DNA of 64,000 nucleotides. Origin: Candidatus Hydrogenedentota bacterium (GTDB lineage: Bacteria; Hydrogenedentota; Hydrogenedentia; Hydrogenedentales; SLHB01). A model generated the notes under the pieces. It did no database searches. It was given only the letters and a program-made list of their open reading frames with translations, and had not been told where the DNA came from. The stretch lies in assembly GCA_963745075.1 (NCBI GenBank), contig CAVUWV010000008.1, positions 288,001-352,000 of the forward strand, read 5' to 3'. How positions within the stretch are numbered: the first letter of the stretch is position 1; each line of letters opens with the position of its first letter. A program made the position numbers and the translations under genes. Below are positions 1 through 64,000 of the stretch, in pieces.

Positions 1-1
1 C

Positions 2-1898
<1,897 letters not shown>

Positions 1899-1902
<4 letters not shown>

Positions 1903-2903
1903 ACTCGGATCTTTCGCTCGACACGCAAACCAGCCTGCTCTTGACCGCTCCCCTAATCGCGGGACAGGTCAAGACGGAAGCCGATGTCTTGACGTCCGGC
2001 GAGTTCAAACGATTGGTTCGGCTTCTCGGCGAGAACCGACGCCAACCCGGCGATCTACTGGGTCCGGACGCCGCAGACGTATTGGAGAAAACCCGGCATC
2101 TCATCGAACCCGACCAAATCCAGCGCTTGCTCGAACGCGGTTTTCTGCTATCCCAGGCGCTGGAATACTGGCACGCCCGGGCGATCTGGGTCGTAGGCCG
2201 GACGGACGACGCGTACCCAAGCCGGTTGAATACGCGTCTCGCCGACGACGCGCCACCCATTCTTTACGGTTGCGGCGACGTCTCTCTTCTGGATAACGGC
2301 GGCCTGGCAGTGGTCGGATCGCGCCACGTGGACGACGCGCTGGTTTCCTATACCGAAAACATTGGCCGTCTCGCAGCGAGCGCACAGCGCACCCTCATCT
2401 CCGGCGGCGCCCGTGGCATCGACCGTGCTGCCATGCGCGGTGCACTCGAGGCGGGCGGCAGCGTTTCAGGGGTCCTGGCCGACAGTCTGGAACGCGTAGC
2501 CCTGACTCGCGAGCATCGCGAAGTCCTGATGGACGGGCGGCTCGTCCTTATTTCACCCTACGATCCCGGAGCGGGGTTCAACGTGGGACACGCCATGCAG
2601 CGCAATAAGCTCATCTACGCCTTGTCCGACGCAACGCTCGTGGTCAGTTCCGACCTCGATAAAGGCGGTACCTGGAACGGCGCCGTCGAGCAACTCGACA
2701 AACTACACTTCGTGCCCGTCTACGTCCGGACGAACGGTGAACCCAGCAAAGGGTTGGAGGCCCTCCAGCGCAAGGGCGCTTTACCGTGGCCCGATCCGAA
2801 CACCCCGGAATCGCTTGATGAGGCGCTCACGGTCGAGATTGCCTCGAGATCCGCAGGCCCCGAACAAGGAGAACTCTTTCCCGACACCTCGAAAGAACCG
2901 TAG
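1899..2903 (+). CDS. dprA: DNA-processing protein DprA/Smf family
   Basis: [41 protein letters not shown] motifs; ATGA overlap with the upstream helicase stop. Confidence 0.9.
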
Positions 2904-3123
2904 CGTGCTTCCATTCGTCTGCGGCCCCGATTGGGATCGTCCGGCGCGCCTGTGGTAGGATTTTGTTCTACCCCTCGAATCGTCGCGGCGGGTCTTTTCA
3001 TTCGGGCAACGTTCGCGCGACGCATCAGGGGCTACCGTACATTGAACCTGCATACCGCTCCGAACGGGAGTCGGGCCGGAGCCCTTCAGAAAATATCCGG
3101 CCTCAGCACATTCGGAAACACGC

Positions 3124-4488
3124 ATGGCAGCCCAAAAAGACCGAAACATCATAGTCGTGGAAAAGCGGCCCGGCATCGCCAAACGGCTCGAACGCCAGTT
3201 CGCCGACCGCCCCGTCACGGTATCGAGCGAAGGGAACGTCGATACGGTATTGGACCGCTTCGAGGACGAAGTCTACGACGTCGTCATCATCACCAGCGCG
3301 GCCGTAAAGTCGGGCCACATTGGCGGCAAGGAACTCTTCGAAGCGATTTCGGGTAAGAGTCCCCACTCGGAAGTCCTGTTCCTGGTCGATCCCGCCCACA
3401 TCAAACTGGCCATGAAAGCCATGAAAGCCGGCGCGTTCCGGTACGCAAAATTTCCCATCGAAGACGACGAACTCGGCATGCTGGTCGAGTCCACGCTGAA
3501 GCAGCCCAAGACTATAGACGAGACGGCGACCCTCGATGGTGCGGAACCGGTGCAATTCGACCAACCGTTGCTGGGCCGATCGAAGCCCATGAAAAACGTC
3601 TTCCGTCAAATCAGTCAGGCGGCGGCCAGCGACATTCCCGTTCTGATCGTCGGCGAAACGGGAACGGGCAAAGACCTCGCGGCCCAGGCGGTTCATCTTG
3701 CCAGCGCGCGGCGCGACGGCCCCTACGTGCCGGTGCACCTCGGCGCGCTGCCCCCGGAACTCGTCGCCAGCGAGCTGTTCGGGCACGAGAAAGGGGCGTT
3801 CACGGGCGCGCTGGATCGACGCACCGGGAAGTTCGAGCAGGCCAACGCGGGCACCATTTTCCTCGACGAAATCTCGACCATCGACGAAAAGGTCCAGGTC
3901 AGCCTGTTGCGCATTCTCGAAAGTAAACGGTTCACCCGGCTCGGCGGCAAGCGCGTCATGACGAGCCGCTCCCGCATCATCGCGGCCACCAACGAAAGTC
4001 CCAACGAGTTGGTCGAAAAGGGCGTCTTCCGCGAGGACCTCCTCTACCGGCTGGATGTCTTCCGCGTGGTGATGCCGCCCCTGCGCGACCGTCACGGGGA
4101 TATCCCGCTGCTCATCAACGCATTCATGAAACGTTTCCGCGAAACCTTTCACAAGGATGTGCGCGGGATCGACCCCGATTGCGTAGCGCGCCTGGAAGAG
4201 CACGACTGGCCGGGCAACGTGCGCGAACTGAAGAACGTCATCCAACGCGCCGTCTTGATCTCGGCCGGTGAGGTGCTACTCCCCGAACACCTGCCCAGCC
4301 GGTTCCGGCGCGAAAGCGTGACCCGGCCCAAAGTGACCTTCACTGTAGGTACGCCGCTCGAAGAGGTCGAGCGCGAGATGGTGGTGCGGGCCCTGGCGGT
4401 CGCATCGAACCGTACGCAGGCGGCGGAACTCCTAGGCATCAGCCGCCGCGCCCTCTACAACAAACTGCACAAATTCAACATCCAATAA
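3124..4488 (+). CDS. Sigma-54-dependent transcriptional activator (NtrC-like) with atypical receiver domain
   Basis: GETGTGK Walker A, ELFGHEKGAFTGA, FLDEI, WPGNVRELKN, C-terminal Fis HTH (NRTQAAELLGISRRALY). Confidence 0.93.
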   Translation: MAAQKDRNIIVVEKRPGIAKRLERQFADRPVTVSSEGNVDTVLDRFEDEVYDVVIITSAAVKSGHIGGKELFEAISGKSPHSEVLFLVDPAHIKLAMKAMKAGAFRYAKFPIEDDELGMLVESTLKQPKTIDETATLDGAEPVQFDQPLLGRSKPMKNVFRQISQAAASDIPVLIVGETGTGKDLAAQAVHLASARRDGPYVPVHLGALPPELVASELFGHEKGAFTGALDRRTGKFEQANAGTIFLDEISTIDEKVQVSLLRILESKRFTRLGGKRVMTSRSRIIAATNESPNELVEKGVFREDLLYRLDVFRVVMPPLRDRHGDIPLLINAFMKRFRETFHKDVRGIDPDCVARLEEHDWPGNVRELKNVIQRAVLISAGEVLLPEHLPSRFRRESVTRPKVTFTVGTPLEEVEREMVVRALAVASNRTQAAELLGISRRALYNKLHKFNIQ

Positions 4489-4496
4489 CGTTCCGC

Positions 4497-7400
4497 TCAC
4501 CCTGTGACGGGCCGTTGAAACAACGCCGCAATACTGGCGAAGTACCGCAAGAACCAGTTCCGCATGTCTTCGACGATCGTGTAAAACACGGGCACGACGA
4601 ATAGCGTCAGCGCCGTGCCGGACGTCAACCCGCCGATGAGCGTCCATCCCACACTGCTGAGCCCCACGTCGGCCACGTGGCTGCCCAACGCGAGGGGGAT
4701 GCACGCGAGGATCGTCGTCAACGACGTCATCATGACCGGCCGGAATCGGTCGCCGCACGCGGACACGACCGCCGCATTGCGTTCGTCGATGCTTCGCTGC
4801 CGGTTGATGTGATCGACCAGCACGATGCCGTTGTTCACGACGATGCCGCACATGAGAATCCCCCCGATCATGGAAATCACGTCCACCGGAATGTCCGCGA
4901 GATACATGGCCCAATATACACCGACGAAGGCCAGCGGCACGGAGGTCAGGATCGAGAGCGGCAACAGATACGACTCGAACAGCGCCCCCATGACCACGTA
5001 AATCAAGATAATCGCGAGGATGAGCGCGATGGTGTAATTCTCCGCATTGACCTCGAGCTGGGCGAGATGTTCACCCTCGACGATGTCGTACCCCGCAGGC
5101 AAGTGAAACGCCCCTATCAGTTGGTCCAGATTCGATTTCACCGCCGACAGTTTCTGCGTGTCCACCTCCACGAGAATGTTGATAACGTTTCGTCCGTCGA
5201 CGCGCTGGATCGCCCGGGGGGTACCCGCTTTGATCCGAGTCACCAGACCTGCCAGCGGCACAAGGTCGCCCGACTCACTCAGCACCGCCACGTTTTCCAG
5301 GTCGCCGACCGAGCGCCGATCCTCCGCACCGAACCCCGCCATGACCGGCACCTCCTTACCCTCCCGTTTCAAGTAAAAGAGCCGGGTGCCGCGCAGGGCA
5401 AAATCGACGGTCTGTGCGATCAGGAACGGGCTCACACCGGCGCGTTCCGCCATGATGTTGTCGACCACCAATTGGATTTCATCCGTATCGCGTTCGGTAT
5501 CCAGCATCACATCGTTCACGTCCGGCAAGTCCGAGGCCAGCTGGGTGAAACGTGTCGCGTATTGCTTCAGGAGCGTCGCGTCTTCGCCGCGCATTTGCAG
5601 CGTCACGGTGCTGCCGCCGCCGGTGTCCGCTTCCACGAGCTTGATGCGGACCTCGCCCCCGGGGATCAGCCGGGGTAATTGCGTTTCGAGAATGCGCCGC
5701 ACGTCCTCCGTGGTGTATCGAGCCGGTTGCCCGCCCAATGACTTATCGGACTCCACCAGATACGCGCGGATTCGTCCACCGCTCGACCCGGCGCTGACAT
5801 AAAGATTGCGGATCCCCAAATCAATTCGTTGCCGGTTCAATACACTCTCGATGGCATCGAAGACCGTCTGGGCCATCGACCAGTCATAGGTCTGATCGAA
5901 GGACACGTTGACCTGGACCATCCGTACATCCACGCGGGGCAGGGTCCGCGCGCCGACGCGCTGCATAGGAATCCACGCCGTAACCGCCATCAGCCCCGTC
6001 AGGCCGAGTACCGCGACTAGGCGCCGGTGCAAGAGCCAGTTCAGGCCGGTCTGGTATGCGTTCGCAACGGATACCCGCGGCAGCGCGCCCGTCACACGAT
6101 CCCACACCTGCCGGAACGTATGGGCGCCCGCAGGCAGCCGCGCGGCGTCCAGGATCGTCTTGGCAAGCCCCGCACGTTCCCGGGCCCGCGCGGTGAGTCG
6201 CCCCAGCACGAGCGGAATCAAGGTCAGCGAAACCACGAGACTCGCCACCAGCGCCACCGTTACCGGCAAGGCGAATTGGCGCATGTAAATCGACAGTTCC
6301 CCCGTGTCGATGTAGAACACCGGGAAGAACACGACCCCGGTCGTCAACGTCGCCGTCGTAATGGCGAGCGACACCTCGTTCGCGCCGAGCCGCGCGCTCT
6401 CCCACGGACCGTAGCCAAGCTCCCGGTAGCGCAGAATGTTCTCCATCACCACGATGGAATTGTCCACCAGCATCCCGAGGCAGATGATCATCGCGGCCAA
6501 AGTGACGGCGTTCAGGCTCATGCCCGTGAAGTACATGGCGATCAATCCGATCACCGTCGAGATGGGCACCGACACCGCCACGACCAACGTCGCGCGCACG
6601 CGCCGAACGAATGCGAACAGAATCAGCAGGGCGAGCCCCCCGCCGTTCAGCCCCGCCACGGTCAGCATGTCGATGGCGTTCAACATGTCGCGGGACTGAT
6701 CTTCGAAGATGAATACGTCCATGTCGCGAGCGACCGGATCCGCGTGCAACCGATCGAGCTCGCCCTTCACCGCCGCGCACGTCTCGATGGTATTCGCGTC
6801 GGAGTCTTTCAGGATGCGGACAAAAACGCCCGTTCGCCCGTCGATGGTGTGCCGGAAACCGACCACCGGTCCGGCCCACGAAACCGTCGCAACATGCTTC
6901 AACTGCAACGCGTTCGGCCCCACCACCGTGTTGCGCAGATCGTTCAGGCTGGTGACATCGCTCACCACCCGGACCGGATGAACGGTGTTCCCGTCGCGCA
7001 GCCGCCCCGCCGCCAGATCCACCTGGTCCTTGCGCAAACGCTGAACAACCTCATAGAGACTTAGGTTTGCCGCCCGCAGCGCGTCCTGGTCGAACTCGAC
7101 GTAGACGGTCCCCGGGTCCGCCCCCCAGATATCGACCTCGGCCACGCCGTCGAGCCGCGCGAGTCGTGGTTTAAGTTGAGTGTGGACCCAGTGGGCCAGA
7201 TCCCGGTCCTCGCCTTCCGAAAAGATCGTGAAGGACAGCATGGGCTGGGTATCCGATCCCGACCGGGAGACGTAGATCCGATCCACGTCATCCGGCAGGT
7301 CCGGCCGCAGGCGTTCCACGCGGTCCCGCACGTCGCTCAGCGCCTGGGACATGCCGGCTCCCCAGTCGAACAGCATCTCCAGGTTGCACCCGTTGGCCGA

Positions 7401-7658
7401 ACATTGGGTTTGAATATGCCGGAGCCCGGGCACGGTGCGGAACCGCCCCTCCGCCGGAATCGCAATGTCCCGCTCGACCTGTTCCGGGGTCGCGCTGGGA
7501 TACGGGATCGTGCACCGCAGCACCGGAAAATCCATGTCGATCATGAATTCCCGGGGAATCCGCGGCCAGACCACCGCGCCCAAGGTCAGCACGGCGAATA
7601 CCAACATGAAGACGGTGATGGGCCGTCGCAGCGCGTATGTGGGCAAGGAAAACTTCAT
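4497..7658 (-). CDS. RND efflux transporter permease (AcrB/AcrD/AcrF family)
   Basis: ~1050 aa; ALRRPIT N-terminus, GMLVDNSIVVMENI, GIVVNNGIVLVD, RFRPVMMT; start placed at MKFSLP. Confidence 0.92.
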   Translation of the reverse strand: MKFSLPTYALRRPITVFMLVFAVLTLGAVVWPRIPREFMIDMDFPVLRCTIPYPSATPEQVERDIAIPAEGRFRTVPGLRHIQTQCSANGCNLEMLFDWGAGMSQALSDVRDRVERLRPDLPDDVDRIYVSRSGSDTQPMLSFTIFSEGEDRDLAHWVHTQLKPRLARLDGVAEVDIWGADPGTVYVEFDQDALRAANLSLYEVVQRLRKDQVDLAAGRLRDGNTVHPVRVVSDVTSLNDLRNTVVGPNALQLKHVATVSWAGPVVGFRHTIDGRTGVFVRILKDSDANTIETCAAVKGELDRLHADPVARDMDVFIFEDQSRDMLNAIDMLTVAGLNGGGLALLILFAFVRRVRATLVVAVSVPISTVIGLIAMYFTGMSLNAVTLAAMIICLGMLVDNSIVVMENILRYRELGYGPWESARLGANEVSLAITTATLTTGVVFFPVFYIDTGELSIYMRQFALPVTVALVASLVVSLTLIPLVLGRLTARARERAGLAKTILDAARLPAGAHTFRQVWDRVTGALPRVSVANAYQTGLNWLLHRRLVAVLGLTGLMAVTAWIPMQRVGARTLPRVDVRMVQVNVSFDQTYDWSMAQTVFDAIESVLNRQRIDLGIRNLYVSAGSSGGRIRAYLVESDKSLGGQPARYTTEDVRRILETQLPRLIPGGEVRIKLVEADTGGGSTVTLQMRGEDATLLKQYATRFTQLASDLPDVNDVMLDTERDTDEIQLVVDNIMAERAGVSPFLIAQTVDFALRGTRLFYLKREGKEVPVMAGFGAEDRRSVGDLENVAVLSESGDLVPLAGLVTRIKAGTPRAIQRVDGRNVINILVEVDTQKLSAVKSNLDQLIGAFHLPAGYDIVEGEHLAQLEVNAENYTIALILAIILIYVVMGALFESYLLPLSILTSVPLAFVGVYWAMYLADIPVDVISMIGGILMCGIVVNNGIVLVDHINRQRSIDERNAAVVSACGDRFRPVMMTSLTTILACIPLALGSHVADVGLSSVGWTLIGGLTSGTALTLFVVPVFYTIVEDMRNWFLRYFASIAALFQRPVTG

Positions 7659-8046
7659 TTCGGAAGTACCATTCTCGGGGGCGCCCCAACTCTCTGTGCC
7701 GATTCTAACCCGGAATTCCCATACGCACAACGCGTCTGCGCAGTAATCTTTGTGCATACGGTTCGTTCCAGCGACGGCCAAGGTCCTTCGACTTGACAGC
7801 GTGCGTGTGAGAATTCCTCAACCGTGAGCCCGCAGTCGTTCTCGGGAGCATTTCTCGCCGCTGCCCGCAACGACGCTCCCTGAGATGAGGTTTCTGGGGC
7901 GGTGAGAAATGCGGACCAACCCGAATCAGGGACGCGCACCCCTCTGACAGCGCAATACACCGGGCTTCCATCGAACCCATCGGCCATTCCGGGGTCTAAT
8001 CAAGGAGGAAAGATGAATGCCGTTCGACGCGAAAGGAACTGCGCTC

Positions 8047-8295
8047 ATGAGAACACCCCTCGGACTCGTCATGTCCCTGCTGCTCGCCGCAGGTGTCTTC
8101 ATTGGAACCGGTTGTGACAACAAGACTTTAACGGTGCCCCCGGCCCCTGTGTCCAACGGCCATCCTGCGGTCACTCCAAATCCGCCCGATTCGCCTGACG
8201 CAAACGCTGCCTGGGATCCGGGGGGGCCGGTAGATGAATTACCGGATATCCCGACCGATCCGGCCCGCAACACCGGCCCGAGCGCTCGGCGGTAA
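8047..8295 (+). CDS. Small Pro-rich putative lipoprotein
   Basis: Hydrophobic leader ending IGTG-C followed by Pro/Asp-rich low-complexity sequence; start uncertain (8017 or 8047). Confidence 0.55.
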   Translation: MRTPLGLVMSLLLAAGVFIGTGCDNKTLTVPPAPVSNGHPAVTPNPPDSPDANAAWDPGGPVDELPDIPTDPARNTGPSARR

Positions 8296-8481
8296 ACGGC
8301 TGTCCTGCGGCAGATTATGCAATTCCCGGGCCGTGGACAGAGGTCCCGGAGTTGATCCGCGCCCCGGTCAATGTGTACCCTATTAGGGTGTGCGTACCCA
8401 ATGCACATCGAGAATCATGATAACGGAATAGCTGGTCCCGCTAACGGCGGGAATCGAAACGACAAGAAGGAAGGGCTTCCC

Positions 8482-8865
8482 ATGAAAACAGTTGTTTCTA
8501 TAGCAATGGCATTGGTGCTGGTCTTCGGGTTCGCCGTCGTCGCGGCGGGTTGCGGTGGCGCGCCGTCCAGCGATACCGGCGCTCAAAAACCTGACACCAC
8601 GGCACCCACGGCGCCGCCGGAGCCGTCCGCTGAAAAAGCCGATGACGTCGCCCCGCCGGCTGAAGGAACCACCACGCCCGACAGCACAGCCCCGGCCGAT
8701 TCGTCCGAAGGCATGAACGAACAGCCGGCCGCGCAGGGTGACAGCAGCGCAGCGGCCGAGGGTTCCGGCAGTGAAGCGTCCGCCGATTCCGGCAAAGCGC
8801 TCACCGACGAGTTCGACGATTTCGACTACAGTGCCGGTGGCGGTGCGGCCAGCAAGCGCCGGTAG
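8482..8865 (+). CDS. Low-complexity acidic putative lipoprotein
   Basis: MKTVVSIAMALVLVFGFAVVAAG-C lipobox, purine-rich RBS, Ala/Ser/Asp/Pro-rich body. Confidence 0.75.
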   Translation: MKTVVSIAMALVLVFGFAVVAAGCGGAPSSDTGAQKPDTTAPTAPPEPSAEKADDVAPPAEGTTTPDSTAPADSSEGMNEQPAAQGDSSAAAEGSGSEASADSGKALTDEFDDFDYSAGGGAASKRR

Positions 8866-8897
8866 GAATACCGCTTAAGCCAACGAGTCTTACAGGG

Positions 8898-8929
8898 GTG
8901 GGCTCGCAGAGACCGATCTGCGAGCCCAC
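8898..8929 (+). terminator. Stem-loop, probable intrinsic terminator
   Basis: GTGGGCTCGCAGA / TCTGCGAGCCCAC 13-bp perfect stem 33 nt after the stop, followed by ATATCTTT. Confidence 0.55.
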
Positions 8930-9093
8930 ATATCTTTCCTCGCAGACCCGTGCCTGAGGAGATGGCGCCCGCGCGCCGAGGATGCCCTTCGAGCGCGGAA
9001 TGGACCCGCAATTCCACCGGTTTCTTGTTCTGTACCCCGTCAGCGACTACAATTGCCGGATCGCGCATTGAAACAAACGAAAGGGACGGTACC

Positions 9094-9684
9094 GTGGCGT
9101 CCGATGAAAGCGGATACGTAAACTACTTCGAGGTCCTCGGCCTGGACGAAAATGCCAAGCCGGGCGAAGTCCGCAAGTCCTACCGGCAGAAGATGAAGGC
9201 CCTCGTGAACGAGATCGCCGACGTGGAAATCACGGAAGAACGGCGGTCCCGCTACCTCCTGGAAATGGCCAAAATGAACGCCGCGCTCTTCATTCTGCGG
9301 GACACGGAGACGCGCGACGAGTACTGGAACAGTCGCCAGGATCTCGTTGAACTGGAGCGGAAATGGAAGGAAGCCGCCGATTCCAGCGACGCCAACGAAG
9401 CCGACCGGTACCGGAAAGCCTATGACGGCAAGGTCCGCGACTTCCTGGGCAAGTACGTCGAGGATTACATGCTCGCCGCAGGCCGGGACAAGGAATGCGT
9501 CGAAGCCAGCCATTGGGACCCCTACCACGAGCGTCACGCGTTCCGCATTCTGCGGCATTACCGGCAGAGTTTGTATCGCGAGATTCTGGAGCGGTTACCC
9601 TACGCCGAAATCACGCGTCCGGAGATCGACTGGGACCAGCGTGAAACCGCCGTGAGCCGCATGCTCGCGCACAGAGGAAGCTGA
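9094..9684 (+). CDS. J-domain-like protein lacking the HPD motif
   Basis: NYFEVLGLDENAKPGEVRKSYR...MNAALFILRDTETRDEY matches J-domain helices; GTG start after AGGGA. Confidence 0.75.
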   Translation: MASDESGYVNYFEVLGLDENAKPGEVRKSYRQKMKALVNEIADVEITEERRSRYLLEMAKMNAALFILRDTETRDEYWNSRQDLVELERKWKEAADSSDANEADRYRKAYDGKVRDFLGKYVEDYMLAAGRDKECVEASHWDPYHERHAFRILRHYRQSLYREILERLPYAEITRPEIDWDQRETAVSRMLAHRGS

Positions 9685-9687
9685 GCG

Positions 9688-10803
9688 ATGGCGCGCGGCA
9701 AACGAAAGGGTTCGGGCCAGAATAAGATCGTCGACATGGAACTGGCCGCCCTTGCCCTGGCGAAAGCGGTCCACGATGGCGACATCGTCAACCTTCGCCT
9801 CTTGTTCATGCCCTTCTCGCCGATCCGGTCCGACTCCAGCGAACATTTGGAAGACGACAAGTACGCCTACCTCTTGCCCGACGAAGAGACCGAAGCCTCC
9901 CTCGAGTTCCGCGAAGCGCTCCAACTGGTGCAACGAGATTCGATTTGGAATCACATCGAAGGCGAGCTGGAGGCGAAACGGCCCGCCCGTCTGCCCTGGG
10001 AACTCGTGCTTCATCTCGGCGACAACGCCGTGCTTCTGGGCAAATACACCAGCGCCTCCCAGGCTTACGAGCTACTCCGTATTCGCCGGCGCATGCAGGA
10101 CAGTTTCTACGCGCAGGCGGACAAAGCCTTCGATGAAGGAAACCTGAAACGGGCGGTTCACGGGTACGTCGTTGCGACGGGATTGGATTACGATTACGCT
10201 GCTTTCCCCGAGCCCTTGCCCCTGGTTCCCGACTTTCAGCGGCGCGCGCTCATGCTGCACGGGGTTTATCCGGAGCGCCCCGAAGATTCGGTGCCGCTGC
10301 AGGAACCGGATACGTTCCTGCGTACCGCGCTGACCTATCTGTTGCTGGATGCCGGCGCCGCGGCCCGCCTCGAATCCAGAACCCGCGACCAGCGCGTGGC
10401 CTTTCTCGCCGAACTGGTGCGACAACGCGACCCCGGGTGGCGCGAGTTCGTGCACCGGTACCGCGAAGCCTGCGACAAGATGCGCGAGTTCGAACAACGC
10501 GTCGAGCGCGTCAAAGCCGAAAGCGAGTCATCCAACGGTTCCCTCGCAGAACAGATCGAAACCATTCTCGGCGAAGATCCCCACGCCATACCCGCGTGCC
10601 TTCTCGGGCGTGCCATCGAGGAAGGCGAATGGTGGCAGTATCTCAAGGAATTGGCGTTCAAGCATCCCGCCTCCATCCTGTTTCTTTCCCGCCAGTTGGT
10701 GGGGCAAAGTGAGATTGTCGTGCCGCGGTATCGTGCCGATTCCCCGGTGCCGCGCGAGCTGGGCCTCGTAACCGGAACCGCGGCGTCCGCATCGGCGTCG
10801 TAG
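9688..10803 (+). CDS. Hypothetical helical protein
   Basis: 371-aa ORF with host-like codon usage, 3 nt after the upstream gene. Confidence 0.75.
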   Translation: MARGKRKGSGQNKIVDMELAALALAKAVHDGDIVNLRLLFMPFSPIRSDSSEHLEDDKYAYLLPDEETEASLEFREALQLVQRDSIWNHIEGELEAKRPARLPWELVLHLGDNAVLLGKYTSASQAYELLRIRRRMQDSFYAQADKAFDEGNLKRAVHGYVVATGLDYDYAAFPEPLPLVPDFQRRALMLHGVYPERPEDSVPLQEPDTFLRTALTYLLLDAGAAARLESRTRDQRVAFLAELVRQRDPGWREFVHRYREACDKMREFEQRVERVKAESESSNGSLAEQIETILGEDPHAIPACLLGRAIEEGEWWQYLKELAFKHPASILFLSRQLVGQSEIVVPRYRADSPVPRELGLVTGTAASASAS

Positions 10804-10837
10804 CCAGGACCGACTCGGGGGCCCGCGAGAATGAGCC

Positions 10838-11467
10838 ATGGGATTGGTCATTGACTTGCATTTGCATACGCTGCGCTATTCGCAGTGCAGCCGTATCGAC
10901 CCCGCAGGCCTGATCGACCGGGCCGTCCGTGCCGGGCTCGATGGCCTCGTGATTACCGAGCACCACCATCAGTGGGAACCGGAAGAGCTGCATGAATTGG
11001 TCGTCGCATCGGGCCATCCGGGCTTTCTGCTCTTCGCCGGGTTCGAGTATACGTCGGCCCAGGGCGATTTGCTGGTCTACGGGCTTACGCCTGCGCAGGC
11101 AACCCAGTTCCGTCCCGGTTGGCCCCCGGAACGCGCCGCGGGGATGATCCGCGATTTCGGCGGTGTTTGTATTGCTGCCCACCCGACCCGGGCTGGCCTC
11201 GGGTTCGATGAGCGTTTGGAAACCCTCCCGCTCGCCGCGATGGAAGTGGCGAGCGTGAACTTACAAGAACACGAGCAGCGTTTGGCACGTAACCTCTCGA
11301 AAACACTGAACATACCGGCGACCGCCGGGAGCGACGCCCACGACTTGCACGATGTGGGGCGCTACGCCACCGAATTCGAGGATTTACTGTTAAACGTCAC
11401 GGATTTACAAGATGCGTTGGTCCATGGTAAATTTCAGGTGGCCCAACGCGCTGAGAGGAGCCACTAG
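10838..11467 (+). CDS. PHP-domain metal-dependent phosphoesterase
   Basis: IDLHLHT, ITEHH, AAHP, GSDAH motifs. Confidence 0.9.
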   Translation: MGLVIDLHLHTLRYSQCSRIDPAGLIDRAVRAGLDGLVITEHHHQWEPEELHELVVASGHPGFLLFAGFEYTSAQGDLLVYGLTPAQATQFRPGWPPERAAGMIRDFGGVCIAAHPTRAGLGFDERLETLPLAAMEVASVNLQEHEQRLARNLSKTLNIPATAGSDAHDLHDVGRYATEFEDLLLNVTDLQDALVHGKFQVAQRAERSH

Positions 11468-12108
11468 TGGAAACCAATCCCTCACCGGGATCTTCGTCTC
11501 CTGCGGGAAACGATGTGTCGCAAAACATTCGGCGGGAAGTATTTGAGTTCGTTCGGATGGTCGTGATTTTCCTCCTGTTGTTTATCGTCTTGAAGACCTT
11601 TGTCCTCGAAGGGTACGAGGTGCAAGGCCCGTCCATGGAGCCGACCCTCCATAACAATGAGCGGATCCTCGTGCTCAAACTTCCCCACTGGCTTGGCGTC
11701 GACGACATCGACCCCGGCGATATCGTCGTCTTTGACAGCACCGACGACGCCGACAAACGCTACGTAAAGCGCGTGGTCGCCGAGGGTCCCCGGCCCGCTC
11801 ATGACAACACCGTGGCGGCTATGGGCCACGACCAGTACAAGAAACGCATGGTGGCAGTAAGCCTCGAGCACGGGCGCCTCTATGTAGACCATCACCTGGT
11901 CGAAGAATCCTATCTGCCCGATGTTATCCGCGAATCCTTCAAAGCCACGGATCCCGAGCGCGACTTGAGTCCCGGACAGTTTTACGTGCTTGGCGACAAC
12001 CGCAACGTAAGCAAAGACAGCCGCAGTTTCGGTCCGGTCGACAACGACAAGCTTATCGGGAAAGCGGTGTTGCGGTTCTGGCCGCTAAGTAAATTCAGCC
12101 TGCTCTGA
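11467..12108 (+). CDS. lepB: Signal peptidase I
   Basis: GPSMEPTL (catalytic Ser), YVKRV (Lys), LGDNRNVSKDSRSFG. Confidence 0.95.
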   Translation: METNPSPGSSSPAGNDVSQNIRREVFEFVRMVVIFLLLFIVLKTFVLEGYEVQGPSMEPTLHNNERILVLKLPHWLGVDDIDPGDIVVFDSTDDADKRYVKRVVAEGPRPAHDNTVAAMGHDQYKKRMVAVSLEHGRLYVDHHLVEESYLPDVIRESFKATDPERDLSPGQFYVLGDNRNVSKDSRSFGPVDNDKLIGKAVLRFWPLSKFSLL

Positions 12109-12887
12109 TGAACACGGTCATTTTCTCGGACGTCCACCTGAACGTGGCGGAGGACGGGCGTGAGCGCATGGCCGAGTGCATCCGCTTTCTCCGCGCCATC
12201 GATCCCGCGGAAACCGACCGCGTCGTGATCCTGGGCGACCTCTTCGACTTCTGGTTCGAATACCGGCACGTCATTTTCAGCGGCTATTTCGACGTGCTGC
12301 GCGCATTCGCCGACCTCCGCGACGCCGGCGTACGCTTCTATTTTGTGTGCGGGAACCACGACTTCTGGGCGGGCGGTTTCCTGCGCGATCGTCTCGGTTT
12401 CGCCATTCACCCCGACCACCTCGTCCTCAACTTCGGAAACAAACGCGTTCTGTTCGTGCATGGGGACGGCATCAACCCGAAAGACGTAAGCTACCGGGTC
12501 TACAAACGCATCGCCCGGTTCCCGCTGGTGGTCGGTTTGTTCCGGTTGCTGCATCCCGATTGGGCCATGGCGCTTGCCCAGGCCGTGTCTCGCGGCAGCC
12601 GCCATCTCACGGGCGTGAAAGATCCCAGCCAGGGACCGGAAGTAGAACCGTTGGAGGAATTCGCTCGCGGAGCATTGGAGCGGGGCGAAGCCGATGTCGT
12701 CATGTGCGGCCACTCCCACTACCCCGTCATGAAGGAGTTTCCCATACCGAACGGCACGGGGCTGTACATCAACACCGGCGACTGGCTGTTCCACCGCTCC
12801 TACGTGGAATGGGACGGCGACGCCTTCTACCCGCGCTCATTCGACCCCGAAACCGCCGGCAAGCCAGTATCCGCCGAGCGCGCATAG
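12108..12887 (+). CDS. lpxH: UDP-2,3-diacylglucosamine diphosphatase (LpxH-like metallophosphoesterase)
   Basis: FSDVHL, LGDLFDFW, GNHD, HGDG, GHSH motifs. Confidence 0.85.
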   Translation: MNTVIFSDVHLNVAEDGRERMAECIRFLRAIDPAETDRVVILGDLFDFWFEYRHVIFSGYFDVLRAFADLRDAGVRFYFVCGNHDFWAGGFLRDRLGFAIHPDHLVLNFGNKRVLFVHGDGINPKDVSYRVYKRIARFPLVVGLFRLLHPDWAMALAQAVSRGSRHLTGVKDPSQGPEVEPLEEFARGALERGEADVVMCGHSHYPVMKEFPIPNGTGLYINTGDWLFHRSYVEWDGDAFYPRSFDPETAGKPVSAERA

Positions 12888-13759
12888 CGCACCGTACAGA
12901 ATCAGCATCAAAAAGATCAGAATGCCGGCGCCGCGTTTGCGCGTGAACGCACGAACGTTTCGGCGGATAATGGTTCCGATGCTGGGGCTGATATCGGCGA
13001 CGATGACGGTGATGTTGTCCTTGCCGCCGTTGTCGTTGGCCATGGTAATCAGGCGGCTGACGATTTCCGCCGGGGCCGCGCGGCGCCGGAACTCCTCGAT
13101 GATTTCCGCATCCTTGCACATGTTGACCAGCCCGTCCGTGCAGAGGAGCAGCATGTCACCCGGCACGATATGCCACATGTAGGTGTCGATATCGACTTGC
13201 GGATGCGTGCCGATGCTTCGCGTCACAATATGCCGCCGGTTATCCGACTCGGCCTCGGCCTTGGTCATCATGCCATACTTGACCTGCTCGTCCACCCACG
13301 AATGGTCTTCCGTCCGGGTAATGATCTCTCCGTCGCGGATGTGATAACAGCGGGAGTCGCCCACGTTTCCGATAAACACCTTGCGCGGCGTGACGATCGC
13401 GCTTAACAGCGTGGTCCCCATGGGACGGCCCTTGGTCACCAGGTCCGTGTTCGTCCTGTGGACGTTGTCGTTGGCAAGTTTAACGGCCTCGCGGATGATC
13501 GGGAGATACCCTTCGTCCTCCTCCGGATCGGCCGCGGGGGCCGGGGGGGCTTCTTGAGCATGTCTTTCGCGATGGAGACAGCCAGCTTGCTGGCGATCTC
13601 GCCTCCCATGTGGCCGCCCAGTCCGTCCGCCACGCAGAGCAGCGCACCTTCACGAAAGAGCTGGAGGTCCGGAGTATCGTCGCGAAATACCCCGTAATAA
13701 TCCTCATTGTTTCGCTTGCGCCGCCCAATATCCGTCTGCGCGGCTATGTCAATACGCAT
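12837..13759 (-). CDS. PP2C-family Ser/Thr protein phosphatase with C-terminal TM helix; one frameshift in a G/C homopolymer (~13540)
   Basis: TDIGRRKRNNED, VADGLGGH in ORF 13436-13798; MGTT, NVGDSR, LLCTDGL, GGKDNIT in ORF 12837-13439. Confidence 0.88.
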
Positions 13760-13868
13760 GCAGCACTGCCCTCCGGCTGTCCTCGGAAACATTAGCAAAC
13801 GACCTTAGACGCAGGCAAGCCCGTTGGGAGCCTTCCTGCGCCGCAACACATCGTCTCAAAAGCGATAT

Positions 13869-14040
13869 CAAAACTCGAAGCGCGAAAACCGAAACAACTT
13901 CGAATGCTTCAACACCGAAACGTTTCAGACGGGTGTCAAATGCCCGTTTTCTTGACGCCCGCGTCTGCTCGTTTCGGACATTTTGCCGATTTCGGTCATT
14001 CGAATTCGTCTCGGAATTTCGCGCTTCGGATTCCGAGTTT
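13869..14040. repeat. Inverted pair of ~7-nt-period AAATCCG/AAGCGCG-type repeats
   Basis: 13869-13906 and 13999-14040 are imperfect reverse complements; a similar copy lies at 43828-43870. Confidence 0.7.
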
Positions 14041-14074
14041 TCTCTGGGGTCGTTTCTCCTTGGCTCTGAACGGG

Positions 14075-14103
14075 TTGACAGGCATCGGACGAGCGACTAG
14101 AAT
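14075..14103 (+). promoter_or_regulatory. Sigma-70 promoter
   Basis: TTGACA-N17-TAGAAT, ~40 nt upstream of ATG 14145. Confidence 0.75.
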
Positions 14104-14144
14104 CGCCAGAGGTTGGCAAGCCGCCTGCGGGGAGCACTTTACGT

Positions 14145-16754
14145 ATGAAACGGTTCAACTTCGGCTCTTTCCTGGTAGACGAGTCGAACGAGCATGCCTT
14201 TCAGTTGTGCCACGATGTCGCCGACCTCAAACCCGTGAACCCGGTCCCGGTCGTGTTGCTGGGTGACGAGGGGTGTGGGAAAACCCACCTCCTCTATTCC
14301 ATCGTCAACCGCGTCCGCGCGGGCTCGTCCAAGACCGGCCTTGCCTACGTCACCGCGTACGATTTCCCCGATCAGGTGCGGGCGCTGATCGACGACCCTT
14401 CGCCCGTCGAGCGGGCCCAATCCGCCATCCTCCTGGTCGATCAATTCGAACGGTTCCGCGACCTCGTGGAAGAGCTGGAAGCTGTCATCCGCATCTTCCT
14501 CGATAACAATCATTATGTCGTCATCGCTACCAGCGTTCATCCCGGACGCTTGCATCATCTCAGCGACAGTTTCAAAGCTTTGCTCGATTCAGGTCAAATG
14601 ACCCAGATCGTACCCAAGGGCACGGAAACACAGATCGACCGCATCAAGCGGCAGCTTCGCGAAGAGAGCGAATCCCAGCTCCAGAAAAAGCAGGAAGAGA
14701 TCGAAGAGTTGCGCGGGCTGCTCAGCCGAGTCGGCAAGGATGCCGACCCCGATACGTCCGCGACCATTGCAGGTCTCCGCGAGGAACTCGACGCAGAACG
14801 CATCGCCAAGGCGGAAGTAACCAAGAAGTACGATGTCGCAAGAGATCTCGCGGGAAGCGTGCAGGACGAACTCGCGTCCGCACGCTCCGAGATGGATCGC
14901 TTGCGCAACACCGCGCAGGAAGCCGAAAGGGCCGCGCGCGCCGCGGCGGAGGCGGAACTCAACGAAGTTCGCGAAAAACTTGGGCAAGCGGAATCCACCG
15001 CCGCCGACCGCGCCTCGGAGATCGAACGACTCAATCGTGCGCTGGACGAAGCGGCGACGCTGAATGAAACGGTCGCTTCTCTCGAGGAACGGTTGGCTCA
15101 GGCAAAGACGGAAGCCGAAGAGAATCTGGAAACCGCGCGCAACCTGCACGAAAAGATGGAAGCAGCGGAAGAAAAGGTTACGTCCGAGACTGGAACCGCT
15201 GAATCGCTCCGGTCCCGGCTGCAGAAGTTGGAAGCGGATCTCGCCGGTCATACCGAGACGGAAGAGGCCTTGCGTTCGGAGTTGCTGGAAGCCAGGACTC
15301 AATCGGCGCAGCAAGCCGCCGAACTGGATTCCGCGCGACAGGAGATTGCCGACCTGCGCGCCCAGTCCGAAGGCGTGTCCGCTTCGGAACAGGAACTGCG
15401 TGACGAGTTGAACCGCGCGCGCACCGAACTCAGCGCCGGGCAAGGTACGATTCGGGACTTACAGGAACAGTTGCAGCGGGCCGAGTCGGAAGCGGGATCC
15501 CATGCGGCGACCTCCGGCGGTCTGCGCGCACAATTGGAATCGACCCGCGCCGACTTGACCGCGCAACTCGACGAACTTCGCCGCGAAAAATCCGTTGCCG
15601 AAGCGGAGCGCGACGAGGTCGTCCAACGTGCAGAGCAATTGCTGGAACAAATCGGCGGGATTCGCGCTGAGTATCGCGCCGTCGAGGAAGAACAGCAAAC
15701 GCGCATCGCCGCGCTCGAAACGGCCATCGAAACCCAGGCCGCCAATGCCGTCGATCCCGACGAGGTGAGCCGCCTCCAAGACTTAGCCGAACAAACGACT
15801 GCCGAGCTGGAATCGTTGCGCCAAGTATCGGCAGCGGAGACCGACCAGCTCCGGCAGCAGGCCGACGATCTGCGCGACCAAGTGCGCCGCTTGGAACAGG
15901 AACGCGTGTCCCTCGAGTCGGACAAGTCCGCCGCCACACAGGAATGCGAGAAGCTGCGGGCCGCCTTGGAAACCGCCAAGAGCGAGGCCGAACGCGAGAT
16001 CAACGATCTGCGCAGCGCGTTAGATCAAACCGCCAACGCCCAAGACGCATTGAACGGGCAACTGCAGGAGTCGGGCGCGGAACGCGAGCGCCTACAGGAA
16101 CGCGTGTCGACGTTGGAGGAAGATCGCGATCAGTTCGATATGGTGCGCCAGGAACTCGTTCGCGAACGGGACGCTCTTCAGTCCGAACGCGATGCCGCAC
16201 AGGCTCAGGCCGACGAGGCACGCCGGGAACGCTCCGCCGCGCGCGCGGAGACCGAGTCCCGTGTCGCGGAGCTGACATCCGCGCTCGAATCCAAGGACTC
16301 GGAACTCAACCGCGCCAAGGAGGCCGCCGACGGGCGCATCGCCGACCTTGAATCCGCCTTGCGGACCAAGGAATCCGAACTGGCGAGTGCACGGGAAAAC
16401 GCGGATGCGCGGATCGCCGAGTTGGAGTCATCCTTTCAATCGAAGCAAGCGGAGTGCGACGCGGCCTACACCCGCGCGAACGAACTCGAACTGGAAATCG
16501 CGCAAATGCGGGAGGCGTCCGATGCCATGCGCCGCGCCAGCAGCGATGCGGGCCAACGGTTGGAAGGAGCTGCCCGCAGCCTCGCCGACATCGCAACGGG
16601 GCTCGTATCCGCATTGCAGAACGTAACCCCCGCCGCCAGCGACGATTCCGATCGGGCCATGCGCTCGGCCCACGACGCCGTCGCCGGCGCCCTCGAAAAA
16701 CTCCGCCCTCTCGAAGACCTCGAAGGCTACGAAGAAGAAGACCACTCGATCTAA
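14145..16754 (+). CDS. DnaA/Hda-like ATPase domain fused to a long coiled coil
   Basis: FNFGSFLVDESNEHA, VVLLGDEGCGKTHLL, ILLVDQFE in the first ~170 aa; the remainder is E/A/L/R-rich heptad sequence. Confidence 0.85.
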   Translation: MKRFNFGSFLVDESNEHAFQLCHDVADLKPVNPVPVVLLGDEGCGKTHLLYSIVNRVRAGSSKTGLAYVTAYDFPDQVRALIDDPSPVERAQSAILLVDQFERFRDLVEELEAVIRIFLDNNHYVVIATSVHPGRLHHLSDSFKALLDSGQMTQIVPKGTETQIDRIKRQLREESESQLQKKQEEIEELRGLLSRVGKDADPDTSATIAGLREELDAERIAKAEVTKKYDVARDLAGSVQDELASARSEMDRLRNTAQEAERAARAAAEAELNEVREKLGQAESTAADRASEIERLNRALDEAATLNETVASLEERLAQAKTEAEENLETARNLHEKMEAAEEKVTSETGTAESLRSRLQKLEADLAGHTETEEALRSELLEARTQSAQQAAELDSARQEIADLRAQSEGVSASEQELRDELNRARTELSAGQGTIRDLQEQLQRAESEAGSHAATSGGLRAQLESTRADLTAQLDELRREKSVAEAERDEVVQRAEQLLEQIGGIRAEYRAVEEEQQTRIAALETAIETQAANAVDPDEVSRLQDLAEQTTAELESLRQVSAAETDQLRQQADDLRDQVRRLEQERVSLESDKSAATQECEKLRAALETAKSEAEREINDLRSALDQTANAQDALNGQLQESGAERERLQERVSTLEEDRDQFDMVRQELVRERDALQSERDAAQAQADEARRERSAARAETESRVAELTSALESKDSELNRAKEAADGRIADLESALRTKESELASARENADARIAELESSFQSKQAECDAAYTRANELELEIAQMREASDAMRRASSDAGQRLEGAARSLADIATGLVSALQNVTPAASDDSDRAMRSAHDAVAGALEKLRPLEDLEGYEEEDHSI

Positions 16755-16886
16755 GAGCGTATTTCAAAAGTGGGATTCTTGTCGTCATCCGGGTGGGCTG
16801 CTTGACTCTGGAGTAGGCTGGAAGCCCGCACCACAATTTGCCCAAACTGTGCCGAACGTGACCATGGCCACTTCTGATACACGCTC
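16755..16886. mobile_element. Putative MITE (132 bp) with IS5-family-like ends
   Basis: TIRs GAGCGTATTTCAAAAGTGG / CCACTTCTGATACACGCTC (16 of 19 complementary), flanked on both sides by TAA. Confidence 0.65.
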
Positions 16887-16983
16887 TAAAGCATTCTAAC
16901 TTCTTCGGCGTCAACTCAATCGCACACGGTACGGCATGTTTGTGGAATCAAGTATCCGGTTACCCAATCAAGGGGGGGCGCCC

Positions 16984-17910
16984 TTACAGCGCAGCGGCGA
17001 TTCGGCTGAGGATGCCTTTGAGGCCGCGGCGATGCTGGTTGGGGCAGGCACTTTCGCCGCAGTTGATGCAAATTTCCGGCAACCTCTTCGCGTCGCCTTC
17101 GTGGAGGCCGTCCCGGATTTCCTGGACGCGTGCGCTGTGCCACACGTCCTGAACGGATTGTTTCGACACGTCGCCGAGGACGGTCGTGCGCAGCCAGTCC
17201 ACGCAGCACAGGGGAACCTGGCCGTTGAAGAGAATCATCATGTCACGCGACGGGCGGATGCAGTCGCCCATGGATTTCATGGCGCCGATATTCATATCGT
17301 CGGCACCCTTGATGTTTCCGCCGCGATTTTCGAGGGCGGACGTCACGAGCCGGACACCATGCTTCTTCCAGAACTTGCGCGTGCGCTCGATATCGTGGAC
17401 AGTCTTCTTTGTCACCACCATGGAGACGCGGAAATCGATCTTGGCGCGCTTGCGCCGGATCGTTTCCTGGAAGGCGATGCAGTTTTCGATGACCTTCGTG
17501 CTCTCGTAACCCATGATCTCTTTATTGATCTGGGGATCGAGGGATTGCAGGCTGCACTTGAGCTGTTTGAGTCCCGCGTCAATGAGGGCCTCACCGCGCT
17601 CTTTCGTGAGGTACGTGCCGTTGGTAATGACCTGCGACTTGGTTTCCGGCAACTTCTCCGTGACGTAGGCGGCGAAGTCCGGCAACCGCTTATCTGACAG
17701 CGGTTCGTTCATCATGTACAAGCCCAGGCGCCGGGGCGGCGTCCGGGTCAGATCGTCCACGATCTTGTGAAACAGCTCGACCGGCATGCGGCCGTGTTCG
17801 AGGTCGCTGTTCAATACTTCCTCGTTGGGACAAAACACGCACCGGCCGTTGCATCCGGCCTGCGTCTGAATCTGGACCCGGGGCGGCCCGGGCGGCGCTT
17901 GCACGCTCAC
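16984..17910 (-). CDS. Radical SAM protein with SPASM/twitch domain
   Basis: CNGRCVFC, NEPL, C-terminal CIRP...LCCVDW...CINC. Confidence 0.92.
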   Translation of the reverse strand: MSVQAPPGPPRVQIQTQAGCNGRCVFCPNEEVLNSDLEHGRMPVELFHKIVDDLTRTPPRRLGLYMMNEPLSDKRLPDFAAYVTEKLPETKSQVITNGTYLTKERGEALIDAGLKQLKCSLQSLDPQINKEIMGYESTKVIENCIAFQETIRRKRAKIDFRVSMVVTKKTVHDIERTRKFWKKHGVRLVTSALENRGGNIKGADDMNIGAMKSMGDCIRPSRDMMILFNGQVPLCCVDWLRTTVLGDVSKQSVQDVWHSARVQEIRDGLHEGDAKRLPEICINCGESACPNQHRRGLKGILSRIAAAL

Positions 17911-18059
17911 GGAGATATCTTCCTGTTTGCAGTATGATGAGCCTTCAAGAAAACGTAATTATAACAGACCGTTCCCGCGGGATGCACACGGCTGGACCGT
18001 AGCGAGTGACTTCAAATCTCTCCAATTCTATAAAGAAGAAACCAAGTAATTTCGAAGAA

Positions 18060-18206
18060 CACAGCCGAGGGCGGCTGTGCCACACGGGTGATTGCAAAGA
18101 TTTTGTCCCTGTTTCATAAGTCCCGGTCGCGCCCAAATACAAATCGAAGAATAATTCAGAATCGTCCAACGGGCAAGCGCGTGTGGCACAGCCGCCCTCG
18201 GCTGTG
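18060..18206. repeat. REP doublet, family A (GTGTGGCACAGCCGCCCTCGGCTGTG)
   Basis: Perfect 26-nt inverted copies at 18060-18085 and 18181-18206. Confidence 0.85.
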
Positions 18207-18215
18207 TCTTTTGGG

Positions 18216-21200
18216 TCATTTCAGGATATTTCGCAGGGCATCTGCGGCCCGGTCCACTAGCTCGTCCCGGACGATGCTGGTGGTGGTCTTGAGCGTCCGA
18301 AGTACGTCATCGGTGACCTCACCAACGATCGGCGGACCGAACCCATAGCGGGTAGACGGGTTATCCGGGGGGCCGGTGACCAGGATGCGCATGCCCCCCG
18401 CCGAGCGCAGATGGTCCGCGACTTCCCGGACCCCGGGCACGAGGTCGCCCGCGCTGAGAACCGATTCCAACAGGTTTACGTGGACTAGCAGTTCCGTGTC
18501 GTTGGCAGGAAAGTTGATGGTGCCGCGGGCCGCAATCAGGTAAGTAGGTGTGCGGATTTCCATATCCTGGACCGTCATCAACCCCTGATTCATGGTAATG
18601 GTGCCCCGGCACCGGTCGAACGAGAGGCCTTCATCGCGCACGGACGGCAGTCGCAGCCGGGTGATTTCCGTGGCGCGCAAGACGGTCAGGATTTGCGTCG
18701 CGATCCCCAGCTTGCCGAAGGTCCCGTTTTCGCCGGTGAATTCGATGCTTCCGGACATCCCGTGAGTCGGGTCAACCCCCTCGCCGGTCGGCATTTGCAG
18801 AATAACGGTGCCGTTCAGGTTCCCCTTCAAGCCGCGGGGTTCGACGAAAGCCAGTTCGTCGATTACCTGCGCCGGAACATTGGTCACGACCATTTCCGTG
18901 GAGAACTGTCCTGTTGGCTCACCGCTCGCCATGGTGAGGGTGCCCGTGATGGAACCGCCGTTCCGATCGAGGCGCAAATTCTCCACCTGAATGTGGCCGT
19001 TCTGCGCGACCACCGTGGCGGATGCGTTGGTGAAATGCGCCTGCCGGTAAATCAACGCGTCAAGATTCGCACTGAACGAGCCCGTGAACGGTTCGGCCGC
19101 ATCCGAATGCGCCGGGCTGCTTGCCGGGGTTACGTCGGCGGGTTCGGACGGTTCCCCCTGGTATTCTTTGACCGCCGCGAACAGGTTCTCGACGCCGTTG
19201 ATGTCGAGCTGTTGCCCCGTGACGCTGCCCGACCAGTGACCCGCGCGTTTCTCGGCGGTGACGTGGCAATCCGAGTTCGCGCCCACGACTGCCAGATCGC
19301 GAACGGAAACGCCGTCCGGATGGATTGAAATCCCGCCGTTAACCGAATCGATTGTGAGGTCGGGGCTCAACGCCGCGCCGAATTCCATCAGGGTTAAATC
19401 AAGTTCCGTGGGATTCGTTGCAACGCGGCCCTGGATACGGCCATGGGCTTCGCCGCCGCGTGCGAGCAGGGGGGCGAGCATTGCCACGTTGAGGTCGAGG
19501 GGATCGATGATGAATCGATCGCTTTCGAAGCGGCCTTGTACCGCCTCGCCCAGGCATTCGACGCGCAGCGACTGGGCCTGCCAGATATCCGCGGTTGCTT
19601 CGCCCGTTACGTCGAGCGACGAGACCACACCGGACCCCTTGTGGATGTATTGTCCGTAGGTCAAATCCGTCGCGTCCAGCGTGAGGTGGGCGACGAACCG
19701 CTTCTGATCGTAGGAGCGGGTAAAACCGACGTCCATGTCGCCGCTCGCGGTGGCCGTATCCGGCAGCATGGCCTGCAACGCCGTACCGGGGATGGTCGCG
19801 TCAACCTTCACATCCCCCAAGGCCCACGCTTCGCCATCCTTGCGCCACGCAACGTCGCCCGCGAGTTTCGGCGTCCCGTTGCGCGCAAACGTGACCGCCG
19901 CGCGCGGCTGGTCCGGCCCCGGCAACTGCACCGTGATGTCAAAGGCAGATGGTCCGTAGGCCGCGACGATCCCCGGCGCCACGTCTTTGGCCGCCGCCTG
20001 TTTCAGGAACGGGAGATCCATTTGCGACAGATCGCCCTGGACCGTTCCACGCCATTCCCGTTGATCGAGCAGGTATTGTCCATCGACCGTCGTCGCACCG
20101 AGTTTTTGCGAGGAGGCCTGCGCCTTGGTTTCAATGCGGCCGGGCTGCGCGGTGAACGTGGCCGACAACGGCGCGAACCGATCGTTCCACGCGTCGGATT
20201 TAATGCCCAGGACGCCGTTCTTCACATCGCCTTCGACGACCAAATCGGCGGGCATGCCTTCACCTGGTACGATGGTCGCCTTGATGCGACTCAGGTGCAC
20301 GCGGCCAGCGGCCTCGGAAATCTGCGGAAGGTCGACTAGACTTCGTAATCGCTCCCGCGTCAGATCGACTTGACCCGAAAGATCGATGGCCGTGACGCCG
20401 TTCGAGAAGTCCGGGGTCACGTCGCCTTTCAACGATATCCCTTCCGATGCAACGCGTTGGACGTGAATCACGCCCTCCTCGAAGGTTACGTCGCCGGAGA
20501 CCCCTTGATATGCGGTCTCTCCAGACTTGGTCGCCACGTTGATACCTTCAAACTGTGCCGTGCCCTGTACGAGCCGGAGGTAGTGGTCGGGCGTAAGTCC
20601 CAGCAGCACGTCGTCGCCGGAGAAGGTGCCATCGGTGGTGGCGGAAAGACGGAACGGTAGATCCGGAGGATACCGGAGAAGGTCGTTGAGGCCTTCGCCA
20701 TGGACCTGCGCATGCGCAACGTGTGCCGCGACGCTACCATCGCTCGGCACCGACACATCGCCGCGAATTTCGGCGGCCGCGGTCTGCCAGGCAAATCCGT
20801 TCAGCGTGAAGGTCCCCTGGTCCCACCAGCCCTCCGCCGTGAAGGGACCCGAGAGCGAATCCATATCGGCCCCGTCGATAGGCTTGGGCGCCGCGTCTCC
20901 GCTGATGTCGGCCCGGTAGGTGAGTTTCGCCGTGCGCTCGAAGGTGGCCTTCGCGTTGGCAATGGCGCTTGGAATGTTCCGCGTCTTGACGAGGGTCTCC
21001 GTGTCCACGCCAGTCACCGATACGTCCCCGGATACGCCGATTCCCATCTCAGGATCGCCGGTTCGCGTTACGGTCGCCTGGCCGGTGAATCGGGCATTCT
21101 CGCCCAAGAGCGGGATGGTACCGTCGCCGTGGATGGCGATCGCCTTTGTGAGCACGTCATCGACCGCGATGTCTCCCTCCAGTGCATAGTCCGAGCCCGA

Positions 21201-21719
21201 ACCGAAAACGAGATGGGCTCCGTCGGCCCGGATGGTACCGACCAACAGTCGTTGCGAGCCGCTTTCGGATGCGGAATCGCCTGTCGCGGAAGACACAGAG
21301 TCGACAACCGTATTGATGCGTGAACGCGCGTCGCCCACGTCGGTTGGCAGCGTGACGACCAGCCCGCGCAGCAGGATTTCTTCGATTTCGATGGTGCCGT
21401 GTCCGAGGCTCGCCAACCGGGGGTAGGCGACCACGTCGCTGCACACGGCCTGAAAGTCGCCCTCGCCCACGACCACGTCCCTCACGTGGGCCGACGGCAC
21501 CGGCAGCAAGGTCAGATCGATGTCGCCCAGTTTGACGGGAAGCCCCGTCGCCTTGGCGAGTCGCTCGGTAATCATCGGCCGGTATCGTTCCGGCCGAATC
21601 GCCCGCTCCACGACAAACCACGTTCCCGCGATCAGGACCAGCACGGTCCCCAGGATCCACGGCCATCGTCGTCGCCGCGGTCTGAAGGAAGACGGCATTC
21701 TCTGGGAGTTTTCCGGCAT
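18216..21719 (-). CDS. AsmA-like (repeating beta-groove) envelope protein
   Basis: N-terminal TM anchor, ITERLAKATGLPVKLGDIDLTLLP AsmA N-terminus, Gly/beta-rich body, C-terminal LVTGPPDNP. Confidence 0.85.
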   Translation of the reverse strand: MPENSQRMPSSFRPRRRRWPWILGTVLVLIAGTWFVVERAIRPERYRPMITERLAKATGLPVKLGDIDLTLLPVPSAHVRDVVVGEGDFQAVCSDVVAYPRLASLGHGTIEIEEILLRGLVVTLPTDVGDARSRINTVVDSVSSATGDSASESGSQRLLVGTIRADGAHLVFGSGSDYALEGDIAVDDVLTKAIAIHGDGTIPLLGENARFTGQATVTRTGDPEMGIGVSGDVSVTGVDTETLVKTRNIPSAIANAKATFERTAKLTYRADISGDAAPKPIDGADMDSLSGPFTAEGWWDQGTFTLNGFAWQTAAAEIRGDVSVPSDGSVAAHVAHAQVHGEGLNDLLRYPPDLPFRLSATTDGTFSGDDVLLGLTPDHYLRLVQGTAQFEGINVATKSGETAYQGVSGDVTFEEGVIHVQRVASEGISLKGDVTPDFSNGVTAIDLSGQVDLTRERLRSLVDLPQISEAAGRVHLSRIKATIVPGEGMPADLVVEGDVKNGVLGIKSDAWNDRFAPLSATFTAQPGRIETKAQASSQKLGATTVDGQYLLDQREWRGTVQGDLSQMDLPFLKQAAAKDVAPGIVAAYGPSAFDITVQLPGPDQPRAAVTFARNGTPKLAGDVAWRKDGEAWALGDVKVDATIPGTALQAMLPDTATASGDMDVGFTRSYDQKRFVAHLTLDATDLTYGQYIHKGSGVVSSLDVTGEATADIWQAQSLRVECLGEAVQGRFESDRFIIDPLDLNVAMLAPLLARGGEAHGRIQGRVATNPTELDLTLMEFGAALSPDLTIDSVNGGISIHPDGVSVRDLAVVGANSDCHVTAEKRAGHWSGSVTGQQLDINGVENLFAAVKEYQGEPSEPADVTPASSPAHSDAAEPFTGSFSANLDALIYRQAHFTNASATVVAQNGHIQVENLRLDRNGGSITGTLTMASGEPTGQFSTEMVVTNVPAQVIDELAFVEPRGLKGNLNGTVILQMPTGEGVDPTHGMSGSIEFTGENGTFGKLGIATQILTVLRATEITRLRLPSVRDEGLSFDRCRGTITMNQGLMTVQDMEIRTPTYLIAARGTINFPANDTELLVHVNLLESVLSAGDLVPGVREVADHLRSAGGMRILVTGPPDNPSTRYGFGPPIVGEVTDDVLRTLKTTTSIVRDELVDRAADALRNILK

Positions 21720-21873
21720 GGAATCAGTGTAACACGTGGGAAGGGGGACCAAACGTTCATTTCTTCGGTCTCATTGGTCGTCGGTCCTATCGCCCCTCCC
21801 GTGTGCATGTTCCCGCGAACATACGGTATGATCCCCGCTTTCGACTCAAACCCCGGGAAAACTGGACAAGACC

Positions 21874-23613
21874 ATGACTGACACGAAGTTCAAACGCACG
21901 CTGGTCACGAGCGCGCTGCCATACGCAAATGGGCACATTCACCTCGGCCACATCGCCGGGGCCTATCTGCCCGCGGATATCTTTGTGCGTTTCAAGCGGC
22001 TCAAGGGCGAGCCCGTACTCTATATCTGCGGCTCCGACGAGTTTGGCGTACCCATTACGCTGACCGCCCTGAAAGAGGGTATTTCCCCGCAGGAAGTTAT
22101 CGATCGCTACCACGCCGCCAACGCGGAATCCTTCGCCAAGCTCGGCATTGGTTTCGATCTCTACGGACGCACCTCTTGGCCCTTGCACGCGGACACCACG
22201 CAGACCTTTTTCCGCAAGCTCAATGAAGGCGGATTCATCGAAGAGCAGGAGATGGAACTCTGGTACTCCGAGCAGTCGGATAAATTCCTCCCGGATCGGT
22301 ACGTCAAGGGGATCTGCCCCAAGTGCGGGTACGAGGACGCGACGGGCGACGAGTGCGAGAATTGCGGCGCGCAGTATGCCGCCCACGATCTGATCAACCC
22401 GCGCGTCAATATCCCGAACGATACGTCCACGCCGGTGCTGCGAAACTCGACCCACTGGTTTCTCAAACTTCAGGATTTCGCGAAGGATCTGAAGACGTGG
22501 CTCGATTGTCATCCTGAATGGCGCGCCAACGTCAAAGGCATCGCCTACGGTTGGGTGCAGGAACTACGCGCCCGCTGTATTACCCGCGACACGGATTGGG
22601 GCGTGCCGATTCCGCTGGATGACCCGCGCACGGAGGGCAAACGCATTTACGTTTGGTTCGACGCACCCATTGGCTACGTGACCAACACGCGGCAGTGGGG
22701 CATCGACACGAAGAGCGACGAATCCACATGGGAGCTGTGGTGGAAGGATCAAACCACGCGGCTGATCCACTTCATTGGCAAGGACAACGTGCCTTTCCAC
22801 GCGGTCATTTTCCCGGCTATGTTGAAGGGCCAGCAAGATTACGTGTTGCCCGACGACGTGGTCGGCAACGAATACCTCAACGTCTTTAACCGGCAAACCG
22901 GCAAGGCGGAGAAAGGCTCCAAGTCGAAGGGCAACATGATCAGCGTGCGATGGTTCGTCGAACGGTTCAGCCGGGACGCCATCCGTTACTACATCTGCGC
23001 GATCATGCCGGAAACGAAAGACGCCGCCTTCGACTGGGACGAGTTCCAGAATCGGTACAACGGCGAGTTGTGCGACGTGGTCGGCAACTTCGTGCACCGA
23101 TCCCTGACCATGACGGTGAAGAATTTCGAGAGCAAGGTTCCCGAACCGGGCGAACTCGACGACGAGGACCGCGCGTTGCTGGATTCCTTGCCGGGCCTCA
23201 TCGACGGCGTGGCCGAATCGCTGGAAGGCTTCCGATTCCGGCAGGCCTCGGAACGGTTCATCGATGTCGGCCGCCGCGCGAACGTGTATTTCGACACGAA
23301 AGCGCCGTGGACCACGCGCAAGACGGACTCGGTTCGCACCGGCACGACGTTGTACGTGTGTTGCCAAGTCGTGCGCGCGCTGTGCACGGTCATGGCGCCC
23401 TTCGCGCCCGACGGCGCAGCGAAGCTCGCGGAAACTCTGGGTGTCACCTTGCCGAAGGGCGGCCCCGACGGCGGCGAAGACGGCTGGAACGCGGCCAAGG
23501 AAGGCCTCGCCGGCGGCAGCCCCCTGCAGCCGCCGCAGGTCCTGTTCCCGAAGCTCGACCCCGACATGATCGCCCAACTCGCCGAAGAGCACGCCGCCGG
23601 GGAAGCGTTCTGA
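21874..23613 (+). CDS. metG: Methionine--tRNA ligase (no C-terminal tRNA-binding appendix)
   Basis: TSALPYANGHIHLGH, CPKC/CENC knuckle, YVWFDAPIGY, FIGKDNVPFH, KGSKS. Confidence 0.97.
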   Translation: MTDTKFKRTLVTSALPYANGHIHLGHIAGAYLPADIFVRFKRLKGEPVLYICGSDEFGVPITLTALKEGISPQEVIDRYHAANAESFAKLGIGFDLYGRTSWPLHADTTQTFFRKLNEGGFIEEQEMELWYSEQSDKFLPDRYVKGICPKCGYEDATGDECENCGAQYAAHDLINPRVNIPNDTSTPVLRNSTHWFLKLQDFAKDLKTWLDCHPEWRANVKGIAYGWVQELRARCITRDTDWGVPIPLDDPRTEGKRIYVWFDAPIGYVTNTRQWGIDTKSDESTWELWWKDQTTRLIHFIGKDNVPFHAVIFPAMLKGQQDYVLPDDVVGNEYLNVFNRQTGKAEKGSKSKGNMISVRWFVERFSRDAIRYYICAIMPETKDAAFDWDEFQNRYNGELCDVVGNFVHRSLTMTVKNFESKVPEPGELDDEDRALLDSLPGLIDGVAESLEGFRFRQASERFIDVGRRANVYFDTKAPWTTRKTDSVRTGTTLYVCCQVVRALCTVMAPFAPDGAAKLAETLGVTLPKGGPDGGEDGWNAAKEGLAGGSPLQPPQVLFPKLDPDMIAQLAEEHAAGEAF

Positions 23614-23740
23614 AGCGGTCTTCGCGTCAGTTTTGGTGTATAATAGTGTCAGCGTATCATGGGTTCGGCACGTCAAAAAGCGAGATGGTGTTTTCATTGC
23701 CGGATGCGCAACAGCAAAAGACTCTGCATGGAGAATCTGG

Positions 23741-24172
23741 ATGGCTTCGTACGACCCCAATGGTAGGCCGAACGTATCTTCCCCCAACAAGGTCGTGCAC
23801 CCTGCGGATTGGTACGATGCGTCGGTCGCCAAGCTGATCGGTTACCGCAAGTCAAGTTCAATGGAAGATAGCTCCGAATGGCCCGGTCCGTCACCCTCCG
23901 CAATCGCAAACGCCACGGAGTTTCTCGACAAACTACATGACTCCGATATGCCTCCTTCAACCGTTTCTCAATCTGCGATTGGTGGCATTGCATTTACGTT
24001 TCTCTCCGGCGGCATGGAAGTGTTTGTTGAGTTCTTGAACAACGGAAACGTATTTGCCGTCGTCTCCAAGCCGGACGACGTGGAGGCGGACTTTCCCACG
24101 TACCAGGTCGGCAAAGACGGCTTTGGTTACGACGGCTTGATCGAGATTATCGCCAATACCTCCAATGCGTGA
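23741..24172 (+). CDS. Hypothetical acidic protein (possible antitoxin/partner)
   Basis: GGAG RBS; TATAAT at 23639; overlaps the next gene by 8 nt. Confidence 0.65.
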   Translation: MASYDPNGRPNVSSPNKVVHPADWYDASVAKLIGYRKSSSMEDSSEWPGPSPSAIANATEFLDKLHDSDMPPSTVSQSAIGGIAFTFLSGGMEVFVEFLNNGNVFAVVSKPDDVEADFPTYQVGKDGFGYDGLIEIIANTSNA

Positions 24173-24680
24173 AATGCCGCCGGAAATGCTTTGGGATCGC
24201 GTCTCGGTCAACGAAAACTTCCCTGACGATGAGCAGCTCTATTGCCGCATCAAGCCGGAGCATCTTATTCCCGGCACGGGCAAGGGTCTTGTGATTGATG
24301 TGACGGCGTTTGACCTGCCGGACAAGTCAGTAAACCGAAGCGACGATGGCGGCAAGCCCGACATGGCTCGTCACAATGTCTACCCAAACTGCGGCCACAT
24401 GTGCGATGGCAGGCACCATGACTGGGCCGTCGTCAGCATGAGGGTTTGCGACGTTCAGCGACGGGTTATGGACGTTGTCGAAGGGATCGCCTTTGAAACC
24501 CGAGTCCACCACGACCCATTGCCATACAATCGCTTCCACAGCGAGATCCGGGCTTTCGATCGCGATGGACGTCATATCGTGAAAGACCGCATGGCATTGC
24601 TCGGTTGGAAGACGCACTACCGTTGGCGAAAGATCGTCAGGTTCTGTTCCCATGTTGTCGTCCAGCTGGCCGCGGAATGA
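24165..24680 (+). CDS. Hypothetical protein with ADP-ribosyltransferase-like motif layout
   Basis: EQLYCRI ... AF..PDKSVNR ... HHDPLPYNRFHSEI. Confidence 0.6.
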   Translation: MREMPPEMLWDRVSVNENFPDDEQLYCRIKPEHLIPGTGKGLVIDVTAFDLPDKSVNRSDDGGKPDMARHNVYPNCGHMCDGRHHDWAVVSMRVCDVQRRVMDVVEGIAFETRVHHDPLPYNRFHSEIRAFDRDGRHIVKDRMALLGWKTHYRWRKIVRFCSHVVVQLAAE

Positions 24681-24750
24681 AGTGAATTCCCCCTGTCCAC
24701 GGGTGTGCGTAGAGACAGGGGGAGCACACACATGACGCCACCGGAACGAT

Positions 24751-25098
24751 TCACTGCCGCGATGAAGTTGCATCAATAGAAGTACGTGGACCGGCAGCCA
24801 AACCGGCAAGACAGGCTAGTCCAGCCAAACCGGCTGCAGCCGGGTGTGGTCCGCCCAGGGCGCCGAGAAAACCCAAAAAGCCGAGTGCTCCCAGATAGTA
24901 CTTCCGCTCCGGATCGATGGGCACTTTCACTCTCGCCTTGTCGAATGGGACGAAGACGAGCAGCGACGCGAGGGAAAGAAACGAAACCCACGCGACCTGG
25001 GCCAGGTGACTGTAGCTTGTGGGGAGAAACCCCAGGAATCCCAGAAACCCGAGGAACCCCAGCGCGCCGAGAAACCTACTGTTCTGAGCTTTTTCCAT
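24751..25098 (-). CDS. Small membrane protein with GFL repeats (DUF3796-like)
   Basis: FLGALGFLGFLGFLGFL and YLGALGFLGFLGALG internal duplication; directly downstream of the anti-sigma gene. Confidence 0.7.
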   Translation of the reverse strand: MEKAQNSRFLGALGFLGFLGFLGFLPTSYSHLAQVAWVSFLSLASLLVFVPFDKARVKVPIDPERKYYLGALGFLGFLGALGGPHPAAAGLAGLACLAGLAAGPRTSIDATSSRQ

Positions 25099-25126
25099 AG
25101 CGTACTTCCTATACTATCCCGGCCCA

Positions 25127-26764
25127 CTACTCGCCGGTGTATTCCTTCGTCGGAACCAAGCTGTCGATAAGCGCGCGAAGTTCGTCATCGGTCAGTTGGC
25201 CGTTAACGGCGAGTGCGGGGAACGTGCCCGCCGGCGTTTCGAGAAGGTACCCGGTACGGTCTTCTGACGGCGCGTCCTTGATGGAGGCACGGGCGCTGCT
25301 GAGCAGAATCCCGGCCAGCCATTTGCCTCGCGGGCTACCCCAAACCTTAGTGCCGTTCGGTGACGTGTATACGAGCGTTCCTCCAACAGCTTTGGTCTCC
25401 CCCAGCATGTTGTAGGAATGGGATTGGATGAGCACGACGTGCCGGCTGTCATCCGCGCGATACGTGATCGCGAACATGCGATGGGGTGGGCTGGCTACAT
25501 CGAGGATATCCGTGATTTCGCGTTCCGGAGCCCACGACGGAGCGGATTCGAAAACGTAGGTCGCGAAATCGGCCCGTTCCACCATGTGCTTCACGGACAC
25601 GTCGGTTATTACCATGTCCGGAAGAATACCGAAGAGACCACCCTCCTCCGGAGTCGGCGGCTGGACGGAGTCTTCAATGAGACCTTCGATTCCGGTGAGA
25701 TCCCAGTCCACCTGAGCGTCGTCGACCGTTTCGGTCCAATCCCTTCGAACCACCAGGTAGGACTGCCCGTCGACGACCCACTCCATTTCGGCAATGGTGT
25801 TGTCGTCCTCACGGATCTTAAACAGAAACTCCGATTTGCTCGTTGTCGCCGGCGCGCCTTCGCCGGATCCCGTAGTGGATTTGACCACACGCGCTTCCGT
25901 GCCATCGGCGAGTTTCGTATGTCCCATGTCCACAACAAGCGTCTCATCCAATTCATCGAGATGGCTGGGCAGTCCCGCAGCGATACCCAGGAACGCAGCG
26001 GGATCTTCCGGCGGATGAAAACTATCTCCCACAGGAGCGGCTACGACCGTCAAGGGTCCGTCGGGGCTGGGTTCCAGCGAGTACACGGCGGCACCGTCGT
26101 AGGCGTTGGCGAAGAGCGGAGTCTCCCCGGTCGACAACAGGCGCACGAACCGCCCCGTGGCCGGATCGTACCAAGCCTGATCGTCGACGACGTATTCCTC
26201 GCCGGGTTCTGCACCGAGGGCCAACTGGTGAACCCGCGGCGTCCCCGACGCCTCGATGGCCATGATGGGTAACCACCGGGCTTGGGCTAAAACGGGGTCC
26301 GCCACGGGTTTCACCATAATCTCGTTGACGATGTGAACGATTCCGCCCTGGCTGAACAATGTTTCTTCTGCGGCCCACGCCCTGGTGAGCAGCGTGAAGG
26401 CGGAAATGGGCGGCCCGGCATCCTTCGACCAATAGAGCACCGTAGCGGCAATGATCAGCAGCAGCGCGGCCGCCGCTGCCGTGAGCGGTTTCCACCACCA
26501 AACGCTTCGGCGGCGGGCCGGTGCAAGTGTTCGGATTCCGGCATCCATATCGATGATTGCGTTCATGATTCGACCCTCCAGTTGCTTCGATACTTCCACT
26601 CGGTGGGAAGGCTGAATGGAAGCCAGGGTCTGTGTCGCGATTTCATGTTCCCGTTTGCAGCGGGGGCATATCCGAACGTGCTCGGTGAGTTCGATAGGCA
26701 CGGGTTCATCGGGTGGATGGATGAGAAGATCGTCGAGCCAGTTTTGCGTTCGTAGGCAACTCAT
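25127..26764 (-). CDS. Zinc-finger anti-sigma factor with TM helix and large extracytoplasmic domain
   Basis: HVRICPRC (HxxxCxxC ZAS motif), WWWKPLTAAAAALLLII TM; ATGA overlap with the sigma gene. Confidence 0.85.
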   Translation of the reverse strand: MSCLRTQNWLDDLLIHPPDEPVPIELTEHVRICPRCKREHEIATQTLASIQPSHRVEVSKQLEGRIMNAIIDMDAGIRTLAPARRRSVWWWKPLTAAAAALLLIIAATVLYWSKDAGPPISAFTLLTRAWAAEETLFSQGGIVHIVNEIMVKPVADPVLAQARWLPIMAIEASGTPRVHQLALGAEPGEEYVVDDQAWYDPATGRFVRLLSTGETPLFANAYDGAAVYSLEPSPDGPLTVVAAPVGDSFHPPEDPAAFLGIAAGLPSHLDELDETLVVDMGHTKLADGTEARVVKSTTGSGEGAPATTSKSEFLFKIREDDNTIAEMEWVVDGQSYLVVRRDWTETVDDAQVDWDLTGIEGLIEDSVQPPTPEEGGLFGILPDMVITDVSVKHMVERADFATYVFESAPSWAPEREITDILDVASPPHRMFAITYRADDSRHVVLIQSHSYNMLGETKAVGGTLVYTSPNGTKVWGSPRGKWLAGILLSSARASIKDAPSEDRTGYLLETPAGTFPALAVNGQLTDDELRALIDSLVPTKEYTGE

Positions 26765-27327
26765 GATTTCCACTCCCGTGACGCGATTCTTCGTAATCTT
26801 CTAAACCCGTAGCGAAGCCGTGAACTGACGGTGTTCGGTTTGCACCCGACCGTGTCGGCGATTTCGCCAATACTCAATTCGTCGAACACACGCAACCGGA
26901 TGACTTCGGCTTGTCGCTTCGGTATGCGCCGCAAGAGAACTTCAGCCCTGCGCAGTTCGTCTGACACCGCGTAAAGGTTCAGCGCGTCCTCGCGTCCACT
27001 CGGAAGGTTCTCGCTTGCGAACCGGTCCAGGAGTCCCTTCGACCGCTTGCGTTTTCGAAGCGCGTCCGTGCAGGCGTTGGCCGTCATCCGGTAGACGTAC
27101 GGAACAACCGCCGAAATTCTTGCATGTTTGTGGCGCTCCGCGTAGGCCCGAATCAGCACATCCTGGACCACGTCTTCCGCATCGGACATGCTTCCAAGGC
27201 GACGGAATGCATACGAGACCAATCGCTGCACGTATGCTTCCACAAACCGCTTGAAATCCTCTTGCGATTGCGGCCAACCGTCTTTCCACGCGTCTTTTGG
27301 CTGCGCTGACCCTGGCTCCGGAGCCAT
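26761..27327 (-). CDS. ECF RNA polymerase sigma factor
   Basis: DAEDVVQDVLIRAY (region 2), EIADTVGCKPNTVSSRLRYG (region 4). Confidence 0.93.
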   Translation of the reverse strand: MAPEPGSAQPKDAWKDGWPQSQEDFKRFVEAYVQRLVSYAFRRLGSMSDAEDVVQDVLIRAYAERHKHARISAVVPYVYRMTANACTDALRKRKRSKGLLDRFASENLPSGREDALNLYAVSDELRRAEVLLRRIPKRQAEVIRLRVFDELSIGEIADTVGCKPNTVSSRLRYGFRRLRRIASREWKS

Positions 27328-27566
27328 TCGATTCCCCTCTCGGTCTGCACGATACCTGCACATTCAGGCTTCTCTCAGCCTTCCCATATCCTATAACGAA
27401 TCCTGGTGCCGGTCTTCGTCTAATTCTTTTCTCCGGCCGTTGTCCGGGAACCCGGTAGCGAAAGCAAGTGATCGCCAGGATCCGGCGGGATCGCTCGCCT
27501 GAATCAGGCCATTGCATTGGTGTATGATTCGTCCGCTTTTCGGGAAATGTCGCAGGGGGAACGATA

Positions 27567-28523
27567 ATGACACCACGGGAACGATTCATCGCCGCGCTGG
27601 AGCGGCGGCCATTGACGGGGCGGGTGCCACACTTCGAGCTGGTCTTCTTTCTCACGATGGAAGCCTTCGGCAAAGTCCATCCGAGTCACCGGAACTACGC
27701 CCAGTGGGACCAGATGACAGAGACCGAGCGCAACCTCCATCGTCACGATCAGGCGGAGATCTTCATCGAGACGGCCCGGCGCTACGAACACAGCGCGATC
27801 TTCCTGCATCCCAATCCCTGGCGGGAAGAGGAAGCCCTGCGCTGCGTCGACCTGGTGCGCGAAAAGTCGGGCGACGAGTTCTTTCTCATGTACCACGGCG
27901 ACGCCACCTACGCGATTCCCCACGGCGAAGATATGGTGGAGCATGCGTCGTGGCTGTACGAACATTTCGATGAGGCCAAGGACGAGGCGCAACGAAAAGT
28001 TGACAAGCAACTCGCGTGGGCGGAGAAACTCGCGAAGCACGGCGGCCTCGACGGCTTCGCCCTGTGCGATGACTACTGCTTTAACGACAACCCGTTTTTA
28101 AGCCCCGACATGTTTGCGGAAATCATCACGCCGTACCTGACGCAGGTCATCGCGGGCGAGCGTGAACTCGGCTTCTACTGCATCAAACACACCGACGGCA
28201 ACGTCATGCCGATCCTCGATCAACTCGTGAGCGCGAATCCCCACGCCATCCATTCCCTCGACCCGCAGGGCGGCGTCGACATCGCCGAAGTCAAACGCTT
28301 GTACGGCGACAAGGTCTGCCTCATCGGTAACGTGAATTGCGGGCTCCTTACCTCCGGCACCGAAGAGGAAGTCGTGGAATCCGCACGGTACTGTATCAAG
28401 CACGGCATGCCCGGCGGCGGCTACATCTTCTCTACGAGCAACTGCGCTTTCACCGGCTTACCTCTCGAACGGTACGAACTCATGTGGCGCGTCTGGCACA
28501 AAGAAGCGATTTACCCGGAGTAG
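27567..28523 (+). CDS. Uroporphyrinogen decarboxylase/cobamide methyltransferase (URO-D/CIMS) family protein
   Basis: MTPRERFIAAL, LSPDMF, KHTDGN, LIGNVN, GGGYIFSTSN. Confidence 0.85.
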   Translation: MTPRERFIAALERRPLTGRVPHFELVFFLTMEAFGKVHPSHRNYAQWDQMTETERNLHRHDQAEIFIETARRYEHSAIFLHPNPWREEEALRCVDLVREKSGDEFFLMYHGDATYAIPHGEDMVEHASWLYEHFDEAKDEAQRKVDKQLAWAEKLAKHGGLDGFALCDDYCFNDNPFLSPDMFAEIITPYLTQVIAGERELGFYCIKHTDGNVMPILDQLVSANPHAIHSLDPQGGVDIAEVKRLYGDKVCLIGNVNCGLLTSGTEEEVVESARYCIKHGMPGGGYIFSTSNCAFTGLPLERYELMWRVWHKEAIYPE

Positions 28524-28710
28524 CGCCATTATCTCCCAATCGTAATCGTGCTGGTCATCGTCATCGTAATCGATCTGCAAAGGACACAAGTTGACGGTGC
28601 ACGAAATGACCGGGCCGCGTTCGCCTGTTATCCTGTAGAGAACACTTGCATCCTCGCGCGGTGTTGCAGCTTTTCGTCGGCAACCGCGAATTAACAGAAA
28701 GGAGTTCCTC

Positions 28711-29292
28711 ATGAGTGCCAAGAAGATTCTCATGCTGGTGGGCGACTACGTCGAAGATTACGAAGCGATGTGTCCGTTTCAGATTCTGCAAACCGTCGGG
28801 CATACCGTCCACGCGGTGTGTCCGGACAAGGCCGCCGGCGATTCCGTGCGGACGGCCATCCACGATTTCGAGGGCGACCAGACCTACAGCGAAAAGCGCG
28901 GCCACAACTTCGCGTTGAACGCCACGTTCGCGGACGTGAACGAAGCGGAGTACGACGCGCTGGTCATTCCCGGAGGCCGCGCGCCCGAATACATCCGCCT
29001 CAACGAACGCGTCATCGCCATCGTCCGCCACTTCGCCGAGACCGGAAAACCCATCGCCGCGGTGTGCCACGGGCTCCAGGTCCTCGCCGCCGCCGGGGTG
29101 CTCGAAGGCCGGAGCTGTTCCGCCTATCCCGCCTGCGGACCCGACATCACCCGCGCGGGCGGCACGTTTAAGGACATCGCCATGGACGCTGCGCACGTGG
29201 ACGGCAACCTCGTTTCCGCTCCGGCCTGGCCTGCCCATCCTGCGTGGATGGCGGCGTTCTTGAAAGTGCTGGGCACGAAAATCGAACCGTAG
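28711..29292 (+). CDS. DJ-1/PfpI family protein
   Basis: [31 protein letters not shown]. Confidence 0.95.
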
Positions 29293-29319
29293 GCACCAGC
29301 AGCTCGCCCGTCAGCGCGT

Positions 29320-31041
29320 CTAATGCATCGCATACCCGATGGGATACGTCGTCCCGATGGGCATGGGCAACGTGCCGCCGGCCTTGGCATCGCCGAAGAT
29401 AACCTTGACCGCCGCTTCCATCGAAATGGGCGCCGGACTGTTCGCGGAGACGAACGTCGGGACATCCGGGAACGTAGTCATGTCCGAGGGGTCGCCCAAC
29501 CCGACGATCACGATCGGTTTATCCAATTTGATTAGCCGATTGATAAGGTCGGCCTGCGGCGGAGAGAACAAGGTCAGTAGACTATAGCCTATGATGAGAT
29601 TCGCCGATGCCGCAGCCTCGACGGCCGCGGTGATTTCCGCCTCGGTCGGGACCGTGTTGATCTGAATCTCCGTCGCGTCCGGAACGTACTGCCGTAAGAA
29701 GGGTCCCAGCGTCCCGCCGATGGGCACGTCCCACCCCTCGGGTTTCCCCGCGCGGACGATCGTATCGGGCGGGCTGATCACCACGACCTTTTTGACGGAC
29801 TTCTTCAAGGGCAGCAACCCCGCGTCGTCGCGCACGACAACGATCCCGTTCAACGCCACCTTTTTGTTGGCCTCGACGAGATCCGCGCGCCCGAAATTCT
29901 CGTCGAAGTGTTCGATGTCCGCATAGGGACTGCTGAACAGGTTGTATTTCGCTTTCGCGCGGAGGATGCGCCGCACCGATTCGTCCAAACGCGCCTCGGT
30001 GATCCGCCCCGATTCGACGGCGGTGAGCACGGCGTTCATTCGGGTGTACAAGTCGTCGAGACTTCGGGATACCTGCAAGATGATGTCGCAGCCGGCGAGA
30101 ATTGCTCTTACCGTCGCTTCGTCGACGGGGTACTGCTTCGTCACGGCGCCCATGCTCATAGAGTCTGTCACGACCATGCCGTCGTAACCCAGATCCGTGC
30201 GCAGCATCTTGTCGATCACAATCGGCGAAAAGGTGCCGATTTCATCCGGATCCCACGCATCGTAGAAGAGGTGGTGCGTCATGATCATATCCGTGCCCGC
30301 ATCGATGGCGGCGCGAAAGTGGGCCAGGTCGCCTTCTTCGAGAACGGGCAGCGGCTCCGTGACGTGCGGCGCCGTGAAGTGCGTGTCCCCGGTGTAATAA
30401 ACAAGTCCGGGCCAGTGTTTCGCACAGGCGATGGCTCCCGCGTCCTGCATGCCGCGCACGGCGCCTCGCGCCAGGATCGCGTTGCGATGAATGTCGCCGC
30501 CGAAGGAGCGCACCGTATAGTCCGGATTCATCGGCTGTTTCAACACGTCGATGGCGGGAGCAAACGTTACGTTCACGCCGCAGGCCCGCATATCCGTGCC
30601 CAACGCGTGGTACGCCGTGTAGGCATCCTCTTCCCGGCCCGACGCCCCGAGCGCCATATTACCGACGGTTGGCACCGCGCCTTGTTCGTACCGGATAACG
30701 ACACCCACGCCGCCCTCTTCGTCCATCGCAATCAGCAGCGGAACCCCGATGGGACTTTCGAGCGCCGCCTTCTGCAATACGTTGCAGAGTTCTGCGCATT
30801 CAAGGGGTGTACTGTAGTTGTCCGGTATTTGGAAGAAGAATCCGCCCGAACCCCAGTCGTCGATGAGTGCCTGCATCTCCGGCGTCAATTCGGTGCCGAT
30901 GTACCCAATCATGTGCATCTGGCCGATCTTCTGTTTCAACGTAAACTTTGCGAGCGTTTCGTCGATATTCACGGTATCCGCGTGCACGAATGCCGGTGCG
31001 ACTAAGGCGGCAAGGATTCCGATTGCGATGTGTCGTCTCAT
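29320..31041 (-). CDS. Glycoside hydrolase family 3 (beta-N-acetylhexosaminidase-like), secreted
   Basis: KIGQM, IAMDEEGG, RSFG, KHWPG...DTH, VVTDSMSM; signal peptide. Confidence 0.92.
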   Translation of the reverse strand: MRRHIAIGILAALVAPAFVHADTVNIDETLAKFTLKQKIGQMHMIGYIGTELTPEMQALIDDWGSGGFFFQIPDNYSTPLECAELCNVLQKAALESPIGVPLLIAMDEEGGVGVVIRYEQGAVPTVGNMALGASGREEDAYTAYHALGTDMRACGVNVTFAPAIDVLKQPMNPDYTVRSFGGDIHRNAILARGAVRGMQDAGAIACAKHWPGLVYYTGDTHFTAPHVTEPLPVLEEGDLAHFRAAIDAGTDMIMTHHLFYDAWDPDEIGTFSPIVIDKMLRTDLGYDGMVVTDSMSMGAVTKQYPVDEATVRAILAGCDIILQVSRSLDDLYTRMNAVLTAVESGRITEARLDESVRRILRAKAKYNLFSSPYADIEHFDENFGRADLVEANKKVALNGIVVVRDDAGLLPLKKSVKKVVVISPPDTIVRAGKPEGWDVPIGGTLGPFLRQYVPDATEIQINTVPTEAEITAAVEAAASANLIIGYSLLTLFSPPQADLINRLIKLDKPIVIVGLGDPSDMTTFPDVPTFVSANSPAPISMEAAVKVIFGDAKAGGTLPMPIGTTYPIGYAMH

Positions 31042-31210
31042 TTCCCCCAACTCCCCGTCGGATGCCCGACATTCTGGTACTTCAAAATCATGTTCGTGAT
31101 CGAAATAGACCAAGCCGGGGTCATCATAGACCCGGCTGAAGCGGTCGTCAACGTGCTATGCTAACCGCAAAGCCACGGGCGCCATTCCGCCCCCACATGG
31201 GAGGACCAAT

Positions 31211-32732
31211 GTGAACGCGATTGTTGTTGCCGCAATTCTTTCTCACAGTCTCGCTGCCACGCCAATGCTGATCCTCAACGAGGACAACAGCCACTTCTAT
31301 ATGTCGCGCACGGCCGACGACATGACGATGGACGGACTGAACGCCTTCGTCGATCAATACGCGGACACCAAGGTCACGCAGTTATTTCTGAACCCGAGCG
31401 CCATGCGCGCGAGTTACGGAAGCGACGTGTGGGATCGCATCTGGGACGTGGGCGATCAAGAGGTGCCGCAAGAACCTCCCGTTTTGCAGCGGTGGGTGGA
31501 TAATTCGCGTCTGCTCTACGAGCGCGGGCTCGATCCCTATGCCGTGTGGATTGCCCGTTGCCGGGAGAAAGGCATATCGCCCTGGCTCACCATGCGCATG
31601 AACGACGTCCACGACGTTAACAACCTGAAAAACTTCATGCACAATACGTTTTGGGTGAATCATCCCGAGTATTGGCGCGTGCCGGGCAGCACGGGGGCTT
31701 GGGTGGACCGTGCGTTCAACTACGCCATTCCCGAAGTGCGCGAACATCACATGACCCTCGTTCGCGAGTTGCTGGAGCGCTACGACCCCGACGGGCTCGA
31801 ATTGGATTGGATGCGATTCGGGTACCACTTCGCGCCGGGCGAAGAAGCGGAGGGTTGCGTCATCCTCACCGACTTCATGCGCGAGGTGCGTACGCTCACC
31901 CGCGAGTGGTCCACGAAACGCGGTCACCCGATCCAGGTCAGCGCCCGCGTGCCCACGCATCCTGACGCGGCCGTCGGTTTGGGCATGGACGGCATCACGT
32001 GGGCGAAGGAGGGCCTCATCGACATTCTGGTGCCGACGCCGTTCTGGGCTACGGCCGACTTCGACATCCCCGTCGAGCTCTGGAGAGAACGTCTCGGAGA
32101 TGCCGACGCCAACGTGATCGTCGCGCCGGGGCAAGAAATCCTGTTACGCGCGTATCCCGGCGGCCCTGCCATTGAAAACGATCTCGCGTCTACTCGCGGC
32201 TTCGCGGCCGCGGCCTGGCAACGCGGTGCGGAAGCCATTTACTTGTTCAATTACATGGACCCCGCGCCCATGACGGGAGAACCCGAAGACTACCGGACCT
32301 TGCTTGAAGACGGACTCGCGCGCGATGCCGTCGACCACCAACCGCGCCGGCACGTGGTCACCTATCGCGACACGGTTCCCGCAAGCGTTTCCAATAATGC
32401 CCAATTGCCGAAACCCGCCAGGGAAGTCAACGAGTTCCGTATTTACTCCGGGCCAGTTCCGGAGCTCCGGTACCGCGACGCTGGTCGTCGGACTCGCAGC
32501 AGCCGACGGCGTCGCGGATACGACGTTGAAGGTTTCGGCGAATGAAACACCGTGCGCGCCCGCCGCGGATCTCACGGACATGGCGTGTATGGCCGGTGTT
32601 GCGCGGGCCTTGTGCTTCGCCTGTCCGATGAATGCATTGAAGGACGGTTACAACAGCTTCTCAGTGGCGCCCGAGTCGGGTGCCGACAACCAACAGATCG
32701 TCTGGGTGGAACTCCAGTTCGATCCGGAATGA
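31211..32732 (+). CDS. GHL10-like putative glycoside hydrolase; +1 frameshift ~32461
   Basis: PWLTMRMNDVH, FNYAIPEVR, YDPDGLELDWMR, IYLFNY; C-terminus continues in ORF 32304-32732. Confidence 0.78.
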
Positions 32733-32813
32733 TCGCTTTGGTCCTTGAAAGGACGACCCGAGCCGCTACATCCTTGAGTGAGCAGTGGTCTAAGAACAAT
32801 GTCGGGGGTCACC

Positions 32814-33755
32814 ATGCGCACAGTCTATCTGATCGGAATCTTTGCGTCGTTCATACCGGCCGCCGCACCGGACGAAATCCTCACGCCCGTCGTTCAGGGC
32901 GACTGGTGGCAGGTCGCGGGCGACCCAGACCTGGGCCAATACACCGACCCCAAGCAACAACCCGTCGACTTCGCCGTGTGGCAGGCGGCCGACGGTACCT
33001 GGCAATTGTGGTCGTGCATTCGGCACACCCAATGCGGAGGCCACACGCGCCTCTTCCACCGCTGGGAAGGCAAGAACCTGACCGACGCCGATTGGGAACC
33101 CAAGGGCATCGCCATGATGTCCGACCCGGATTTGGGCGAACCGCTGGGCGGATTACAGGCGCCCCACGTCGTGCAATGGAATGGCGTGTACTGGATGGCC
33201 TACGGCGACTGGGACGACATTTGTTTTGCCACCAGCGAAGACGGCAAGGAATTTACGAGGATTGTCCAGCCCGATGGTGAGACGGCGGTGTTCACGGAAG
33301 GTCCCGGCGTCAATACGCGCGATCCCATGCTGCTCTTCACCGGCGGGCTCTGGCACTGTTACTACACGGCCTTTCCCCACGAGCACGGCTACGACTATTG
33401 CCGCACTTCACCCGATTTGAGGACGTGGAGCAACTCCTCCGTGGTCGCCTACGGCGGCAACGCAGGCAACAATCCGTTCTCGGCGGAATGCCCCCACGTG
33501 GTCGAGGTCAACCCCGGCGCGTACTACCTGTTCCGCACGCAACGCTACGGGGAAGACGCGCAGACCTCCGTGTACCGGTCGCGCAATCCGCTGAACTTCG
33601 GCATCGACGACGATTCGTGCTTCGTGTGCACCTTGCCTATCGCCGCGCCGGAGATCGTGCTGCACGAAGGGAAGTACTACATCGCGTCACTGCTACCGAA
33701 CTTAAAAGGTATCCGTCTCGCGCGCCTCGAGTGGCTCCCGGCTAAGACCGAATAA
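32814..33755 (+). CDS. Five-bladed beta-propeller glycoside hydrolase-like protein (GH32/GH43 clan-like)
   Basis: QAPHVV, TRDPM, AECPHVV motifs; signal peptide. Confidence 0.75.
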   Translation: MRTVYLIGIFASFIPAAAPDEILTPVVQGDWWQVAGDPDLGQYTDPKQQPVDFAVWQAADGTWQLWSCIRHTQCGGHTRLFHRWEGKNLTDADWEPKGIAMMSDPDLGEPLGGLQAPHVVQWNGVYWMAYGDWDDICFATSEDGKEFTRIVQPDGETAVFTEGPGVNTRDPMLLFTGGLWHCYYTAFPHEHGYDYCRTSPDLRTWSNSSVVAYGGNAGNNPFSAECPHVVEVNPGAYYLFRTQRYGEDAQTSVYRSRNPLNFGIDDDSCFVCTLPIAAPEIVLHEGKYYIASLLPNLKGIRLARLEWLPAKTE

Positions 33756-33835
33756 CTTCCTTATCTTTCGTACTCGTACTCGCGTTCGTACTCGACAACC
33801 ACCCGTTACTTCTGTTGGATTGGAATGTCCTCCCC

Positions 33836-34663
33836 TCACAACTCCGTCAAGCCAAACATCTTCATCAGCACTCGGTCCAATAACGCCTCGGGGACGAGCC
33901 GTTTGATGAGCGGATAGCGTCGCCCGCCGCGGCCTACCCGCAGCACTCGCGGCGGATTCGGTCGGGTCGCGGCGGCGACGATTTTCCGCGCCACCCGGTT
34001 CACCGGCGCGGCGCCGTGTTGCGAAGTCTGTGCGCGCCGGACAATGTGTTCGGCAATGGACGCGTACGGAGAACCCTCGCCGACCGCAACATGTTTCGTG
34101 GACGTGTCACCGAACCGCGTCGTGACCCCACCCGGTTGAACGATCAGCATATTCACTCCAAAAGGTTTCAATTCCATGCGCGCGGACTCGGAGAGCGCAT
34201 GAAGCGCCGCCTTCGACGCGCAATAGGAACCGGCGAAAGGCGTCGTGAGAATGCCGGAAATACTCCCGATCTGAATGATGCAGCCGCGACGCTGTTCGAT
34301 CATATGCGGCGCCACCGCCTGCATCATGGCCACCGCGCCGATGACGTTCGTCTCGAGTTGCAATCGAAGTTTCTCGAGGGGCACGTCGATCATCGGACCG
34401 ATCTGGCCGAAACCGGCGTTGTTGACTAGGATGTCGATGCGGCCCGCCGCGTCCATGATGGTATCCACCGCGTCCTGAATCGATGCGGGATCGGTTACGT
34501 CAATCTGTGCCGTCTCTATGTGCGGCCCGGTCAGATCGGCGATCGATTCCGGACGCCGTGCAGACGCAATGACCCGGTGCCCCTGTGCGGCAAACTCTAC
34601 CGCCAGTGCCCGGCCAATCCCGGACGAGCATCCCGTGATTAATACGACTTGTTTGGTAGGCAT
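33836..34663 (-). CDS. SDR family oxidoreductase
   Basis: ITGCSSGIG, LVNNAG, YCASK; start placed at MPTKQ. Confidence 0.93.
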   Translation of the reverse strand: MPTKQVVLITGCSSGIGRALAVEFAAQGHRVIASARRPESIADLTGPHIETAQIDVTDPASIQDAVDTIMDAAGRIDILVNNAGFGQIGPMIDVPLEKLRLQLETNVIGAVAMMQAVAPHMIEQRRGCIIQIGSISGILTTPFAGSYCASKAALHALSESARMELKPFGVNMLIVQPGGVTTRFGDTSTKHVAVGEGSPYASIAEHIVRRAQTSQHGAAPVNRVARKIVAAATRPNPPRVLRVGRGGRRYPLIKRLVPEALLDRVLMKMFGLTEL

Positions 34664-34707
34664 GTGCAGCTTTCCTGCCTGGTTCCAGCGACGGGCAAAC
34701 CCAAAAC

Positions 34708-34787
34708 GTGTGGCACAGCCGCCCTCGGCTGTGTTCTTCAAAGCAAGTGAAATCATGTACCCACAGCCGAGGGCGGCTGTTCCACAC
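34708..34787. repeat. REP doublet, family A
   Basis: Copies at 34708-34733 and 34762-34787 (one mismatch), inverted. Confidence 0.85.
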
Positions 34788-34838
34788 GTTTTGCTTCTAA
34801 GATTTCGTCCCTGTCTGACCGGTTTCGGCTCCGCAGGC

Positions 34839-35534
34839 TCACGCCTCATACGGTAGCGGATCCTCGATGCCGGCTTCCTTGAATGCTTTGAGTCGCTCCA
34901 CGCAGGTGGGGCACACGCCGCAGGCCTTTTCGCCACCGCGGTAGCAGGACCACGTCTGCGCGAACAAGACGCCGAGTTCCTGGCCCAACCGCACGGAATC
35001 CGCTTTCTTCTTCTCGATAAACGGCGCACGGACGGTGACCCGTTCGCGCCGGTTCAGCGCGAGCACGGCGTTGACCCGTTCCAGAAAGTCCGTCGTGCAA
35101 TCCCAATACCCGTATTCGTCCAGGGCCTGCGCGCCGTAGAAGACTTTGGAAATCCTGTGGGCCTCGGCGTAGGCCGCGGCGATGGACAGGAGAATCATAT
35201 TGCGATTCGGCACGTAGGTCGGTGGCTGATCGAGATCCGCCGCGGCTAACTGCGAGAATTCGGGTACAGACTTGCCGCCCGCGATCAACGCCGAGACCCC
35301 GCGCACCAAGCCGCCGACAAACCCGATGTCGATGATGCGGTGTGCGTCCGCGTCTACCGCATCCGCCTGCCACCGGGCGCACTCGATTTCTTTCGAGTGG
35401 CGCTGGCCGTAGTTGAAACTCAAGACGTGGATCGGTGCGTGCTTCAGATTGCGCGCGACGTGGTGCAACAGAACCGACGAATCGATCCCGCCGCTGACGA
35501 GGACCACCGCCCCGTTCTGCGAAGTGTTACTCAT
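34839..35534 (-). CDS. queC: 7-cyano-7-deazaguanine synthase
   Basis: SGGIDS, YGQRH, TYVPNRN, TWSCY..GEKACGVCPTC. Confidence 0.96.
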   Translation of the reverse strand: MSNTSQNGAVVLVSGGIDSSVLLHHVARNLKHAPIHVLSFNYGQRHSKEIECARWQADAVDADAHRIIDIGFVGGLVRGVSALIAGGKSVPEFSQLAAADLDQPPTYVPNRNMILLSIAAAYAEAHRISKVFYGAQALDEYGYWDCTTDFLERVNAVLALNRRERVTVRAPFIEKKKADSVRLGQELGVLFAQTWSCYRGGEKACGVCPTCVERLKAFKEAGIEDPLPYEA

Positions 35535-35754
35535 CCCGTGAAAACCTTGTAGCGGTTAACGAAACCCTAACACGACCGCCCGTACGCAACGGGCGGTTCC
35601 GGCTCCACGTTGCCGGTTTCCCGACGGCTTTTCAACCTTGCCGTTGGTTGGGCGGCGTTCGATGGACGGATGGACGTGATGAACCGTATGGACGGTGGTT
35701 GCCTGGAACGTGGTAGTATTCGGCAGTTTCAGGTTTAGCGTCCCGGACGGGATT

Positions 35755-37044
35755 ATGGATACAACACAGGAAAACTACCGGCAAACGGTACGACAGCTCT
35801 CCGAGCGGGTGGTCGAAGCCCAACGGCCGATCCGTGTGCTCGATGCCATCAAATGGGACCCGAGTGTCCTGGTGGCGTTTTTCGAGAAGGACTGCCGTGA
35901 ACTGCCGCCGGTCGATGCCTCGTACTACGAACAACGGCCGCTCCCCTTCGATTCGGAAGCCAAGAAGCAGGAATTCCACGACATCGAGCGGGACATCCAG
36001 CGGCAGCTCGGCCAGTTCAATCCCGTCGGTGTGCTGATGCAGCGCATGTGCCGCGAGTACCGCATGGTCATCCGCATGCTGGAAACGCGGGGCACAACGG
36101 AATTCTCCGAGTTGTCGCAAAAACTCTACGGCAGCGCGGGCGACGTGTTTCACGCCGGCGACCCCACCCTCAACGACCTCGCGACGATGTTGACCGAGGC
36201 CCTTGAGAACATCGACCGCAGCGCCCTGGCCCAGAAAGAAGAGCGCACCATCGACGGCGAACAGGCCGTGGCCATCTTGCAGCAGCGGATGCGCGAATAC
36301 TTCCACGACGCCGAGCGCCATATCCGCGTCCGGCTTAGCGACGGCATTGTGGCCGACGCGGCCGCCGGCTCCGATTACATCAAGATCCGGAAAGAAGCCC
36401 GGTTCAGCGAGCGCGACCTGCGCCTGCTCGAAATCCACGAGGGGTGGGTCCACGTCGGTACCACGCTGAACGGTCTGAACCAGCCGGTCTGCACCTTCCT
36501 GAGCAAGGGGCCGCCCTCGTCCACCGTTACCCAGGAAGGGCTGGCCATCATCGCAGAGATCCTGGCGTTTGCGTCGCATCCCGCGCGGCTCCGGCGGCTG
36601 ACCAATCGGATTCGGGGCGTCCATATGGCCGAATCCGGCGCTAACTTCCTGGAAGTATTCGACTTCTACCGCCAGCAGGGGTTCTCGGACATCGAGAGCT
36701 ACACGAACACCGTACGCGTTTTCCGCGGCAGCACACCTGACGGGCCCCCGTTTACCAAGGACATCTGCTACAGCAAAGGCTTTGTGCTGGTCTACAACTA
36801 CCTGCGCCTGGCCGTGGTTCGGGGCGTGCCCGAGCGCATCCCGCTCCTGTTCTGCGGCAAGGCCACCCTGGAAGACATGCGGACACTCGCCGGGCTGCTG
36901 GACGAGGGGCTTTTGGTCGCGCCGAAGTACCTCCCGCCCGTCTTCGCCGACCTCAACGCCCTGGTCAGTTGGATGTGCTACTCCAGCTTCCTCAATCGCC
37001 TCAACCTCCAGCGCATCGAAGCCGACTACGCGCAAATCCTGTAG
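35755..37044 (+). CDS. QEGLA-motif/DUF1704 (MATCAP-like) metallopeptidase
   Basis: HEGWVH zinc motif, TQEGLA, RVFRG, FTKDICYSKG. Confidence 0.9.
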   Translation: MDTTQENYRQTVRQLSERVVEAQRPIRVLDAIKWDPSVLVAFFEKDCRELPPVDASYYEQRPLPFDSEAKKQEFHDIERDIQRQLGQFNPVGVLMQRMCREYRMVIRMLETRGTTEFSELSQKLYGSAGDVFHAGDPTLNDLATMLTEALENIDRSALAQKEERTIDGEQAVAILQQRMREYFHDAERHIRVRLSDGIVADAAAGSDYIKIRKEARFSERDLRLLEIHEGWVHVGTTLNGLNQPVCTFLSKGPPSSTVTQEGLAIIAEILAFASHPARLRRLTNRIRGVHMAESGANFLEVFDFYRQQGFSDIESYTNTVRVFRGSTPDGPPFTKDICYSKGFVLVYNYLRLAVVRGVPERIPLLFCGKATLEDMRTLAGLLDEGLLVAPKYLPPVFADLNALVSWMCYSSFLNRLNLQRIEADYAQIL

Positions 37045-37193
37045 GGCTCGCGCTGGACACGGACCACCAAAGCGCCCTTGTTCCGCCAGCCACCAGCCGA
37101 ATTTGCTCTTCCCACCCGCCATTTGCTATGCTCCCCCATTCGTGCCCTGAACCGCCTGGGTACCAAACCGTCATGTGTAAGGAGGTGAATGCA

Positions 37194-37640
37194 TTGAGAA
37201 CATACGAAGCGCTCTACATCGTCAAACCGGACAAGAATGACGATGAGATCCAGACGATAGCCAAGGACGTCGAATCTCTTGTGACGACCAACGGCGGGAC
37301 TATCGTGCGCTCGGAAATTTGGGGCAAGAGAAAACTGGCCTACGAAGTCAAGAAACAGACCGAAGGAGTCTATGTGCTGCTGCGGTTTGAGTCTCCACCC
37401 GACTTCGTAACCCGTCTCGAAAACCATTTTCGACTGTCGGACGATGTCATCCGGGATTTGGTCGTGTATTTCGACCCGCAAACCCTTCGTCTGGAAGAGG
37501 AACAAAAACAGCGCGTGGAAGCGGAGATCCGCAACAGCGCGGGGAACCGGGATCGCGACCGGGACGACGATGATGACGACGATCGCCGGCCTCCCCGGGG
37601 ACGCCGCCGCGACCGCGATGACGACGAGGACGACGAGTAA
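37194..37640 (+). CDS. rpsF: 30S ribosomal protein S6 with long charged C-terminal tail
   Basis: RTYEALYIVKP, WGKRKLAYEV; AAGGAGGT RBS, TTG start. Confidence 0.96.
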   Translation: MRTYEALYIVKPDKNDDEIQTIAKDVESLVTTNGGTIVRSEIWGKRKLAYEVKKQTEGVYVLLRFESPPDFVTRLENHFRLSDDVIRDLVVYFDPQTLRLEEEQKQRVEAEIRNSAGNRDRDRDDDDDDDRRPPRGRRRDRDDDEDDE

Positions 37641-37667
37641 GCCCAACCACGAGGAGGAGATAGACTC

Positions 37668-38105
37668 ATGTCGGATTTGCGCATGCCGGATCTGAACAAG
37701 GTTTTTCTGGCTGGAAGACTGACGCGCGACCCCGAATTGCGCTATCTGCCCTCGGGGATGCCCTTGTGCAAGCTGGGGTTGGCCGTTTCCAGGTTTTATA
37801 AGACGAAGGATGGCGAGAAACGCGAAGAAACGCTGTTCATCAACGTCACGGCCTGGGGCAAGACCGGCGAGTACTGCAACGAGTATCTCCGCAAGGGGCG
37901 GCCCGTCCTCGTCGAAGGGCAATTGCGCAGCAACGATTTCGTGGACAAAGAAGGCAATAAACGCACCGGCTTCGAAATCAGCGCCGATCGAATCCAGCAA
38001 ATGGACTGGGAGGATCGGGGCGGATCCTCGGGCCCGAGTTCACGTCCACAACCGCGCGAAATTGAAGAACCGATGCCGGAAGCGGAAGACGATATTCCCT
38101 TCTGA
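37668..38105 (+). CDS. ssb: Single-stranded DNA-binding protein
   Basis: [19 protein letters not shown]-terminus EDDIPF. Confidence 0.97.
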
Positions 38106-38128
38106 GCGTTCGCACAGGAGAAAATGGT

Positions 38129-38395
38129 ATGGCGAGAATCACTGCAAAAGCCAAGTCCAGGGCTCGCAAGAAAAAAAAGAAGGCCCTGCAGCGCAACAAG
38201 GTCTGCCGGTTGACGGTGGACCGGGTTGTCTATATCGATTACAAAGACGTGGGCATGTTGAAACATTACGTGACCGAACGCGGCAAGATCATTCCGCGGC
38301 GGATCACGGGGGCCACGGCGCGTCACCAGCGAATGCTGACCAAGGCGATTAAGATGGCCCGGCAGATCGCGCTGTTGCCATACGTCGCCGATTAG
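38129..38395 (+). CDS. rpsR: 30S ribosomal protein S18
   Basis: [31 protein letters not shown]. Confidence 0.97.
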
Positions 38396-38431
38396 GGGCG
38401 GCGCGCCCGTCGCGTCCCCAGGTTGTGGGGC

Positions 38432-39445
38432 ATGGTGCAATTCGCACTCATTTGGGTGGGCCTGCTCTTTCTGGGTGTCGCCCTTTACCCGATCTCGGTC
38501 GGTATCTATCCCATACCGGCGGCCGTACTCGTGGCACGAAACCGGTGGAAATATGCCGCGGCGATACTGGTCGCGGCTGGGATAACACCGGTCATTGGGG
38601 TCTTCCTCCATCTGTTGGTGGATTCCCTCAATACTGCCGCGACCACGCCGGACACCGGGATTCCCGAGCCGGTGCGGTTCGCGACCGGGTCGACACTTGA
38701 ATACATTGGGTTCACATGTGCCGGGATTATCGCGGGAATCGGGGTAGCCCGAATGTGGAGTTACGGACGGCTCGTCCACGTACTGACCCTGTACGTTTTT
38801 GTGCTGATGGGGCTGAGCATCCTGATTTCGTTCGACGCCTGGTCGAGTCAGGTGGGCGCCATGGCGGAAAGTTTCCGCACCGCCGTCCAGCAGCAGGCCG
38901 AACAATCCGGCACGGAAGCCGTACAGACGCAACTGGACCTGATCACGTGGGTCGAAAAGCACGCCAGTTCGTTGTTTCTGGGCGTGAACTACGCCTCCAT
39001 TTTCGTGGCCTCGTGCCTGTTTGTGTCGCTGACGCGGTTCATCCTGCGCACGCGATTCGGCGAGGCGGGTCCCATCGGGACGTTTACGCAGATGCGGCCC
39101 TCCGAGTGGCTGGTCTGGCTGGCGATTGCGTCTGCGCTCTTGTGCCTGGCGTATCACCAATGGCCCCAGCCGGCCTTGCGGTTTCTCGGGTGGAACAGTG
39201 CCCTGGCCTTGAGTGCGATATACTGCATCAACGGCCTGTCGATCCTTCTGTACGGGGTGCACGCGTTCCGGCCGAACCTGCTGATTTTCGCGCTGATTGT
39301 ATTTGTCCTAATCAACGTTGGGGCCGTTCCCCTGTTGATACTGATTGGCTTATTCGATACGTGGGGCGACTATCGTCGCAAAATCGACCTGCTCGTCGCG
39401 GCCCGGAATAAAAAGAAGGGTCCGGACGACAACGGAATGGTATAG
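38432..39445 (+). CDS. DUF2232/YybS-family membrane protein
   Basis: Multi-TM protein with IGLFDTWGDYRR C-terminus; conserved position between rpsR and rplI. Confidence 0.85.
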   Translation: MVQFALIWVGLLFLGVALYPISVGIYPIPAAVLVARNRWKYAAAILVAAGITPVIGVFLHLLVDSLNTAATTPDTGIPEPVRFATGSTLEYIGFTCAGIIAGIGVARMWSYGRLVHVLTLYVFVLMGLSILISFDAWSSQVGAMAESFRTAVQQQAEQSGTEAVQTQLDLITWVEKHASSLFLGVNYASIFVASCLFVSLTRFILRTRFGEAGPIGTFTQMRPSEWLVWLAIASALLCLAYHQWPQPALRFLGWNSALALSAIYCINGLSILLYGVHAFRPNLLIFALIVFVLINVGAVPLLILIGLFDTWGDYRRKIDLLVAARNKKKGPDDNGMV

Positions 39446-39507
39446 TAAACGCTCGTCTTACCGGTCACGCGGGAAGCATGTGACCCCGGGAGCGAGAGGA
39501 GGACACC

Positions 39508-40074
39508 GTGAAGGTTATCCTGTGTGAGAACGTACCCAATCTGGGTGAAATGGGCGCCACGGTCAAGGTGGCCGACGGCTATGCCCGCAATTTTCTGTTG
39601 CCGCGCAAACTGGCGGTGAACGTGGACTCGAGCAGCGCCAAGCAGATCGAGCACGAAATGCGCATCATTAAGAAGCGGGAAGAGAAGGTCCGCGCCGAGC
39701 TGTCGGAAGTGGCCAAGAAACTCGCCGGCGTCACGGTCGAGATCAAGGCCAAGGCCGGCGCCGAAGATCGCATCTTCGGTTCCGTGACGACGGGCCAGAT
39801 CGCCGAAGAGCTGCGGCATCAGGGCTTCTCCGTGGACCGCAAGGCCATCTCGCTCGAAGAGCCCATCAAGTCACTCGGCATTCACACCGTCACCGTGCGG
39901 CTGATTAGCGGCGTCGACGCACCGGTCAAGGTGTGGGTGACCAAGGAAGAGACGGAAGAAGACCTTGCCGCCGCGGCCATCGCTGCTGCCGAGGCACAAG
40001 AAGCCGCGGCGGCTGCGGCCGCCGAGCCGGCGAAAGTGGTCGAGGTGCCGACGGAGGAGGAGGGCACGGAGTAA
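39508..40074 (+). CDS. rplI: 50S ribosomal protein L9
   Basis: MKVIL, VKVADGYARNFLLP, IFGSVT, PIKSLG. Confidence 0.97.
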   Translation: MKVILCENVPNLGEMGATVKVADGYARNFLLPRKLAVNVDSSSAKQIEHEMRIIKKREEKVRAELSEVAKKLAGVTVEIKAKAGAEDRIFGSVTTGQIAEELRHQGFSVDRKAISLEEPIKSLGIHTVTVRLISGVDAPVKVWVTKEETEEDLAAAAIAAAEAQEAAAAAAAEPAKVVEVPTEEEGTE

Positions 40075-40075
40075 C

Positions 40076-41539
40076 GTGGCCACGCAGCGAAAGGCGCCAC
40101 CCAGTTTCGACCGGATGCCGCCGCAGAACATCGACGCGGAGCGGTCTGTTCTCGGCGCCATGCTGCTGAACTCCGAAGCCGTTGGAACCGGAATCGAGGT
40201 TCTGCGCGAGAACGCGTCGGACATCTTCTATTCCGAAAAGCACCAGCATATCTACGCGGCGATCGTTTCGCTGTACCGGAACAACACGCCCATCGACGGC
40301 GTGACGCTGGTCGAACAGCTCACGCGCGACGGCCAGTTGGACACGGTCGGCGGGCCCAGCTACATTGCCGATCTGGCGGGCGCCGTGCCGACCTCGGCCA
40401 ACGTCGAGTACTACGCCAAGATCGTGCTCGATTCCGCCGTCCTTCGCCGCGTGATCGCGGCCTGCACGCGGCTGGCGGGCGAGGCCTACGCGTTGCCGGG
40501 GGACGTGAATACCCTCCTGGACGAGGCCGAGCAGGCCATTTTCTCTATCTCCGAGACGCGCCAGCTCAACCCCATTCACAAGGTTGTCGACCTGATCCCG
40601 GACGCCATCGACCGTATCGAATCGATCATCAAATCGCACACCGGATACACCGGTCTTCCTTCGGGGTACCACCGGCTCGACGAAATGCTGTCCGGCTTTC
40701 AAGCCTCCGACATGGTGATCCTGGCCGCGCGGCCCTCCGTCGGTAAAACGGCCTTCGCGCTGAACGTCGCCAGCAACGCGGCGATTCGCGAGAAAAAATC
40801 CGTGCTCATCTTTAGCCTCGAAATGGCAAAGGAGCAGTTGGTCCAGCGCCTGTTGTGCATGGAAGGCCGGATCAATTCTAAACGGCTGCGCACCGGGTTC
40901 CTGGCGAAGTCCGAGTTTCCCAAACTCCAGGAAGCGGCGGGCAAACTGAACGCCGCGCCCATCTACATCGACGATACGCCGAACATCAGCATTCTCGAAC
41001 TGCGATCCAAAGCGCGACGGCACGCCGCGCAATACGGCGTCGATCTGCTCGTCATCGACTACTTGCAGCTCATGCGCGCGCCCGGCCGCACCGAGAGCCG
41101 TCAAACCGAGATCGCGGAGATCTCGCGATCCGTAAAAGGGATTGCGCGCGAGTTGCGCGTCCCCGTCATCGCCTTGTCGCAGCTCAGCCGTGAAGCGGAG
41201 AAAGACGACACCGGCGCGCCGAAACTGTCCCACCTCCGCGAATCGGGCGCCATCGAGCAGGACGCCGACGTGGTCATCATGCTGTCGCGTCCGCCTGCCT
41301 TCAAACGGGCCGGCGACGACGAGGAAGAGGACCCATCCCACGAAAAGTTGATTCACGTCAACATCGCCAAACAGCGCAACGGGCCAACGGGAAAGATCGA
41401 CCTGTTCTTCGACCGGAACATCCAGTTGTTCCAGGATCCCGCCCAGCCAAGTGATGCTCCGTCCTACGCGCCGCCCGGCAGCGTCGCGCCGCCGTATGAG
41501 TCCGACGAGGTTTATGAGGAAGACGACACGCCCTTCTGA
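40076..41539 (+). CDS. dnaB: Replicative DNA helicase
   Basis: PPQNIDAERSVLGAML, AARPSVGKT, IDYLQL, LSQLSR, LRESGAIEQDAD, KQRNGPTG. Confidence 0.97.
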   Translation: MATQRKAPPSFDRMPPQNIDAERSVLGAMLLNSEAVGTGIEVLRENASDIFYSEKHQHIYAAIVSLYRNNTPIDGVTLVEQLTRDGQLDTVGGPSYIADLAGAVPTSANVEYYAKIVLDSAVLRRVIAACTRLAGEAYALPGDVNTLLDEAEQAIFSISETRQLNPIHKVVDLIPDAIDRIESIIKSHTGYTGLPSGYHRLDEMLSGFQASDMVILAARPSVGKTAFALNVASNAAIREKKSVLIFSLEMAKEQLVQRLLCMEGRINSKRLRTGFLAKSEFPKLQEAAGKLNAAPIYIDDTPNISILELRSKARRHAAQYGVDLLVIDYLQLMRAPGRTESRQTEIAEISRSVKGIARELRVPVIALSQLSREAEKDDTGAPKLSHLRESGAIEQDADVVIMLSRPPAFKRAGDDEEEDPSHEKLIHVNIAKQRNGPTGKIDLFFDRNIQLFQDPAQPSDAPSYAPPGSVAPPYESDEVYEEDDTPF

Positions 41540-41557
41540 GTGGTGTTGAAAGTTCCT

Positions 41558-41670
41558 CGTACTGATTCTCGTACGTCGTGCTCGTACTCGAATATGGGAA
41601 GAAGGGACGGCGGGTGTGGAAATCGAAGATTCGATCCTTTCGCGTTCGAGTACGAGACCGAGTACGAGTA
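41558..41670. repeat. Degenerate (GTACTC)n hexamer tracts in inverted arrangement
   Basis: CTCGTAC-type tract 41558-41590 and GAGTACGAG tract 41646-41670; same family at 33769-33796. Confidence 0.6.
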
Positions 41671-41821
41671 TGGGTAAATGGGATGCGCATAGTTTGTTGA
41701 CACAGTATCGGTAGCATTGCCGCCGGCAATACTCTAAAATAGACGCGGATTCACCAATTCGGGACCGAGGGTACGTGGAGCGCAGGTCCCGGCATTCAAC
41801 ACCGGCTTTTGGAGAATAACC

Positions 41822-42691
41822 ATGTTTCGCGGTTCCATTGTCGCGGTAGCGACACCATTCAAAGAAAACTATGAGATCGATTTCGACGCCTACGGCCGTC
41901 TCATCGATTTTCATCTCGAAAACGGCACGGACGGCATTGTGCCCTGCGGATGCACCGGAGAAGCCGCGACCCTTCAGCACAAGGAGCAGGAGCAATGCGT
42001 GCGGTTCACCGTGGAGCGTGTGGCCGGCCGGGTTCCCGTCATCGCGGGTACGGGCTCGAACAGCACGCTCGAAGCCCTGTCCCTGACGAAGTACGCCAAG
42101 GAAGTCGGCGCGGACGGGGCTCTGCTCATCACGCCCTATTACAACAAGCCCACGCCCGCCGGGCAAATTCTCCATTATTCGACCATTGCGAAAGCGGTGG
42201 ACATCCCCATCGTGCTGTACAACGTGCCCGGCCGCACCGGCACCAAGATGCTGCCCGAGACCATCGCCGAATTGTCGAAGGTTCCAAATATCGTCTGCAT
42301 CAAGGAGGCCTGCGGCAGCGTCGATCAAGTCAGTGAAATCCGGAGCCACTGCGACATCACCATCATGTCCGGCGACGACTCCTTGACCCTGCCCATGATG
42401 GCCGTCGGCGCGACCGGCGTAATCTCCGTCGCCGCGAACGTGGCCCCGGCCAAAGTCGCCGCCATGTGCGCTGCCTGGGACAAGGGCGATCTCGCCGAGG
42501 CGCAGCGCCTGCACTACGAACTGCTGCCGCTGTTCAAAGGGCTTTTCCTGGAAACCAACCCCATGCCGGTCAAGGCTGCCCTCGCGAAGATGGGACTCAT
42601 CCAGAACGTCTTGCGCATGCCGCTCACGCCCATGCGCTCAGAAATGTTCGCCAAGCTGGAGCCCATCTTGAAACAGGTCGACGCGATCTGA
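41822..42691 (+). CDS. dapA: 4-hydroxy-tetrahydrodipicolinate synthase
   Basis: GCTGE, TPYYNKP, LYNVPGRTG, IKEA, ETNPMPVK. Confidence 0.96.
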   Translation: MFRGSIVAVATPFKENYEIDFDAYGRLIDFHLENGTDGIVPCGCTGEAATLQHKEQEQCVRFTVERVAGRVPVIAGTGSNSTLEALSLTKYAKEVGADGALLITPYYNKPTPAGQILHYSTIAKAVDIPIVLYNVPGRTGTKMLPETIAELSKVPNIVCIKEACGSVDQVSEIRSHCDITIMSGDDSLTLPMMAVGATGVISVAANVAPAKVAAMCAAWDKGDLAEAQRLHYELLPLFKGLFLETNPMPVKAALAKMGLIQNVLRMPLTPMRSEMFAKLEPILKQVDAI

Positions 42692-42728
42692 CACGACGTA
42701 GTGAACGCACGCGTGTTCGAATCTTGGA

Positions 42729-42866
42729 TTGCCGTCTAAATAGCCGGTACTGGATTTCGATCAAATCGATCGCGCTTAGATCCGATTCGACTATTAAGAT
42801 CTCGCGTCCGGTCGGCTCGCATTCGGCGAACTGTCTGAGAATGGGTACCGGCTGTTTAGACCGCAA
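42729..42866. repeat. 22-bp imperfect inverted repeat enclosing ~94 bp (MITE-like)
   Basis: TTGCCGTCTAAATAGCCGGTAC / GTACCGGCTGTTTAGACCGCAA, 2 mismatches. Confidence 0.6.
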
Positions 42867-43020
42867 GAACTGTCGCGACGCACATGAATCGTCAAAAAAC
42901 CAATTCCCCCTTTGAAGGGGGATCAAGGGGGATGTTCTTCGCATTGCCATCGCGGAGCATCCAAGCAGACGTGCGCGGACATTCGATGGCGCTTACTACT
43001 GAGGAATGAGGAGTTTTCCA

Positions 43021-43815
43021 ATGAAGATTTGCATGGCAGGAGCCTGCGGCCGGATGGGACGTCGCATTCTCGAGTTGGCGGTGGCGGAAGGGTTCGAAAT
43101 CGGCGGCGCCTTTGACGTGGCGCAGGCCGCGGGCACGGAACTGATCGTTGGCGGCGAATCCGGGAAGCCGCAAACGGTGAAGGTGTCGAGCGATCCCGCT
43201 GCGGAACTCGCGAAGTCGGATGTCTTGGTCGATTTCACCGTGGCCGACGCGTGCGTCGGTAATGTCAAAGCCGCGGCCGACGCCGGCAAACCTGCCGTCG
43301 TGGGAACGACTGGACTTTCCGATGCACAGAAGGCGGAACTGGAAAGCTGCGCGAAGAAGATCGCCATCGTCCACGCGCCGAACATGAGTGTGGGTGTCAA
43401 TCTCCTCTTCAAACTGACCCATGAAGTCGCGTCCATCCTCGGGCTCGATTACAACGTGGAAATCGTCGAGACCCACCACAATCAGAAGAAGGACAGCCCC
43501 AGCGGCACGGCCGTTCGGCTGGCGGAACGCGCGGCGGAAGCGTTGGGCTTGGACTACGGCGCGAATACCACCCATGGCCGCGAAGGCATGGTCGGCACCC
43601 GTCCGCAGAAGGAGATCGGCATGCACGCCGTCCGCGGCGGCGACGTGGTCGGCGATCACACGGTCTACTTCATCGGCCAGGGCGAACGCATCGAACTGAC
43701 CCACCGCGCCCACAACCGCGACAATTTCGCCCGCGGTTCCCTGCGCGCTGCCCAGTTCGCACTAGAGGCAAAACCGGGCCTCTATGATATGCAAGATGTG
43801 CTCGGCCTTCGCTAA
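43021..43815 (+). CDS. dapB: 4-hydroxy-tetrahydrodipicolinate reductase
   Basis: GACGRMG, VGTTG, APNMSVG, ETHHNQKKDSPSGTA. Confidence 0.96.
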   Translation: MKICMAGACGRMGRRILELAVAEGFEIGGAFDVAQAAGTELIVGGESGKPQTVKVSSDPAAELAKSDVLVDFTVADACVGNVKAAADAGKPAVVGTTGLSDAQKAELESCAKKIAIVHAPNMSVGVNLLFKLTHEVASILGLDYNVEIVETHHNQKKDSPSGTAVRLAERAAEALGLDYGANTTHGREGMVGTRPQKEIGMHAVRGGDVVGDHTVYFIGQGERIELTHRAHNRDNFARGSLRAAQFALEAKPGLYDMQDVLGLR

Positions 43816-43911
43816 ATCCAATGGGACCAAACCCGAAATCCGAAGCACGAAATCCGAAACAAATTCCAATTTTCTAAACGAGAAAACGACGCAAACGGAG
43901 AGCGGCTATCT

Positions 43912-43994
43912 CGTGGCTTGGGCATCTTGCCCAAGGAATTCAGTCGCCTGGCCAGCCGACGTGCAGGGACCTTGGGCAAGATGCCCAAGCCACG
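43912..43994. repeat. REP doublet, family B (GTGG-CTTGGGCATCTTGCCCAAG)
   Basis: Inverted copies at 43912-43936 and 43970-43994. Confidence 0.8.
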
Positions 43995-44005
43995 ACTGGC
44001 CGTTA

Positions 44006-45472
44006 TCAAAATCCCTCGAGCCGCATGCGGCCGAAAGTCCTGGCGATTCCTTCTTCGCGCGTGTCGAGGTAATGCGCGAGCACGGCGCACCGGTCGGCGT
44101 CGATGACATGGTCGTTACCTTTCTCGAACAACACCTGTCCGCTGACGCCGATGGAATACGTATGCGACGCGTATTGCGTTTCCCGATCCGACAGTGGCGG
44201 AAACACGATCGACCGGTCCGCCATGTGGCGCTGCAACAACTCCGTCATAAACGTCTTCATCGGCCGCCGGTCCGGGCGTCCGTCCGGCAACGGGTCCAGG
44301 TCCAGTGCGGAACCGAACTCGAAGGCCTTCACCTTTTCGCACCACGCCGCGCCCTGAGCCATGAGGTTATGCGCCACGGCCCGGCCGTTATTTCCGCAAT
44401 CGATACCAATCGCGCGAAAGTCGTACGCGGCGTCGAGTTCCGTGATGATCTCCTGTTGTCGCGCATAATTTACACCCCGCAGGTGAACCCGCAACACGTT
44501 GGCCAGGTGCGGCGGCGCCGAACGAAACACGACAAACTCGGACGGGTCCCGCGCGTAGCCGAGATCGCAGCCCAGGTAATAGTCGCCCGCCGTCACCGAA
44601 CCGGGCACCACAAACGAATCCTCATCTCCTATCGTCACGGACGCGAAGTCCATCCCTTCATCTACACAGGCGAGATAGTTGTCGAGATCGAACACCGCAT
44701 ACGCGGGCGAACCATGCAACCCCAGGACGCGGTGGATGTACCCCGGCGAATCCTTGCCCCCATAAAGCTGGGTGAGTTCCGCGTCCTTTTCCCCGGTGAA
44801 CTCCGGGTTCATCGTGGACGGCCAGTTGTATTGTTCCGCCTTGCGCAATTGCGTCATGCGATAAAACGTGTTCCGTAGCCCGTTGGGAACGCCATAGACC
44901 CAACGCCGTCCTTCACCGTTTAGCGACTGAAACAACTCGCCCCAAGCCGTCTCGGTCATGGCTTGCGCTTCGTCCACGATTTGCCAATCCACGTGAAGCC
45001 CCTGAAAATTCATCCCCTGCGGCCCGGCGATGCGTCCCCACAACACGAACCCGTTGGAAAACCGCAGAAACCACGATGGCGACCGTTTGAACTCGACCAG
45101 ACTCGGCGTGAAGGCGGGCGTGTTCTGAAACCGGCGCACCAGCCGATGCATCAACGGAAATAGGTGGTTTTCGCACTGCGTGGCGATCAGCATTTCCGTG
45201 TCCGGACACGCCACCATGGCCCAAGTGGCGATGATCTCGATCTCGGCCGTCTTGCCCACGTCGCGCCCGTCGCAGTGCACTTTGCGCAGCGCATACGACT
45301 CGAGCGATTCGCGCTGGTACGGACGCGCCTGCCAGGGGCGGCCTTTCGCATCGGTGAGATACGCACGTGCGAACCGCTCGCGCTCGTGCAGGCCCAGCCA
45401 TTGGGCAACGGCGGTTTTTCCGCAGCCTCGATCGGCAAGACGACGAAGAGCGGTTTCAGTGTGAAGTTTCAT
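44006..45472 (-). CDS. Terminase large subunit-like protein (packaging ATPase + RNase H-like nuclease)
   Basis: RPYQ Q-motif, GRDVGKT Walker A, WQIVDEAQ Walker B, YGVPNG coupling region, YLGCDLGYARD and NDHVIDA nuclease motifs. Confidence 0.87.
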   Translation of the reverse strand: MKLHTETALRRLADRGCGKTAVAQWLGLHERERFARAYLTDAKGRPWQARPYQRESLESYALRKVHCDGRDVGKTAEIEIIATWAMVACPDTEMLIATQCENHLFPLMHRLVRRFQNTPAFTPSLVEFKRSPSWFLRFSNGFVLWGRIAGPQGMNFQGLHVDWQIVDEAQAMTETAWGELFQSLNGEGRRWVYGVPNGLRNTFYRMTQLRKAEQYNWPSTMNPEFTGEKDAELTQLYGGKDSPGYIHRVLGLHGSPAYAVFDLDNYLACVDEGMDFASVTIGDEDSFVVPGSVTAGDYYLGCDLGYARDPSEFVVFRSAPPHLANVLRVHLRGVNYARQQEIITELDAAYDFRAIGIDCGNNGRAVAHNLMAQGAAWCEKVKAFEFGSALDLDPLPDGRPDRRPMKTFMTELLQRHMADRSIVFPPLSDRETQYASHTYSIGVSGQVLFEKGNDHVIDADRCAVLAHYLDTREEGIARTFGRMRLEGF

Positions 45473-45508
45473 GAGAGAGGCTCGGGGTTAGGGAGAAGAA
45501 ATCTACAT

Positions 45509-45544
45509 GGGACAACAGAGACAGCAAGGACATCAGAAACATGA
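45509..45544. repeat. 9-nt-period tandem repeat (GGGACAACA/GAGACAGCA/AGGACATCA)
   Basis: Same units as 51833-51864 and 51929-51960. Confidence 0.65.
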
Positions 45545-45563
45545 TGATGCTGAATCGCAGTCA

Positions 45564-46043
45564 TTACTTACCGTGGCCTGCCGCGCTGCACCTTCCATTG
45601 CCTGCCGCGACGACTTCTTCGACGATGCCCTCGGTCTCTTTCAGCAGAGGGCGCAGGAGATCCGCGATACCGGCCGCACCGGCGTCCGGCGTGCCGCCGA
45701 GGGCATCCTCGAATTCCTTCAAGGCTTTTCGCAGGCGTTCCTGGGCTTTGCCCACCTCCTCGCCGTCGGAAGGCTTACGGTCGTCACCTGGTGGCGGATC
45801 GAGACTCGCCGCCAACGCTTTCAAACCTGCGCGTCGGGCCAACGCATACAAAATGACGATTCCTTCGAGACGCATTACCGCCGACGGCTCTGCTTTTCGC
45901 AACCGCCGCTGATACTCCCGCATTGTGGCCGCGACAACCTCGCTTTCCTCGTCGGTGAGGCGGTCGCGCAGCCATTCGGGGTCGGTCCACCGTGCGGTTA
46001 CGACCTGGAGCGCGCTCTTTCGGGTTCGGGTAGGGTGCGGCAT
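45564..46043 (-). CDS. Hypothetical helical protein, candidate terminase small subunit
   Basis: 159 aa, AGAGG RBS, co-oriented immediately upstream of the large-subunit gene; family assignment rests on position and size only. Confidence 0.6.
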   Translation of the reverse strand: MPHPTRTRKSALQVVTARWTDPEWLRDRLTDEESEVVAATMREYQRRLRKAEPSAVMRLEGIVILYALARRAGLKALAASLDPPPGDDRKPSDGEEVGKAQERLRKALKEFEDALGGTPDAGAAGIADLLRPLLKETEGIVEEVVAAGNGRCSAAGHGK

Positions 46044-46139
46044 GGATGAAGTACCTCTACCCTTAGTGCCCAGCGTGTTGCAGTCGGACAATTCGATTTG
46101 GGAGGCGAATAGACAATCGGACTCGGGAACTCCGACCCG

Positions 46140-47990
46140 TCAGGGCGCCGGAACCGACGCCAAATACTCGTCCAGGATGCGCCGAACCTCGAGAATTGCG
46201 AGCGGGTTGTACTGCGCCGAGTGTCCGGATGGTACAATCTTCTCCGACGCGGCGCCGTCCAGATGCGAACTGGAATACGGAACCACCCCGTCGGTCATGG
46301 GTTCGCCTTCTTTTGCGATATTGCCCATGATCGAATGGTAGGTCACGTCCGGCGCGATGGGAATCTTTTCCATGGCCTGGATGATGGGGTTGTCGGGCGA
46401 CAGGTTGTCCACGCTCGTGAGGCGCCGCTTCTTCACATCGCCCTTGAGCGCGTCGGGATTGCGGTCCACGAAGGCAATCGTCTGCGTCAGCAACACCTTG
46501 GGGACGGCGATCAACGCCGACACCAACGTGCCCAATATGCCCTCGCTCAACTCGCTGCCCCGGTGCGGTGTCGAAATGAAGATCACCTGCTTCACGAACG
46601 GCAACGGTTTGAAGAAGAACACGTCCCGGATAAGTTGCTCTTCCTCGGGCGTCGTGTCCAATTCGTCCAGTGGTTTCCGGCTAATCGCGTTCCACAGCGT
46701 ATCGCCGCTGTCCTGCACCATCAGCTGCGCGATGAGTCCGCCCATACTGTGGCCAATGAGCACCATTTCGTCGAAACACGCGTCGTCGTGTTCCGGGTCG
46801 AACCGCTCGCGAATGTCGACCAACGCGTTGCGCAACTGGCTCGCCGGGTATGCGAACGGATACGCCGTCGGATACTGGAAGAACCAGAACTGGTATCGCT
46901 CGCGCAGTTCCGGCTGACCGCGCAAGTCGTTCAGCATCTCGGCCCAGGTCAGCGGACTCGACACGAGCCCGTGGATCATGACCACGGGAATCTTATCCGG
47001 CTGGTAGGGTTCCAGCATGTACAGGCCCGCCTCGTCTTTGACGCGGTCCGCCCGCAGGAACCCGATGTACGCCGTACGTTCGAGTTCCGGGTTCGACAGC
47101 AGGAAGCCCAGCGGCGTCGTGATATCCGACTCGAGCGGTACCGGTTTCTGCTCCACCGGCACCGACTGAATCTGCATGGAATCGAAGAGGTCCAAGGTGG
47201 CGGTCGGTTGGGCCGGTTCGCACGCGGACCCTTCGATTTGCAGGAACGCGGTCGCGGCATAACTCGGCGTATCGGGAAGGTAGCTCCCTTCCGGCGGTTC
47301 GGCACCCACTGCGATCAACGGCACCCCCAGGCCGAAGGTGCGATACCGGTTGCGAATGCCCTCCACCTCATATTCCGACGCAAGTAGGACGCGGGCAATA
47401 TCTTCCTTGGGCAGAAAACCTTTCCGCTCGATCTGTAGGTCCAGATTGCCGTCCCACAGCGGGACCTCGACCCGGCCATCGGACAGCGTGCGGCCCGTCT
47501 GTTGCATCAGGCGAATGCCGCGGGCCAGGGAGAAGTTGTAGAGATCGCAGGCCAGCCGGAACCGCGGGTCGAAGGGATCCGGCGGCGCGCCAAAGCCCTC
47601 GTCGAAAAGGTAGAAATAGGAGTACCGCGCCGCGCTGTAATAGAACCCGAGCGCGTCCTCCGGCGTCTTCTTTTCCGCTCGTTTCCCGTCATAGCAGGCC
47701 AGTTCGGCCAGCCCGAACAAAATTGCGCGGTCACCCGAATCGCAGGCTTCACCGTGCAGCGTGTCCAGGGTCCCGCGCGGGTCCTTCTGATAGGTTTCCT
47801 GAAGGTCGTAAGTCCGCAGCAATTGCTGCGTGTGGATGCTCAACCCGTCCGAACTCAGCGCGTTCCCCTGTAACTTTCGGAAGGACACGTCCGTGGAGAC
47901 GGGCTTCAACGACACCCCGGCAAAACACCCCGACCCTAGCATCACCGCCAGGACAACGCACCAGCGCGCTATTGGGCACAGTTTCTTCAT
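46140..47990 (-). CDS. Alpha/beta-hydrolase (esterase/lipase) lipoprotein
   Basis: PVVMIHGL, IGHSMGG nucleophile elbow, ISTPHRGS, DGVVPYSS, GHS; lipobox LGSGC. Confidence 0.9.
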   Translation of the reverse strand: MKKLCPIARWCVVLAVMLGSGCFAGVSLKPVSTDVSFRKLQGNALSSDGLSIHTQQLLRTYDLQETYQKDPRGTLDTLHGEACDSGDRAILFGLAELACYDGKRAEKKTPEDALGFYYSAARYSYFYLFDEGFGAPPDPFDPRFRLACDLYNFSLARGIRLMQQTGRTLSDGRVEVPLWDGNLDLQIERKGFLPKEDIARVLLASEYEVEGIRNRYRTFGLGVPLIAVGAEPPEGSYLPDTPSYAATAFLQIEGSACEPAQPTATLDLFDSMQIQSVPVEQKPVPLESDITTPLGFLLSNPELERTAYIGFLRADRVKDEAGLYMLEPYQPDKIPVVMIHGLVSSPLTWAEMLNDLRGQPELRERYQFWFFQYPTAYPFAYPASQLRNALVDIRERFDPEHDDACFDEMVLIGHSMGGLIAQLMVQDSGDTLWNAISRKPLDELDTTPEEEQLIRDVFFFKPLPFVKQVIFISTPHRGSELSEGILGTLVSALIAVPKVLLTQTIAFVDRNPDALKGDVKKRRLTSVDNLSPDNPIIQAMEKIPIAPDVTYHSIMGNIAKEGEPMTDGVVPYSSSHLDGAASEKIVPSGHSAQYNPLAILEVRRILDEYLASVPAP

Positions 47991-48133
47991 GGGATCGTGG
48001 TACTCCGACGCGGTCCGTGCACGATAAACGAAATCTAGGCGATTGTCCAGGTCGGTGCGAACGAACGTCACGTTTGTATGTATCGTGGAAAGGGGGTATC
48101 CTCCGCGTTAATATGGCCTAAAGGACACTTGCT

Positions 48134-48793
48134 ATGCTCAGTGCGACGCTTATGTACCGCTTGCGGACCGCGCTCGAGTTCTACCAGATGTCGATCCGTA
48201 TCCGCGAAATCGACGGCTGGCTCGACGACATGCAAGGGTATGTGCTGGCCCTGATGGCGGAGCAGGGTCCCGGCGTCGGCGCTATCGTCGAAATCGGCAG
48301 TTTCAAAGGCCGGTCCACCTGCTGGCTCGCGTACGGCGCGAAATCGGCTGGGCGCGAAACCGTCACCGCGATTGATCCGTTCACCGGTTCTCCGGAACAC
48401 CAACCCGGCGAAGAATTGAGCGACCCCGACCTCGCGGAATCGGGGTCGACCTTTCCGGTCTTCGAAAAAAACCTCCGCAAGATGGCTCTCGACGACTACG
48501 TGAAGCCGATAGTGGCCACGTCCGCCGACGCCGCAAAGGATTGGGACCAGCCCATCCGCCTCCTCTTCATCGACGGCGATCACTCCTACGAGGGGTCCAA
48601 GCTGGATTTTGAAGTCTGGTCACCCCACGTCGTTCCCGGCGGCCTTATCGCGCTGCACGACGTTGGCCATTGGGACGGCGTCACCCGCTTCTACCAGGAA
48701 CTCCTCGCCGAGACCACCGAGTACGAACAGGTCCTGGAACTTTTCGGCCTGGTCGTTCTTGAAAAGAAGACCGCACACCTGGCAACGCCATAA
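48134..48793 (+). CDS. Class I SAM-dependent methyltransferase (Methyltransf_24-like)
   Basis: VEIGSFKGRST, LFIDGDHSYE, GGLIALHD. Confidence 0.9.
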   Translation: MLSATLMYRLRTALEFYQMSIRIREIDGWLDDMQGYVLALMAEQGPGVGAIVEIGSFKGRSTCWLAYGAKSAGRETVTAIDPFTGSPEHQPGEELSDPDLAESGSTFPVFEKNLRKMALDDYVKPIVATSADAAKDWDQPIRLLFIDGDHSYEGSKLDFEVWSPHVVPGGLIALHDVGHWDGVTRFYQELLAETTEYEQVLELFGLVVLEKKTAHLATP

Positions 48794-48807
48794 GCCTATT
48801 CGCCTTG

Positions 48808-51792
48808 CTACTGCGCCAAACCTTCGCCAGGCACCCCGTAGAGCCAAGGGCCTGCTGTGCCGGGGCCAATCTCCACGACAAGCGTGTCGCCTTCCCGGTG
48901 GGAGTCTACAGCGTTGCCACGGCTGCCCGGCGTTGGACCTTCGGCGAAGAGCTGCAATCCCACCGGCAGATGCGCGGCGGGAATGCGCAGCGTACCTTTG
49001 CCGCGCGCGAGGATCTGCACGACAGCGCCACCCGGAACGCGGCGGGCTTCCGCCACCGGCGCCCAGGCAACCTGCCCGAAGGGTGCATCGCCGAAGGCGT
49101 AGGTGACGCCGTCCACCGTGACGGAAGCACATGAATTCCCGGCGAAAGCAATCAGGTTGTTGGCCTCGTCCATTCGGACTGCAACCGCGTTGCGGCCGTC
49201 GTAGTCGATGGTGTGACCCGCGACCGTGAAGCCGGCGAGATGGATCTCATCCGAGGGCGGCGGATTCTTTTCGAGATACGCGGCGTCTTCTTCCTGGTTG
49301 CGGGCGAAACCGCCCGGCCAACCTTCTTCCATCGCGCGGAAATGCGGCGCAACCGCGATCGTGCCGTTGGGAAAGCGGCAGGCGAGAAACTCGGTCGTGC
49401 GGGAAAGGTAATCCGGATTGTCGTTGACGCCTGCAAACACGCCGGTGGCGGGATATGCGCCCAATGCGTCCAGCACCTCGAACCAAGTGCGGGCTTCATA
49501 CCCGAGGCTGGCCGCCTGATCGTCGCGCGGACGGAATCCCAGGTACGTCAAACTGCCACCCGAATTCGTCGGCCGCACTGCGCCGACGGTCCAATCCTGC
49601 ACCGTGGCCGCGGCCGCCGATCCGTCGCGCGGCGTGGCGGGATATATGCGGTCCACGATGAAATCCGTGAGAATCGCCTGCGGCGGCACCGCGGCCAGCG
49701 GTCCCGTGAACTGGACCTCCCGGCCCGGGACGATGAGTCCGTCGCCCGGTTCCGGTGTGTAGTCCACGCCGAACAAATCGTTCCATGCGGCGGTAACCGG
49801 TTTGCCGTCCGCATCGACCACCGGCGGCGGACCGGACCAGATCACCCGCCCGCCCTGTGCAGCAAGGTCCTGCATCATGGTCATCAATTGCGCGCTCGGG
49901 AAAGGCTCGAACAAGGTCGCCAACGTAGTAAAGCGCCGCTCCGCCACTTCGATGGCGCCGTCGCGCACCACGCCGCGCTCCAGCAGTTTAGCTTGCGTGA
50001 TGTAGTTTGTGTAGCCGTACTGGGTCATCCAACTTCCGAACCGTTCCTCGGCGGCGACAAGGTCGATGGGGTAGAGCATGAGCACGTCGCAGTCGCGGTG
50101 CTGCGCTTCTTCGACCAACATGAACGGCGGCGACGCGGCGGCCCCGTACACGTCCACCAACGCGTGACGCCGCTGCGACAGCGCGCCCGGCATGCCCCAA
50201 TGGGCCGCGTAGGAGTAGGGCACCTCGTTCAGAATCCCCGTCGAGCAGGCCAGCGCCATGGCGAAATAGTCGCGGTCGAGCCAGCCGCCTTCTGCATGGT
50301 CGTTGCCGTTGCCGGTCAGGAAGTCGCCCCACTTGAAGTAGTCGTAACACGCCGACGCGGCCTGATGCACCGTGTCGGACCAGATGAAGTTCGACGTGTA
50401 TTCGTACTGGTTCCGCTGATGGTTCTGGCGGCCCGTGTTCCACTTGTCGATGGTGGGACTCTCCGCCCACGTGGCATGGGCGCGCGCCTGGAGACGGTGC
50501 CCCATGCGCTGTTCCGCGTGATCCTTGGCCGCGGCGAAAAGATCGACCACGCCGTCTTGCAAGAAGTGGTAATACCGCGCGCGGAACAAGGCGGTTTGGC
50601 TGATGGCTTCCGCGGAATCGCCGAAGGTATGCATGATGCCCTGTTTCGCGCTGAGGTCCGAGGCCGTGTCTTCCTGGCCGTAGCAGAAGTAAACAAGGTA
50701 CTTCGCGAAATCGCGGTATTGGTCGCCGTACCGATCGGCAAAACGGTTCACGAAACCGGGGCTTACGTAGCGCACGGTGAATTCGCCGTTATCGTGGTGA
50801 TTGAAATACGCCCAGTCCTGTTGGATGTGCATTTCGTCGGAGTAGAGCCCGTTCAACTTCACGCCCGCGTCGGCGTACTTGTCGATAAGGCCGGTCAGAT
50901 AAGGCAGCGCCTTGTCGCTGAAATAGTCCATCTCCGGTGTGCGGTAGGTCTGGACCACCAGCACCCGATCACGATCCCCGATGTCTGTGTGGCCTTCGCC
51001 GAAGATCCGCACGCGCCGCGCGCGGAAGTCTCCCGCTCTCCGCACCGCGCCCTCCCAGGGTTCCACTTTCGCCACGTCGGTAATTTCCACGATGGAGCCG
51101 GGATCGACCGCGCGGTAGCTCGTTCCACGCACGCCGTGTTCCGCGAACGCGAAGACCCGTACGCCCGCGTCTTCGAGATCGATGGGGCCCTTGTTGTTCG
51201 ACCAGCGCTGATGTTGCCAGAGCTGCACGCTGAACGCGCCGGTCTTCGTGTCGCGTACGCCTTTCCGGTACTGCATCCACACGCCCGACTCGCCCGTCGC
51301 CGCGCGGTACGCGGGCCCGATCTCGAGGGGGCTGAGCAGGCTCAGCTCGAGCCCAAGCCCGTACCCTTCGGCGAATTTCGCGATGGCCGCCATGCGCTGA
51401 ACGTACTCGTCCATGTCCGGCGTCAGACGCCGCGGTTTCGCTGCCTGACCCGGACGGTACTGGCTGAAGAAGTGGTCGAACGCGATGACGAGCGTGCGAT
51501 TGCCCGCGGCCTGCGCCCGCTCGCAGATCGCCCGCAACGAGTCCTCGTGGGGATTGCGCCCCGTCGTCATATCGAAGACTTTGTCCGGGTCGGAGAGAAA
51601 CTCGAGTTCTTCGTCGCTCACGAGAATGATGTGCGGCCGTCCGAGCATGAAGGCCCACGGTCCGGGAAAGGCGATGAGATCGCCTTGATACACGTCCTCG
51701 GGTACGGGCGGCGCGTCGGCTGCGTGACTGGCAAAGACACCGCAGGCGAAAACGAAAACGGCGATAAACAAACCATGCGAAAACCGAGTCAT
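48808..51792 (-). CDS. Large secreted hypothetical protein, possible glycoside hydrolase
   Basis: 994 aa, signal peptide, aromatic-rich core with GLYSDEMH; strong codon bias. Confidence 0.7.
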   Translation of the reverse strand: MTRFSHGLFIAVFVFACGVFASHAADAPPVPEDVYQGDLIAFPGPWAFMLGRPHIILVSDEELEFLSDPDKVFDMTTGRNPHEDSLRAICERAQAAGNRTLVIAFDHFFSQYRPGQAAKPRRLTPDMDEYVQRMAAIAKFAEGYGLGLELSLLSPLEIGPAYRAATGESGVWMQYRKGVRDTKTGAFSVQLWQHQRWSNNKGPIDLEDAGVRVFAFAEHGVRGTSYRAVDPGSIVEITDVAKVEPWEGAVRRAGDFRARRVRIFGEGHTDIGDRDRVLVVQTYRTPEMDYFSDKALPYLTGLIDKYADAGVKLNGLYSDEMHIQQDWAYFNHHDNGEFTVRYVSPGFVNRFADRYGDQYRDFAKYLVYFCYGQEDTASDLSAKQGIMHTFGDSAEAISQTALFRARYYHFLQDGVVDLFAAAKDHAEQRMGHRLQARAHATWAESPTIDKWNTGRQNHQRNQYEYTSNFIWSDTVHQAASACYDYFKWGDFLTGNGNDHAEGGWLDRDYFAMALACSTGILNEVPYSYAAHWGMPGALSQRRHALVDVYGAAASPPFMLVEEAQHRDCDVLMLYPIDLVAAEERFGSWMTQYGYTNYITQAKLLERGVVRDGAIEVAERRFTTLATLFEPFPSAQLMTMMQDLAAQGGRVIWSGPPPVVDADGKPVTAAWNDLFGVDYTPEPGDGLIVPGREVQFTGPLAAVPPQAILTDFIVDRIYPATPRDGSAAAATVQDWTVGAVRPTNSGGSLTYLGFRPRDDQAASLGYEARTWFEVLDALGAYPATGVFAGVNDNPDYLSRTTEFLACRFPNGTIAVAPHFRAMEEGWPGGFARNQEEDAAYLEKNPPPSDEIHLAGFTVAGHTIDYDGRNAVAVRMDEANNLIAFAGNSCASVTVDGVTYAFGDAPFGQVAWAPVAEARRVPGGAVVQILARGKGTLRIPAAHLPVGLQLFAEGPTPGSRGNAVDSHREGDTLVVEIGPGTAGPWLYGVPGEGLAQ

Positions 51793-51832
51793 TGGTGTGA
51801 TCCCCTTTTCAAGGTGATGTCCAAAGAATGGA

Positions 51833-51960
51833 GGGACAGCAGGGACACCAGCGACAACAAGGACCAATTTCAAAAATACCCCCCAGCGCGGCTATTCCCG
51901 GGGACGTTGTAAGCCATCATACGTCTTCGTCCCTGCTGTCTCTGATGTCCTTGCTGTCCC
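51833..51960. repeat. Inverted pair of 9-nt-period tandem repeats
   Basis: GGGACAGCA-type x3.5 at 51833-51864 and its reverse complement at 51929-51960. Confidence 0.7.
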
Positions 51961-52102
51961 TGTATCAATCCGCGCGCGCTTCTGGCTACTACCGCCATTC
52001 GTACTCAATCACACGCGCGTCGCGCACGCGTTGACCCGCCTTGCCCTTCACGCCCTACAATTCACGGATTGGTGCAACGAACCCACGCGGGAGGAGCGGC
52101 AT

Positions 52103-54106
52103 ATGTGGATGGCGACGATGGTACTCATGACGGCGACGGTGGGCGCGGGACCGCACCCGCACATCCTGGGACCGCTGCCGAACGGCGCCCCGCCGGCCGA
52201 AATGATGACCCTCTACCTGCGCGGAAAGTTGCTCGATGCCTTCGACCACCGCGCGGAGGTCCTCGAACAGGACCTCGCGACGCCGGAGAGCATCCTCGCG
52301 CGCGGCCAGCGCATGCGCGACTTCTTCGTCCAGCAACTCGGCGGCTGGCCGGAGAAAACGCCCTTGAACCCGCAAGTCGTCGGCGGTGACGAACGCGATG
52401 GGTTCCGCTACGAGAAGATCATCTACGAGAGCCGTCCCAACTTTTTCGTCACGGCGATTCTGTATCTTCCCGTGACCGACGGACCTTATCCGGCCGTCCT
52501 GGTGCCGTGCGGACACGACGCCACCGGTAAAGCCGCCGAAGCGTATCAACGCGCGGCGATATTCCTTGCTCACAATGGCGTCGCGGCCATGATCTACGAT
52601 CCCATCGGCCAGGGCGAACGTAGCCAGTTGCTTGACGCCGACGGCAAACAAAAGTACGGCGCGACCATCGAGCACACGATGACCGCGGTGAGCTGTATCC
52701 CGCTCGGACTCAACGTGGCGGGCTACCGCATCTGGGACGGCATCCGCGGCATCGATTACCTGTGCAGCCGCGACGACATCGATCCCGCGCGCATCGGGTG
52801 CACGGGCAACTCCGGCGGCGGCACCCTGACCAGCTACATCATGGCGCTGGACGAGCGCGTCCAATGCGCTGCACCGAGTTGTTACATCACGTCGTTGAAG
52901 AACCTCATCATCAAGGACGGGCCCCACGACGGCGAACAGAATATCGCGGGCGCGCTCGGATTCGGGATGGACCAAGGCGACTACATTCTCATGCGCGCGC
53001 CGAAACCGACGCTTATCTGTTGCGCCACGCGCGACTTCTTTCCCATCGCGGGAACCTGGGACTCCTTTCGCATTGCCAAGCGCGCGTATACGAAGCTCGG
53101 ATTTGAAGAGCGCGTGAACCTCGCCGAAGCCGACGAACAACACGGCTACACGCCGCTGCTGCGCCAGGCCATGGCGCGCTGGATGCTCCGTTGGCTGAAG
53201 GGCCTCGACGAACCTGTCGTTGAAGGCGATTTCGATGTGTTGACCGACGAAGAAGTGCAAGTCACGCCGAAAGGCCAGGTGCTACTGCTGGACGGCGCGA
53301 AATCGGTCTTCGACATCAACGCCGAAGTCGACGCAACGTTGGCGGAATCGCGCAAGACGGAGCCGAAGGAAAATGTACTCACGAAGGTTCGGGAGATCAC
53401 GGGGATTCGTCCCCTGGCGGATTTGCCCGAACCCAACGTCGTTGTCGTATCGGAAACGAAAGAAGACGGGTATGCGCTGCGCCGCGTCGTGCTCACGCCC
53501 GAGATTGGTATCGAACTCCCGGCGTACGTCTATGTTCCCGAGGCTTTCAACGGTGAAGCGGTCTGTGCCGTCGCAGCCGACAAAGGGGATATCGATGCCG
53601 ATTCCCTTGCCGTTCTCGCGCGGGGAGGCGCTCTAGTCATCGCGCCGGACCTGCGCGGGCTCGGTGAAACGACGTCCAACTGGACCCACGGCGAGGCCTG
53701 GGACCAGGCCTTCGGTCCCGGCTACAAGGCCACGGCCCTCGCGTATCTCCTGGGCCGTCCGATCCTCACGATGCGCGCCGAAGACGTGCTCGTGTGCAGC
53801 CGGTTTGCGGCCACGTACGAAAACGGCGGCGCACCGCGCCAAGTGCAGCTCCTCGCGCAAGGCGTCGCCGGTCCGCCCGCCCTGCACGCCGCCGCCCTCG
53901 AGCCCGACCTCTTCAGCAAGGTGCGGCTCGAACGCGCGCTTCTGTCCTGGTCCAGCGTTGTGCGCACCCCCGAAACCGTGCGGCAATACGAAAACACCGT
54001 CCACGGCGCCCTCCGCGCCTATGACCTGACCGACCTGGTCGCCTCGCTGGGCGACAAAGCGGAACTCATCGACCCGACCGACGCGCAGGGGCAACTGATT
54101 TACTAA
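52103..54106 (+). CDS. Acetylxylan esterase-like double alpha/beta-hydrolase
   Basis: PAVLVPCGH, YDPIGQGER, GCTGNSGGG; second degenerate domain (PDLRGLGET). Confidence 0.87.
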   Translation: MWMATMVLMTATVGAGPHPHILGPLPNGAPPAEMMTLYLRGKLLDAFDHRAEVLEQDLATPESILARGQRMRDFFVQQLGGWPEKTPLNPQVVGGDERDGFRYEKIIYESRPNFFVTAILYLPVTDGPYPAVLVPCGHDATGKAAEAYQRAAIFLAHNGVAAMIYDPIGQGERSQLLDADGKQKYGATIEHTMTAVSCIPLGLNVAGYRIWDGIRGIDYLCSRDDIDPARIGCTGNSGGGTLTSYIMALDERVQCAAPSCYITSLKNLIIKDGPHDGEQNIAGALGFGMDQGDYILMRAPKPTLICCATRDFFPIAGTWDSFRIAKRAYTKLGFEERVNLAEADEQHGYTPLLRQAMARWMLRWLKGLDEPVVEGDFDVLTDEEVQVTPKGQVLLLDGAKSVFDINAEVDATLAESRKTEPKENVLTKVREITGIRPLADLPEPNVVVVSETKEDGYALRRVVLTPEIGIELPAYVYVPEAFNGEAVCAVAADKGDIDADSLAVLARGGALVIAPDLRGLGETTSNWTHGEAWDQAFGPGYKATALAYLLGRPILTMRAEDVLVCSRFAATYENGGAPRQVQLLAQGVAGPPALHAAALEPDLFSKVRLERALLSWSSVVRTPETVRQYENTVHGALRAYDLTDLVASLGDKAELIDPTDAQGQLIY

Positions 54107-54164
54107 GCGATACCTGGGGATATGCAACCGCCAGAAGCCGATTTCGCGTGGCTGTGGACGGCTT

Positions 54165-54191
54165 GTAATACGATTTCTTAAAATGTAATAC
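54165..54191 (+). promoter_or_regulatory. NikR-like operator
   Basis: GTAATA-N15-TAATAC pseudo-palindrome in an AT-rich patch 35 nt before the metal transporter operon. Confidence 0.6.
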
Positions 54192-54226
54192 TCCATGCGG
54201 AACCGTACCACGTCGGAGGTAACCGC

Positions 54227-55012
54227 ATGAGCCGTATTACGTTCGCGCTGACCGGCCTGCTGGCCGTTCTTTTACCCGCCCCGGCATTTGCCCATTTCCA
54301 GGTGCTGCGTCCCTCGACGGACGTCGTGCACGCGGGTTCGACGAAAAACGTGACCCTCGATCTCGTGTTCACCCATCCCCTGGAAAACGGCCCGGTCATG
54401 GAAATGGCGACTCCCCGGCGGTTCGGCGTCCTGGTTGGCGGCGAAACGAAAGACCTGATGTCCCTGTTGACACCGGTGACGATTCAGGGCAAGCAGGCCT
54501 TCACCGCGACCTATGCGATCGATGCGCCCGGCGCTCACGTGTTCTTCGTCGAGCCCGCGCCCTACTGGGAACCCGAGGAGAAGAAGTCGATCGTCCACTA
54601 CACGAAAGTCGTCGTCGAAGCCTACGGCCTGCGCGAAGGGTGGGACGCCCTCGTCGGCTTCCCCGTCGAAATCGAACCGCTCACCCGTCCGTACGGATTG
54701 TGGACCGGCAACGTGTTCCAGGGTCTTGTGCGAAAGGATGAGAATCCCGTCCCCTTCGCCACCGTGGAAGTCGAATACCTGAACGACAAGAACGAAGTGG
54801 AACCACCGAATGACGCGCTGGTAACCCAGGTGATCAAGGCCGACGCAAACGGGGTCTTTACTTACGCTATGCCGCGCGCGGGATGGTGGGGTTTCGCCGC
54901 GCTGATCGACGGCGACGAAAGACTCCCCGGCCCCGACGGCAAACTAGCCGACGTTGAATTGGGTGGATTGATCTGGGTGAAAACCGTGGATATGACATCC
55001 GCGAAGCGTTGA
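54227..55012 (+). CDS. DUF4198 (NikK-like) periplasmic component of Ni/Co transporter
   Basis: Signal peptide ending AFA-HFQ, FTHP, EPAPYWEP, EIEPLTRPYGLW, GWWGFAAL. Confidence 0.88.
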   Translation: MSRITFALTGLLAVLLPAPAFAHFQVLRPSTDVVHAGSTKNVTLDLVFTHPLENGPVMEMATPRRFGVLVGGETKDLMSLLTPVTIQGKQAFTATYAIDAPGAHVFFVEPAPYWEPEEKKSIVHYTKVVVEAYGLREGWDALVGFPVEIEPLTRPYGLWTGNVFQGLVRKDENPVPFATVEVEYLNDKNEVEPPNDALVTQVIKADANGVFTYAMPRAGWWGFAALIDGDERLPGPDGKLADVELGGLIWVKTVDMTSAKR

Positions 55013-55019
55013 GGACCCC

Positions 55020-55652
55020 ATGCATCTAGCCGAAGGAATCGTTCCCCTGCCTGTACTCGCCGGTGGCGCGGTATTGGCCGCGGGCGGCGTGGCCATGGGA
55101 CTGCGCAAGCTCGATGAAGACCGCATCGTGCCCGTGGCGGTGATGGGGTCGGCATTGTTTGTCGCGTCATTGATACACGTTCCCGTGGGTCCCGCCGCGG
55201 CCCATCTCGTGTTGAACGGATTGGCAGGGCTTATTCTCGGTTGGGCCGTGTTTCCCGCCATGTTGGTCGCGCTGTTGCTCCAGGCGATTTTCTTCGGTTT
55301 TGGCGGCCTGACTACGCTCGGCGTCAACACCTTCAACATGGCCCTGCCGGGCGTACTATGTTTCCTGTTCCTCGGCCGTTTCATGAACGGCCGCGGCGCG
55401 CGCGGAGATTTCATCATTGGATTTGCCGCCGGGGTCCTGGGAATCGCGCTCTCCTGCGTACTGCTCGCGCTGACCTTGCTTACCGCCGGGCGCGAATTCT
55501 TCGCGTTGAGTTCCGCCGTGCTGCTCGCGCATCTGCCCCTAATGTTCCTGGAGGGAATCGTCACGGGTTCCGCCGTGGTGTTTCTGCGCAAAGTCCGGCC
55601 CGAGACCTTCTCCCTCGGGGCAGGAACGCATTGGAGTGCGGAACATGCGTAG
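55020..55652 (+). CDS. cbiM: Ni/Co ECF transporter substrate component CbiM/NikM
   Basis: MHLAEG N-terminus, SLIHVP, AHLVLNGL, LQAIFFGFGGLTTLGVN. Confidence 0.93.
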   Translation: MHLAEGIVPLPVLAGGAVLAAGGVAMGLRKLDEDRIVPVAVMGSALFVASLIHVPVGPAAAHLVLNGLAGLILGWAVFPAMLVALLLQAIFFGFGGLTTLGVNTFNMALPGVLCFLFLGRFMNGRGARGDFIIGFAAGVLGIALSCVLLALTLLTAGREFFALSSAVLLAHLPLMFLEGIVTGSAVVFLRKVRPETFSLGAGTHWSAEHA

Positions 55653-56256
55653 CGGCGTTATGCGAGTCTGTGTGTGTTGCACGCTGATGATGACCGCCAT
55701 TCCGCTCGCTTATGCCCATGCGCTCTATGTCTTCGCCACCGCAAACGACGGCGTTATACACGGAAAAACCTATTACCCATCCGGCCCCGCGGCGGGCATC
55801 CCGGTAACCGTGTTCGGCCCAAACGACGAAGTGTTGGGTACGATGAAATCCGGCCACGACGGAACCTTCACGTGGACGCCCACCAAAAACTGCGATCTGC
55901 GCTTCGTCGCCGAGACCCCCGAAGGCCATCGCGGAGAATTCACCATCGCCGCCGCGGAACTCCCCGGCACACTTCCGAAGTCCGAAACAGAGCCGCCCAC
56001 CGCTGCATCCGACGGATCGGACCGATCGGTCGGAGCCGCCCGATCTTCTCAGCAGGCAGCGGCCGAACCTCCCGCCGATCTGCAGCAACTCGTCGAAGAC
56101 GCGGTCAGCCGCGAGATCCGGCCGCTCCGCGAACAGATTGATGCCGCCGAACACCGCGCGCGGTTTCGCGACATCGTGGGCGGCATCGGTTACATCGTCG
56201 GCGTGGCCGGACTCTTCGCATTCTGGAAGAGTCGGGCAACCAGAGACCCACGCTGA
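55645..56256 (+). CDS. NikL/CbiL-like auxiliary component
   Basis: AYA-HAL signal cleavage site, GH motif, C-terminal RDIVGGIGYIVG TM. Confidence 0.8.
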   Translation: MRSGVMRVCVCCTLMMTAIPLAYAHALYVFATANDGVIHGKTYYPSGPAAGIPVTVFGPNDEVLGTMKSGHDGTFTWTPTKNCDLRFVAETPEGHRGEFTIAAAELPGTLPKSETEPPTAASDGSDRSVGAARSSQQAAAEPPADLQQLVEDAVSREIRPLREQIDAAEHRARFRDIVGGIGYIVGVAGLFAFWKSRATRDPR

Positions 56257-56257
56257 C

Positions 56258-57008
56258 GTGTTTACGGACGCCTTTCTCCACCTCGACTCCCCGATTCACC
56301 GGATCGACGCGCGCTTGCGCGTGCTGGTAGCCGTGGTATGGTCCTTCGCTGTCGCCGCCGTGCACGGTCCCGTTGCGGTGGCTGTAGGACTCGGTGCCGC
56401 CGTCATCTTGGCCGCAACGGCACGCTTGCCTCTAGGGGCTACGTTACGTCGATTGATCCCGTTGAACCTCTTTCTCATCGTGCTTTGCATCCTGCTGCCC
56501 TTGACCACGCCCGGTCCGGCTCTCTTCCATGTGCACACCGTAGCTGTGACGCGGCCGGGGGTGTTGGCGGCCTTCATCATTACCGCCCGCGCCAACGCCA
56601 TCGTCCTGATCCTTACCGCGCTGCTGACCACGATGGAGACGGCGGACCTGGGCCGGGCGCTGCGCGCGCTCCGCGTGCCGCCGAAGCTGGTCACGCTTTT
56701 TCTTCTCACCGGCCGGTACATCTTCGTGCTCCAGACCGAATACCAGCGGCTGCGGACGATCCATGCGCGTCCGCGCCTTTCGTCCCCGCACGAATCGGCA
56801 CACGTTGCGCACGCTGGGCTACCTGGTCGGGATGCTCGCGGTAAACGGGTTCGATCGGTCCGAGCGAATTCTGCACGCCATGAAATGCCGGGGCTACACC
56901 GGCGCGTTTCCCATGACAGAACCTTCGCCGATTGGCAGGGGCGACATCGGATTCGGCGCCATCGCGATGGCGTTCCTCGCCGTCGTTTTCTGGGCCAACA
57001 CGCTATGA
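56258..57008 (+). CDS. cbiQ: ECF T component CbiQ/NikQ; +1 frameshift ~56757
   Basis: SPIHRIDAR, LRVPPKL, RYIFVL; continues MRVRAF...AMKCRGY in ORF 56763-57008. Confidence 0.88.
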
Positions 57009-57658
57009 ACGGCACGCTCATCAAATTGGATGCGGTCACGTTCCGGTACGACGCGTCCCGCCCCGTGCTCGACAACATCAGCCTGTCGCTCGATGCGGGC
57101 GAACGGGTCGGACTGACCGGCCCCAACGGCTGCGGAAAGACCACGCTTTTGCACCTTCTGGTCGGCCTTCAGAAACCCGCGAGCGGAACCATCACCTGTT
57201 TTGGCGCGCCTCGCCGGACGGAATCCGACTTCCGCGAAGTCCGCCAACGGGTCGGCCTGCTGTTTCAGAATTCCGACGACCAACTCTTCTGTCCTACCGT
57301 GGCCGAAGATGTCATGTTCGGACCCCTAAACCTCGGCAGAAAACACGCCGACGCCCGCCGTCTCACCTCCGAGACGTTGCACCAGGTCGGTCTTGCCGGG
57401 TATGAAGACCGCATCACCTACCGCCTCTCCGGTGGCGAAAAACGGTTGGTCGCATTGGCGACCGTCCTCGCCATGCAGCCTGACGTGCTCCTCCTCGACG
57501 AACCCCTGGCCGGCCTCGATGAAGAACACGAAACACGCATCACCGAAATCTTGTTGCGCTTGCCTCAGGCCATGCTTATCGTCTCCCACGATCGTGGTTT
57601 TCTCGATCGCGTTACTCAACGCATCTGCGTCTTGCGGAACGCGGTATTGGAGGCGTGA
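57005..57658 (+). CDS. cbiO: ECF ATPase CbiO/NikO
   Basis: GPNGCGKTT, FQNSDDQLF, LSGGEKR, LLLDEP; ATGA overlap with cbiQ. Confidence 0.93.
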   Translation: MNGTLIKLDAVTFRYDASRPVLDNISLSLDAGERVGLTGPNGCGKTTLLHLLVGLQKPASGTITCFGAPRRTESDFREVRQRVGLLFQNSDDQLFCPTVAEDVMFGPLNLGRKHADARRLTSETLHQVGLAGYEDRITYRLSGGEKRLVALATVLAMQPDVLLLDEPLAGLDEEHETRITEILLRLPQAMLIVSHDRGFLDRVTQRICVLRNAVLEA

Positions 57659-57680
57659 ACACCATTGGAAATGTCTCGTC

Positions 57681-57766
57681 CGTAGCTTGGGCGTCCTCGC
57701 CCAAGGAATCTGGGGAGATCAACTATCTCTGGCGCAAGGATCTTGGGCGAGGACGCCCAAGCCACG
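57681..57766. repeat. REP doublet, family B variant (GTAG-CTTGGGCGTCCTCGCCCAAG)
   Basis: Inverted copies at 57681-57705 and 57742-57766. Confidence 0.8.
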
Positions 57767-57926
57767 AAAAACGTTCTCTCCTCGCGCCACACTTTGAAAT
57801 CGCACGCTGTCGCGTGTATAAGTCAGAAAGATCCCTATGCCTATCCGATGCCGTTTTTCATAAACTCATGCGCGATAGAAGTTGACGTAGTACCGGTATT
57901 GCCGAACCACAAAGGACCCTGATTCC

Positions 57927-60675
57927 ATGAGAACCGTAGCAATTGCCACTTTGTTGACGCTCATGATCGCGACCATTGCCGGCGCAGCCGATAACACCCT
58001 GTTAATGCGCGCGCCGTCCGGGAGCGCGTACGCCCAGCAGAACGAATCCGGCACGAACATCCTGCCGAACGGACGGTTCGTCACGCCCATGGGGAAGATG
58101 ATCCGCGTGCAGCCCCATCCCTACGGGATGACCATGAGTGCCGACGGCCGCTGGGTTATTGCGGTGTGCAGCGACGACCCGCAGTTGGCCATTCTCGATC
58201 TGGCGAATCCGGATGCGCCCGCGATCGCGCACATCCCGGAAAATCTCGGCGACGGCAAAGGCGTGCTCGACGCGGCCTTCATGGGCGCCGCCGTGGATCC
58301 CGCCAACAAGGTGGTCTACATCGCGGGCGGCGGCGACTGGAGCGTCATGGCCTTCAATCTCGAAACGCGCGAACGTTTGTTTCGCATTGACTGCGCCCAC
58401 AAGAACGACGATGGCGATTTCACGTTTGGCTACCTCGGCGACTTGCGTCTATCTGCCGACGGCAAGACCATTTACGCGGTGGACCAGTCGAATTTCCGTC
58501 TGCTCATCATTGACGTCGAAGGCCGGAAGGTGCTTCGCTCCATCGCCGTGGGGCGCTATCCTTTCGGCGTGACCTTGTCGCCGGACGGCACGAAAGCCTA
58601 CGTGGCCAACGTCGGCATGTATGAGTACTCCTACGTGCGCGACGACAAAGGCGGCATCGCGGCACTCGACTTCCCGCCGTTCGGCGTCCCGTCCAGGAAG
58701 GCGAAGAAGGGCGTCACCATCGACGGCAAGAAGGTCGAAGGCCTCGGCGATCCCAACGACATCCGCGGCATGTCCGTGTGGACGGTCGACATCTCGAAAC
58801 CGGGCGAGGAAAAAGTCGTCGGGAAGACGAAGACGGGTCACCTCGTCGGCGAGAAGCTCGAAGATTTCCCGGCGGTCGGCGGCAGCAGCCCCAACTCGAT
58901 CGCGGCCACGGAGCAATATGTCTATGTCTCGAACGGCAGCAATGACAGCATCACCGTCATCGATCCCAAGAGCGGCAAACGCGAACACGATATTGACCTC
59001 GTGCTCGACCCGCGCGTCAACCACATCCGCGGCATGATTCCCTTCGGCGTCGCCCTCTCGCCGGATCGCGAAGATCCTCTACGTTGCGGAAGCGGGCATC
59101 AACGCGGTGGGCGTCGTGCGGTTGTCGGACGAGAAAGTGCTGGGCCACATTCCGACGGCGTGGTTCCCGAGCAAGCTCGCCGTGTCGCCCGACGGCACGA
59201 AGCTCTACGTCTCCTGCGCGAAAGGCCTCGGCTCCGGACCGAGCGCGGGTCCGGGGCACAAGCAGGGCGATCCCACCGGAATCGGCGCACTCATGCGCGG
59301 CTACATCAACATCATCGACGTCCCATCGCAGCCGGAATTGGACGCCATGACGAAGCAGGTGGTCAAGAACAACGTTGACATTTATCCCTTGTCCGAAGAC
59401 CCCCGGCCAAAGGGGTTTCCGGTTCCGCCCGCGCCGGGCACGTGGAAGAGCCCCATCAAACACGTGATCTACGTGACGAAAGAAAACCGCACCTATGACG
59501 AAGTCTTCGGCGCGATGCCCAAAGGCCGCGGCGATGCGGAACTCTGCCGCCTCGGGCGTCCCATCGACGTGTCGAACAAGGACAACTCGCGCACGGTGAA
59601 AGACGTGGTCCTCATGCCGAACCACATCGCCCTCGCGAAACGGTTCGCCATCAGCGACAACTTCTACTGCGATTCCGACCATTCGGTCGACGGCCACCGC
59701 TGGCTCGTCGGCACCTATCCCAACGAATTCATGGAAGCGAAGATCGGCGAGAACGCCAAGGGCGACGGACCCGGCAACTTCATGTTTATCGGCTCATCCG
59801 GCGCCATCTATCCCGAGGATTACAACGAAGCCGGCGCCATCTGGGAACACTTCGCGCGCGGCAACCTGCATTTCCGCAACTACGGCCTCGGCTTTGAATT
59901 CAAACCGCAGAACGAGGAGCAGGAGTACAAGTATACCGGCATCCGGTTACCCATCAACTACCCTATGCCGGAGGTCCTGTACGAAAACACGTCGCGCACC
60001 TTCGCGACCTACAACACGAGCGTGCCCGACCAGTTCCGCATGGACATGTTCAAAGAAGAATTCGAGGAACGCTGGCTCAGCGGCAAGGAACCGTTCCCGG
60101 ACATCATCACCATGATGCTGCCCAACGACCACGGCTCCGGCGAACGGCCCGACGACGGCTATCCTTTCTGGGGATCGTACATGAGCGACAACGACCTCGC
60201 CCTCGGGCGGCTCGTCGAGATCATCAGCCACAGCCCCTTCTGGAAGGAAACGGTCATCATGGTCACGGAAGACGACGCCCAAGGCTACCGCGACACGGTC
60301 GACGCCCACCGCTCCGTCTGCATGGTCATCGGCCCCTATGCAAAGCACGACTACGTCTCCCACGACCACGTGAGCATGTCGAGCATTCTGAAAACCATGT
60401 TCCTCATCCACGGCCTGCCCGCCTTGAATCAGTACGACGGATTCGCCACGGATCTCCACGACATGTTCACGATGGAACCAAACAACGCGGAACCCTACAA
60501 CGCGCTACCGGTCAACCAGGAAATCTTCGATCCGCAGAAGGCCTTCGACCCCTTCGACAAGGAATTCGATTGGGAGGCCGCCGCGAACTACGTCGACGTG
60601 GACGACCAGGAATACCTCGACACCGACCCCTACGGCCAGAACGGCAAAGCCGGTCACGTCGCGCGGTCGGAGTAA
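57927..60675 (+). CDS. YncE-type beta-propeller / phosphoesterase (alkaline phosphatase superfamily) fusion; +1 frameshift ~59068
   Basis: VGRYPFGVTLSPDG repeats; IKHVIYVTKENRTYD, DNFY, DGHRW, LPNDH, VTEDDAQ. Confidence 0.88.
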
Positions 60676-60739
60676 GAACACGCCCCTGCACTCGTCCGTG
60701 TGGGTCCGTGTCTGTCCGTGCAAGTCCGTGTTTTCCGCC

Positions 60740-62275
60740 TCACACCGGCTCCGGCAACTCCAGCGTATCCCCGACGCGGGACTGCCACCCACGCAGTTCC
60801 CCGGTCAGCCGCTCGATGACCGCGCGGCTTTCACTTTGGTCGAACAAGTTGGTCGTGTCGCCGGGGTCGTCACGCAGATGGAAGAGCTGACTCGAATCGC
60901 CCACGTTCAACGTCAGTTTCCACCCGTCCGGCGAGATAACCGTGCGGGAATGGGGTCCGGACACCTTCGTCGCATCGCGGTTGGCGCCCGCGGGATTGCG
61001 GCCTTCAGGCATGGCTTGCGGCGCGTTCCATTCGACGAAGACCGGGTCCGTGGGCTTTGCGTCGCCCTTCATGACGGGGACCAGACTCTTCCCCGGCAAG
61101 GTATCCGGCTTGTCCGCCCCCAACAGATCCAGCACGGTCGGCACGAGATCGATGTGGCTGGAATTACCTTCCACGACGTGTTGTCCGCGTCCGGCGCGCG
61201 GATACCGCACGAGCCAGGGCACGCGCATGGCTTCCTCGTACATGTAACCTTTCTCGACGAGTTTGTGCGCGCCCATCATGTCGCCATGGTCGGACGTGTA
61301 CACGACGATCGTGTCCTCGGTAAGACCGAGTTCTTCGAGCGTGGCCAGGATCGCGCCGACGCTGCGATCGACCTCGCTCACCAGCCCCCAGTAATTCGCA
61401 ATGAGCCGCCGCCATCCGGCCTCGGTGCTTAAATCGAATTTGCCCGCATACTCGCCCGCGTATTTCTTCGAACGGATTCGGTAGGACAACGGTTCGTTGT
61501 CTTCCAGGGGGTCGAGATGGTTTGCGGGCAGCGTGACCTCGTCGAGGGCGTGCAGGTCGTTCAACGGACCCGTGAACGGCATGTGCGGTTCGAGAAAATT
61601 GACGTACAACATAAACGGTTCGTCGCGATACCGACGCAGGAAATCGCAAGCCTGCAGCTCCAGAAACTTCGGTTTGCTCTGCTCGATAGGCAGCGACGCG
61701 GCAAACCCCCGCGAATACCCGCCCCGATCCGTGTCGGGCGTATGGCCGAGGCTCGTCAGCCAGGCGGCGTAATCGCTGTTCTTGGTTGCGTCGCGAACTT
61801 CGCGGTAGTAGTGCCAGTATCCATCTTCGATGCTGCGCCACTCCTCGAACCCGTGCTGCGCGAAGATCTCGTCACCGAGATGCCATTTGCCGCAGTAGCC
61901 GGTGCGATAATCGTCATCGTTCACGATTTCCGGCAAGGTCGGCACATCGTAGGAGAGGGCGATGTTGTTTTGCGTGCAGCCGTTCTGGTGCGGCCACAAC
62001 CCCGTCATCACCGTCGAGCGCGACGGCGTACACACCGGCTGGCTCACGTAAGCGTTCTGGAACACGACGCTTTCCGACGCCAGTGTCGACAGGTTCGGCG
62101 ACCGGATGCGCTTATTGCCGTATACGTCAATCGTGTCCGCCCGCTGTTCGTCGGTCCAGAGCACGAGAAGATTCGGTTTGCGCCGCGCCGGGGCCGGCCT
62201 CGCCGGCACTGACGCGGCCATCGCCGCCGTTGCCGCCGACGCCAGGAAACTGCGGCGTGTAGGTTCTATCGCCAT
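60740..62275 (-). CDS. Formylglycine-dependent sulfatase, Tat-exported
   Basis: TRRSFL Tat motif, WTDEQR, CTPSR, GKWHLG, YTSDHGD. Confidence 0.93.
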   Translation of the reverse strand: MAIEPTRRSFLASAATAAMAASVPARPAPARRKPNLLVLWTDEQRADTIDVYGNKRIRSPNLSTLASESVVFQNAYVSQPVCTPSRSTVMTGLWPHQNGCTQNNIALSYDVPTLPEIVNDDDYRTGYCGKWHLGDEIFAQHGFEEWRSIEDGYWHYYREVRDATKNSDYAAWLTSLGHTPDTDRGGYSRGFAASLPIEQSKPKFLELQACDFLRRYRDEPFMLYVNFLEPHMPFTGPLNDLHALDEVTLPANHLDPLEDNEPLSYRIRSKKYAGEYAGKFDLSTEAGWRRLIANYWGLVSEVDRSVGAILATLEELGLTEDTIVVYTSDHGDMMGAHKLVEKGYMYEEAMRVPWLVRYPRAGRGQHVVEGNSSHIDLVPTVLDLLGADKPDTLPGKSLVPVMKGDAKPTDPVFVEWNAPQAMPEGRNPAGANRDATKVSGPHSRTVISPDGWKLTLNVGDSSQLFHLRDDPGDTTNLFDQSESRAVIERLTGELRGWQSRVGDTLELPEPV

Positions 62276-62428
62276 GGGTACGCTCCTCTCTCGGATTGGA
62301 TTGTGCACCGATCTCCATTCTGCGCGGGGGAAGTCGAACTGTCAATGAGTTGCAATTGTCACCGGCAATGTTCGATCCTCGTAGTAACGGAGGTACGGTC
62401 ATCTCCTGCAAGGGAAGTGTGTTGCTTT

Positions 62429-62818
62429 ATGCCGATTGAACACCGCATCGATCACGCGAAACGGCTTGTCCGGACGCGCGCGCACGGCAAGCTGACGGAT
62501 GACGAAATCCTGGCGTATCAGCGCGAGTTGCGAAGCCGGGACGATATCGCCGGATACCACGAACTATTTGATCTCACCGACGTGGAAGAATTCGACACCC
62601 TCTCCGCAGGCAAGTTGCGTGAGATCGCCGCGTCGGCCGCGAGCCTGGACTCCCCCGAACAACCCGCCAAGTGCGCCATCGTCGCGCCCCAAAGCTTGCA
62701 CTTCGGCCTCAGCCGCATGTACGAAGTGTTCCGCCAACTCCACCCCGGCACCACCAAAATCACCCGATCCTTCGCCTCCCGTCCAAGCGCTCTCCGCTGG
62801 CTCAACATCGAAGAGTAA
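62429..62818 (+). CDS. Hypothetical STAS/SpoIIAA-like small protein
   Basis: ELFDLT, KCAIVAP..LHFGLSRMY, F.SRPSALRWL pattern. Confidence 0.75.
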   Translation: MPIEHRIDHAKRLVRTRAHGKLTDDEILAYQRELRSRDDIAGYHELFDLTDVEEFDTLSAGKLREIAASAASLDSPEQPAKCAIVAPQSLHFGLSRMYEVFRQLHPGTTKITRSFASRPSALRWLNIEE

Positions 62819-62831
62819 AGGAGGGCGGCAC

Positions 62832-63515
62832 TTACTCCGCATGCCCGTTCAAGAGGTCGACCAGCTCGCTGCGTTCAAAGTGTTGGGCGATAGCGAGGGG
62901 CGTGCGGCCTTCGGCATCTTCCGTGTTGGGATTGGCCTTATGCTCCAGGAGAAGTTGCACCAGCCCCGCGTTGTGACCCCCGGCCGCAATGTGGAGAGGC
63001 GTCATGCCATTTGTTTGCGCCGCGTTAACGTCCGCGTCGTGGTCTAGAAAGTACGCGGCCATATCGTATTGTCCCGACGCACACGCGGCATGAAGCGGCG
63101 TGTTGCCCGGCGCGAGGCTGTCGTCTTTCGACACCGCATTGACGTCCGCCCCGTTGTCCAGCAACAATTCCGCAATTTTCCGGCGGTTAAAATGCGCGGC
63201 GAGATGGAGGGCCGTCCACCCGTCATGCGAATAGGCCTTGGCAAGGTCCGGCGATTCCTTCAACAGTTCCTTGACCCGATCCGTGTCGCCCAACACCGTC
63301 GATTCGAAAATGTCGGGTTCCGCGCCGTTGTCGAGCAGCAGGTTGACAATATCGTCGTGTCCGCGGTACGCGGCAAACAACAACGGCGAATCGCCTTTCT
63401 CGTTGCGCGCCTTGACCAGATCGGGATCGTCACGCAGCAACTCCGCCAGCCGCGGCGCATCGCCGTTCGCAATGGTCTGAAACGGTTCCTCGATTTTGGG
63501 CGTTGGATTCGTCAT
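62832..63515 (-). CDS. Ankyrin repeat protein
   Basis: GDSPLLFAA, GWTALHLAA, GNTPLHAA, GMTPLHIAA, GRTPLAIA. Confidence 0.95.
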   Translation of the reverse strand: MTNPTPKIEEPFQTIANGDAPRLAELLRDDPDLVKARNEKGDSPLLFAAYRGHDDIVNLLLDNGAEPDIFESTVLGDTDRVKELLKESPDLAKAYSHDGWTALHLAAHFNRRKIAELLLDNGADVNAVSKDDSLAPGNTPLHAACASGQYDMAAYFLDHDADVNAAQTNGMTPLHIAAGGHNAGLVQLLLEHKANPNTEDAEGRTPLAIAQHFERSELVDLLNGHAE

Positions 63516-63609
63516 AACAGGTACTCGCAGCTAGGTGCATTTGACCACTGCATTATGAAGGGTGCGCGCCGGCGTAGCAAGCCGGGCGCGGCAACCAAAC
63601 GAAACAAGT

Positions 63610-63761
63610 CACAGCCGGGGCGGCTGTGCCACACGTCCAATTGGCAAGACGGAGTTTCGAGTCAATCCTTCGGAAGTTCTGTCTGGTTCCTGGACTTCGA
63701 ATAGTTATCCGAGAACCGAGTGTCTGGGCGAGCGAGTGTGGCACAGCCGCCCTCGGCTGTG
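63610..63761. repeat. REP doublet, family A
   Basis: Copies at 63610-63634 (1-nt deletion) and 63736-63761, inverted. Confidence 0.85.
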
Positions 63762-63817
63762 TCCTTTCGTATGGCAACGGTAGTTGGAGGTCCTCATTGT
63801 GCCTCGGCGACTTTGCG

Positions 63818-64000
63818 TTACTCCTTCCCGGCTACATCATCCGGAGCAACCGCCCGCACCGAACTCCCCGACAGAATCTCTACCTGGATCTCCACCGGCG
63901 TATCCGTACCCGCAGCAACGTCAACGGACTTCACGGGTTGCGTGCCGCTACGCGTGCCGAGCGAATAGACCTGATCCCGCAACCGCGAGAACCGGAACCG
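63818..64000 (-). CDS. 3' end of a CDS entering from beyond the window
   Basis: Open frame RFRFSRLRDQVYSLG...VAGKE ending in TAA at 63818-63820. Confidence 0.55.
   Translation of the reverse strand, partial: RFRFSRLRDQVYSLGTRSGTQPVKSVDVAAGTDTPVEIQVEILSGSSVRAVAPDDVAGKE

Follow-up and report, generated by a model that had tools for sequence, protein, structure and literature searches.

A lone terminase gene pair conserved across Hydrogenedentota may encode the DNA-packaging motor of a domesticated GTA-like particle

The 64-kb stretch of a Candidatus Hydrogenedentota chromosome analysed here (the window) carries an apparently intact pair of terminase genes in the midst of host genes, which raises the question of what a phage DNA-packaging motor does in such a setting. 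The large subunit gene, terL (44006..45472, minus strand), encodes a protein of 488 aa, and upstream of it on the same strand is a gene for a probable small subunit, terS (45564..46043), a small helical partner of 159 aa when read from the ATG at 46043. An earlier note on this DNA had described the pair, with its large subunit motif set, as sitting between dapB and an esterase gene; the reading frames and motifs were confirmed, with dapB (43006-43815, plus strand) flanking terL and an alpha/beta hydrolase gene (46140-48071, minus strand) flanking terS. The same note had seen no portal, capsid, tail or integrase gene in the 64 kb, and this was borne out by a PHROG scan of the 56 genes called in the window: tail, connector, lysis and integrase matches were absent, no phage replication or integrase gene was found beside terS-terL, and the window TerL was the sole ‘head and packaging’ match at E<=0.001. 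An adjacent prophage has not been lost to an assembly break, because the window lies inside a 562-kb contig. The GC content at terS-terL is 60-61%, as in the flanks. A palindromic REP-like element with two 26-nt arms that are 100% complementary (43911..43995) is found downstream of terL, between the convergent dapB and terL genes, and a host repeat copy lies in the terS-terL gap (45515..45541), an inverted 93% match to 51937-51963 over 27 nt. The gap repeat noted earlier is thus real, but it is weak evidence of long residence, since the genome holds many repeats of this kind and they are mobile. A DprA-like gene is present at 1899-2903 of the window. Linkage of terS-terL to the esterase gene is confined to the genus, and an ancient fixed position beside dapA-dnaB was rejected, as this setting was common to one of 29 other loci tested (G030).

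The terminase identity of the 488-aa protein is clear from fold search only, because sequence searches against both the PDB and Pfam missed it; matches to PHROG TerL families were weak (E 2.4e-4). The structural model of TerL (pLDDT 90.9) was compared with solved structures using Foldseek, where the best matches were the large terminase subunits of T4 (gp17), D6E, HK97 and Sf6, with E from 2.9e-19. These matches cover full-length solved proteins as well as both domains separately, and define an N-terminal ASCE ATPase joined to a C-terminal RNase H-fold nuclease. The motifs RPYQ, GRDVGKT, IVDEAQ, GCDLG and DHVID are present in the translation, and nine catalytic positions are invariant in 119/119 aligned homologues: Q53, which binds adenine; R70 and K74 in Walker A with its arginine finger; D167 and E168 of Walker B; and the four nuclease aspartates D303, D358, D454 and D458.

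That the 159-aa protein is the terminase small subunit is probable. Its predicted complex with TerL supports the assignment. By sequence or fold, no family was clearly matched: the all-helical product has no Pfam, PDB or BFVD match, and its alignment by hhalign to the TerS of a related prophage is weak (E 0.11). This alignment places the window protein just after an N-terminal GNxNxxKHG segment that the prophage TerS has and the window protein lacks. An Atlas lead (0.87) was to a cluster annotated Terminase_4 (56%) and Terminase_6 (48%), at rank 23. Homologues of terS are found order-wide on the same strand upstream of terL, with one gene inserted in some loci; the alignment was built from small ORFs only, and a third profile iteration that had drifted onto TerL C-termini was excluded. 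The predicted TerS-TerL complex scores 0.69 compared with 0.00 for the best of three controls, the mark used being attained by 116/157 solved complexes and 2/215 mismatched pairs. Between runs, contact agreement was at least 80% and partner pLDDT at least 66. The predicted interface sets the conserved C-terminal helix of TerS (residues 122-148) on the N-terminal region of TerL, and docking through a C-terminal helix fits other terminases. The modelling supports binding of the 159-aa protein to TerL, with the proviso that the model may pass through its likeness to solved terminases.

Within the phylum the large subunit is far from rare. TerL was matched in 36/40 relatives and, at E<=1e-100, in 108/126 Hydrogenedentota genomes (81/86 of the high-quality ones), mostly as a single copy; it was not found, profile search included, in G027 (95%) and G041 (96%), both of which keep the capsid discussed below. 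Distances in the TerL tree follow those of RpoB (Spearman 0.70 over 25 genomes, a value reached in 0/2000 permutations, although kin are not independent), and five of nine supported splits are common to the two trees, with two in conflict; in the portal tree four of eight supported splits conflict. Selection is purifying, with dN/dS of 0.04-0.14 for terL and 0.19-0.40 for terS (calculated over five pairs of congeners, two of which are close to saturation). Both terS and terL belong to the core genome and are maintained by purifying selection; they are intact, almost universal and present in single copy. The presence of terL in 108 genomes, its broad tracking of RpoB and its low dN/dS argue that it is not a prophage relic. 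Nor did the findings that the earlier note had named as speaking against domestication materialize: the pair is present in relatives, no assembly break intervenes, and viral homologues are distant, the best 80 of 130 IMG/VR relatives being only 30-36% identical to the window TerL and isolated-phage TerLs 22-31% identical.

The earlier note had also proposed that the pair could serve a scattered GTA-like system as its packaging motor. This proposal is supported: the portal, capsid and tail-end genes that the window lacks are kept together in a single conserved operon on the same contig, which was located by searching the rest of the source genome (G000) and lies at C8:463063-472354, ~130 kb from terL. 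The portal gene comes first, followed by genes for a protease-like protein, a 75-aa protein, a 235-aa protein, a decoration protein, the capsid, an adaptor, a Dit, a 584-aa hub-like protein, a 173-aa structural protein and a holin-like protein. The capsid is of the HK97 type (Phage_capsid_4) and the portal is Portal_Mu-like: the Pfam Portal_Mu model matched in 40/41 genomes and 0/14 controls, the match in G028 being a different, Mu-type portal, so that orthologues number at most 39/41. Of 126 phylum genomes, 108 carry the capsid, 93 carry both capsid and TerL, and 123 carry at least one of them. The order from portal to hub is complete in 19/23 loci (two are reduced, one is split and one is at a contig end), and eight operon genes have dN/dS values of 0.065-0.17 in the one pair compared. 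An endolysin-like (peptidase-like) gene precedes the holin gene in 13/23 loci. Although terS-terL is unlinked in the source genome, terL is found one gene upstream of the portal gene in G022 and G035 and adjoins the operon end in G091. The sole capsid match in IMG/VR (L236) is a 7.9-kb contig with a reduced operon beside a host-like gene, and is probably a chromosomal piece. A 3D-domain gene (PF06725) that is absent from the window recurs near terL outside family f1 (L044, L045, L046, L047, L051, L052, L054, L279-L281).

An ordinary prophage remnant, or a lineage-specific prophage acquired many times over, might be argued from the source genome itself, where the endolysin-like gene was not found and the protease gene is frameshifted; such a reading is barely credible and largely refuted by single-copy presence across the 126 genomes, the host-like tree and the low dN/dS. 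Codon usage is also host-like, portal and capsid falling at the upper end of the genome-wide range, and integrase or phage replication genes were found neither beside terS-terL nor, among the ORFs read, beside the head operon. The contiguous head-tail-lysis-replication-integration block, patchy among relatives, that defines a temperate prophage was not found. The source assembly probably contains indel errors, because rpoB is split by two frameshifts (C8:415741-419522). We consider it rather likely that terS-terL encode the DNA-packaging motor of a phage-derived GTA-like particle that was domesticated by the ancestor of the Hydrogenedentota.

The tail end of the operon bears on what such a particle would do. 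Dit and hub-like genes are present; tail tube, tape measure, head-closure and sheath genes were not found in the source genome (89.7% complete) with four Pfam models and the ORFs of 17 related phage loci, and one weak tape-measure match (E 7.9e-4) was set aside because its frame is opposite to host-like genes. A staphylococcal-nuclease-like domain lies within the hub (L125:4145-5899), with D192, R210, D215, E218 and R289 invariant, and the 235-aa operon gene (L125:8961-9725) carries a LigD 3'-phosphoesterase-like domain (profile E 4e-8) in which the H, H, D, R and H positions are invariant. Nucleases of the staphylococcal type leave 3'-phosphate ends, which LigD-type phosphoesterases remove, and a cut-and-heal pair is a speculative role for the two. 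Searches for the hub gene found it in none of the genomes of family f13 (0/10) and in few of family f11 (3/21), and in two loci the capsid gene is followed at once by endolysin and holin; such genomes can evidently do without delivery machinery. It could be that the particle was domesticated and is made, but serves some end other than gene transfer: a capsid with no tail or a stub of one might carry the nuclease, store or export DNA, or take part in programmed lysis and DNA release. Fitting with this are the lack of a detected tube or tape measure in the source genome, the invariant nuclease residues in the hub, the retention of capsid and TerL in f13 and f11 where the hub was not found, and the capsid kept without TerL in G027 and G041. 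Set against it, the fully conserved motor and portal imply that DNA is filled into the head, Dit and hub are kept in 84/126 genomes, and mobile terminase offshoots (see below) suggest transfer from cell to cell; we regard a purpose other than transfer as unlikely, though it deserves to be taken seriously.

A shared upstream motif connects the two loci. The candidate promoter of terS (46054..46083, minus strand) combines the motif CTGCAACA with a TA-rich box (CTAAG) and a purine-rich ribosome site behind it, and is common to the portal operon. Across the upstream regions read, TGCAAC stands ahead of a TA-rich box, usually at 30-70 nt before the gene start. In the discovery set, that is, the sequences on which the motif was found, the strict core occurs on the sense strand before 13/24 terS and 12/23 portal genes, compared with 14/574 control neighbouring genes, and is absent (0) from the antisense strand; genome-wide, it precedes 102/5921 called genes of the source genome. 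The TGCAAC core is also present at the portal gene of the source genome, but the base before it differs. Among loci fetched later, the motif is clear in 3/6 terS (a fourth is likely) and 1/2 portal regions. No palindromic operator was enriched in the upstream regions. TGCAAC is described as the upstream element in two Streptomyces sigma-E target promoters (PMC6767563), which by analogy suggests an ECF-type sigma factor as a lead for the candidate regulator. Two near-identical primase-helicase-like genes in the source genome (C20:222920-224320 and C24:14622-16020; L237, L238) have the motif upstream of each, REP-like flanks and a tyrosine-transposase-like ORF beside them. A role for this gene as a core run-off replication gene was rejected, since it is REP-flanked, occurs in two copies in the source genome and was matched in only 9/40 relatives (one of them closely).

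The motif also helps in judging whether the host has recruited terS-terL by itself, as a DNA translocase or nuclease that acts independently of the head operon. In most genomes the pair and the operon are not linked and the genes flanking the pair differ, as lone exaptation would have it, and motif III of the ATPase reads YGVP in 115/116 family rows compared with YSTP in 75/80 of the nearest viral loci. Since mutations in motif III are reported to abolish packaging in T4 (PMC9958956), the idea that YGVP marks an uncoupled or disabled motor was tested, and it was not upheld: the G-V pair is also found in 66/139 distant TerL representatives, which speaks against reading it as a sign of lost coupling. 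The ties between terS-terL and the operon (their co-occurrence, their linkage in three genomes and the motif common to both) make exaptation on its own very improbable.

How does the putative GTA-like system compare with those already described? The definition of GTAs (viriforms) and their genomic features have been set out elsewhere (PMC9953437, PMC7947584), and several of these features are found here: vertical chromosomal inheritance, two loci ~130 kb apart under selection, and the lack of a replication or integration module of their own. As in RcGTA and CcGTA (Rhodogtaviriformidae), BaGTA and VSH-1/BhGTA, phage-derived head and packaging genes are inherited vertically, are spread over several loci and are apparently co-regulated; in CcGTA, a main cluster and about 18 accessory promoters are described as being under one activator (PMC11150451). 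The candidate Hydrogenedentota system differs from the named GTAs in belonging to another phylum, in its apparent descent from a separate phage (its portal is Portal_Mu-like and its capsid Phage_capsid_4), in having its terminase pair detached from the head operon, in the absence of a detected tube or tape measure, and in the hub nuclease domain and LigD-type phosphoesterase gene. The RcGTA head-tail cluster comprises a PF04860-type portal and a PF05065 capsid. In the source genome no PF04860 portal was found (a Caulobacter control was positive) and the only PF05065 match lies in a separate integrase-bearing island, which argues that the system is not of the Rhodogtaviriformidae family. That island lies at tRNA-Pro (C14:62500-70950) and carries a capsid fragment. 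A literature search covering few subscription journals found no published description of the system in Hydrogenedentota. From its genes it looks like a GTA-like domesticated packaging system, with the shared motif, hub nuclease, 3'-phosphoesterase and capsid-less offshoots as its new parts.

The nearest viral relatives of the window TerL (30-36% identical) belong to an uncultured prophage/ICE-like family (L056, L057; IMG/VR L156-L235), which has the same Walker A, Walker B and nuclease motifs. It differs in having its own portal, MuF, capsid and recombinases, a TerS with the GNxNxxKHG segment and the YSTP form of motif III, and it is patchy, with its portal in 3/41 genomes. In 4/40 relatives there are intact prophage-like elements whose TerL is 35% identical, so related phages do infect the phylum, and this lends some plausibility to an anti-phage role in which infection induces the host capsid and terminase, which then poison the assembly of the invading phage or turn it aside. 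A complete, ordered operon with lysis genes exceeds what interference needs, however; tblastn with the portal and capsid of these elements did not find the host operon, whose own portal and capsid thus appear unrelated to theirs; and the window has no defence-island context. Interference is consequently improbable as the function of the pair.

Further evidence comes from additional terminase copies that lack a head operon. Taking the vertically inherited core copy of the window as class A, a second group (class B) comprises TerL copies ~70% identical to the window TerL, and forms one clade nested in class A (100/100 with 7 rows; 11 rows from four genera). In the source genome these copies lie at C1:370030-373490 and C24:448768-456057 (L003, L002), both of which are split near residue 120, and further copies are found at C36:280184-281608 and C27:167119-168511. 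Class B copies occupy variable sites without portal or capsid, and are linked to a small subunit of another type, which is larger, contains an HGGxSTG-like domain (a match below cut-off) and has the same upstream motif; in G015 the two subunits are fused into a single 947-aa ORF. An older group, class C, has a TerL that is 41-43% identical and is found in small islands of four genomes (L262/L263 in G102, L264 in G105, L265 in G044 and L266/L267 in G101) with replication-like and small regulator-like ORFs; the terS profile matches in 2/4, and no portal or capsid was found in the 15-32 kb read. No integrase was found in the offshoot stretches read. Class B shows signs of crossing between genera, as its cross-genus synonymous divergence (pS 0.47) is below that of rpoB (0.54-0.59) and class A (0.60-0.66). 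The offshoots might alternatively be relaxed duplicates, but class B dN/dS is 0.08-0.24, and both classes are probably hijackers of host capsids. Capsid-less terminase offshoots make sense if the capsid is made and filled. Satellites of the PICI type encode packaging genes but borrow capsids, and the class B and C offshoots resemble them in having terminase genes without portal or capsid, a patchy distribution and variable sites. The differences are that the window copy is fixed and vertical, that class B derives from the host's own domesticated terminase, and that the helper would be a host-encoded particle. A dispersed repeat family with ~25 sites on many contigs of the source genome (e.g. 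C17:7648 and C21:43680, both minus strand) opens with the motif, a ribosome site and an ATG like the 5' end of class B terS, and continues into hairpins with no conserved ORF; three genomes within the genus give 19, 7 and 2 matches to it, and G015 and G039 give none.

If the favoured reading of a domesticated GTA-like particle is followed through, one host regulator would switch on both terS-terL and the head operon via the shared TGCAAC motif, and procapsids would form. The small subunit would dock on the ATPase domain of TerL by means of its C-terminal helix. Being without the N-terminal segment of related phage TerS, it would let packaging start with little sequence preference, so that host DNA is cut and packed as headfuls. 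The cell would then lyse and the particles would deliver DNA to kin, possibly finishing through ComEC, which is encoded in the source genome, and DprA. A fuller picture, attractive but on balance doubtful, is of a GTA-like particle that was domesticated independently and is made throughout the phylum, has no conventional tail tube but a nuclease tip, an end-healing phosphoesterase in its head operon and one dedicated promoter, and is parasitised by terminase-only elements that left the domesticated terL, took an HGGxSTG-like small subunit with the same motif, and ride host capsids between genera. Should that be true, the terminase-only elements would be satellites whose helper is a GTA and not a phage, and their existence leads to the prediction that virome data would contain capsids of one size holding host DNA and enriched for the offshoot elements; the shared motif offers a handle on the regulator of the system. 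Only a few independent GTA domestications are classified according to PMC9953437, which treats the frequency of phage domestication by bacteria as an open question. A phylum-wide case outside the known hosts and with unusual parts would, if true, add a further independent origin of GTAs and a route of gene flow in an uncultured phylum.
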